A DNA stretch of 52,373 bases, counting the filler, from Squatina squatina (taxonomy: Eukaryota): the NCBI GenBank assembly GCA_031763465.1. It is 3 parts of 3 records of this genome, joined end to end, with 100 filler letters (N's around TTAATTAATTAA, not from the genome) between each part and the next. Parts side by side here need not be neighbours in the genome. Positions count along the whole stretch, not along the records: positions 1 to 18,902 come from JARFOE010295688.1; 2 more parts are not named here. One strand, written 5' to 3'. Shown in pieces: positions 1 to 52,373 of this stretch. The translations under genes and the position numbers were made by a program. Numbering within the stretch: position 1 is the first letter of the stretch; each line of letters starts with the position of its first letter. The notes below the pieces were generated by a model. It did not search any database and was not told the DNA's origin. It was given only the letters and a program-made list of their open reading frames with translations.

Positions 1-738
1 GAGGTGCAAAGAGACCTGGGTGTCCTCGTACATCAGTCATTGAAAGTAAGCATGCAGGTGCAGCAGGCGGTTAAGAAGCCAAATGGTATGTTGGCCTTCA
101 TAGCGAGAGGGTTCAAATACAGGAGCAAGGATTTCTTGCTGCAATTATACAGGGCCTTGGTGAGACCACACCTTCGTATTGTATGCAGTTTTGGTCTCAT
201 TATCTGAGGAAGGAAGTTCTTGCTTTGGAGGGAGTGCAGCGAAGTTGCACCAGACTGATTCCTGGGATGGCAGGACAGACCAATGAAGAAAGATTGGTTC
301 AATTAGGCTTTTATTCATCAGAGGTTAGAAGAATGAGCAGGGATCTAATTGAAACTTATAAAATTCTAAGAGGACTGGACAGACTAGACACCGGAAGGAT
401 CTTTCCGATGGTGGGTGAGTCGAGAACCAGGGGTCACAGTCTAAGGATGAGGGATGGGCCATTTAGGACTGAGATGGGGAGCAATTTCTTCACCCAGAGA
501 GTGGTGAACCTGTAAAATTCTCTTCCACAGAGGGTAGTTAAGACCAAGTATTTGAATATATTCAAGAGGGCGCTAGACATAGTTCTTAGGGGTAAAGGGA
601 TCAAGGACTATGACTGAAAGCGGGAACAGGGTACAGAATTTGAATGATCAGCCATGATCATATTGAATGGCAGAGCAGGCCCGAAGGGCCGACTGGCCTA
701 CTCCTGCTCCTATTTTCTATGTTTTTGTGTTTCTATGT
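1..738 (+). mobile_element. CR1-type LINE, 3' end (ORF2 C-terminus, 3' UTR and tail)
   Basis: Frameshifted peptides RDLGVLVHQSLKVSMQVQQAVKK, LYRALVRPHL..CSF, QFWSHYL..LEGVQR and SRTRGHSL..FFTQRVVNL are the typical CR1 ORF2 end. These are followed by the 3' hairpin region (gcaggcccgaagggccgactggcctactcctgctcc) and a TTCTATGT-like repeated tail. Confidence 0.92.
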
Positions 739-799
739 TGAAATGAGACAATATTTGTTTTTGTGTTCAGCAGACTCGTGGAAGCGGATAAACTAGTGA

Positions 800-1820
800 C
801 ATTGAAAAGACAAATTTATAATACCTGAATTGGAAAGAATAAAACAGAGCTCTGGGGGAAAAGCTAGAGATTGGGACCAATTATATATCTCTTTCCAAGA
901 TGGGAGTGATGACCTCATTCTGTTATATATTAGACCATCATTGTACAGGATTCTAATTGAAGTGCGTCTCCTCACCAGGTCAGTGTCTAATAAGACTTGT
1001 TTGGGTTTCAAATCTTGCACTGGATAGAAGTGCAAACATTCAGGTGGTTTTGAGACAGCAGGGGGCCAGGTACCTGTGAGGAGAGAGTCGCAATATTCAG
1101 GGATGAGTTTACCATTTTGACAGGACAGTCGGTAAATGATTTATCATTCTACGAGAAACAACAGGAGCCCTTTAATATTCAGTAATATGTCGGTGTGTTC
1201 AGAGATATGTGGAGTGTTAATATCCTCCAGCAGTGCATCACCATTTACAGGGATTTGGGACTGCTAGAGATGTTACACATTCCTGCAATTCCCAGAATGT
1301 GGCAGTATTTGATGGTGTCCCTGGAAGTGTGACAGAGGAATCCCTCAATTTTTCCCCCCAGGATTCCTCAGGAGGAGATGAAGGATGTATTCCTATATTA
1401 GGCAGTGTCAATGAGAGTGAGTGGGTACATAGAGGGCCTGTCAGGAATGGCACAAATTAAGATTTTGCCCCCATTCCGCCACTGGGGTTACCTGCACATG
1501 GGACAGTGGTGGAATGGGTTTCCAGAAACGTGCCAGTATTTACAGGACTAATCGGAGCTGTGTCACCTGCACACAGGGAGTCCTGAGAAATATATTCAAG
1601 GGTATTCCATCAATCATCAAATATTGCCTGATATGACTGAAACTCAGTCAATAGATGAATGGCGAATCAAGCAGACTGATCATTTATTACAATTGTTTGC
1701 AGGACTGAGTCAATATTTGCAGGCGGGTCCCAGAGAAGTGGATTGTGAGAATAATCTCAGAAGATTCTATCGCATTTTACACCCTCTATGGGGGCAGCGT
1801 GTCAATAGATATAGGTGAAC
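800..1820 (+). mobile_element. Candidate endogenous foamy-like retrovirus gag remnant (stops, frameshifts, probable internal deletion)
   Basis: Four collinear peptide blocks resemble prototype foamy virus Gag: RIKQSSGGKARDWDQLYISFQD (836-901), FRDEFTILTGQSVNDLSFYEKQQEPFNIQ (1096-1182), WVSRNVPVFTG (1515-1547) and CENNLRRFYRILHPLWGQRV (1744-1803). The alignment is by eye. No LTR, PBS or pol is seen; CR1 elements flank both sides. Confidence 0.55.
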
Positions 1821-1994
1821 AAAAGAATGGGCAGTCGATTGCAGGAGGTTGTAGTTAGTGATTCTTCTTTTATTGGGTTATCTGAAAATGTTATTGTCAG
1901 AGGCTCCGCGACTCAGAGACCCGCTGAGAAGGAACATTCCAGATCTACTGTAAAGTGATCCGTGTTTCACTAATGTCACAGGATGCATTGCATA

Positions 1995-3090
1995 CAACCA
2001 TAGAACAGATACAGCACAGAAGGTGGCCATTCGGCCGATCCTGTCCATGCCCGCTCAAAGAACAACTCGGTACCCATTCTAATCACACCTTCCAGCACCC
2101 GGTCCGGAGCCCTGCCACTTACAGCACTTTAGGTGCAGGTCCAGGTACCTGTTGTAAGACTTGAGGGTCTCGTCCTCCACCACCTTTTCAGGCAGCGAAT
2201 TCCAGACACCCACCACCCTCTGGGTGAAAGAGTTTTTCCTCATGTCCCCTCTAATCCTCTCGCAATCAGCTTAAATCCTTGTCCCCCAGTTCTTGAGCGC
2301 TCTGCCAGCAGGAACAGAGTCTTCCTCTCTAATCTATTGAGGCCCCTCATAATTTTGTACACCTCAATCAAGTCAGCCCTCAGCCTCCTCTGTTCCATGG
2401 GAAACAACCCCAGCCTATCCAATCTCTCCTCGTAGCTGCAATTCTCAGGGCCTGGCAACATTCTTGTCAGTCCTCTCTGTAATCTCTCCAGTGCAATTAC
2501 GTCCTTCCTGTAATGTGGTGACCAGCACTGTGCACAATACTTCAGCTGTGGCCTTCCAAGCATTATGTACAGTTCCATCATTACATCCCTGCTTTTGTAT
2601 TCGATAACTTGGCCAATAAAGGAGAGTATTCCATCTGCATTCCTCACTAACTTTTCAACCTGTACTGCCACCTTCAGGTACCTGTGCTCATCCACTCCAA
2701 GCTCTCTCACTTCATCTACCCCCTCGATATAATCCTGTTTATTGTGTATTCTTGTTTGCCCTCCCTAAGTGCATTACCTCACACTTCTCCAGGTTCCACT
2801 CCATTTGCTACTTTTTCACCCACTCAGCCAACCCATTGATATTATTTTGGAGTCTACAGCTATCCTCTTCACTATCAAGTACACGTCCAATTTTTGTTTC
2901 ATCAGCAAATTTCCCAAGCATGTCCCCCACATTGAAGTCAAAATCATTAATATATTCCACAAACAGCAATGCATAAACTCTGAGCCCAGTGGAACACTAC
3001 TGGACATGGCTTTCCATTCGCAAATGAATCATCGACCATGATCCTTTATTTTCTGTTACTGAGACAATTTTGGATCCAATTTGCCACAAC
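1995..3090 (-). mobile_element. CR1-type LINE, 5'-truncated
   Basis: Minus ORF 2240-2710 contains LYIMLGRPQLKYCAQCWSPHYRKDVIALERLQR and DLIEVYKIMRG. The RT FADD-type motif (tttgctgatgaa) lies near 2900. The 3' tail is at about 1995-2040. Confidence 0.9.
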
Positions 3091-3209
3091 TTATGACATT
3101 AACTTACCTTTTTCATTACATCTGATTGTAAATTGTTTTGTCTGCAGATTAAGAAATAAAAGTATATGATAAAGTTCGAAAGTATTAGGTATTCTCATCT
3201 AATTGAATC

Positions 3210-3950
3210 GATCATCCTTTCAAGGGAACAATTCAATCCATTCCTCAGCTCCTCCCTGAATTTCCTCTGGGCACTGCATCAATGAAGGTGTTCGTGCAGC
3301 ATCTCAGGAGCTGGAGCATGAAGCCAACTTCAGTTCCAAATGTGGACGGAGAAATAGGATATTCCAATTAGCCCAATCATTTCAATATAGAACAGAACAT
3401 AAACACAACACATAACAGTATGAAATGCAGTCCTGTATGTCAGTGGGATTCTCACCACTGCTCCAACCCCAGAGTCTACTACAAGCTCTTCTGGTCACTA
3501 CAATGTGCCTGACCGTTAAAGCATTGGAAAGTAGAATCCAAAGATATTGGACAAATGGCATTAGATATAATGCAGTAATTCAACAACAGACCAGACCAGT
3601 GAACGCAATACACTGAATGTCACTTGGCAAAATCAGGGAATGTTAGAAAGCCAATACTGATTTGATGAGATGAAAGATAAGAAAATATTCCTCGAACCAC
3701 AACTGCTGTTGTCTCTGTGCAATATTTAGATTTTGGCTCTGCCAACAAATAGCCACGACTGGATCAAAAGTGAAAGTGACTGTGAACCAGAAATAACTTT
3801 CTGTGGCAGCACAGAGCAGAATTGTCTGTATATTACAGACTCTTTTGTCCCTCAAAATGAAAATTGTTTCCGGTAACAATAATAATCTGCCTTAATATCA
3901 CATGAATGATAATGACCAGTAGATCCGCCGCTGCCACGGCCACTCGGTAA
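3210..3950 (-). pseudogene. GPR139/GPR142-like class A GPCR pseudogene (main exon, heavily decayed)
   Basis: Minus-strand fragments VAAADLLVIIIHVILRQI, ATESYFWFTVTFTFD..VAICWQ, KYCTET and EVGFMLQLLRCCTNTFI..KFREEL parallel the better-preserved copy at 13250-14147. There are multiple frameshifts and the 5' part is lost next to a Harbinger remnant. Confidence 0.8.
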
Positions 3951-4074
3951 AGTTGCAAGCAATCTGGACGCACCCACAAGACCTGTCAAAATCTCCAATT
4001 TACATAAACCATGTCCTCAATTTTTTAACTCCTCACAGATGTCAGCATTGAAAGCACAGGAGAGTGAAAGGTAA

Positions 4075-4257
4075 GAGCTCAATGAGGTTGATGCAAAGCG
4101 TCTGTGGCTCATTGGGGCCGCAAAGTCAAAAGCAACACACAATGGCCAAATGAGCGCATGGACGGAAGTCGCTTTAGCCGTTAGTGTGAACTCCACCATT
4201 CAACAGATAGGGGAGCAGTGTCACAAAGAATTGAATGATTTAATGTGATCTGCAAAG
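4075..4257 (+). mobile_element. PIF/Harbinger transposon Myb/SANT-like DNA-binding gene fragment
   Basis: Translation gives ELNEVDAKRLWLIGAAKSKATHNGQMSAWTEVALAVSVNSTIQQIGEQCHKELNDLM*SAK, followed by GT. This matches the AW.EVA..V...QC.K..NDL...AK pattern of the Harbinger-associated trihelix/Myb domain. It has one in-frame stop. Confidence 0.75.
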
Positions 4258-4479
4258 GTCTGTATATTAATTATACGTTTCAATGTTAACCCGAAAGTTA
4301 GTTAAAATATAACATTCAAACATATTTATCAGCACAGCTTCTGTGAACTGACTTCATTCTTGCTTGTTCCTGTGGTCATCACATGTAATTTTATGATTGA
4401 TCATTTCCTTGGGGTCAAGAAGGGTCACTATTGTCAATGCACATGAGGTACTCGTAAAAATTTACGGGTTTGTTGCAGT

Positions 4480-7400
4480 TGCTTCTGAAACGAGGCTCTT
4501 GAATCTAAATAAAGGAAACTACAATGGTATGAGATGCGAGGTGGGGATGATAGATTGGGGAACGTTACTTAAAGGGTTGGCTGTGGACAGGAAATGGCAA
4601 ACCTTTACGGAGTGCAATGATGAATACAACAATTATCCATTCCTGTCTGGCATAACAATAAAACAAAATAAAAGGTGGCTCAACCGTGGCTGACAAGGGA
4701 AATTAGGAATAGTATTGGATCCAAGGAGGAGACACATAAATTGGCCAGAAAAAAGCAGCAAAACTGGGGATTGGGAGCAGTTTAGAATTCAGCAAAGGAA
4801 GACAAAGGGATGGATTAAGAAGGTGAATATAGAGTATGAGAGTAAGCGTGCAAGGAGCATAAAAAAATGATTATGAAAGCTTCTCTAGATATGTGAAGGG
4901 AAAAAGATTAGTGAAGACAAATGTCGGTCCCTTACATTCAGAAACGGGGAATTTATAATGGGGAACAAAGAAATGGCAGCCCAATTAAATGCATACTTTT
5001 GTTCTGTCTTCACAAAGGAGGACACAAATAACCTCCGAGAAATATTGGAAAAGCGAGTGAGAGGAAGGAACTGAACGAAATCAGTATTAGAAGGGAAATG
5101 GTGTTCAGCAAATTGATAGGATTTAAGGCTAACAAATCCCCAGGGCCTGAAAATCTCTATCCCAGAGTACTTAAGGAAGTGGCCCTGGAACTAGTCGATG
5201 AATTGCTGGTCATCTTCCAAAATTCGATAAACTCTGGAACAGTTCCAACGGATTGGGGTGTAGCTAATGTAACTCCACTATTTAAAAAAAATAGGTAGAG
5301 AGAAAACAGGGGATTATAGACCAGAAAGGCTGACACTGGTAGTCGAGAAAATGCTAGAGTCCATTATAAAAGATGTGATAGCACTTGAAAAACAATGACA
5401 GGATCGGACACAGTCAACATGGATTTACAAAGGGGAAATCATGCTTGAAATATTAACAGGAATTTTTTGAGGATCCAAGGAGTAGAAGAGATAAAGGAGA
5501 ACCAGTGGATGTGCTATATTTGGACTTTCGGAAGGCTTTCAATAAGGTCCCACATAAGAGATTAGCGTGCAAAAGTAAAGCATATGGTATCGGGGGTAAG
5601 GTACTGAATAGAGAACTGGTTGGCAGACAGGAAACAAAGACTGGGAACAAACTGATCTTTTTCCGAATGGCAGGCAGTGACTACTGGGGCACCGCAGGTA
5701 TCACTGGTAGGACCCCAGCTATACAAAATATGTTTTCATGATTTCGATGAGGGAACTAAATTTAATATCCACAAGTTTGCTGACGACACAATACTGGGTG
5801 GGAGTGTGAGCAGTGAGGAGGATGCAGAGAAGCTCCCGTGTGAATTGGACAGGTTAGAAACATCTAAACGTAGAAAATAGGAGCAGGAATAGGCCATTCG
5901 GCCCTTCGAGCCTGCTCCACCATTCAATATGATCATGGCTGATCATCAATTTCACTGATCTGTTCCTGCTTTCTCCCCATATCGCTTGATCTCTTTAGCC
6001 ATAAGAACTATATCTAACTCCTTCTTGAAGATATTTAATGACTTGGCCTCAACTGCTTTCTGTGGTACAGAATTCTACAGGTCCACCACTCTGGGTGAAG
6101 AAGTTTTTCCTCATCTCAGTCCTCAATGGCTTACTCCGTATCCTTCGGCTTAGACCCCTGGTTCTGGGCTTTCCCACCATCAGGAACATCTTTCTGCATT
6201 TAATTTGTTCATTCCCGTCAGGAATTTATAAGTTTCAATGAGGTCCCCTCTCATTTTTCTAAACTCTAGCAAATAAAAGCCCAATCGTCCCAATCTCTCT
6301 TCATAAGTCAGTCCTGCCCTCCCAGGAATCAGTCTGGTGAACCTTCACTGCACTCCCTCCATGGCAAGAACATCCTTCCTCAGATGAGGAGAACAAAACT
6401 GCACACAGTACTCAAGGTGTGGTCTCACCAACACCCTGTACAATTGCTCCTCTGCTCAAATCTTCTCACTATGAATGCCAACAGACCATTTGCCTTCTTA
6501 ACCCCCTGCTGCACCTGCATGCTTACTTTCAGCTTCTGATGTGCAAAGACACCTATGCCTCGCTGCAGCTCCGCCTATCCGTTAATAATCCAGATAATAA
6601 TCTGCGTTCCTGTTCTTGCAACCAAAGTGGATAACTTCACATTTATTCATGTTATACTGCATCTGCAATGCATTTGCCCACTCAGTCAATCACCCTGAAG
6701 CCTCTCTGCATCCTCCTCACAACTCCCACTCACACCCAGGTTTAAGTCCACAAACTTGGAGATATGACATTTAATTCCCTCATCAAAATCATTAATATAT
6801 ATTGTGAAAAGCTGGGGTCCAAGCACTGAACCCTGCGGTACCACACTAGTCACTTCCTGCCACTTGGAAAAAGACCCATTTATTCCTACTCTTTGTTTCT
6901 TGTCTGCCAACCAGTTCTGTATCCATGTCAGTACCTTACCCCCAATCCCATGTGTTTAATTTTGCACGCCAATCTCTTCTGTGGAACCGTATGGAAAAAC
7001 TTCTGAAAGTCCAAATTTACCACATCCACTGGTTCTCCCTTATCCACTCTACTAGTTACATCCTCAAAAAATTTCAGTAAATTTGTCAACCATGATTTCC
7101 CTTTCATAAATCCAGGCTGAATTTGACCAATCCTGTCACAGCTTTCTAAATGCTTTGCTATTGCATCTTTAATAATGGACTCTAATATTTTCCCCACTAA
7201 TGATATCAGGCTCACTGGTTTATAATTTTGTTTTCTCTCTCCCTCCTTCTTTAAATAGTGAGATTACATTAGCTACCCTCCAATCCATAGGAACTGATCC
7301 AGATTCAAAAGAATGTTGTAAATGACCACCAATGTATGCACTATTTCTAGGGCCACTTCCTTACGTACTCTGGGATGCAGATTATTAGGCCCTGGGGATT

Positions 7401-8460
7401 ATAGGCCTTCAGTCCCATCAATTTCCCTATCACCATTTCCCTCCTAATAATGATTTCTTTCAGTTCCTCCCTCTCAGTAGAACCTAGGTTCCCTAACATT
7501 TCTGGGAGGTTATTCGTGTCCTCCTTTGTGAAGACAGAACCAAAGTATTTGTTGAATTGGTCTGCCATTACATTGTTCCCTATTATAAATTCCACAGTTT
7601 CTGAATGAAAGGTTGAGTGAGTGGGCAAATGCATGGCAGATGTGGATAAATGTGAAGTTATCCAATTTCGTAGCAAAAACTGGAAGGCAGATTATTATCT
7701 GAACAGCGATAGATTGGGAAAGGGGAGGTGCAACGAAACCTGGGTGCCCTTCTGCACCAATCGCTGAAAGTAAGCATGTCGGTGCAGCAGATGGTTAAGA
7801 AGGCAAAATATATGTTGGCCTTCATAATGAGAGGATTTGAGTGCAGGAGCAGAGATGCCCTGCTGCAATGATACCGGGCCTTGATGAGACCACGCCTTGA
7901 GTATTGTGTGCAGTTTTGTTCTCCTTATCTGAGGAAGGATGTTTCTGCTATGGAAGGAGTGCAGCAACGGTTCAGCAGACTGATTCCTGAGATGGCAGCA
8001 CTGACTTATGAAGAGAGATTGGAATGATTATGCATGTATTCGCGAGGATTTAGAAGAATGAAAGTGGATCTGATAGAAACCTACAAGTTTCGAACAGGAC
8101 TAGACAGACTAGCTGCAGGAAGGAATTTACAATGGCGGAGGCGTCCAGAACTAGGGGCCACAATCAAAGGATGCGGGGTAAGCCATTTAGGACTGAGATG
8201 AGGAGGAATTTCTTGACCCAGAGAGTGGTGAACATGTGGAATTCTCGATCACAGCAGGGAGGTGAGGCTAAATCATTAAATATATTCAAGGAGTTAGATC
8301 TAGTTATTTTGGCTAAAGGGATCAAGGGATATGGGAGAAAGCAGGGGCAGGGTAATGAATTTGGATGATCAGCCATGACCATCTTGAATGGCGGAGCAGG
8401 CTCGAAGGGCCGAATGATCTTCTCCTGCTACTATTTTCTATGTTTTAATATTTCTATGAA
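4480..8460 (+). mobile_element. CR1 LINE ORF2 to 3' tail, split by a nested insertion at 5856-7609
   Basis: Motifs KSPGPENLYPRVLKE, DWGVANVTPLFKK, DVLYLDFRKAFNKVPH and KFADDT lead to LDRL at 5855. The frame resumes as (R)LSEWA at 7610 and runs to TRGH..FLTQRVVNMWNS and the 3' tail at about 8400-8460. Confidence 0.9.
5856..7609 (-). mobile_element. 5'-truncated CR1 LINE inserted in reverse orientation into a CR1 of the same family
   Basis: Minus peptides include VPQGSVLGPQLFTIYIND, GFMKGKSWLTNLLKFFEDVT and FGSVFTKED. The 3' tail starts at 5856. AGGTT is duplicated at 5851-5855 and 7610-7614. Confidence 0.9.
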
Positions 8461-9929
8461 GAAGTTAAGTCTTCTTCAATCATGTGTAACTGAATTTTTA
8501 ACGAGGTATAAGGTAGTAATTACTGCTGAACAATCTCTCTGGCCCTGAAATAATTTTAGAATTGTGGGTTCTCATTTGCTCAGAACAAAATTAAAATGTT
8601 GCAGATTTAAAAAAATAAGCCTTACAGTATACATTTTGAAGCTTGTGTTTTTGTTAAGGAGTCTCTCCCTCCATCCATTGTTTACCTCCCAATGTTAGTT
8701 TCACTTTCTGTCCGATGATCCCTTCAAGGAGCTGCTATCACCATTCAGTAAAGCCGCAGTCCCGCATGGGAATGATGGCTGGTGGGGGACGGGGGTTCCG
8801 AGGATCTGGCTTCTGATCCTGCAACATCTTAGCAAAGACGAAGGTGACTGGCCACATTTTTGTTGTGTGTTGTGCAGATTGGCGACCAGCACAAGTGCAC
8901 CTTAAATAAGAGAATGCAATGATAAACTCGGAGATACGTGCAGGTGTGGCCGCAACCTACCTTATCACTGCCAGACCGTGCCCCTCATGATAAGGCGAAG
9001 CCTTTGGAGTGAGAGTGCCGGGGGCAGGGTCATGTTGCCTGATATATTCAGCAACAAGTGCAGCTTGTGGAATTATTGCATTGACTGATGATCTCATCCT
9101 TTTGCTTTTCTTCTGTTAATGGGCTTTGACAGCATATCTCCCATGTGATTCTTGCAGAATACATATTTTAACGATGTTTGCATGTGGGAGTGGGTAAAAG
9201 TTAAATTAGTGACAGCAATTTCCGGCACAGACAGGAAGGGCCGAATGGCTTCCTCCTGTGCCATTAGCTCCTGTTATGTTTCAAAGATTAAACGTGTATT
9301 ATATTCCCTGCTTTTTACTTCCTGATTTGACTCCTGTGTCCTGCCCTGTTGCTCGACGCCATAGATCCCCGGTAGAAGGCGCCAAATTCAAACTAGCATT
9401 AGAAAAGTGGAAGATAAAGCTCCAGAGCCCGCTAACACGTTGCACACGGCATTTATTGAGGTGACCGGTGAGCGCCATTCCTTCAGAGCTGACCACAAAA
9501 TGGGGGCCAAAAACTTCCTCTCAGATCAATAATCCAACTCAGTAGAAGCAATGAACAACTGTTCCATCCAATCATTTATTCCGCAGATGAAGGAATGTTG
9601 AAAGCACGAATGCATGAAAGGCTCATTAACTTCTGTTGCCCTCCAGACTGTATTTGAAGGTTCTGGTTTAAAATGACCAGTGTTTATTGCAGTGGGGTCT
9701 GGGTAAGCAGTGGGTGAGTGTCTCACTGTCAGGGCTTGGTGTAGGACGTTCTCTCCCTCTCTCGCTCTCTGATGGGGACAGTGGATTGACAGCTGGCGTC
9801 TGCTTGTGAATCATTAAATGCCGGAAAGTTAGCCCAACGGTGTTTTGGTTAACAGCTTAAAACGAATTATTTGTCCGGGAACACGAAAATTAAACAAATT
9901 GAATCCGTACTGGATCATTGTGTGTGTGG

Positions 9930-10500
9930 TGGGGTGGGGGAATGCTGGACTGCTGTAATGTAAAGTGTTGTGTGGAGAATTTAATGCAGGAAGCTGGATA
10001 GCAGAGGGCTGGAATGTAAAGCGTTTAACTGGGGTCTACGCTATAGTTCCATGTGTGGTGAGAGTGCAGTCACGGAGCTGGATTGTAGTTCATTGTGGGA
10101 GAGGGTTTATCTCGGGTGGATGGTGTGGTGCTTCTTCACTTTAGATTGTTTCAGGGAGAGTTTAACTGCGAGGGGCCGGGGTTGTCTGCTTTCTCATGTA
10201 GTGTTGGGTGAGCTTAATCTTAGCTGGGGTTCCTGAATCCGCCGTGATCTGTGGATAGTTAAGCCGGTAAAGCTTGACTGCAGGATAAACTGGGGAGGTG
10301 GCTCGAGGCAGGAATGTATGTTGATGTCGGAAGATGGTGGCCTTGTGGCTGGAGTTGCGTATGGGGGCTGGGTGACACCTTCATGTTGGGGGAGTTTAAC
10401 CAGGGCAGATTTTATGGACTGCAACTTTCTGTTGCTGAGTTCAGTTGGATTGTCCACACTGTATTTTGATTTGGGAAGATTTTAAGCTGGAATATTATTT
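9930..10500. repeat. Degenerate tandem repeat of roughly 45-50 bp (core GAGTTTAACTGGG...GGACTGTAG...TGTGG), block 1
   Basis: TTTAAC(T/C)(G/A)GG-like cores recur with GT-rich spacers. The same motif recurs at 10750-11000 and 12190-12650. Confidence 0.6.
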
Positions 10501-12185
10501 ACATATGAAAATAAGAAATAGGAGGAGTTGGCCGTACGGTCCCTCGAGCTTGCTCTGACATTCATTTATATCATCGCTGATCTTCGACCTGAACTCCACT
10601 TTCCTACCTGATATCGATATCCCTTGATTCAATTAGAGTCCAAAAATCCAAAGATATCATTGTTGAGACAACTCAACGACTGAGCACCCACAGCCCTCTG
10701 GGGTCGAGACTTCCAAAGATACAAACCTTGAAATGAAGATATTTCTCCTTTAGTGTGAGATAGTTTAATTGGGAGGTGCTGGACTATAGTTTGATGTGGG
10801 AAAGTTCAACCAGGTAGTGGGAAGCAGTGTCTGGACTGTACACTGATTTGGGTCGAGGTTAACTGTCGTCTGGAATGTATTGTGTTGTGAGCAAATTTTA
10901 TCTAAGGGTGAATGGATTTCAGATGGTGTTGATCTTAAACGGGGCTGTTGAGTTTGCATTCTAAGTTCGTCTGTAGAGACTTCAACCAGTGAGTCTGGAC
11001 AGTAGGATAAAGGCGCAATCCTAAACTTCTGGCCGCTTATCTAGATATTTTGACCCATAGTTGTTGATTCTCTCGTCCAGGTGAAACTGCCTCTCAGCAT
11101 CTACCCTGTCAAGTCTTCTATGAATTTTACACATTTACTGAAATCGTCACTTATTTTTCTAAACTACAGGCTGTAGAACCATTCTGCTCAATCTCCTCTC
11201 ACAGGAGAACTCTCTTGTCCCAGAAATCAATGCAGTGAAGACTCTTTTCAGCCCGTTAAAGCCAAATATTCCTTCCTTAGGTTAGGAGACCAGCACTGTA
11301 AGCAATACTCCGGCTGTGTTCTTATCAAAGCCCAAAAAGTGCAGCAAAACTGCTTTAGTCTTCTATTCCAACAGCTTTGTAATAAAGGCTAACATACCCT
11401 CTGCCTACCTTTTTGCTTGCTGTGCCTGCTGTGACGCGTGGTAGAAGAGCACACAAATCCCTTTCAATAACAATTGTTACAGGTCTCTCAGCTCGAATAA
11501 AATCTGATTTTTATTCTCGTCAGCAAAGAGGATAATTTCACATTGTGCCACATTATACTCCAGGAGCCACTATTTTGCCCAACTTCTTCACCTGTCAATA
11601 TCCCTTTCGAGTCTCGTGCTTCCTTCTCACATCTTAATGCCCTTTCTAACTTTGTATCATCAGCAAACTGGATGCATTACACTCATTGCCCCAATCTAAA
11701 TCATTGATATGGATTTAATTAGCTCAGGCCCAAGTACTGATCCATCTGGTATTCCACTAATTACAACCTGTCATCTCGAAAACTAGCCATTTTATCCTGC
11801 CCTCTATGTTCTGCCATTAACCAATCCTCATTCAAGCGAATACATAACACCCAACACTGTGAACCCTAATCTTGTGTAAAATCCTCTTGTGTGGCAGCTT
11901 AGCGATTGCCTTCTGAAAATCCAAATATTCCACATCTACTGCTTCTCCTTCATCTACTCTGCCAGTTGCATTCAAAATACTCCAATCGATTTGTCAAATG
12001 TGATTTCACATTGAGAAAACTGAGTGGACTCTGTTTAATCACAGTATGATATTCTAAGTGCCTGTCACCATTTCCGTAATAATATATTCCATCATTTTCG
12101 CCACTACTGATGTCAGCCTAAGCCGATAGTTCCCTCTTTTCTATATCTATTCTGTCTTGGACAGCAGCATGATATTGGAACCTTG
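10500..12185 (-). mobile_element. Old CR1 LINE (decayed), interrupted by a satellite block at about 10750-11005
   Basis: The 3' tail is at 10500-10750 (ataagaaataggaggagttggcc...). CR1 sequence resumes at about 11010 and includes the reverse complement of the FADDT motif (tttgtatcatcagcaaac, about 11650) and of DVEYLDFQKA (about 11910-11935). Confidence 0.8.
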
Positions 12186-12189
12186 CAAT

Positions 12190-12655
12190 GTTTGCAAGGA
12201 GTGTTGCAGGGGTAAATGGATATGGGTCATTTTAACCTGGGGTGGGGGTAATAACTGTCGGATGATATGGAGAGTGTTTAACTGGTGTGGAAATTACGAT
12301 GAAATGGGCAGAGTATAACTGGGAGATTTACTGTCGGATGATGTGGAGCGGCTTTATCCTGGGGGATTGCACCATTGGATAATGTGGGAATAGTTTAACA
12401 GGGAAGGGTGTTTGACTTGACCTCAGGATGGTGCGGGTGGAATTTAACTTTGGGAGAACCGGTGATAATGGACTGTCGGCTGATGTTTGGAGTGTATAAC
12501 TTTGGGGCGGGGCTGGGCAGTACGATGACGTGGGCAAAGTTTAACTGGGGAATAGTCTTTCAGATGAGGTGGCGAGAGCTCAACCAGCTGGGGCGCTGAG
12601 GAATGGTCTGCAGGATGGTGAGCGAAGAGTTTAACCTGGGATGGATTGAAGGCTG
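12190..12655. repeat. Degenerate tandem repeat of roughly 45 bp, block 3
   Basis: About 10 cores of (A/G)GT(T/A)TAACTGGG alternate with ACTGTCGGATGATGTGG-like segments. Confidence 0.7.
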
Positions 12656-13249
12656 CTATCGATCCCAAAACCTTTATACTCACCCAGTTTTGACCGTGTA
12701 GTGTTCCACCTAAAGTGGTAGGCTGATGCTCATATCGAATTGCAGCTCCTTGCACGCAGATGCAGAGCACGTTGAACTGCTGGCATGGAACTTCCAGATC
12801 CTGTTAGTTGCACACAAAAATGCAAGGCCAGCGAATGTTGTGGGTATGCATGGAAATATTGATATTGCAACTTTCAAAACTGCCAGATGTAAACTGACCC
12901 AGCAGGGAGCAGCAATTACACACCTCTCCCATTCCGACAGGAGACTGCAGGTGAGCTGGGAGTTCACCCATAGCTCCAAACAAATGGAACGCATACCCAC
13001 CATTGGTGACCATGCCACGGGGCAGCAGACCAGCCCCATTGATGCTGAGTCATAGACCTCAGGGGAAGAGCAGGCCGCTGCAACTATGTCTTTATCACAA
13101 AACCCAAAGGGAGCACGTCGGCGCCACTGTGTATGTATCAGAGTCTGCAGGGTAAAGCAGGCTGGTTCTCTGGCCTCTGTATATTGGACCATTGCAGAAA
13201 GTGGATCGGGGAGACTTTGAGGCCAAATGTTGGAAAATCTTCAGTCTTA

Positions 13250-14147
13250 TTATTTAATACCTTTAACAATTAGCAAAAAGGGATATTTCACCAGATTCTT
13301 CAACTGCTCTCTGAACTTAGTCTGGGTTGCCGCATAAATACACGTGTTTGTGCAGCAACTTAGGAGCTGGAGCATGAATCCGATTTCCATTAAAAAGAGA
13401 GGTGGCATTGCAAGTTGATCTCTGAACACTAATGCTCGGTTCCATACAGAATACAGAATAAACATTGACCATAACAGTATGAAATTACCCGAGATAACAA
13501 GCAGTAAAATGATGGATTTCCTTCGGCTCTCCATCCCTGGGTCTCTGGGAATCTCCCCACTGTTGTGTTTTGAAGCCTTCTGCGTGATCTGTTTGCAACT
13601 AAAATGTGTCTGATGGTTAAAGAATTGAACAGCAGAATCTAAACAAATGGGACACATGGTGTTAGAATATAATGAATGAGTTCTATTGCTGCCCATAGCA
13701 TTGAATCAGTAACACTGCCTTCTATACCACAAAACCAGGGGATATTGCCAAGATTATAGAAACCTGTTAATATAAAATACCAGTTAATGTTCTTTAAACA
13801 ACTCAGTACAGTCACTGTTCCGAGAACCACAGTCGCAGTTTTTGCAGTGCAATATTTAGATTTCAGCTTCTGGCAACTAATAGCCACAAATCGATCAAAG
13901 GTGAAAACAACAGTGAACCAGACAGAGCAGTCTGTGATTGCAAAAAGCAGGACAGCCTGGAGTTTACACATGCAGAAAGTATACACGAGCACAAAACTTT
14001 CTCTAAAGCAAATCGGAATCTGCCTCAGTATCAGGTCGATGATAACGACCAGTAGATCCACCACTGCCATAGCCACCAGGTAGCGAGAGACACATTTGGA
14101 GAGACCACACTTTCTATGAGTCAGGATCAAAATCGTCACTAAGTTAA
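13250..14147 (-). pseudogene. GPR139/GPR142-like class A GPCR pseudogene, main exon (TM1 end to C-terminus)
   Basis: The acceptor ttacag is at 14148-14153. The exon reads VNLVTILIL..CGLSKC..YLVAMAVVDLLVV..TDCSVWFTVVFTFDRFVAISCQKLKSKYCT..LTPCVPFV*ILLFNSLTIRHILVANRSRRRL, then a 1-nt frameshift near 13568, then SGEIPRDPGMESRRKSIILLL..FMLQLLSCCTNTCIY. The in-frame TAG is at 13639-13641. Confidence 0.9.
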
Positions 14148-14469
14148 CTGTAAGGAAGGAAAACAAACAGCGAAACTGTCTGTCAGGCTGGGAGAAAAAG
14201 CAGCTGGCGTGACTTTTATATCTTCATTTTTGCATTCAATAATGAAACTGATTATTGAACCTGTAGCAGAGCTTTCTCCGAGTGGCAGAGTATAAATACA
14301 TGGAACCAGGAGTGGATTAGGAAACAAATAAAAGAACGGGCTCAAATCAAGCATAAGAAATAACAACTTCCTCATAAATATGAAACGTCCCACACTCCAA
14401 ATATTTAAGAGGATATTAACAGACTTCAGGAGGACTTTTATCCATGTGCTGCTGCTCCAAATTTCGAAT

Positions 14470-15490
14470 TTTTCCCATTATTGCAAAAGGCGTTTGATAT
14501 AAAACCGTACCTTAGAAATTACCAAATTTAACAACAAGGGCATTAAATTGGTAGTAGCAGCCTGGCTTGCAAATTGGTTATGAAGGAGAAAGTAGATAAT
14601 AGTGGTGAACAGTTGGTTTAAAGACCAGAGGGTTGTAAGTTGCAGTGCTCCCCAGGAGTGGGTATTATGATCATCGCTCTTTTTGATGTATATCATTGAC
14701 CTGCAGTTGGGCATAAAAAGGATAAAGTCAACATTTATAAATGAAAAAACATTTGGAAATGTAGCAAGTAGTTAGGAGGACAATCATAAGCTTCAGAGGA
14801 TCATACACAAGTGAAATGAGCAGAGCGAAGGCAGATGCAATTTAAAACAAAGAAATTCAAGTCACGCAACATGATTCAAGAATGCGGAGAGGAAATATAA
14901 ACTTTGAAGGTGATTGGACAAGGTGAGAAGACTGTTGAGAAAGCATAAGGGAGCCTCAATTTATTAACTGATTCATCGCGTGCAAAAGACCGTACATTAT
15001 GCAAAAGCTTTATAAATCACTGGATAATAAACTCAGCTGGATTATTGTGACCAGAGCACCACTATTTGCAAAGTATTCTACGGCCACAGTGAGAGTGCAG
15101 AGGAGAATTGTTATAATGGTGTCAGGGCGAGGTTAACTTCAGTTACATGGAGAGACTAAAGCAACAAGCTTTGTTCTCCTGAGAGCAGAGAAGGTTACGG
15201 TGAAATTAAATAGAGCGGCTGGAAGTCATGAATGAGTTTAATCGAGTGAATAAGGAGAACCTGTTACAAGTTCCCAAATTTCATTATTCACATATTCAAG
15301 GTAACTGGCAAATAACAAGAGGCGTAATGAGGATTTTATTGTTAACCAGCCAGTTGTTTTGATGCATAATGCCTGAAAGTGTTGTGGAAGCATATTCAAT
15401 TGTAACTCTGACATAGTAATTGGACACATAATTAAGTGGAAATAAATTTCAGGATTATCGGGAAATGATTGGGAAATGTGTCTATTTGGA
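14470..15490 (+). mobile_element. Highly decayed CR1 LINE within the GPCR intron
   Basis: Residual CR1 motifs are visible: ttgcaaaaggcgtttgat (FQKAFD-like), gtgctccccagg (GVPQG-like), actcagctggattattgtg and gagcagagaaggtta. Confidence 0.65.
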
Positions 15491-15499
15491 GGGTAAGGC

Positions 15500-15950
15500 C
15501 ATGGATGGATTTCATTACCAGGATGGATGTGACACTCTGTAGGTCAGTGAGCACAGGGACATTGGTGACCAGGTCTTGGTGTGAGATAGAATACGGGCAG
15601 CAGAGTTTTGGATGCGTTTAAGTTTATGGAGATTCACAGCTGGGAAGCTGGTCAGGAGACTACTGGAGTAGTTGAGTCTCGAAGTATCAAAGGCAGGGAT
15701 GTCAGTTTCAGCAGCAGATGGGCTGAGCCAGGAGTGGAGATCATCGATGTTACGTAAGGCTTGATGATGGAGAGGGTCTGTTTTTGGAAGCTCAACTCAG
15801 AGTCAAATTGAACACCAGCAATTTGTAGTGTCTGGTTCAGCCTCAGACTTTGGCCATGGAAGATGGAGAAGTTGGACAGGAAACTGAGTGTGTGGTGAGG
15901 ACGAAAGATAACTTCCAGTGTTCCCAATTTTGAAGTGACAAGACCAGTGT
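15500..15950 (-). mobile_element. L2-type LINE fragment
   Basis: Minus-strand remnants include GVQFDSELSFQKQ and the AE.LI.AF.TSRLDYS-like region. It is homologous to the copy at 27720-28480. Confidence 0.7.
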
Positions 15951-15969
15951 CACAGTGAAGCATGGATTA

Positions 15970-16320
15970 TCTACCTAATAGCAGGATACAGGAAATTACC
16001 AAGGGCACAAGCAGCAGCAATGTTGAGAGAGAAATTACAAAAATACTTATGCAGTGAAGTCTGCCTTTTCCATCTAATAGCTGGCTTCAGCAATTTACCA
16101 GAGACCCCAACAGCAGCAATGAGAGACAAAATTACAACAAGAGTAACAGTGGTTCGGAGGGAAATAGCTGGATCCATAAACTTATCGTGTACAGCAGCAG
16201 CAGGGAGAGGGCAGTAAATAGCAAGAATAGTAATACAATGAAATGATGATGATCGAATTAATTGCTGGATGTAAAGACTCACCAGGAACCCCAACAGCAG
16301 CGAGGAGCGGATAGTAAAAC
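15970..16320 (-). repeat. Four degenerate tandem copies (about 85-100 bp) of the GPCR exon-1 end plus splice donor
   Basis: Minus translations are YYPLLAAVGVP|Ggtgagt, YCPLPAAAVHD, LSLIAAVGVS|Ggtaaat and SLNIAAACAL|Ggtaatt. Each is followed by a CCAGC(A/T)AT-like motif (plus-strand gctggat/gctggct/gcaggat near 16264, 16168, 16080 and 15981). Confidence 0.75.
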
Positions 16321-16571
16321 TTCTGACTAATCAAAAGAGCTAAATATATCTGAATATTTAATTTGAGACTGTGATAGTTTGCAGAAAGCAATTCGAACTC
16401 CCAGCAAAAACTCCTGCCCACTGGTGTAACATCCCAATCTATTGTTCTCAGATTCTGACCCACCGTTGTCACATTCCAATCTGTTGCAACCGGATTCTGC
16501 CCAACTGTTGTTCCCGGATTCTGACCCATTGTTGTATCATTCCAATCTACTGTTCTCAGATTTTGACTCAT
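16283..16571 (-). pseudogene. Exon 1 of the GPCR pseudogene (N-terminal ectodomain and start of TM1)
   Basis: It reads MSQNLRT...QKFYYPLLAAVGVP then G|gtgagt. The phase-1 donor at 16282 joins the 14147 acceptor to give ...GVP-V-NLV. The start codon is uncertain because the frame is open upstream to 16751. Confidence 0.82.
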
Positions 16572-16612
16572 TGTTTCAATATTCCAATCTATTGTTCTCA
16601 GATTCGGACCTA
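16420..16612 (-). repeat. Coding 42-bp minisatellite (about 4.5 copies) encoding GQNLRTIDWNVTT(M/V)
   Basis: The plus-strand unit attccaatctattgttctcagattctgacccaccgttgtcac is repeated, with one in-frame partial unit. Confidence 0.9.
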
Positions 16613-16839
16613 TCCTCTCCCTGCCTCTGATGCCACTGCTCCCTGTAAGTGTCGGAGATGAGGCTCTCGTTGACAGTAGTGAATAGCAGGTTGACAACCA
16701 TCCCTTATTAATTGAAGAGGGACAGTCTCCAGTGATCCAATTAACATCCATGGAGAATGAGATTAATTCCAGTCACCGAACAAACAGATTCAGTTAACCC
16801 TTTTCAAACCAACAATTTTTGATCACAAAAATGTAGAAC

Positions 16840-17490
16840 ATTTATTAGGACTGGATGGGATGTATCTCGATTGCTGAGGGAAGTAATGTTGGCGATAGTG
16901 GAGGGTATGGCCAGAATACTTAAATCGTCGTTGGATACAGTAGGGGCACATGAGGACTGGAATGCCTTAAATGCTATGCCCTGTTTACTTGGCTGATGTA
17001 TAATGGGCATTATTTCAAAACTTGCACATAACACAAATCTCGGTAATGTAGTAAACAGTGTGGAGGAGAGGAGCCAACATCAGGAGGATGTGGAAATAGA
17101 AAGATTAATGCCGGACCAAATTTAACATGGAGAAGTGTGAAATGATGCATTTTAATGGAAAATTGAGAGGAGTGAATATAACATAAATGAAACAATTTGA
17201 AAAGGAGAGCTGGAGCATTGAGACCCGTGAGATAAAGTACACAAATCTGTAAATGTGGCAGAGCAAGTTAATAAGATTGGTAAAAATGTATAGAGGAACT
17301 TTGGCTTTGTAAAGAGAGGAATGGAGGGGAAAACAATGATGTTATGTTAAACCTTCATATATCACTCAGAGGAAGTGTTGTGTCCTTTCTGGGCAGCAAT
17401 CTTTATGAAGGGTGCGGAAACGATATAGTGGAATGGTTCCAGGGTTGAAGATTGCAGTTAATTAGATAGATTGCATACACTGAAGCTATC
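16840..17490 (+). mobile_element. Decayed CR1 LINE fragments
   Basis: Remnants include ggactggatgggatgtatctcgattgctgagggaagt (GPDG..PRLLREV-like), gaggactgg and aaatttaacatggagaagtgtgaaatgatgcatttt (FN.EKCE.MHF). Confidence 0.65.
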
Positions 17491-17494
17491 TTGT

Positions 17495-18715
17495 ATTCGT
17501 TCCCAGGATGTGGGCCACACTGGTAAGCCCAGCGTTTATTTCCCATCACGAACTGCCCTTGAGAAGAAGGGATTGGCCCGCCTTCTTGTACAGTTGCAGT
17601 CCATGTCGGGAAAATACGCTCATTGTGTGATTATGGAGCGAGTTACATGATTTCGCTGAAATAGTGAGGAGAGATTGTGAATTGCAGGGGAATTACATAG
17701 AGACATAGAAGATAGGAGCAGGAGTAGGCCATTCGACCCTTCGAGCCTGCTCTGCATTTCAATTAGATCATGGCTGATCTTCCATTAAAAATGTGAAAAA
17801 AGCAAATCGGAGAGACTTTGAACAAGCATTTTTATGTGTATTTGCGGTAGAAGACAATAAAAATAGAAATTCTGCACCCTGTCCCTGCTTTCTCCCCATA
17901 TTCCCTGATCCCTTTAGCCTGAAGAATTGGAGGCAGTAGTTTTCCCATGCACCGACTGCTTTTATCCATCTCCCGAGTAGCGTTGATGGGTTTGGGATCT
18001 ACTTTCAAAGGAGCCTTGGTGAGTTGCTGCAATGCATCTTTTAAATGGTATGCACTGTGGCCACGGTGCTCCTCTGGTGGAGGGAGAGACTGCATAATCT
18101 GGTGGATGTGTGGCAAATTAAGGGGGTGGGTTTGTCCTGAATGTGTCGAGCTCCTTGAGTATTGTTAGAGCTGCAGTCAACCAGGCAGGTTGAGTGTATT
18201 CCATCACACTCCTGACTTTTGCCTTGTAGATGGTTGAATGTCTTGGGGAACTCAGCACCTGAGACACTCGGCACACAATATCAGGCTCTGTACTGCCCTT
18301 GTAGCCACAGCATTTAGATGGCTGGTCCAGTTAATTTTCTCGTCAATCGTGATCCCATGGCGGTGATGGTGGGGAATGGTGTAATTGATTGTCATGGGGT
18401 GGTACTCAGCCTCTCTCTTGTTCAAGATAGTCATTGCCTTGCACTTGTCTGGCACGACCATTCCATGCCACTAATCCGCCCAAGCCAGAATGTCACCCAG
18501 CTCTTGCCGCAAGCGGGTATGGACTGCATCATTAACTCTGGAGTAAGGAATGGCGTTGAACATTGTGCAATCATCAGCGAACATCAGCAATTCTGAACTT
18601 GTGATGGAAGGAAGTTCAGTGGTGAAACAGTTTGGGCCGAGGATACTGCCCTGAGGAACTCCTGCATGAAAATTATGGGGCTGTGATGATTTTCATCCAA
18701 CAACTACAACCATCT
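17495..18715 (-). mobile_element. Non-LTR retrotransposon (CR1/L2 group) RT to 3' end, with short CR1 3' tails inserted at about 17697-17920
   Basis: Minus peptides include the MFADD motif (atcagcgaacat near 18575), PDKCKAMTI, GITIDEKINWTSHLN, IQDK..LI and SLHQRSTVATV. Confidence 0.8.
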
Positions 18716-18844
18716 TGGTGAATGTGCTTTGTAATGTAGCCATTACCACCTCTGATTGCCTTGAATCTCTTCTGCCTTCCAGAAAATCACCCCATTATGT
18801 TATCCTTTGTCCTTCCCTCTCCGCTCCCACCCCTTTGCCTGTCA

Positions 18845-18902
18845 GTGCTTTAAAACTTGCTGTATTTCTGGCTTTTTCAGTTCTGACGAAGGGTCATTGA
18901 CC
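18845..18902 (+). mobile_element. Penelope-associated terminal repeat fragment, truncated by the scaffold end
   Basis: The sequence is cagttctgacgaagggtcattgacc. Downstream parts of the same common shark repeat (GACCTGCTGAG..TTTCCAGCATTTT) occur on the minus strand at about 19890-19945, 24615-24700 and 42545-42618. The family assignment is from memory. Confidence 0.5.
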
Positions 18903-19002
18903 NNNNNNNNNNNNNNNNNNNNNNNNNNNNNNNNNNNNNNNNNNNNTTAATTAATTAANNNNNNNNNNNNNNNNNNNNNNNNNNNNNNNNNNNNNNNNNN
19001 NN
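18903..19002. other. Artificial scaffold linker N44-TTAATTAATTAA-N44
   Basis: A 12-mer with stops in all six frames (18947-18958) sits at the centre of exactly 100 positions. Confidence 0.97.
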
Positions 19003-20505
19003 AAATTCAGGAACATGGATTAAAATTAGTCTTGGTGCTATGGGCAGAGATCTCTTCAGTTAGCATGTTGAGTTCTGATTGCTTCCGAGCAGCTGAAATT
19101 GCACACAATCTCTGAAATCAATGTGTTACAGCAGTAACAATAAGATTACATGCAAGGCATCAATTTTATATTGAAACAGGAATACTTTTTCTTCCTGCCA
19201 TATTTTTTTCTTTTGTTGTACAGTCCTACAATAATAGAGGCAGAGCCAGGTCAAACCTGCCTTTATTTCCATCTTCATTGAAAATCTTAGCTTCCTGGGC
19301 ACTGTAATAATGCCCCAAATAAGAAATCCTTAGTACAATTATCTTTCTCAGCCTGTTTTGTTTGAAAAGGAATGCATGCCTATGGTGCTTATTATCTAAA
19401 TGCTGCCTGAGTGACTATGCAAGTTTAATGGATTACAGTGCGATATGTGTACTGCTACGTGTCTTGTTTTGAAAGATTTTTCAGAGAGTTGTATGACTAC
19501 CTGCATTTCCAGCAGACACTGTATCAGCGGGGCCATAATATATGTTAAGTCTCTTGTGCTGGTAAAAGGCTAAACAAGGAGGAGCACGTAAAGAAAATGC
19601 AAATCATGCAGGTGTCTTTCTGCTGCTGTGTTGCATTAAGAAGGCCTTTTTTTCAGTGCATATGTGAGACTAGGTTTTAGGGATTCATTTGACCAGTGAG
19701 CATGTCTTCAATGATTTGTGATTAGAGCGGTGTAGACTAGTTGGTATGTTTGCGGGGCAGAATGCAGGTCTGACCTTTTGAGTTCTCGTGTGCAGTCTAG
19801 CTGGTGCCCAAAGCTGCTTTTGCACTGCCGTGTTCGCCATCACTGTGCAGAGCTCACGCAGCTGGCTCCCACCCCAACATAAACTTAAAACTAAAGCAAA
19901 ATGCTGCTGAAATCTGAAAATGCTGGAAACTCTCAGCATGTCAGGGGGNNNNNNNNNNNNNNNNNNNNNNNNNNNNNNNNNNNNNNNNNNNNNNNNNNNN
20001 NNNNNNNNNNNNNNNNNNNNNNNNNNNNNNNNNNNNNNNNNNNNNNNNGCATATGTAAAGAAGGACCCTCTTGGCTCCGGGTGCATTTCCTTTCTGCTTG
20101 CTCAGGAGAGCAGGTTAAAATTGCAGATGTTGCAATCATGGCAGCTTCCGTACAGATAAGAGCCAGGTTGATTTTACCTGTGCACCCGCCAGGTTTCTGC
20201 TGAGCGAGTAGGGTTAAAATTGCCCCCGATCTACTGTATTTATTGCATTAAAACCACTAAAATCCAATTTACAAATGATCGGATTTGCTGCCAAGTTGGT
20301 CCATTACATGCTGCACAGTAGGCTCCTCTGGAACCAAGATTTATACATAGTGAACTATTAGCATTAGGCAATAATAAATGGATCCACTTATTTTGTAGTA
20401 TATTATGTAGCAACAAAACTTACATTTTAGATTATTTTTGTAATAATATGAATGTGATCTTGTCATTTTTACTTTTTTAAATTCTTTTTAGATCTGTATA
20501 CAGCC

Positions 20506-22031
20506 ATGAGGCTCAAAATGCAACCAAGCTTTTTAACATGGCGCATACCAATGCTGTGGCTTCTTCTGACTCTTGAGCCTCTCAGCAGTACACAAAGCGA
20601 AGAAGAGCTGGTGGTCACAACCAGACAAGGAAAAGTGAAAGGAACTCCGGTAAACGTCCTTTTGGGATCAGTCACTGCTTTCCTGGGCATACCATATGCA
20701 GAACCGCCCATTGCTGAACTTCGATTTAAGAAACCAGAACCTCGAAGATCCTGGTCTGGACTGTGGAATGCAAACAAATATCCAAACACCTGTTACCAGT
20801 ATATAAACAACTCTTCCATTGGTTTCTCCTGGGAAGAAATGTGGAACCCTAACACTAGGCTTAGTGAGGATTGTCTGTATGTTAACCTGTGGGTTCCATC
20901 ACCAAGACCAAAAAAAGCAGCTGTTATGATATGGATCTTTGGTGGGGGCTTTATGTCTGGCACCTCTTCCCTAGCAGTATATGATGGTAGATATCTAGCT
21001 TACATTGAGAATGTAATTGTAGTTTCCATGAACTACAGATTAGGTGCTTTAGGTTTCTTAGCTTTGCCTGGTAGTCGTGAGGTTCCTGGGAATATGGGAT
21101 TATTTGACCAACATTTAGCACTTGAGTGGGTTCAGGATAATATAGCAGCATTTGGAGGGAATCCCAGAAGTGTGACCTTGTTTGGAGAGAGTGCTGGAGC
21201 AGCTTCAATACATCTTCATATTCTTTCGCCAAAAAACCTTTCTCTCTTTACTAGAGCCATAATGCAAAGTGGCTCCTCCAACGCTCCCTGGTCTGTTATA
21301 CAAGATGCTGAGGCAAAACGTAGGGCTACAGTTTTGGCCAGACGTCTTGAATGTCCTTACAGTGATGATACAGAGCTAGTAAGCTGTCTTCGTGGTAAGC
21401 ATCCCCAAGAAATAGTAGACAAGAGTCTAGGAATCTTAACGGGTAATCTTTTGTCTGGGTGTGTTTTTATACCTGTAGTTGATGGGGATTTTCTCACTGG
21501 CCTGCCTGAAGAATTAATGCAAATAAGAAACTTTAAACAAATTCAAATCTTAGCAGGTGTGAACAAAGATGAGGGGAGCTACTTTTTGGTGTATGAAGCT
21601 CCTGGTTTCAAAAAAGATACCGAAAGTCTCATTACTCGTGAAGAATTCCGACAAGGTGTAAGGATGACTTTTCCTGACGCTGGTGATATAGGAGTAGAGG
21701 CTGTTGTTTTCCAATATACAGATTGGACAGATGAGAACAATGCAACAAAGAATCGTGATGCTTTGGTTGATGTGGCTGGAGATCGCAATTTTATATGTCC
21801 ACTTATGCATTTTGCTAATAAGTTTGCTGAATATGGAAATACTGTCTACGTCTATTTGTTTGACCATCATGCATCCAATGCAGATTGGCCAGCATGGATG
21901 GGCGTTATGCATGGTTATGAGATTGAATTCGTGTTTGGAATACCTCTTGACGGATTGCTCAATTACACTATGGCAGAGCAAACACTCAGCAGAAATATGA
22001 TGCACTACTGGGCAAACTTTGCAAAAACTGG
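20506..22031 (+). CDS. BCHE: Butyrylcholinesterase-like cholinesterase, large first coding exon
   Basis: It has a signal peptide, FLGIPYAEPP, EMWNPN..SEDCLY, the GGGF oxyanion hole, FGESAG (Ser), NKDEG (Glu) and WMGVMHGYEIEFVFG (His). It ends NFAKT-GG|gtaagc. The acyl pocket lacks the AChE phenylalanines, and the gene lies upstream of SLITRK3 as human BCHE does. Confidence 0.9.
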
Positions 22032-22244
22032 GTAAGCCATCAGTCTGCACAAGCTAAATGCACCTTGCTTCATGTAAATACAATGTTGCTTTCATTGTTG
22101 CATTTTCCCTCTTTTGTTATGCCATTAGCCTTGTGCTTTAGTGATCATTTCAGCGTCGATTTGCAACACAGAAGCTTATATGAACTTTATAAAAAATCAG
22201 CTGTGCCTAATACAAACTATTCATTATTCAACCTGCATATAAAA

Positions 22245-22720
22245 TCATAAAGATTTACAGCACAGAAGGAGGCCATTCAGTCCATTATGTCTGTGCTGGC
22301 CAAAAATGAGTTATCCAGCATAATCCCACTTTCCAGCTCTTGGTCCTGTAGGTTACTGCACTTCAAATGCATATCCAAGTACTTTTTTTAAAAATACGAT
22401 GAAGGCTTTTGCCTCTAACACCCTTTCAGGCAGTGCATTCCAGACCCCCACCTCCATCTGGGTGAAAATAAATTCTCCTCAACTCTCCTCTAATCCTTTT
22501 ACCAATTACTTTAAATCTATGCCCCTTGGTTATAGACCTCTCTGTGAAGGGAAATAAGTCCTTCCTATCCACTCTATCTAGGACCCTCATAATTTTATAC
22601 ACCACAATTAAATCTCCCCTCAGCCTCCTCTGTTCCAAAGAAAACAGCCCCAGCCTACCCAATCTTGCTTCATCGCTAAAATTCTGTAGTGCTGGCTACA
22701 TCCTCATAAATCTCCTCTGT
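22245..22720 (-). mobile_element. CR1 LINE 3' end (intronic)
   Basis: Minus peptide RLGLFSLEQRRLRGDLIVVYKIMR..TKGHRFK, with a tail resembling that at 1995-2040. Confidence 0.9.
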
Positions 22721-23725
22721 NNNNNNNNNNNNNNNNNNNNNNNNNNNNNNNNNNNNNNNNNNNNNNNNNNNNNNNNNNNNNNNNNNNNNNNNNNNNNNNN
22801 NNNNNNNNNNNNNNNNNNNNCCTAGCAACGCAGCAGCAAAAGATTTATGTTTGCTCTCCCTATTTCTTTTTCCTATTCTAACCTTTTCTTCATAGACTGT
22901 TCTGATTCAGTTTGAAGGCATTTTTTAAAATTATTCACTGACGTTCAGCACTGCTCTTCCATTCTGGAACAAAAATGTATTTTTTCTGAGAAAGTTCAGC
23001 AATCAAGTGTTGGTTGATACTGCTTTGAACAGAAACACCATGACTACCTTAAAACCTGCTTTGTTTAATATTGGCTCTGATTCAAATTTTGTACACCTGC
23101 CACTGGGCATTTCCAATGATGGATGATCAGAAGTGATTGTGTTCTGGCTGTTCTTCACTTCACTTCACCCCACTTGCAGAGGGGAATCACATCAGTTTCA
23201 ATGTAAGAGGTTAATTTGCTCATTGTGCCAATGCTTACCAGTGCCATTTGCTGCAATACCATTTCTCTGCCTTTTCCCCGTACTTTCGGATAATGATTTT
23301 ATTGCCTCTGCCAGTTGACACTCCTGCTCTGGCCAAGGCAGGTCTGAAAACTCAGGCTGTCACCATAATGCCACACTTTTTGTCATCGTGCAGAGTGCAA
23401 ATGTGAGTGAAATTTCAAAATTCAGAATATAAAGATTGATATTGTTGCATCATACATATAACCAGATCAATCCCTCGCACATGAAAGTGGGCTGTGCTAA
23501 CAACTAAACTCACTGGCAGCCCTGGAAGGATTAAGCATTTGAGGCCTCTGCTTTTCAAAACTTTAGCAAAACAGGCAATCCTTCCAACTATTTTGCTAAT
23601 GTTTAGGCAATTACCAGTTCCAATTAAAGTATTGTGGTTGTGCTGAGTTATATTCTACGTGTGCTACTGCTTTTCTCAAAACCGATGGACTCAAATATCA
23701 ATTTTTTCGTATTCTTATTTCAAAG

Positions 23726-23892
23726 TAACCCAAATGAACCCAACATGCAAGGAATGAAGTGGCCTGAATATACACACTTAGAACAACAATATATAACTTT
23801 AAACACTGAAGCACCAAGAATTTATATGAAACACCATGCTCAGCAATGTGCCTTCTGGAATCTATTTCTTCCCAAACTCCTTCAAAGGACAG
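23726..23892 (+). CDS. BCHE: Cholinesterase second coding exon (167 bp)
   Basis: The acceptor ttatttcaaag|T completes Gly. It reads NPNEPNMQGMKWPEY..QYITLNTE..AQQCAFWNLFLPKLLQRT, then G|gtatga. The length and phases match my recollection of human BCHE exon 3. Confidence 0.92.
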
Positions 23893-24429
23893 GTATGAGA
23901 GACATATTCCAGAACATAACCTGATATTTTCACTATTTTTGATGTACAAAATATTTCTCTTTGTTGAAAAGTGACATGTTTGTTTACAATATAATCACAT
24001 ACTAATGCTTTGTTTTTCCATCTCTTCAATACCACTGAACACCATAAATATATATGCCTATTAATTTTATTAAATTTATCAACCAGGATAGCCCATAGAA
24101 GCACAATTAGAGANNNNNNNNNNNNNNNNNNNNNNNNNNNNNNNNNNNNNNNNNNNNNNNNNNNNNNNNNNNNNNNNNNNNNNNNNNNNNNNNNNNNNNN
24201 NNNNNNNNNNNNNCCCAGTAGGGCAGTGGAGGACTGGAAAAGGGACTCATCTGCACATAGATCGATAGTCCATTCACTTACTCACCTCAGAATGGTCAGA
24301 GACAAATTAGTAAAATTATTAATCTTGGACAAATGCAACTTGCATCATTAAAATGGAGGGAAGGAACAGACACAATGATCTATAAATGGTGCATTGATTT
24401 AATTCCTCTTCAGTAATCTATAAAGAAAG

Positions 24430-24545
24430 AAGAGCTTGAATATATATAGTGCCTTTCACAATCTCCACACACCCCAAAAGGCTTCACAGCCAATGAGTTA
24501 CTTATAAAGTGTAGTAATGTAGGGAAACGCTGTGACATTTTGATG
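24430..24545 (-). mobile_element. SINE 3' fragment (Deu-domain SINE type tail)
   Basis: tatatagtgcctttcac..aaaggcttcacagccaatga..gtgtagt..aatgtagggaa is similar to 37275-37400. Confidence 0.55.
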
Positions 24546-26860
24546 TCCACGATGTTTAAATTAAAAGCCAAGGCTCTGCAAAGTACCTCTAAGACAAACA
24601 TAATGTTGTATAATGAAATATAAACAGAAAATGTTGGAAATCCTCAGCAGGTCACGCAGCAGCTGTGGTGAGAGCAATAAAATTAACATTTCAGGTCAAA
24701 AACAAAATGATTCCATTAGTTGAGGTTACAGCAATCACTGAGCCTTATATAAAGCCTGTTCAAACATTCTATTAACATTTTATTATTATTTTACTTACAT
24801 GTACAGTATGTGTGCCGTGACAGAAGTACTGAAAGGATTGTGTAAATGCAGCTATTTTCACAATTTGCACTCAAAATTCCTGTTCCTTAATCTTATTGCC
24901 TCTGGAGTCTCCTGACTCTAAACTGTGGTCAAACTGTTTGGGAAGATATTCTGACCTAATGTGACAAGCTGGGCAAGAATGAAAAAGAGCCATTCTAACT
25001 GGCCCTCAAATGGCAGGATCTTTGTCAATGTATTACATTTAAAGAATGAACCCAGTTACAGAAGGTATTGAGTGCATTCTTGCCTTCAGTGATGGACTGG
25101 GAATGAAGTTCTGTTTGGTTGATATTTTCTGAGAAGATGCTGGAGGATTGGGATCCGAAAGGCTTTGTGAAACAGAGGAAGATCGAGGTTTAGGGAGAGA
25201 ACAGGGCAGCAGGATTACTTTCAGGTTGCTCTAGCAAAGGACTGGAACAGAAATAAAGGACAAATGGCACCCTTCTGTGCTACAAATTTCAGTGCATCAA
25301 TCAGTGAAACCTCAGCATTTCTAGGCCATTGTGTCTGAATAAAGCCAATATACTTCAATGGATATGCTGAAGTGGTGAATCCTAGGGGAAAGTTAATGCA
25401 ACATATTCACAAAAATAAAGTGACACTGACTTAAGTTTCAAGATAAATTGTAGTTCAAAAAACATGAATGCATTATTTACTTGAATACAGTTGATTACAT
25501 GCTCCTTATTACATCGAAAATAAAAATATCAACACAGATGAATATAATTAATCATGTAGGAATATTAAAGCATTCTGATTAGAAACTGTAAGCTCACTGC
25601 TGGCTTATTTAATAACCTGAAATGTAATAAAGGGTGTATTGGGAAGGAAATCTAAAATATAAGAAAAAAAGTAGACTTTGTTTTATCAATCTGTCTTGAC
25701 TTGAATACATTATCAAAAAGTTTCATTATCATGAGAAAAAAGGCAAGATCTTTATGTGTTCATTTGTTGGCTGCAGGGCATTCTGGAGGAGGGTGAACAG
25801 CCAGTTGCCGTGGTACATAGAAACATAGAAAATAGGTGCAGGAGTAGGCCTGCACCGCCATTCAACACGATCATGGCTGATCTTTCAACTCAGTACCCCG
25901 TACCTGCTTTCTCTCCATACCCCNNNNNNNNNNNNNNNNNNNNNNNNNNNNNNNNNNNNNNNNNNNNNNNNNNNNNNNNNNNNNNNNNNNNNNNNNNNNN
26001 NNNNNNNNNNNNNNNNNNNNNNNNNNNNNNNNNNNNNNNNNNNNNNNNNNNNNNNNNNNNNNNNNNNNNNNNNNNNNNNNNNNNNNNNNNNNNNNNNNNN
26101 NNNNNNNNNNNNNNNNNNNNNNNNNNNNNNNNNNNNNNNNNNNNNNNNNNNNNNNNNNNNNNNNNNNNNNNNNNNNNNNNNNNNNNNNNNNNNNNNNNNN
26201 NNNNNNNNNNNNNNNNNNNNNNNNNNNNNNNNNNNNNNNNNNNNNNNNNNNNNNNNNNNNNNNNNNNNNNNNNNNNNNNNNNNNNNNNNNNNNNNNNNNN
26301 NNNNNNNNNNNNNNNNNNNNNNNNNNNNNNNNNNNNNNNNNNNNNNNNNNNNNNNNNNNNNNNNNNNNNNNNNNNNNNNNNNNNNNNNNNNNNNNNNNNN
26401 NNNNNNNNNNNNNNNNNNNNNNNNNNNNNNNNNNNNNNNNNNNNNNNNNNNATGCTGTGTACATTAGGGGAATCAAACTTATTATTACACTGCTCTATAA
26501 ATTGCATTCATATCTCTTTGGTAGCTTATTTGGGGAACTAGTAAAGCAGAACATTGGAAGATTGCTGTGAAGCACGGATCTTCAGACATGGTTTTTGCAA
26601 AGTAAACAAATGACCAGTTAGCAGCATCACTGGTTTGAGATTCCAAGTGTGTCAAATTATAAATCTAATTTAGCAATCTAAATTAAATCTGAATGCATTT
26701 CCATTGTAATTTTAGTGGCATTGCAAATCATTTTCAGCTGTACAGTGAACTATAGTGGTAGCATAAATCTGAAATCAAGGCCCAACCTGGCTTTGGAGTG
26801 AGACTCCCTGAAGGAGGTATTCTCACATTAATTTGGTTTACACTACTTGGAGGGGAAGAG

Positions 26861-27035
26861 GGGCTGAATTTCTACAGACGTTCTCCCGCTTGTCTACCAT
26901 AGCTTTGGCGGAAAAATCGCAGAAATCATGAAAAAACAGCATTAACCCCCTTTATGCCATGTTTTCCCAGTGTTTCCATTGCTCTTCCACCAAAATTACA
27001 GTGGAAGATCAGGAAGATCCCCATGGTATTCACCC
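26861..27035. mobile_element. Foldback MITE (Harbinger-like GGG.TGAAT termini)
   Basis: It starts gggctgaattt and ends attcaccc. The two halves are imperfect reverse complements (tttggcggaa / ttccaccaaa; aaaacagcat / atgccatgtttt). Confidence 0.65.
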
Positions 27036-27719
27036 TCATGGAGTGCAAGTCGAATGTGGTGTCGAACCTGGATCTTAAAGTTCATAGCTTCCCTCAGACT
27101 TTCTTTCTGAACTCTGTTTAACCTACAAAACGTTTAAAAACTGCTACACAAGCGCTCTAGGCATTTACCTTTTAACTGCTGGGAGAAGAAGTCTGAATAT
27201 GTCTGCAACTTCTAGGTGGACAGTTTAAACACATTGGCCCAAAACTTGCGGTCAGAGGCTTCCCATGGGTGGATGCCTCCGACCTCCAAAAGATCTATGA
27301 ATTTACCTGGTGGTCCGGGAGGTTCGCAGTCCGTGCAGAAACTCACGTATCCCAGGCACCTAGGCATTTTGCAAGCGTCCCTGAGATCATATGGATCAGG
27401 CCAACCAATCAAAGTAGGGGTATTCCCACTACACAAACACTTAAAATATATATATTTTTTTTTAAGTCACAAATTTAAAATGAATCAAAATGGAATTTAA
27501 TTAATTATTTAAAACAAAAAATTAAGTTTCTGAAAAATAGCTTTACAATTTTAAATGGTCTAANNNNNNNNNNNNNNNNNNNNNNNNNNNNNNNNNNNNN
27601 NNNNNNNNNNNNNNNNNNNNNNNNNNNNNNNNNNNNNNNNNNNNNNNNNNNNNNNNNNNNNNNGTTTCTTTTGAATTCCCTATTTGATTTCTTGGTGACT
27701 ATCTGATATTGATGGCCTC

Positions 27720-28485
27720 TAGAAGCATCTTAAAGGGTGAAAGAGAGGTAGAGAGGCAGAGAAGTTTCGGGAGGGAATTCCAGAGATTAGGGTCTTGGCA
27801 GCTGAAGGCACAGCTGCCAATGGTGCAGTGATTAAAATCGGGGATGCTCATGGGATTGTAAGTTTGTGGGGCTGGAGCAGGTTACAGAGATCGGGTGGAG
27901 CGAGGCCATGGAGGGATGTGAAAATAAAAATGAGTATTTTAAAATCAAGGTATGCCTAACCAGGAGGTCAGCGAAGGACTTGACCCAAGTTCGGACACGA
28001 GCAGCCGAGCTTTCTATGATCTCAAGTTTATGGAGGGTAGAACATGGGAGGCTAACCAGGAGGTAAAAAAGACACAAATGAGGGTTTCAGCAGCAGATGA
28101 GCTGAGGCGGGGAGGAGTCGGACGATGTTACGGAAGTGGAAATAGGCAGTCTTCGTGATGGCGCAGATGTGTGATCGGAAGCTCGTCTCGGGGTTAAATA
28201 TGACACCATGGTTGTGAACAGTCTCGTTCAACCTCTGACAGTTACCAGGGATAAGAATGGAGTCGGTGGTTAGGGAACAGAGTTTGTGGTGAGGACTGAA
28301 TACATTAGCTTCGGTCTTCCAATATTTAGTTGAGAAGAAATTTCTGCTCATCGAGTACCACCAGATGTTGGACTAGTAGTCAGACAATTTAGAGACAGTG
28401 GAGGGTTCAAGAGAGGTGATGGTGAAGTAGAGCTGGGTGTCGTTAGCATATACGTGAAAACTGATGCGGTTTTCAGATGATGTCA
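27720..28485 (-). mobile_element. L2-type LINE fragment
   Basis: Minus peptides are VHNHGVIFNPETSFRSHICAITKTAYFHFRNIVRL and LPCSTLHKLEIIESSAARV, typical of the L2 RT C-terminus. Confidence 0.85.
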
Positions 28486-28854
28486 GTTCAAGAACAATAT
28501 TAATCATATAGTACAAATGGATCATTTTGGCTATACACATACTCGAAACAGTTTTACAGNNNNNNNNNNNNNNNNNNNNNNNNNNNNNNNNNNNNNNNNN
28601 NNNNNNNNNNNNNNNNNNNNNNNNNNNNNNNNNNNNNNNNNNNNNNNNNNNNNNNNNNNCTAGAACCAGTTTGCTGTTAATGGGGCCTTCATTTTAATGC
28701 AACTATGTAATTTAGGCTTCCTTGCAATTTCCCAATTTTTATATCAGTGATTGACATAGCCAATAAATCTCCAGTAATTAATTCTCTTCCTGCCCCTGCA
28801 AAGTTTCCCAAGAACATATTCATGACTCCATCTTCTTCCTCATCTACAGTGATA

Positions 28855-29030
28855 TACAGACATAGGATCAGCTTCCATATGTATGCTGAAAACACCCAGA
28901 TCTATCTTTCCTCCATTTCCCTCTACCCTATCAGCATATCTCTATGCTGTTCAACTGCCTGACCAATGATAAGACATGGATGCATGAAAAGTTCCTCCAA
29001 CTGAATATCAGAAGGACAGAAGCTATTAAA
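28855..29030 (+). mobile_element. L2 reverse-transcriptase fragment
   Basis: HRISFHMYAENTQIYLS is a decayed YADDTQLY motif. It is followed by WM...FLQLNI.RTE. Confidence 0.75.
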
Positions 29031-29444
29031 TGTGTCCCCAAAATTAGCTTAAATGTATCCTCAAACTGGAGTCAATAAAACCACATTCCTTACCAGTAAT
29101 AGAAAACGAGCATCAAGGCCACAGACCCAGAGATAGCTTGTTAGGGGGATATGAATATATCTGTGTGAGACCCTTGTTAGCAAGAACTTGAGAGGCTAGT
29201 GAGTGAAAGGTACTGATGCTTAATTAATTTGGAGGTCCTCAGAGGTAGCAGCATGGCTGTTTGAGGTGACGGACACCAAAAAAGGTGAACTCTTCTAACA
29301 CGTGTCACTCTGATTGGTCAATAAAATTTAGAATGTTTCTTTGGAAATCAAGCATATATGAATTATTTTCATTCTCCATGTTTAAGTTTAAGTGCAGCCA
29401 ATTATGATTTTTAGGTTATTAAGCCTATTCTTCATTATTTTACA

Positions 29445-29700
29445 GGGTCTCCCAATGGCTCAGTGGGTACCTGCACCATGTGGTATGGTACTGAAGTACA
29501 CAGAGTACGGGGACTCCAGGTCTGGTCCTTGGTTTTATAGAATTAGTTGATCACAAATCGAGCAGTAATATCCAAAGGGGAAATATTAGTCAGGGTTCTC
29601 ATTCCTGATTGCTATCTAGTGCCCCCTGCTGGAAAGTACAGTTGTGCGGCAGCTGGATGAGGACAGGATTGAGCTCAGCTGCAAAAGTTCTTTGCAGAAT
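29445..29700 (+). mobile_element. tRNA-derived SINE (decayed)
   Basis: A-box-like TGGCTCAGTGG near 29455 and B-box-like ccaggtctggtcc near 29516, followed by a non-tRNA body. Confidence 0.55.
29617..29632 (-). promoter_or_regulatory. CTCF core motif match
   Basis: The reverse complement is CCAGCAGGGGGCACTA, which fits the CCASYAGRKGGCRS consensus. Binding is not shown. Confidence 0.5.
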
Positions 29701-32700
29701 CGCCCAGTTAACTGGTAACTGGGCTTCACCTAAAGAACAGTTATTGCATGCTTTACTGATGGAACCATATCCTGCATGAATCAGGAGGGGAAGGATGAGA
29801 AAAAAAATTGGTTTAAAAAATAACTTTTTGACATACTCAAAGGTTAGATAAATTTCTGTAATACTGATTAATGAATAATTGCACTTTACTGGAGTTTATT
29901 TTCACATTGCAATCAAGTTTTTTATTCGGGCAAACAGTATGATGATCTATCAGGCAGAATCTATGTATTCAATAAGTTACTTCTGTTATCCACCAGCCCA
30001 AAGTCAATGGAATGAATATTGGGTGGATTCCATAATGGGTGGCTGATCCGCTCTGCCAGATTACCACCCAGGTAAATCTGCCCCATAGCGACTAGAAGCA
30101 GAGCACAAGTTCACTTCACAATCTCACCTAACCTAAAAGGAATACTTACAATCAGGATACTCTTCCTCCTTTTTATATTAATGTCTTACAATCTTTCTAC
30201 AACAAAAAGGAATCGAAAAAGGTAAAAAAAAAACACAATTAAAACCAATAAAGGCAGCAAAAAAGGGTGAATATCATAATTATGGGCATCAGTCAGCATG
30301 CAATGCACTGTGATTCTAATGCATGTATTGGATATTCTAGAAGGAGGCTGTGGAGTTGGTAAATTCAACAGAGCACTCCTCAAATTGTTTCTTGGTGCCA
30401 TTTTGAGGTGTTGCTGTTTCATTTACTCAGTAAAAACAAATTGTAATGTGAAGATTTTGCACATACCTGCTAGTAGCCATTAACTTCAGTGAAAAAAAAA
30501 TCATTAACAGTTTTTTAATGCCAAATGATGATGTTGGGGGATACCTGCTGTTGGCTAATACATAAGAAATTAGGAGCTCAGTGTATTTTAATGAGATTTC
30601 TTTATTTCTCAGCAGTGTACAGTAACTATTAGCATTCTGAAAACTCTAATTTATTCATCAGCAAAATCTATCATTATGAAATCCTCAAATTGAAAAAGGA
30701 AAAAAAAAATCTTTTGTTGATAATTCCAGTTACCCATGTGTTAAAACCAGCAGCAGGTGGCATGCTGATACCATTATCCAGTTTCAAAAGACTACTAATG
30801 ATTTAAAATGATGCTTTTTCTCCCTCTGTTAGTGTACATGAATAAGAAATAACAAAACCTAAATTCCTTGGGGCTCATCAGAGACTTGGGCACCAATGGA
30901 CAAGGCCTAGGCCTGGCCAAAGCCCAGAGGTAAGCCCAGGGAGGAGGGGAGTGGGAGCTGATCGGAACGCCCAACCTTCAAAGAAAGCCTGCTAAGAAAT
31001 TGCTGTATCGTGTCNNNNNNNNNNNNNNNNNNNNNNNNNNNNNNNNNNNNNNNNNNNNNNNNNNNNNNNNNNNNNNNNNNNNNNNNNNNNNNNNNNNNNN
31101 NNNNNNNNNNNNNNTAAACTTGGATGAAGAGAAGACTTTATATGTAAATGGCATCACAAATTGCACACATGTGGGAAATAAAAGATATTTAATTGATCCT
31201 GTTCAAATAAATGCTTGGATCAAGCTCGACATGGCATTGAATACCACAGCATTCTGAACCTGGAATTACCACATCAAACATGTAAGATAAATCAATGCTC
31301 TGTTGACAGTTTGATTACAGTTAATCGACAGTGCACATGCATGTCAAAATGAGGAGAAATTGAACAAGGACAAAATACAATTGAATGCTGCCAAATGAAT
31401 AACTAAATTACAGGAGTTGTTACTTTTGGGTCAGAACTGTTCTATATGTTAAGAGTGAATGGAAATGAAAATAATTTTATGTTTAAAATTGCTCCAATGT
31501 AATTGGTGCATCTTTGAGTCTCTTCATTACATTACTTGATAGTGTGCAGGCTCGAGGAACCGTAGGGCCTGCTCCTGCTCCTATTTCTGATGTTCTTATG
31601 TTCATTTATACTCAGTTGTCTTATTTATTAGTTATTCTAAAATATAAAAAATTAATACAGAAACTTGGAGCCTTTAACTGGGATTCCATGGTAAAAAAAA
31701 TACATTAGATTTAACAAACTATTTCCCCCGTGTTAAAATTAAATAGAATTTCTTGTGTAAGAGTGTCACCATCACCTGGTATCAACGGCATTTCTTGTGT
31801 TTTCAGCCATTAACAAGTTATATTCACAACTGTCTTTCCCGTTTTTGTGCATGACTGCAAGTTACCTTCAAGTGATGATGTATATGAACAGTTGCTATTC
31901 GAGGAAGCAATTTAATCCAACAGCTTTTAGCTACTTGCTATGGTGCGACTGAATGAGTAACAACCTATACAGTTACATTGAGAGTACTACCGGAGATATA
32001 AACCTAAAAATGATGTCAAGTCAAATCATGAGGGTAACAGCATATTAAACACCACTTACTATGTGGCCAGTATTTAGATGTACTTACTTGATTGTAAAGC
32101 AATAGTAAACAATAAATGAATGAATGCTGAGATGATTTCCTTTTTCTAAAACTTTAGCCACACAGCACCCGTTTGCCGGGTGCAAACTGATCTACTGAGC
32201 CCCAATATGGCTGGCAGGAATCGCATGCACATTTCCGACCAGAAGTGCACTGCCCACCTCATTAGGAAAGGGAAGAAAATAGGCACCCTTTGCTCACGTC
32301 TAAAGCAGAACTTAGCGCCTTTCCATATCCAAATAATGGCACCATCGCCTGCTTGAGGCGCCCTCTCCAAGATTGTTTTGCTCTGAGGCAACGGCTGCAC
32401 TCAGGGAAACCAGCCCTAGGGATCACCTNNNNNNNNNNNNNNNNNNNNNNNNNNNNNNNNNNNNNNNNNNNNNNNNNNNNNNNNNNNNNNNNNNNNNNNN
32501 NNNNNNNNNNNNNNNNNNNNNNNNNNNNAAATTGATAGAACCCCCCCCCCCCCCCCTCGCCTCCGCCCACAAAGAAAATGAGTTTTCACATAAGCAATCA
32601 CACGGTCGTGTGTGACTCTCTGCTTTGGAGAGTGCAAATGATTGGATTAGATTCCGAAATATCAGAGTGCTATTTATACAAGGAGAAAATGAGGGCAACA

Positions 32701-33330
32701 TACAGGACTCGTGTGTCCGCAGAACACGATGTAGCCCAGTTCTTTCGGAGCTCTCTTGACTGAGGATACCATGAAACATTTAGACATATTTGGCTATTTC
32801 TATCATTGGGAACAATTATTCACCAATTTCGTCTTTACCTCACTGTACAGGAAATGTGAAAAATATTCCATTTAAAAATGAGAGAGAAACATTGATCAAC
32901 CCTCAGCCACTGGCACTGCAGAAATGCCATTATCATCGTATGCGTCTCGGATGCTGTCAAACACCTTTTTCATATTTCCAAGAAATTGCTGTAATATATT
33001 TGCGTTTTCTTTGTTTTGTAGACATTGGTATAGGTGTATAATATTCTTCCATGTGTAGAATACAGTGCTGCGCGTTAATGGGGATGAATGCATGTTTGGG
33101 CATCTATATATATTGACAGTGATGAATCCAATTTGTTAGGACACACTCATCTGCTCACGGGAATTGTAAAATCTAATGCCATTTTCTACGTGTCTTCTAT
33201 GTACAGTCTTTGCACCTCGAGGAGGTCCCGTACGGCAACCGTAAGAGCTGCTGTACCTCCAGCTGAACAGAAAAAATAANNNNNNNNNNNNNNNNNNNNN
33301 NNNNNNNNNNNNNNNNNNNNNNNNNNNNNN

Positions 33331-35906
33331 CGATTCCACTGATGGAGGACTCGAACGAGTTAGACGAACCTTGCATGGAACCATGTTACTGTGAGGAAAA
33401 AGAGAGTATTTTGCATATACACTGTGAAAGTAAAGGTTTTACAAATATTAGTCAGATTACCGAGTCATGGAGAAGACCATTTAAACTTTACCTACAAAGA
33501 AACTCTATGAGGAAACTCTATGCTAATGGTTTTCTTTTTTTAACCAACGCAGTATCCATTAACCTTGGAAACAACGCATTGCAGGACATTCAGGCAGGTG
33601 CCTTTAATGGCATGAAACTTCTGAAACGTTTATATTTACACGAAAACAAGCTCGAGGTTTTCCGAAATGACACTTTCTTGGGTTTGGAGAGTTTGGAGTA
33701 CCTACAGACCGACTACAACGTGCTGAAGAGGATTGATGGTGGTGCATTCAGGAACCTCAATAAACTGAAAGTGCTGATTATCAATGATAATCTGATACCC
33801 CTGCTTCCTCTCAATCTCTTCAGGGCCGTTACCTTAACCCACATCGATCTGCGTGGTAATAGGTTAAAGACGTTGCCTTATGCGGGGACGCTGGAATATA
33901 TTGGCAGGAGCCTGATGGAGATCCAACTGGAGGAGAACCCGTGGAACTGTACCTGTGACATTATGCCATTAAAGACTTGGCTAGAAAGCATACCATACAC
34001 GGTTCTTGTAGGGGAAATTACTTGTGAGACTCCATTCCATCTCCATGGCAAGGACTTGAGGGAGATCAGAAGAAGTGAATTGTGTCCAATTCTTTCTAAC
34101 GTGGAGGTGGAAGTCAGCTTGGGGATTCCACAGCTTGCTTCCAGTAATGACAATGCGTGGCCTACCAAGCCTTCCTCTATGTCTTTATCCGTGACTTATA
34201 CGGCTTCTTCGGTTGAATATAAGACATCAGGTAAATTACCAAAATCAACCAAGACTCCGAAGACTTTAAAAGCACAGCCAACTCTACGCAGCGTTTATCC
34301 GGGACAAAATCAGCCCATAGTTGCAGGCTACCAAACCAGGCCGCCCATCCCTATCATTTGCCCCACTGAATGCTCATGTAGCCTACATATAAATGACCTG
34401 GGTTTGACAGTGCAGTGCAAAAATAAAGGGATTCAAAATATGTCTGAACTAATACCAAGGCCGTTGAATGCTAAGAAGTTGTATTTAACCGGGAATCTAA
34501 TTCAGAAAATTTATAGGTCAGATTTCTGGAATTTCTCCAGTTTGGATCTATTGCATTTGGGGACCAACCGTGTATCGTATATACAAGATGGTGCTTTTAT
34601 GAACCTTCCAAATTTAAAAATCCTATATCTGAACAACAACGACATCGAACGTCTCACGCCCGGCATGTTCAGAGGGCTACAAAGTCTGCAATACTTATAT
34701 TTTGAATTCAACATCATAAGAGAAATCAAGCCAGCGGCTTTCAGCCTGATGCCCAATCTTCAACTATTGTTTCTGAATAATAATCTTCTCCGAACTCTAC
34801 CAACCGATGCTTTCGCGGGCACTTCTCTGGCTAGACTGAGCCTGAGGAACAACTACTTTCTGTATCTGCCAGTGAGTGGAGTGCTCGAGCACTTGGACTC
34901 CATTGTGCAGATTGACCTGAACCAGAATCCCTGGGATTGCTCCTGCGATTTGATTGCTCTGAAGCAGTGGGTGGAAAAGATCAGCACTGTTATTATGGTC
35001 GGCGACGTGTTGTGCAAGACGCCCGAATTCCTGAGCGGGACGGATCTGAAGAAGGTGGACTATGAGGTGCTGTGCCCCGAGCTGAAGCATGCCGCCGCCT
35101 CTCCGGCTCTACCTGGCTCTGGAGGGAATGGTAATGTGATATCCACAACCACGGGCTTTGGTTTCTCCTCGCAAGGTGGCGCCATTCCTCTTTCAGTCCT
35201 TATCTTGAGCCTTCTGATCATTTTCATTTCCGCTGTATTTATTGCAGCTGGTCTCTTCGCTTTCGTGCTCAGGAGGCGTAAGAAATCGCCCTTCAGGAGA
35301 AGGCAGGACGTAGACTTGACTGGTATGCAAATGCAGTGCAGGATCTTCGAGGACAGAACTGCCAACTCACCCGAGAAAGCAGCCAGCCACGTCTACGACT
35401 ACATCCCCCATCCCGTCACGCAAATGTGCAACAATCCTATCTATAAACCACGTGAGGGAGAGATGGAGGAGGAATTTTCAGAGACTCAGGAAAATAATAC
35501 TAATTACAAAACTCTGGAGAAAGATAAAGAATGGAAAATGTCACTGTCCAATAGCAACCTTAATACTATAGTTACAATCAATCAGACTAACGATTTTGCC
35601 AATTTTCCCGAAAATGGGGTGATTTACCCCAGTGTGTTGGACAGAGAAAGACCAGCTCACACTGTTGGCCTTGTGGACTGCCTGTATGGCACCGTGCCCA
35701 AGTTAAAAGAGCTGCATGTCCACCCCCCTGGCATGCAATATCCTGACTTACAGCAAGATGCCAGGTTTAAAGAAACGATTCTGTTTGGCTCCTCTGGACG
35801 GGGATATCCTGATCAAACCCAAAGCGAATACCTCGAGTTAAGGGCCAAACTTCAAACTAAGCCAGACTACCTCGAAGTACTAGAGAAGACGACATACCGA
35901 TTTTAG
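33331..35906 (+). CDS. SLITRK3: SLIT and NTRK-like protein 3 (single coding exon; start codon and signal peptide fall in the 51-N gap at 33280-33330)
   Basis: IPLMEDS..DEPCMEPCYCEEKES..HIHC.SKGFTNISQI matches the SLITRK3 N-terminus. It has two LRR blocks with NPW.C.C caps, YQTRPPIPIICP, the TM segment GGAIPLSVLILSLLI, HVYDYIPHPVTQMCNNPIYKPREG and the C-terminus LQTKPDYLEVLEKTTYRF. Confidence 0.97.
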
Positions 35907-37274
35907 TTACCACATCAACTGAAAAGTACCCCAGACACAGCATGTTTAGAAGGTAAAGGGAAATAATTCGCCATCCCCTCATTAGGTTGCTTTGGACGAA
36001 AGGCCATATTCAAATCATACTCAATGAAGTGCCTTTGCAGACTTTAGCCAGCAATGATATCAATCATATTTTTTNNNNNNNNNNNNNNNNNNNNACTGTG
36101 CCGTCTATAATCTTAGAGAGGCCTGGTCATCGATCGTCATATAAATAACCCTATTCATTACTGGCAGCGACTTCGTTCACTTTATTTGGCAGGAAATGAT
36201 GGCTCACTCTTGCTCTCTCTCTCTCATCTAAACGAACGCCGAGGGCATATTCTGTGAAACAATTGACTGCAGTGAACCTTTTGCTCCACGCTGTTCAGTT
36301 CGTGTTATGATGTCCTATTCCAGATTTATCGAATATTCTTTTTTGTGACAAAATTAATTATTTGAATCAACTGAGAATCTGGACAATCCAACGCTACAAT
36401 CTTTAATTATTACACACCCAAAAAGAAAGTGCAGTGTTTCAAATTATATCAATTAGTTGGGAATTTCAGATAGTGGTATGAACATTTCATATCTTCAAAT
36501 ACTGAGTACACAAAAGACAGTCATGCACTTGAAACAAAGTTGTCACTACACGTGTCTTCACTGCAACATTGAGATACATGCCATTGCTGACTGGTGCAAA
36601 ACCAATCCAAATTCATGGCCAATTATGCGTCACAAGGACACAAGCAATTCATCCTGCATCATATGCTCTTAAAAGATTATATAAACAGGACATTAAACAC
36701 ACTAATCTAATTGCTGCAACTGACTCGGTCCCAAGGATTCCTTGTTTATATCATATGACAAAATGTGGACAGCACTATAAAGCATGGCTCCCTGCCCCCA
36801 GATGAAGCATTGGCTATCAATATAAATAAATCCTGTGATTCCAGAAAATTAGTAATGCATTGCTGGTGAACCTCTGTAGAAAAAAAATTGTATTTTCATC
36901 TTTCCAAACAAAAATGTTTTATTTTGTTAATATTCTGTGCTCTCAAAATGGGCATCCGCATTTCTTAGATTTCAGGGAAAAATTAAGACAAGATGGTTGG
37001 ACTATTAGGTACTGTTTCAAAACATCATCTCAGGGAGCTGAGATTTAAAAACACGGGCACCATTTTGAGATTAAGGGGACTGTAGAAAAATGTGGTTAAG
37101 TATTCAAGACAATCTGGGCAGAGGGGAGGTAAAAAGAGAATGATATCTATAATAAATGGGCATGCTCCAAAGGATACCCTTCAGCTAAGTTACCTCAACG
37201 CATCTATTTCAGAACAGCAACTAAAATGACACAGCTTCTTAATGGCATTTTGAACAGTTAACTAAGTCCCTTTA

Positions 37275-37620
37275 AACAACTTATATTTATATAGCATCTT
37301 TTACATCCTCAGGACTTCACAGCAAATTAAATATTTTTGCGTGGTCACTGTTGTAATGTAGAAGAATGTGGGAGCCAATTTGTGCACAGCAAGCTCCCAC
37401 AAATGGCAGCAATATACATGACCAGATAATCTGTTTCAAAGGTACAGGCTGAGGGGTAAATATTCACCAGCAGACTAGGAGCAGTCCTCTGCTCTTCTTC
37501 AAACAATGTCATGGAATCTTTTATATTTACCTGAGGGAACAGATTGGGCCTTGATCTAACATCTCTGAAAGACAGCACTTCTGATGGTGTGGTATTGCAC
37601 TAAAATGTCAGTTTAGAATA
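37275..37620 (-). mobile_element. Deu-domain SINE (SacSINE1/AmnSINE-like)
   Basis: The tail is aacaacttatatttatatagc. The body includes gccaatttgtgcacagcaagctcccacaaa, catggaatcttttatatttacctgag and gaaagacagcacttctga. Confidence 0.7.
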
Positions 37621-38455
37621 TGTCATAGAGTCATTACGGCACAGGAGGCGGCCATTCGGCCCATCGAGTCCANNNNNNNNNNNNNNNNNNNNNNNNNNNN
37701 NNNNNNNNNNNNNNNNNNNNNNNNNNNNNNNNNNNNNNNNNNNNNNNNNNNNNNNNNNNNNNNNNNNNNNNNTGGCATAAGCAGTTTCTGAGATTTCAAG
37801 CACAGCAGGCAAATCAACGTATTGGAAAGTCGCTGGGAAATAAACACCATGACACATTTACCCGGCTACCTTTTGGAGAGTTTCTTTTAGAAAGCTGTTT
37901 TTGTTTTATTTAAAAAAAAATGCATCCAGCTTTGCAGCAAGTACAGGCTATATTAGCACTAGGAACGGGTATACCGTGTCATCGTCAGATTTTGGATAGA
38001 GTGCAGGGAGGTCAAAACATAAAAGGAAGCCGGATCTTAATGTAAATAAAGATGTCCTTGATCGATTGTAAGTAATGCTTCTTTCAATAAATAATTCCAT
38101 TGAGCAAACTGATTATATCTTCAAATTTAAGGTGGTCCAATATTATTGTGTCACAACAATTTACAGAATAAGCTTCAGGCGCTGTTGTACATATTGGCAG
38201 ATTTGAAGCCACGCATTCTTTTTGCGCTCTGGAAGTCTCCAGTTATGGAAAGTGTGTTCCGACATCGCAGAGAAACAATTAAATGAGCTCCCCTGGTAGT
38301 CAGCCGGTTGTAATTTGTTGGAAAGGGTACCTGCAGTGGGAGTCAGTGTTGCAGGAATTGGCAGGAGAAGGAGGTACTAGTTCCAGCAGAGGGCATCGTA
38401 TTCCAGTCACAATGATTTGACGCAACGACTGCAAACATTATTGCAAAATGCAATC

Positions 38456-38555
38456 NNNNNNNNNNNNNNNNNNNNNNNNNNNNNNNNNNNNNNNNNNNNT
38501 TAATTAATTAANNNNNNNNNNNNNNNNNNNNNNNNNNNNNNNNNNNNNNNNNNNN
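38456..38555. other. Artificial scaffold linker N44-TTAATTAATTAA-N44
   Basis: The same 12-mer at 38500-38511 sits within 100 positions. Confidence 0.97.
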
Positions 38556-39510
38556 CTTGACAATTTCTTGCTGCCAGTGAAGACTACAGCTCCCCAGTTA
38601 CTAACACCACCCCTCTATTCAGCAGGGAAGATTACCCATTATTCACCAATGGTTGATTTCACTACATTTTAATAATGACCGAGTGTTAATGCGACAGACG
38701 TACTTATCACAATTTTGTTCTGCGCAGTGGTTCTCCTGATGTTGTAATTACAAGTCTTTCTTCCCTGACATGCACCTAGCTGAATGAATACTGCCTTTGT
38801 TTTTCTTTTACATATTGTTCAATAAAGACAGGGAAGAAGTGGGCCTTTACCCTTCATACTGTATCTTATGATTAAAAAAAAAATCAGCAAAGGCATATTT
38901 TAACACAATTCTAGCACAACTTCCTCCAGACTAATGAATCAGCCGGCCACTGTAACTCCAGTGTCCAAGCTGTAGCTTAAAAAAAATTACAATTCTCTAA
39001 TAAAAAAATCTCAATTGAAATGTTAACCCATGTTTCTTCTTCAGACGTGGACTAACCTGCAGTTTATTTTCAGCTTTTTTGTTTAGGTTGTAATGAGTTG
39101 CTTTTCAGCCCAGATGATTGCCATTATATTTCCCCATCGATCTGTACGACTTGCATCAAAACTGAAGGTTTGGGGGCTTGTTTGTTGTCACTCTGAGCTT
39201 TGCGCTCTTCCAGCTCAATTGGGCACTTTCACTGGCCTCAGGTCCAAACAGTAAGTACCTGGCCATGTGAATACGTATGGCTGATTTTGAAGATGCTAGT
39301 ATTAAATAGTATTAAAATGCTGGAAGTAGAGTCAGCATTTGAAGGAGAGACAGGTTAGTGAGCTGGGTGTGACTCTTAAACAGAACTACCTGTTTTGCCC
39401 AAAAATGCAANNNNNNNNNNNNNNNNNNNNNNNNNNNNNNNNNNNNNNNNNNNNNNNNNNNNNNNNNNNNNNNNNNNNNNNNNNNNNNNNNNNNNNNNNN
39501 NNNNNNNNNN

Positions 39511-40530
39511 TCTCAGCTCAGTGTGTTTAAATCCATTTGGAAGAAAATGTCACTCTCAGCTCAGTGTGTTTAAATCCATATGGAAGAGAATGTCACTCTC
39601 AGCTCAGTGTGTTGAAATCCAGATGGAAGAGAATGTCACTCTCAGCTCAATTTTTGTAAATCCTTATCGAAGAGAAGGTCACTCTCAGCTCAGTGTGTCT
39701 AAATCTCTGTACAGGAGAATGTCACTCTCAGCTCAATTTTTGTAAATCCTTATCGAAGAGAAGGTCACTCTCAGCTCAGTGTGTTTAAATCTATATAGAG
39801 GAGAATGTCACTCTCAACTCAGTGTGTTTAAATCTATCAACAGGAGAATGTCACTCTCAGCTCAGTGTGTTTAAATCTCGAAACAGGAGAATGTCACTCT
39901 CAGCTCAGTGTGTTTAAATCTATATAGAGGAGAATGTCACTATCAGCTCAATGTGTTTAAATCCAGAAAGAAAAGAATGTCACTCAGCTCAGTGTGTTTA
40001 AATCTCGAAACAGGAGAATGTCACTCTCAGCTCAGTGNNNNNNNNNNNNNNNNNNNNNNNNNNNNNNNNNNNNNNNNNNNNNNNNNNNNNNNNNNNNNNN
40101 NNNNNNNNNNNNNNNNNNNNNNNNNNNNNNNNNNNNNCTCAGTGTGTTTAAATCTATATACAGGAGAATGTCACTCTCAGCTCAGTGTGTTTAAATCTAT
40201 ATACAGGAGAATGTGACTCTCAGCTCAATGTGTTTAAATCTATATAAAGGAGAATGTCACTCTCAGCTCAGTGTGTTTAAATCTATATAAAGAAGAATGT
40301 CACTCTCAGCTCAGTGCGTTTATATCCATATACAGGAGAATGTCACCCTGAACACAGTGTGTTTAAATCTATATACAGGAGAATGTGACTCTCAGCTCAG
40401 TGTGTTTAAGTCAATCCGCAGGAGAATGTCACTCACAGCTCAGTGTGTTTAAATCTATATAAAGGAGAACGTCACCCTAAGCCCAATGTGTTTATATCCA
40501 TATACAGGAGAATGTCACTCTCAGCTCAGT
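39511..40530. repeat. 43-bp tandem satellite/minisatellite, about 20 visible copies, collapsed by gaps
   Basis: The unit is TCTCAGCTCAGTGTGTTTAAATCTATATACAGGAGAATGTCAC. The period of 43 is measured from 40138 to 40181. Confidence 0.97.
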
Positions 40531-41110
40531 GGGCTAGAAATTGATTATAGCCGAGGAATGGGCGGTATCTTCAGAAAAGTTTGATAATTAGCCCCTGGCG
40601 CTTATGCTTCAGACTGCTCACGATACTAATTCTCATAGAAATGATTGGGGACATAATCTAGATCTTAAAGGCCTAGATCAGTGGCAGTACACTCAAAGAG
40701 TGATCCAACATCGGGCGCAGTCTAATCTCAACTCATCACTGCCACAGGCCTTTCCCAATACTTAAAGGGGAAGTTCATTTGTACTGCAGCACCTCATTCT
40801 AAGCATTGCTGGCTGTGCAGCTGCCTCAACGAGGAGAAGCACAACAAGGAGAAGGAGCCGGAGGACTGAAGCAGGTGTGCTCCTGGCAGATCCACCTCAT
40901 TCGGGTGGTCAGGGTGATTGAAGGCTTCAACAAATGCTACATACCATCACTTGTACCACAATCTTCGCACACTGCCCAAAGCACCACATCCCCAGCGCTC
41001 ACCCACCAACAATGTCTGCCTACCAACACTTACACCCACATCTCACGCCTTGCACACAACTGCAGCTGTTCAACAAACGTCATTAGTTATTGGAATGAAT
41101 GTGATATGTT
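40531..41110 (+). mobile_element. Probable Harbinger-like DNA transposon remnant
   Basis: It begins abruptly at the satellite edge with gggctagaaattg, a terminus like other GGG..GAA(A)TT elements in this window. No transposase motif was confirmed. Confidence 0.4.
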
Positions 41111-41623
41111 TAGTCATATAGAATCATAGAAATCTACAGCACAGAAAGAGGCCATTTAGNNNNNNNNNNNNNNNNNNNNNNNNNNNNNNNNNNNNNNNNN
41201 NNNNNNNNNNNNNNNNNNNNNNNNNNNNNNNNNNNNNNNNNNNNNNNNNNNNNNNNNNNTGAAGTAATATTTTAATTTGAGTTTTTTCCTAATTAGTTGG
41301 GGTGGAAGTGCGCAAATAAATTTGGTTCACTGCTGATAGCAGAGGGGCAGCCCAGTGTAAACCTGATGGATTGTGAGAAAAAAGGCATGCACTGTTAACT
41401 GTTTTTTTTAACCATCCCTCAATCACGGACAAATCTGAAAAGAATACACACTAGACTGAAGCAAACTATAAATTATGCTCCATTACAAAATAACACCTAC
41501 AAGTATAGTGGATGCTGAAATGATAAGGAGATAATAGCCATTTCTCCCATTTTTTTGGGTGGGTGCATACACATACGTAGTTTACGAATGGCTGTCCAAA
41601 CCCTAAATAAAGATCATTATTAC

Positions 41624-41842
41624 CTGGTAGGTGTTCGTGGCATCTGAACTGGCAGTGGCATCATGTCCCAGTGTGCCCAGCTTCTCTTTCAGTTTGTGGT
41701 GAGAGCGATGCCTGAGGCAGTAGATGACCCCTGATGCAACAAGGACCCCGATGATGCAGATGATGGAGATTATTGTTAAGATAATAAATTTGGTCGAGTC
41801 CTCTTCGTTGGCCCGGAGGGGGAAAGCCCGCAGTTTGCTTTT
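41624..41842 (-). CDS. PTPRN2: Receptor-type tyrosine-protein phosphatase N2 (phogrin/IA-2beta), transmembrane exon
   Basis: A 219-bp phase 0/0 exon: ttcag|[55 protein letters not shown]...DATNTYQ|gtaata. It closely resembles the human PTPRN2 segment EDSTKFI..GVLLASGLIYCLRH..LKEKL..DATAAYQ. Confidence 0.93.
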
Positions 41843-44800
41843 CTGAAGTGGGGGAGGGTGGGGGGGAAGAAGGAGAAGCAGGTTAGAAAATAAATAAAAC
41901 CGCATTACAGGTTATTTTTTTTGGTGTGGGTGTGATTTTATTTTCTGTAAAAGAAGATTGCAGTGGTCATATTCCTGTTTGTTCCTTCCCACTGCGAGAT
42001 CACACAGCAATTCATCCACGTCAACCTTCATCATTAGATGTATTAGTAACAATTTTTTAAAAAACACAAACGAAGTCAAAATTCATGTATTGCAATGCAC
42101 AGAGTAAATAATAAACTGGGAGAACTGGAAGCAATTATTTTGCAGAAAGATCTTGAATTAATAGCATAAACAGCAGAGTGGACAAGAAAGGGAAATTATC
42201 AGGATTTATCAGATAGCCCTTCTGATACTCAATGTCTAGGCTTGTACATGAAGAACGGCTACTTGGATGATCTGTTAGTGCTGGTGTAACTGTACTCTAG
42301 CATCAGTCACCGCCTTTGGGTAAAAGAAAGTGTTAAAAATTAGTTTGAAAAAGCTGATTTGCACCTGCTGCAAGGGACACTGCCGGTGATGCGAGACTCT
42401 TCCCCCTTCCAGGTAATCTCACGGCTGCTGGTGCCAAGTTTCAGAGCTCTGCAGAATCAGCAGTTATATTGAGAATACAGATGTACTGCAGCTGGCAAAA
42501 GTGCAGTTAATACCACCTCCTGAAAGTAGGATTGTTTACAGAAGTGAAATACTGCGGATGCTGGAATCTAGAATACAAACAAAAAATGCTGGAAAAACTC
42601 AGCAGGTCAGGCAGCATCNNNNNNNNNNNNNNNNNNNNNNNNNNNNNNNNNNNNNNGGGTGTCATTCTACCACTTAAAAAAAAATCTTTAGTGTTGGCCA
42701 TTCACTGAATGGTCTGTGAAGCAGAGCTGGCCCTTAAAAGAGGAACGAAAACCTAAAACTTCATTTTACGCTTTTTGCTTTGAGGTTTTTGCATTTTTGC
42801 GAAAGAAAAGACATATATCTTCTAATATGGGTGATTAAAATAAGCAGAAAAAGTTTCTGCTCACAAATTCCTGAAATTTAGAAAGATTTCGGTCCTTCAG
42901 TAGATTCGCCTGGCTGACCTACACTCGTCCGAAACAGCCAAACTTGAAGCTATAAAAGACCTGAATTAGCGCTGTCAATCTTTTCCTTTTGAGCAGCTTT
43001 CACATCATTCTCAATAAAGCTGAATACTTAAAATGTTAGGGGCTTTGAGTGGTGGGTGGGGAGAGAATCCTTTTTTGCGGCAGTTTCAAACGATTTTGCA
43101 TCAAGCGAGCGTGGGGTTTAATTAGATATTCTTACAGAAACCATACAAAGAGAAAGAGATTGTCAAATGCTTTAATTCTGAGCGCACCTTTTTAAAAAAA
43201 GACAACATAAATATATCTGTGTGAACTGGAATAGACAGCAATCCCACTATAAACATCACAGGGAAATTTGTTGATGATTTTTTTTCCTTAGTTATTAGCA
43301 GGCTCTGCTTGCCTTTTAACTAAATACCTGATGCATGAAATGTTCTTCACATCCTGAATGTTCTGTGATTAAAGAATTTCAGCGCAGTGTATAAGAAGTG
43401 ATGGAGAGTGGCGCTTTTAGCTACTGACTCAGTTTATCCTTCGACCTTTTGAAACAATATTAGAAAAATTATTTGATCTCGCGGAGCCATAAAATAACGT
43501 CACTGAATGTACATTGAGATAGGCGTTTTATTTCCTACTTTATTATCTGGTAATATGTATAAATGTTGATGGCAAGAGTTTAAGGATGTTTTATGAATAG
43601 TGCACACTGCAGAGTTCAGCAAGATAGCATTGTATGAAGGATAAAGTGGACTATAAAACGCTGTTTACAACCAGTCTTCAGCTCCTGATGGAATAGTATG
43701 GAGATTAACATAGATTGGACTGAATTTTCAGCCTGAAGAGTTTTCATGGTTTTGGCAAGAACATTTTTATACTCCAACTAAAATATACTTGGAATTATTG
43801 TAAACAATTGTTTCTTATGAATACTTATGTTTGAAACTCAGGGAATTCACACTACTTTCCCTTTGTGATTTGTGGAATAGTATCTCCTGGAAAACTGGGG
43901 CGACTACCTTCTCCAAGGCATGGATTGCACGCTTGATGCTGAACAGTCCAACTAACTGAGTTAAGAGTTAGCTATTAACTTGATCAGGTCTACTAAATTT
44001 AAGGACCTCACCAACCTACCTGTCAATTTTGCCACATCCTTTCAATTCAAATCCAACAATGACCATTTTTTTCTTTAAAATTACATGATTATTTTTTGAA
44101 AAAAAAATCTGTACAAGAGGATATTTAACTGGCATTTGCTGATTAGCTTTTTATTTAATGGTGGTCAAGACTCAGTGCGGTTCTCCATCTCTGGAGTCGG
44201 AAGCTGAATTNNNNNNNNNNNNNNNNNNNNNNNNNNNNNNNNNNNNNNNNNNNNNNNNNNNNNNNNNNNNNNNNNNNNNNNNNNNNNNNNNNNNNNNNNN
44301 NNNNNNNNNNNNNNNNNNNNNNNNNNNNNNNNNNNNNNNNNNNNNNNNNNNNNNNNNNNNNNNNNNNNNNNNNNNNNNNNNNNNNNNNNNNNNNNNNNNN
44401 NNNNNNNNNNNNNNNNNNNNNNNNNNNNNNNNNNNNNNNNNNNNNNNNNNNNNNNNNNNNNNNNNNNNNNNNNNNNNNNNNNNNNNNNNNNNNNNNNNNN
44501 NNNNNNNNNNNNNNNNNNNNNNNNNNNNNNNNNNNNNNNNNNNNNNNNNNNNNNNNNNNNNNNNNNNNNNNNNNNNNNNNNNNNNNNNNNNNNNNNNNNN
44601 NNNNNNNNNNNNNNNNNNNNNNNNNNNNNNNNNNNNNNNNNNNNNNNNNNNNNNNNNNNNNNNNNNNNNNNNNNNNNNNNNNNNNNNNNNNNNNNNNNNN
44701 NNNNNNNNNNNNNNNNNNNNNNNNNNNNNNNNNNNNNNNNNNNNNNNNNNNNNNNNNNNNNNNNNNNNNNNNNNNNNNNNNNNNNNNNNNNNNNNNNNNN

Positions 44801-46908
44801 NNNNNNNNNNNNNNNNNNNNNNNNNNNNNNNNNNNNNNNNNNNNNNNNNNNNNNNNNNNNNNNNNNNNNNNNNNNNNNNNNNNNNNNNNNNNNNNNNNNN
44901 NNNNNNNNNNNNNNNNNNNNNNNNNNNNNNNNNNNNNNNNNNNNNNNNNNNNNNNNNNNNNNNNNNNNNNNNNNNNNNNNNNNNNNNNNNNNNNNNNNNN
45001 NNNNNNNNNNNNNNNNNNNNNNNNNNNNNNNNNNNNNNNNNNNNNNNNNNNNNNNNNNNNNNNNNNNNNNNNNNNNNNNNNNNNNNNNNNNNNNNNNNNN
45101 NNNNNNNNNNNNNNNNNNNNNNNNNNNNNNNNNNNNNNNNNNNNNNNNNNNNNNNNNNNNNNNNNNNNNNNNNNNAATATGTATAACCTTTTTTTCTCAT
45201 CGCTCAGTGTGCTATTAATAAATTAAATAATAGGTGGTGTCGTAATTCTGCTCTGGGATGAAGCAAATAATCCAAAAGAAAAGCCCCCAAAAGCTTTTTT
45301 CGCCCCCTCCCTTGCCCATCAATATTTAAACTTTTGTGTTTCTTTTTTAAAAAAGAAAAAAAATATATTAAATGCGTTCAATCAAGCAGAAATAATCGTG
45401 TATTAACACTTGACATTACAAAATCCTTTCAAAAAGATATTACTAAAACATGAGGCATTGTAATTTAAAACTGCAGGAGAGAAAAAAAAGCTTTGTGCCC
45501 CTGAAAACCATTGTCCCTCTATATCACTGGAAATTGTACTTGCAAATTCATCATTCATTGCAGCCGAAAAGATAGACCAGTTAATATTTAAACCAACTCC
45601 TTCAATATAAATTTCTATTTAATCGACAGTTACCGCGATACTGCCATATGATATCGAAATCTGTAAAGTTAATTTTCTGTTCTTTCTTCTCGTGATCACC
45701 TTCCTTATCCATACCCTCCCGGAAAAAAAAAACTTTTAGACGTTACCATGGTGCGAACCATACAAGCACGATACTGGAGATCGCTCTCGGTGTTCTGCTT
45801 TATTTTGGAGTGAGTTTTTTTCTTTTACATAGGAAATGCAATGAGGCATCAATTTATCAATCGGAACGGGGTCGGATTTAATAGTTTTACCTTTTCAAAA
45901 AAAAAATCTGCCAAGACAAGGGATTTAAAGACATTTATTCTCTTGGGTGAGGGTATAAAGGATTACAGAAATCAAAAAAAAAGACAAAGGGTGGAAGGAT
46001 TTCTGGAGGTTTGGCTTATACAAATCACTGAGAAAGGTCATAGCGAAAGGCACAGACCTATTCATATGAGGAGACACAGTGATCTTTCGGTGACCTTAAC
46101 ACCACAGCCCACATCACCAGTAAGTGGAAAAATGACACTATGCCTGCCGCTTTTTTTTGTTTTGTTTTCCAAACTTTAAACATCGTTTTCCTCCACCTGA
46201 ACAAAGAAAATATCACAGAGGAATCAGCAATGTGTGTCGACTAACGCTTACCCCTTTTTCAATGAACAAAACAGAGCNNNNNNNNNNNNNNNNNNNNNNN
46301 NNNNNNNNNNNNNNNNNNNNNNNNNNNNNNNNNNNNNNNNNNNNNNNNNNNNNNNNNNNNNNNNNNNNNNNNNNNNNNNNNNNNNNNNNNNNNNNNNNNN
46401 NNNNNNNNNNNNNNNNNNNNNNNNNNNNNNNNNNNNNNNNNNNNNNNNNNNNNNNNNNNNNNNNNNNNNNNNNNNNNNNNNNNNNNNNNNNNNNNNNNNN
46501 NNNNNNNNNNNNNNNNNNNNNNNNNNNNNNNNNNNNNNNNNNNNNNNNNNNNNNNNNNNNNNNNNNNNNNNNNNNNNNNNNNNNNNNNNNNNNNNNNNNN
46601 NNNNNNNNNNNNNNNNNNNNNNNNNNNNNNNNNNNNNNNNNNNNNNNNNNNNNNNNNNNNNNNNNNNNNNNNNNNNNNNNNNNNNNNNNNNNNNNNNNNN
46701 NNNNNNNNNNNNNNNNNNNNNNNNNNNNNNNNNNNNNNNNNNNNNNNNNNNNNNNNNNNNNNNNNNNNNNNNNNNNNNNNNNNNNNNTGCTTCTTGCGCT
46801 TCAAGCTTCAGATAGTAACCGTCCATCATCCATCTTTCACAGGAATGAAACCGGCAGCTGCCTTGCTTCAGCTGGAACGCTTGCAGTGGTTTGAACTTCA
46901 CAAGAAAG

Positions 46909-46958
46909 CGAAGGAGGAGGAGGAGGAGGAGGAGGTGGAGAGAGAAAAAAAAAGGGAA
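46909..46958 (+). repeat. (GAG)n purine microsatellite
   Basis: gaaggaggaggaggaggaggaggaggtggagagag, followed by an A-run. Confidence 0.85.
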
Positions 46959-48008
46959 GCACAAGATGCTCTTCTGTGGCCTCTCAGTCTTAGAATCAAC
47001 CATGTGTGCGAGGGTGATGGATTTTTTGACCACAAAGTAGTGGTCTGAGCCCCTCCTTATATTGCCCAGCCCCAAAGCCCCTGTCTGTACCACATGTCAT
47101 ATCCACTGGTTGCTATGGCGATGCTTCCACATGTTGCTGACAGTAATTGGATAAGAAGCATTTCTGTTAATAAACCTTACAGGAGTGTGAATATGAATGG
47201 GTATCAATTTGGTCACTCATTTGTAAAGCTGCTTGAGATTTCTGTTTGTACTCTGCTCAATATTTTTTTCGCTGCCCGTGTGTGAATCTCCACAATGTTG
47301 TTTTTTTTATTATTATTATCCTCCCTTGGCACCATTCATGATGTCAGCTGAGGATGACAAAATCTGAGGATCAGACTAACTGAACCCACGTCCCAGGAAA
47401 GGGATATAGATTCAATCTACGGGTGGNNNNNNNNNNNNNNNNNNNNNNNNNNNNNNNNNNNNNNNNNNNNNNNNNNNNNNNNNNNNNNNNNNNNNNNNNN
47501 NNNNNNNNNNNNNNNNNNNNNNNNNNCCATCATGTAGCATTTCCACTCAGCATATTTTACAAAGCGTATCGCAATAAAATATGAATTAAAAATGTTTTCT
47601 GTTTAAGTCCAATCTTACGCTCTTGTGAAAGAAATTCAAATGCTCACATCTACAAGGAAGTTGTTGCATTGATAATAGTCTGCTTAGCTCCACAGATATA
47701 CGGGCTACCTAAGACTAGGTATGTCCCAAGTTCACTCATTGCTTTGTGTAAAGTTAGGTAATCTCAACTGGGGCAGTGGAGAGGACACCACAACTGGTGC
47801 CAATTCTCCTGGACTTGGGAGGGGGTGAGAGGGGGAAAGGAAAGTGGCCAGTGTCCCTCCTCCTGATATGAGCAAGCAACCTCTGGAAACTGCATGGAAA
47901 CCAGGGGAGGACGAGATCATTTTGGCTATGATGCCTTACAAAATTAAATAGACCACAAATAGTCACTGTCTTCTATGTGGAACTGTAGCCCCCTCCCAGC
48001 AAGACTAT

Positions 48009-48596
48009 TGGGGTAGAAACCCGTCTAGACTCGGCGCCACACAGGCAATGCGCCCCCCAACCGAGAGGTTCATAAATAGGCCTCAGTGACATCTTATTTG
48101 CCACCTGCTGACTTCTGTCACGCCTCCACAGGCAGCTCACACATTGCCCCATTGGGAGCGGCCTTGAATATAATTCCTGGGTGGGTGTATGGAGACGGCA
48201 GCGGGAGTGGAACGGGTGTGGTGAGGGCAATCACGATGACTGTGGAGTCGGGGGAAGTACTCCTACTGCTTCTGGCTCCACGGTAAAGCTTTATTATGGG
48301 ATTTAATTTCTTTTTAAGCTTACCTTTCGTTGGCACTGAAGAATTGTGAGCCGGCCAGGTCCGGCACCTGCTCTACTCATTGTTAACTAATTTTACAGAG
48401 GGGTCCTTCGACAGGTGTTAGGTCCTTAATTAACATTTGCAAGGGGCCTAACGCCTGTTCTAGGCAGGCGCCTGCAAAGTCGCCTATGCCAATATGTTGG
48501 CACTTGTAACGCAGGCATCGATCGAGTGCGGGACATCGCAGAAATTGACCCTTTTTGCCCCCCACACTTTTCTGCACCGAGGACCAATTTCAGCCC
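48009..48596. mobile_element. Non-autonomous Harbinger-like element
   Basis: A GC-rich island bounded by ggggtagaaa and aatttcagccc (imperfect terminal inverted repeats). No clear target-site duplication. Confidence 0.45.
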
Positions 48597-51500
48597 TGTT
48601 GCCTGCAGGAAGGCAAAGGAATTGGAAAGAAATATAAAAACTGTGACATTTTCTTTGTTCCCTTTGGGCGGAAAAGATGAGAAGTTGGTGGAATTTTCTC
48701 AAGCCGCTATTCAAAGGATTTTGTTGCACAAAGGTTATTTGACTAATTATGTGCACTTAACTAATAAGGTCCTGCACGCTGTACAAGACCAGTAACATTA
48801 ACTTTGCACTTTATTACCATGTATCCAGGATTATTCAGCTGTAATTAGAATCTTATTACACTCTGGTCCCTTTAGGTATGTCTTTAAGTGAGCAACCCTG
48901 TTCTGAATACTTTCTATGAAATTACAATCATTTATAGCCAGTCGACAGAACANNNNNNNNNNNNNNNNNNNNNNNNNNNNNNNNNNNNNNNNNNNNNNNN
49001 NNNNNNNNNNNNNNNNNNNNNNNNNNNNNNNNNNNNNNNNNNNNNNNNNNNNGTCAGTAATTTGGGGGGGCGGGGGAAGAGATGGGGGTAAAGGGGAAAA
49101 AAAACCCTAATCTGAACAGAAATTTTACTCACTAGGGAAGAAAGCAGGTCTCAGTCACAGCTGGTTCAACCTCAGGTAAGATTACAAATCTTTTTGTCCT
49201 ATTAAATAGAGTTAAATACAGTTCCTTGCACTGCTCTGAGTGACAGTGGCTTCCTGCACTAACATTCTGTCAACAGCAATTTATTTCTTAAGAAGCAAGG
49301 AATTTCTGTCGACAAAGGGGAATCAAGCACAGGCACAATTTTACAGCAGGGGCTGGGCGGGTCACTTCCTCCACCTTCAATAAAGTAAAAAAATGCCTAA
49401 TAGCTTAAGAAGTCAAAAATCTTCCAAAGGAAAAAATGCGCACTTTCTACCAGCCTGCATGGCTGTGGGTCAGACAGAGCGATCTTTTTTTTTTGTCCTG
49501 GAACCCCCATTGGATAGTTTCAAGACTAAGGCATTTTCCTGAGGGCGTGGGTCACAGGGTTCGACAATGAAAGGAGGATCTGACCTTTGAATTGAGGGGT
49601 CACTTGGCATCTCTGCTTTGAGCAGCCCCTGCGCCAAGGTCTCTCAGATCTATGAATTTCAAAAACAAGACAATTGAGCTCAACTGTCTTGATGACAAAG
49701 CCGCAACTGTTTAGAATAACCGAGCATTCTTGAGTGAGGGATGGGATTTTAATCCTATCAGGGAAAGCAACTCTCTCCTGAGGCCTCTCTTTCCATCTCA
49801 AGGTCCACGTCTTCAGCCAAGCTTTTAGCCTCAGTTCCTGATCTGCTTTGGCAACTCTCAGTCTCAATCAGCAAGTACAAAGTACCATGGGATGTTTTTG
49901 ACTGAAATAAACACATTAATTTACATTATTGCTGTGGTCCTGCCTTTGGTTTTGCCATGGTGCTCATTTACCCGTTTTACTGGCATGTTTTATTTGTTTA
50001 TGCACTCGGTTTTTCCTTATTTAGTCTACATCCACGACCAACTCGTCTTTATCAAATGCACAATCTCAGTACATTGCGAATGCAGCCCGTTTCTGTGCAT
50101 CGAATCTACTGAAGACACTCCAGCGCACAACTCATTAGAAACAGGAAATAAACTGACATTTCACTTAAAAGCTGGACAATCTTTTAAAGACCACAACGGA
50201 CAAGTCGGAAACTGAAGCTGTAAAAATTTGATGTGCGATCATTGGTAACCTTTAAGAGGGTTTATTGAACTGAATTGCATCATTTCCAGTCTACCTCAAG
50301 AGATTAAAAAGGAGCATAAAGGGAATATTTAGCAACAGTATATAAGCTGCTGATCTGTAATTCTCTCTTAAGATAGTTTTTTTTTTAAATCACATGAATG
50401 TTTTATGTAGGTTGCCGAGCATTTCACAGAGCACAATGATGCATGACTATGGAACCACATCCAAAGGCGTGCTGTTGCCATGGTGAGGTGTCCTGAGACA
50501 TTTTACCATTTAGTGCACAGAGGACATCACCGTGCCCCCTCATCACTCTGGCCGCCAGTAATTTGGAATGTTCTCAGAACGCATTTGTTTCCAGCTGAGT
50601 TCCATATAATGGAAAATTGAGTCATTTTTAGAGGTGAACTTTCACCTGCTCCAGGTGTGCAGGGTGCCTGAATGTATCCCATAATTCCTCCTTGCGTATA
50701 ATGGACCACTGGATACAAGAAAAGTCGTGGAGAAACGGCCACTCGGTTTAGTAAAAACTCATCACTCTAAAGATGTCCACCTCCCACCCATGTCTTCAGT
50801 TTCTGAAAATCATTCACAACAAGAAGAGAATTTTTCTGAAATTGTCAGTTTAAGTGTGCAAGTACCAGNNNNNNNNNNCGTTTTTATTTCTCTTCGTACA
50901 CATTTTTGAAAAATGCCCCCAGCTGCTCCAACTTCTGCCCCTTCTATATCGCCCAACAGGGCCAGATCAATCTGAATATATCCTCTTGTCCCCAACGTTA
51001 GCATGTCTGCGCACAGCAGCACTGCGCCAGGCCCGAGCAGTCCATGACTGGGACAGCGGAGTAAGTAACATCTTTTTGGAGCAAGGCTGTGACTCAGGAG
51101 ATGAGGCTCTGTGTGTCTCTCTTCAGGGCAGGACAGGGGTCTGAGGATGCTGCCAAAGCCAGGGAAGGACGCAGCAGAGAAGAGAGCAATGAGGGAGATT
51201 GTAGGGGCCTTCCGTCTGTTGAAAGGGGGTGGTATCGCCCCGTTCTGGCCCTCGCTGTGGCTGCTGTAATCTTCCCCCCCTCCTCCCCCCACACCCCCAT
51301 ACCTAACGCTGCGTGGCTGGAGCACCCACCAGAGTCAGNNNNNNNNNNNNNNNNNNNNNNNNNNNNNNNNNNNNNNNNNNNNNNNNNNNNNNNNNNNNNN
51401 NNNNNNNNNNNNNNNNNNNNNNNNNNNNNNNNNNNNNNCGGAGTGAATTGTGCATGGTCTGTGGAATGAATGATGAATGGGCTTAATGGGCAGAATGACA

Positions 51501-52373
51501 TTTATCTCATCCCCTGCTTTCCTGTGTTCTTATGTTATACTTGGATCTCAATTCGCACATACTGTAGATAAGAATAGACACAATTGGTAAATCATTGTGC
51601 CACTACCCATTTAATCAATCATTAGGCCATACAATCTGTACAGAAACAGAATGCACTAAAACCCAAACTGATTTTGCACAAGAGCGTTCAGATCAGACTT
51701 CGGAAATATCCTGCAGACCCGCGGCAAAATTTGATCTTTGATTTTCTATATCTAGCATGCTGAGCAAGGAATGGGGAATGAGGGATACCTGAGAACAGTT
51801 ACAAGATACTCATCTAACTGATATCCTAAACCGTTAGCGTAACAGTCAGTCAGCAGCTGCAGCGTGCAGAGAATTTTAAAATGCACAATGGGGCGAGCGC
51901 TTCTCGTGTAGGGGTGGAAATGGCCAAAAGACACTTGTGTCCCCCAAGAACTTCGCACACTGATCTGCTTGCCTTGGCAAGCTTCGTAGCACAGAAATAA
52001 TCTGCATTTTTACGTGGGCGTCATTTTATGCTGAACTGAACATTTCACCCATCATCTGTCACATATTTTCAGCCTAATATTTGTAATTTGCAGCTAACAG
52101 TCTGACAAGTAAAATAAAAAGTGTGAACTCTCAGAGAAGCAAGTCCTGTCATACATTAGTCCGATGGGAGAGAGTAAAAGACATTCTTCCCTTCCCCGCT
52201 ATCCTTCTCCCTGTGAGTACAGCTGCTGTACAGACCATTGGAAATCATCACAATGGGTGGAGGGGCAGCTCAGACAGAAAAATAAATAGGGATCCAGAAG
52301 CTTAATTCCACTAAATCCATAAAATTCACTTCTAGGAAAATCATAAAAAGAACCTAATTAAAGCAATGTAAGA

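Follow-up and report, generated by a model that had tools for sequence, protein, structure and literature searches.

A LINE-flanked island of probably decayed coding DNA in Squatina squatina, possibly a gag-type mobile-element remnant, and its faint likeness to foamy virus Gag

Does a short island between two LINEs in the genome of Squatina squatina preserve the Gag gene of an ancient foamy virus? A first-pass annotation of the locus had proposed this from four peptide blocks, read as the remains of an old, deeply branching foamy-like provirus that had lost part of its capsid domain. The whole stretch of DNA that we analysed, called the window here, comprises 52,373 nt of assembly GCA_031763465.1. 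It consists of joined pieces with N gaps, so its long-range neighbourhood is uncertain; 44-N runs surround a 12-base spacer at 18903-19002 and 38456-38555 (TTAATTAATTAA at the first), and there are many 100-N gaps besides. The features of the locus are as follows.

1-739, + strand: 3' part of a LINE, presumably CR1/L2-type, running past the left end of the window
740-1990, + strand: non-LINE island, single-copy within the window
836-901, + strand: block 1, CTRS-like region
1096-1182, + strand: block 2
1223-1571, + strand: coding-like stretch in frame 0 with one stop at 1458-1460 (codon periodicity, ORF list)
1246-1263, + strand: exact YxxLGL-type motif in frame 1
1512-1577, + strand: block 3, best single match to the foamy capsid N-lobe
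1573-1812, + strand: coding-like open stretch in frame 1, past a frame break near 1571-1580 (codon periodicity, ORF list)
1705-1803, + strand: block 4 with its upstream extension, weakly resembling the last capsid helix
1992-2764, - strand: 3' part of the right-hand LINE, whose tail points at the island, with an open frame at 2240-2764

Results bore out the claim that about 1 kb of non-LINE sequence lies between two LINEs. The left LINE (1-737) has 79% copies at 7725-8458 and 5855-6571 and ends in an 8-nt tandem tail at 710-739, the right one (1992-2480) has a 71% copy at 22239-22720, all within the window, and the two 3' ends are oriented tail-to-tail with the island between them. We take CR1/L2 to be the family name of both flanking elements, and we assume that this LINE type and the GPCR fragments in the window fit a shark origin. 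Two long inverted LINE copies, about 80% alike, were also seen at 4948-6650 and 6690-8460, with an RT fragment at 6931-7263. Neither blastn nor tblastx detected a second copy of the island (740-1990) within the window. No LTR, primer-binding site (PBS), pol or env was found there, the LINEs truncating the island on both sides; the PBS search gave no match within three mismatches, and none of the retroviral ORFs compared with the window matched it (0/161 and 0/306 at E 0.05 and 0.01). A tRNA search found none, and Rfam returned a single chance match (E 0.29).

Codon periodicity was the firmest result of the analysis. Codon models of retroviral ORFs traced one + strand path, in frame 0 through 1223-1571 and then in frame 1 to 1755-1812, which scored 13-21 bits where shuffles gave about 6; under five of the seven models no shuffle reached the score of the island (0/150 and 0/150). 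The lentivirus model was weaker (3/300), as was that of rhabdovirus L (14/300), which followed a different path. The signal was strand-specific, the minus strand scoring 6.5-8.3 bits. With the six models of retroviral origin, 2-5 of 138 other windows did as well as the island, a genuine cholinesterase exon foremost, and under a pooled codon model only the windows of that exon outscored the island, all windows outside known exons being lower. This marks the signal as real; since host exons also score high, the codon models cannot tell viral from host origin. Amino-acid composition stood above shuffles (1-6/200 and 0-9/200) and was modestly protein-like, but this test stayed in frame 1 throughout and conflicts with the codon models on 1223-1571. 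Three helices were predicted for 1573-1812 with low to moderate confidence. From the codon periodicity we infer that the island probably once coded for protein and has since decayed.

The four peptides themselves are present on the + strand, in the claimed order and in three different frames (start modulo 3 of 2, 1, 0 and 1 for blocks 1 to 4, block 4 proper being 1744-1803). Their frames fared unevenly: those of blocks 3 and 4 were picked independently by codon periodicity, but those of blocks 1 and 2 were weakly favoured or ambiguous. As references we used natural foamy virus loci found by a primer-binding-site motif, with foamy Gag in 16 of 32 loci, and a 21-sequence foamy Gag profile made from aligned loci and five of ten further matches, two loci being confirmed by Pfam. 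The reference peptides given in the annotation agree with two of these foamy Gag loci, L027 and L017, and L027 numbering is consistent with the motif positions in the available text of PMC5102385 and PMC3649970. The 18-mer of that primer-binding site also occurs in a metagenome viral contig (L014, 4001-5136), ahead of a 343-residue ORF without a Pfam family; this contig is probably unrelated.

Compared with L027, three of the claimed peptide matches could not be told from chance. Block 1 is identical at 3/22 positions (BLOSUM 13), a score reached by 45 of 100 shuffled islands. Block 2 (2/29 ungapped) and block 4 (4/20 ungapped) each need a one-residue gap, and all 100 shuffles reached their ungapped scores; with its extension, block 4 has 7/25 identities with L027 and 9/25 with L007. 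Block 3 stood out, with 7/22 identities, BLOSUM 39, no shuffle of 100 reaching its score and a pairwise E of 0.006 for its 41-residue ORF alone against L027, but when ungapped segments from the six-frame translation of the window were ranked against the 21-sequence profile, it came only 7th (17.5 bits) and extended block 4 (1705-1779, 15.6 bits) came 39th. The spacing, described as similar to that of foamy Gag, holds for blocks 1-2-3 but fails between blocks 3 and 4: the distance W327-Y464 is 84 codons in the island versus 136-137 in all 21 foamy Gags, leaving the capsid core about 52 codons short. A foamy reading is therefore compatible only with a deletion.

The residues that define foamy Gag were also sparse. 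Blocks 1, 3 and 4 keep 4 of 12 invariant residues (1/4, 2/4 and 1/4), while block 2 lies in a part of foamy Gag with no invariant column and another 16 invariants fall in the weak or missing part; in five additional foamy Gags 38-43 of 43 are retained. According to the consulted text of PMC3649970, the CTRS of foamy Gag contains G43WWG46 and Arg50. GWWG is absent from all + frames, and neither W45 nor R50 is kept in register, although decay could have erased the motif. A PGQA motif and a YxxLGL that closes the capsid domain are given as foamy Gag features in the text seen of PMC5102385. PGQA is absent from all + frames, its place lying within the postulated deletion; at the YxxLGL position only the Tyr and first Leu are found in register, the exact motif at 1246-1263 being upstream of block 3 and hence out of foamy order. 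P340 is not kept. Capsid helix 1 has no counterpart (289/300 shuffles score as high), and helices 2-4 are not significant (50/300). No Cys-His box occurs in any + frame, with about 180 nt left before the LINE, and over that short remainder after block 4 Arg and Gly make up 17% versus 34% in foamy Gag. Two N-terminal segments scored better (9/300 each), and a G-P pair lies 55 codons past block 1 compared with 44-53 in foamy Gag, the anchors of both comparisons having been chosen by eye. The island should not be classed as a spumavirus Gag: none of the defining motifs examined held in register.

Profile searches gave a similar picture. Neither hmmsearch nor tblastn with foamy Gag gave a noteworthy match in the island, and the Gag_spuma-type Pfam families PF03276, PF20672 and PF20673 had no significant match among 11 island queries. 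By hhalign, blocks 3 and 4 were the best matches in their frames, yet with E 0.12 and 0.18; the frame of block 1 gave an unrelated match (E 0.43), and a read-through of the island with X gave P 0.26, 0.09 and 0.21. A frameshift-aware chain with free jumps reached 26.0 bits, which two of 200 shuffles and none of the 138 other windows equalled. It used blocks 1, 3 and 4, a different motif at 1395-1454 taking the place of block 2. Other jump settings gave 2/200 shuffles (1/138 windows), a looser jump cost 33/200 (9/138), and the chain without jumps 20/200 shuffles and 10/138 windows. Under stricter nulls, 12/500 shuffles and 3/200 block-permuted profiles reached the score. With frames fixed and X at the breaks, the counts were 3/300 and 1/300 for residue shuffles and 9/150 and 4/150 for block-order shuffles, and 45/300 without jumps.

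When 41 viral profile pieces were compared by the chained score with free jumps, foamy Gag led (nominal p 0.007 and 0.004); its closest non-foamy competitor had p 0.030 and 0.013, and corrected over 38 non-foamy pieces the foamy p was about 0.15-0.27. Of the non-foamy retroviral gag regions, 2/8 scored at least 26 bits on the foamy profile. A ranking of 192 single ORFs, noisy at 12 shuffles each, placed five foamy Gags within the top 17, and a non-foamy ORF tied for the top z. The chained foamy ranking is thus a suggestive, post hoc hint from sequence comparison, with a family-wise p near 0.2 that becomes weaker when the free choice of family is counted. The foamy positive control of 476 bits was a virus already in the profile, and sensitivity for an old divergent copy is uncalibrated.

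Database and structure searches yielded no significant match to spumavirus Gag, the check that the first-pass annotation had set for itself, though such tests are weak on a single decayed sequence. Pfam, which also served as the check for a Ty3/Gypsy, BEL or lokiretrovirus Gag, returned no family for nine island queries and two more, with filters that drop matches weaker than about E 0.1; NCBIfam and PHROGs returned nothing for the island. Searched with frame 1 only, PDB sequences contained no retroviral chain (best E 0.049, an unrelated protein), a word search of 5.8 billion proteins confirmed 0/255 and 0/1033 candidates, and phmmer against 1.84 billion representatives gave none at E 0.001. 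Contig scans with the 88-residue ORF confirmed 0/9 and 0/381 candidates. Foamy RT scans recovered 17 complete foamy genomes and 0/141 metagenome candidates, with no fish foamy-like Gag among them. Single-sequence fold models (pLDDT 33.8 and 63.9) were too weak for a fold test and gave no informative match; Foldseek with these low-confidence models found no match at E 0.001. A wide structural search matched generic helical bundles (best Z 8.0), with no capsid among the 50 matches listed, and is evidence neither way.

Other identities suggested by eye did not hold. A 71-fragment profile of rhabdovirus (Mononegavirales) L around the GHP motif matched five residues at 1474-1488 with a negative bit score. 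A 22-sequence lentivirus and betaretrovirus profile of the orthoretroviral capsid was at or below shuffle level (275-277/300 as high in two settings), and gamma, delta and L231 gag ORFs were not significant (z -0.4 for L231, which we take to be the snakehead retrovirus). Over 1660-1779, which includes the residues of block 4, the major homology region of lentivirus L170 gave 10/41 identities (E 0.068), whereas the same piece gave a poorer E of 0.43 against foamy L027; the strict orthoretroviral motif pattern is absent from the island. An internal repeat of 70-77 codons, visible by eye with units near 1020, 1236 and 1466, was matched by 35/200, 14/60 and 10-58/200 shuffles, and its score of 39 equals that of block 3. 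Two viral contigs matching the frame-0 ORF proved to be a phage protein sharing an 8-residue seed. As the by-eye matches to the L motif, the lentiviral stretch and the repeat all failed, such matches evidently arise easily in the island.

Published foamy-like elements frame what a shark Gag might look like. Amphibian and fish elements (NviFLERV, AciFLERV, CmiFLERV) are described in the available parts of PMC5512871, which report pol alone as detected in Callorhinchus milii. In its supplement, as far as seen, the newt Gag shows by eye regions corresponding to block 3 and to the last helix of the capsid, at the full capsid spacing, unlike the island, and the first part of the cichlid Gag looks unlike the island. 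The text consulted of PMC10699275 lists 293 catshark ERV-Spuma.0-Sca elements without a Gag conserved domain, and that of PMC5210030 finds in teleost foamy-like Gag neither detectable homology to foamy Gag nor a CTRS. The coelacanth element carries gag, pol and env in the part seen of PMC3386198. Lokiretrovirus Gag was recognised only by structure, and sharks go unmentioned in the searched text of PMC7947760. Our search, which lay outside subscription journals and the supplements of PMC10699275, found no published shark Gag with a spumavirus N-terminal domain.

We favour, with a probability of about 45%, the reading that the island is a dead remnant of a mobile-element coding gene, most likely gag-type, from an LTR retroelement or endogenous retrovirus. 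The lineage of that element is likely absent from the searched databases, and its likeness to foamy Gag is probably accidental or else too distant to be demonstrated. The faint matches that are present fall on capsid helices, both the foamy ones and the lentiviral major-homology-like one over block 4. Against this gag-type reading stand the ordinary count of stops and frame breaks (126-178/300 trinucleotide shuffles do as well), the disagreement of composition on 1223-1571, the null orthoretroviral capsid profile and a window without LTR, PBS, pol or env. The same ordinary count would suit unique DNA that never coded, with peptide likenesses and periodicity due to chance, and equally striking by-eye matches (rhabdovirus L, lentiviral capsid, the repeat at 35/200) failed; but the periodicity beats 300/300 shuffles under five models on one strand, and the pooled codon model places the island above all windows outside known exons, so that we regard a never-coding origin as quite unlikely. 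A decayed host pseudogene or exon fragment, too short and broken to resemble anything searched, also seems improbable. Host exons score even above the island, there is a pyrimidine tract with a terminal AG at about 753-773, and the neighbourhood contains broken GPCR fragments (about 3240-3950), yet no Pfam, PDB or representative match was obtained for any piece searched, and a codon model built from two host exons in the window, a tiny training set, gave no signal (83/200 shuffles). That no family or relative was found would suit a rapidly evolving orphan more than a host gene.

A foamy-like provirus on a deep branch, retaining the N-terminal domain of Gag, the linker, and the N-lobe and last helix of the capsid after in-frame deletion of most of the C-lobe, is in our judgement doubtful. 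The non-LINE island, its probable coding nature and the first place of foamy Gag among 41 pieces agree with this claim of the earlier annotation; the want of a significant match, motifs, PBS, pol or env does not. In its favour, the best hhalign matches in two frames coincide exactly with blocks 3 and 4, which sit in codon-model frames, the likenesses occur in order (second N-terminal strand, first conserved capsid tryptophan region, last capsid helix), the G-P spacing and the two N-terminal segments with their by-eye anchors point the same way, and foamy-like elements are reported from shark genomes in the text seen of PMC5512871 and PMC10699275. Set against these are the significance of the chain, lost without free jumps or at the looser jump cost, the non-foamy regions and ORF that do as well, a corrected p for a family picked by eye from far more families, the few invariants kept, the missing helix 1 and the differing teleost Gag (PMC5210030, as above). 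The fit of block 3 is also uneven, best to ape-type viruses (42-43) and lower to feline, bovine and equine ones (26-34). It is unlikely that the island preserves the Gag of a foamy-like retrovirus of cartilaginous fishes which, unlike the teleost elements, kept a tetrapod-type N-terminal domain and capsid. If true, this would place spumavirus Gag architecture in a shark lineage, by descent from the jawed-vertebrate base or by cross-class transmission, and the unique fold of the spumavirus N-terminal domain could be better dated with the help of a shark Gag that has it. For now, the locus counts as an unremarkable relic of a mobile element, of a sort common in LINE-rich vertebrate genomes.

Under the gag-type remnant reading, a mobile element would have entered the germ line, and LINE insertions or deletions on both sides would have removed its neighbours. 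The remnant would then have accumulated stops and frame breaks without selection and would yield no product today.

Several other features were seen in the window. Short GPCR-like pieces were noted by eye near 16000-16330, besides related rhodopsin-family GPCR genes with broken frames (7tm_1, 69-79% DNA matches) at 13250-14223 (-) and about 3240-3950 (-). An imperfect 42-nt-type repeat at 16417-16610 lies in a coding-like open frame without a Pfam match (16182-16772, minus), and an exon-like piece at 41603-41911 (-) weakly matches CD34/podocalyxin (E 6e-4, below the curated cut-off). At 33333-35906 (+) lies a single-exon gene for a leucine-rich-repeat membrane protein (LRR_8), which we take to be SLITRK-like. 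The cholinesterase exon at 20458-22035 (+) is large and intact (PF00135, E 8e-155; about 665-693 bits to acetyl- and butyrylcholinesterase chains) and is presumably BCHE, from its synteny with that downstream gene.
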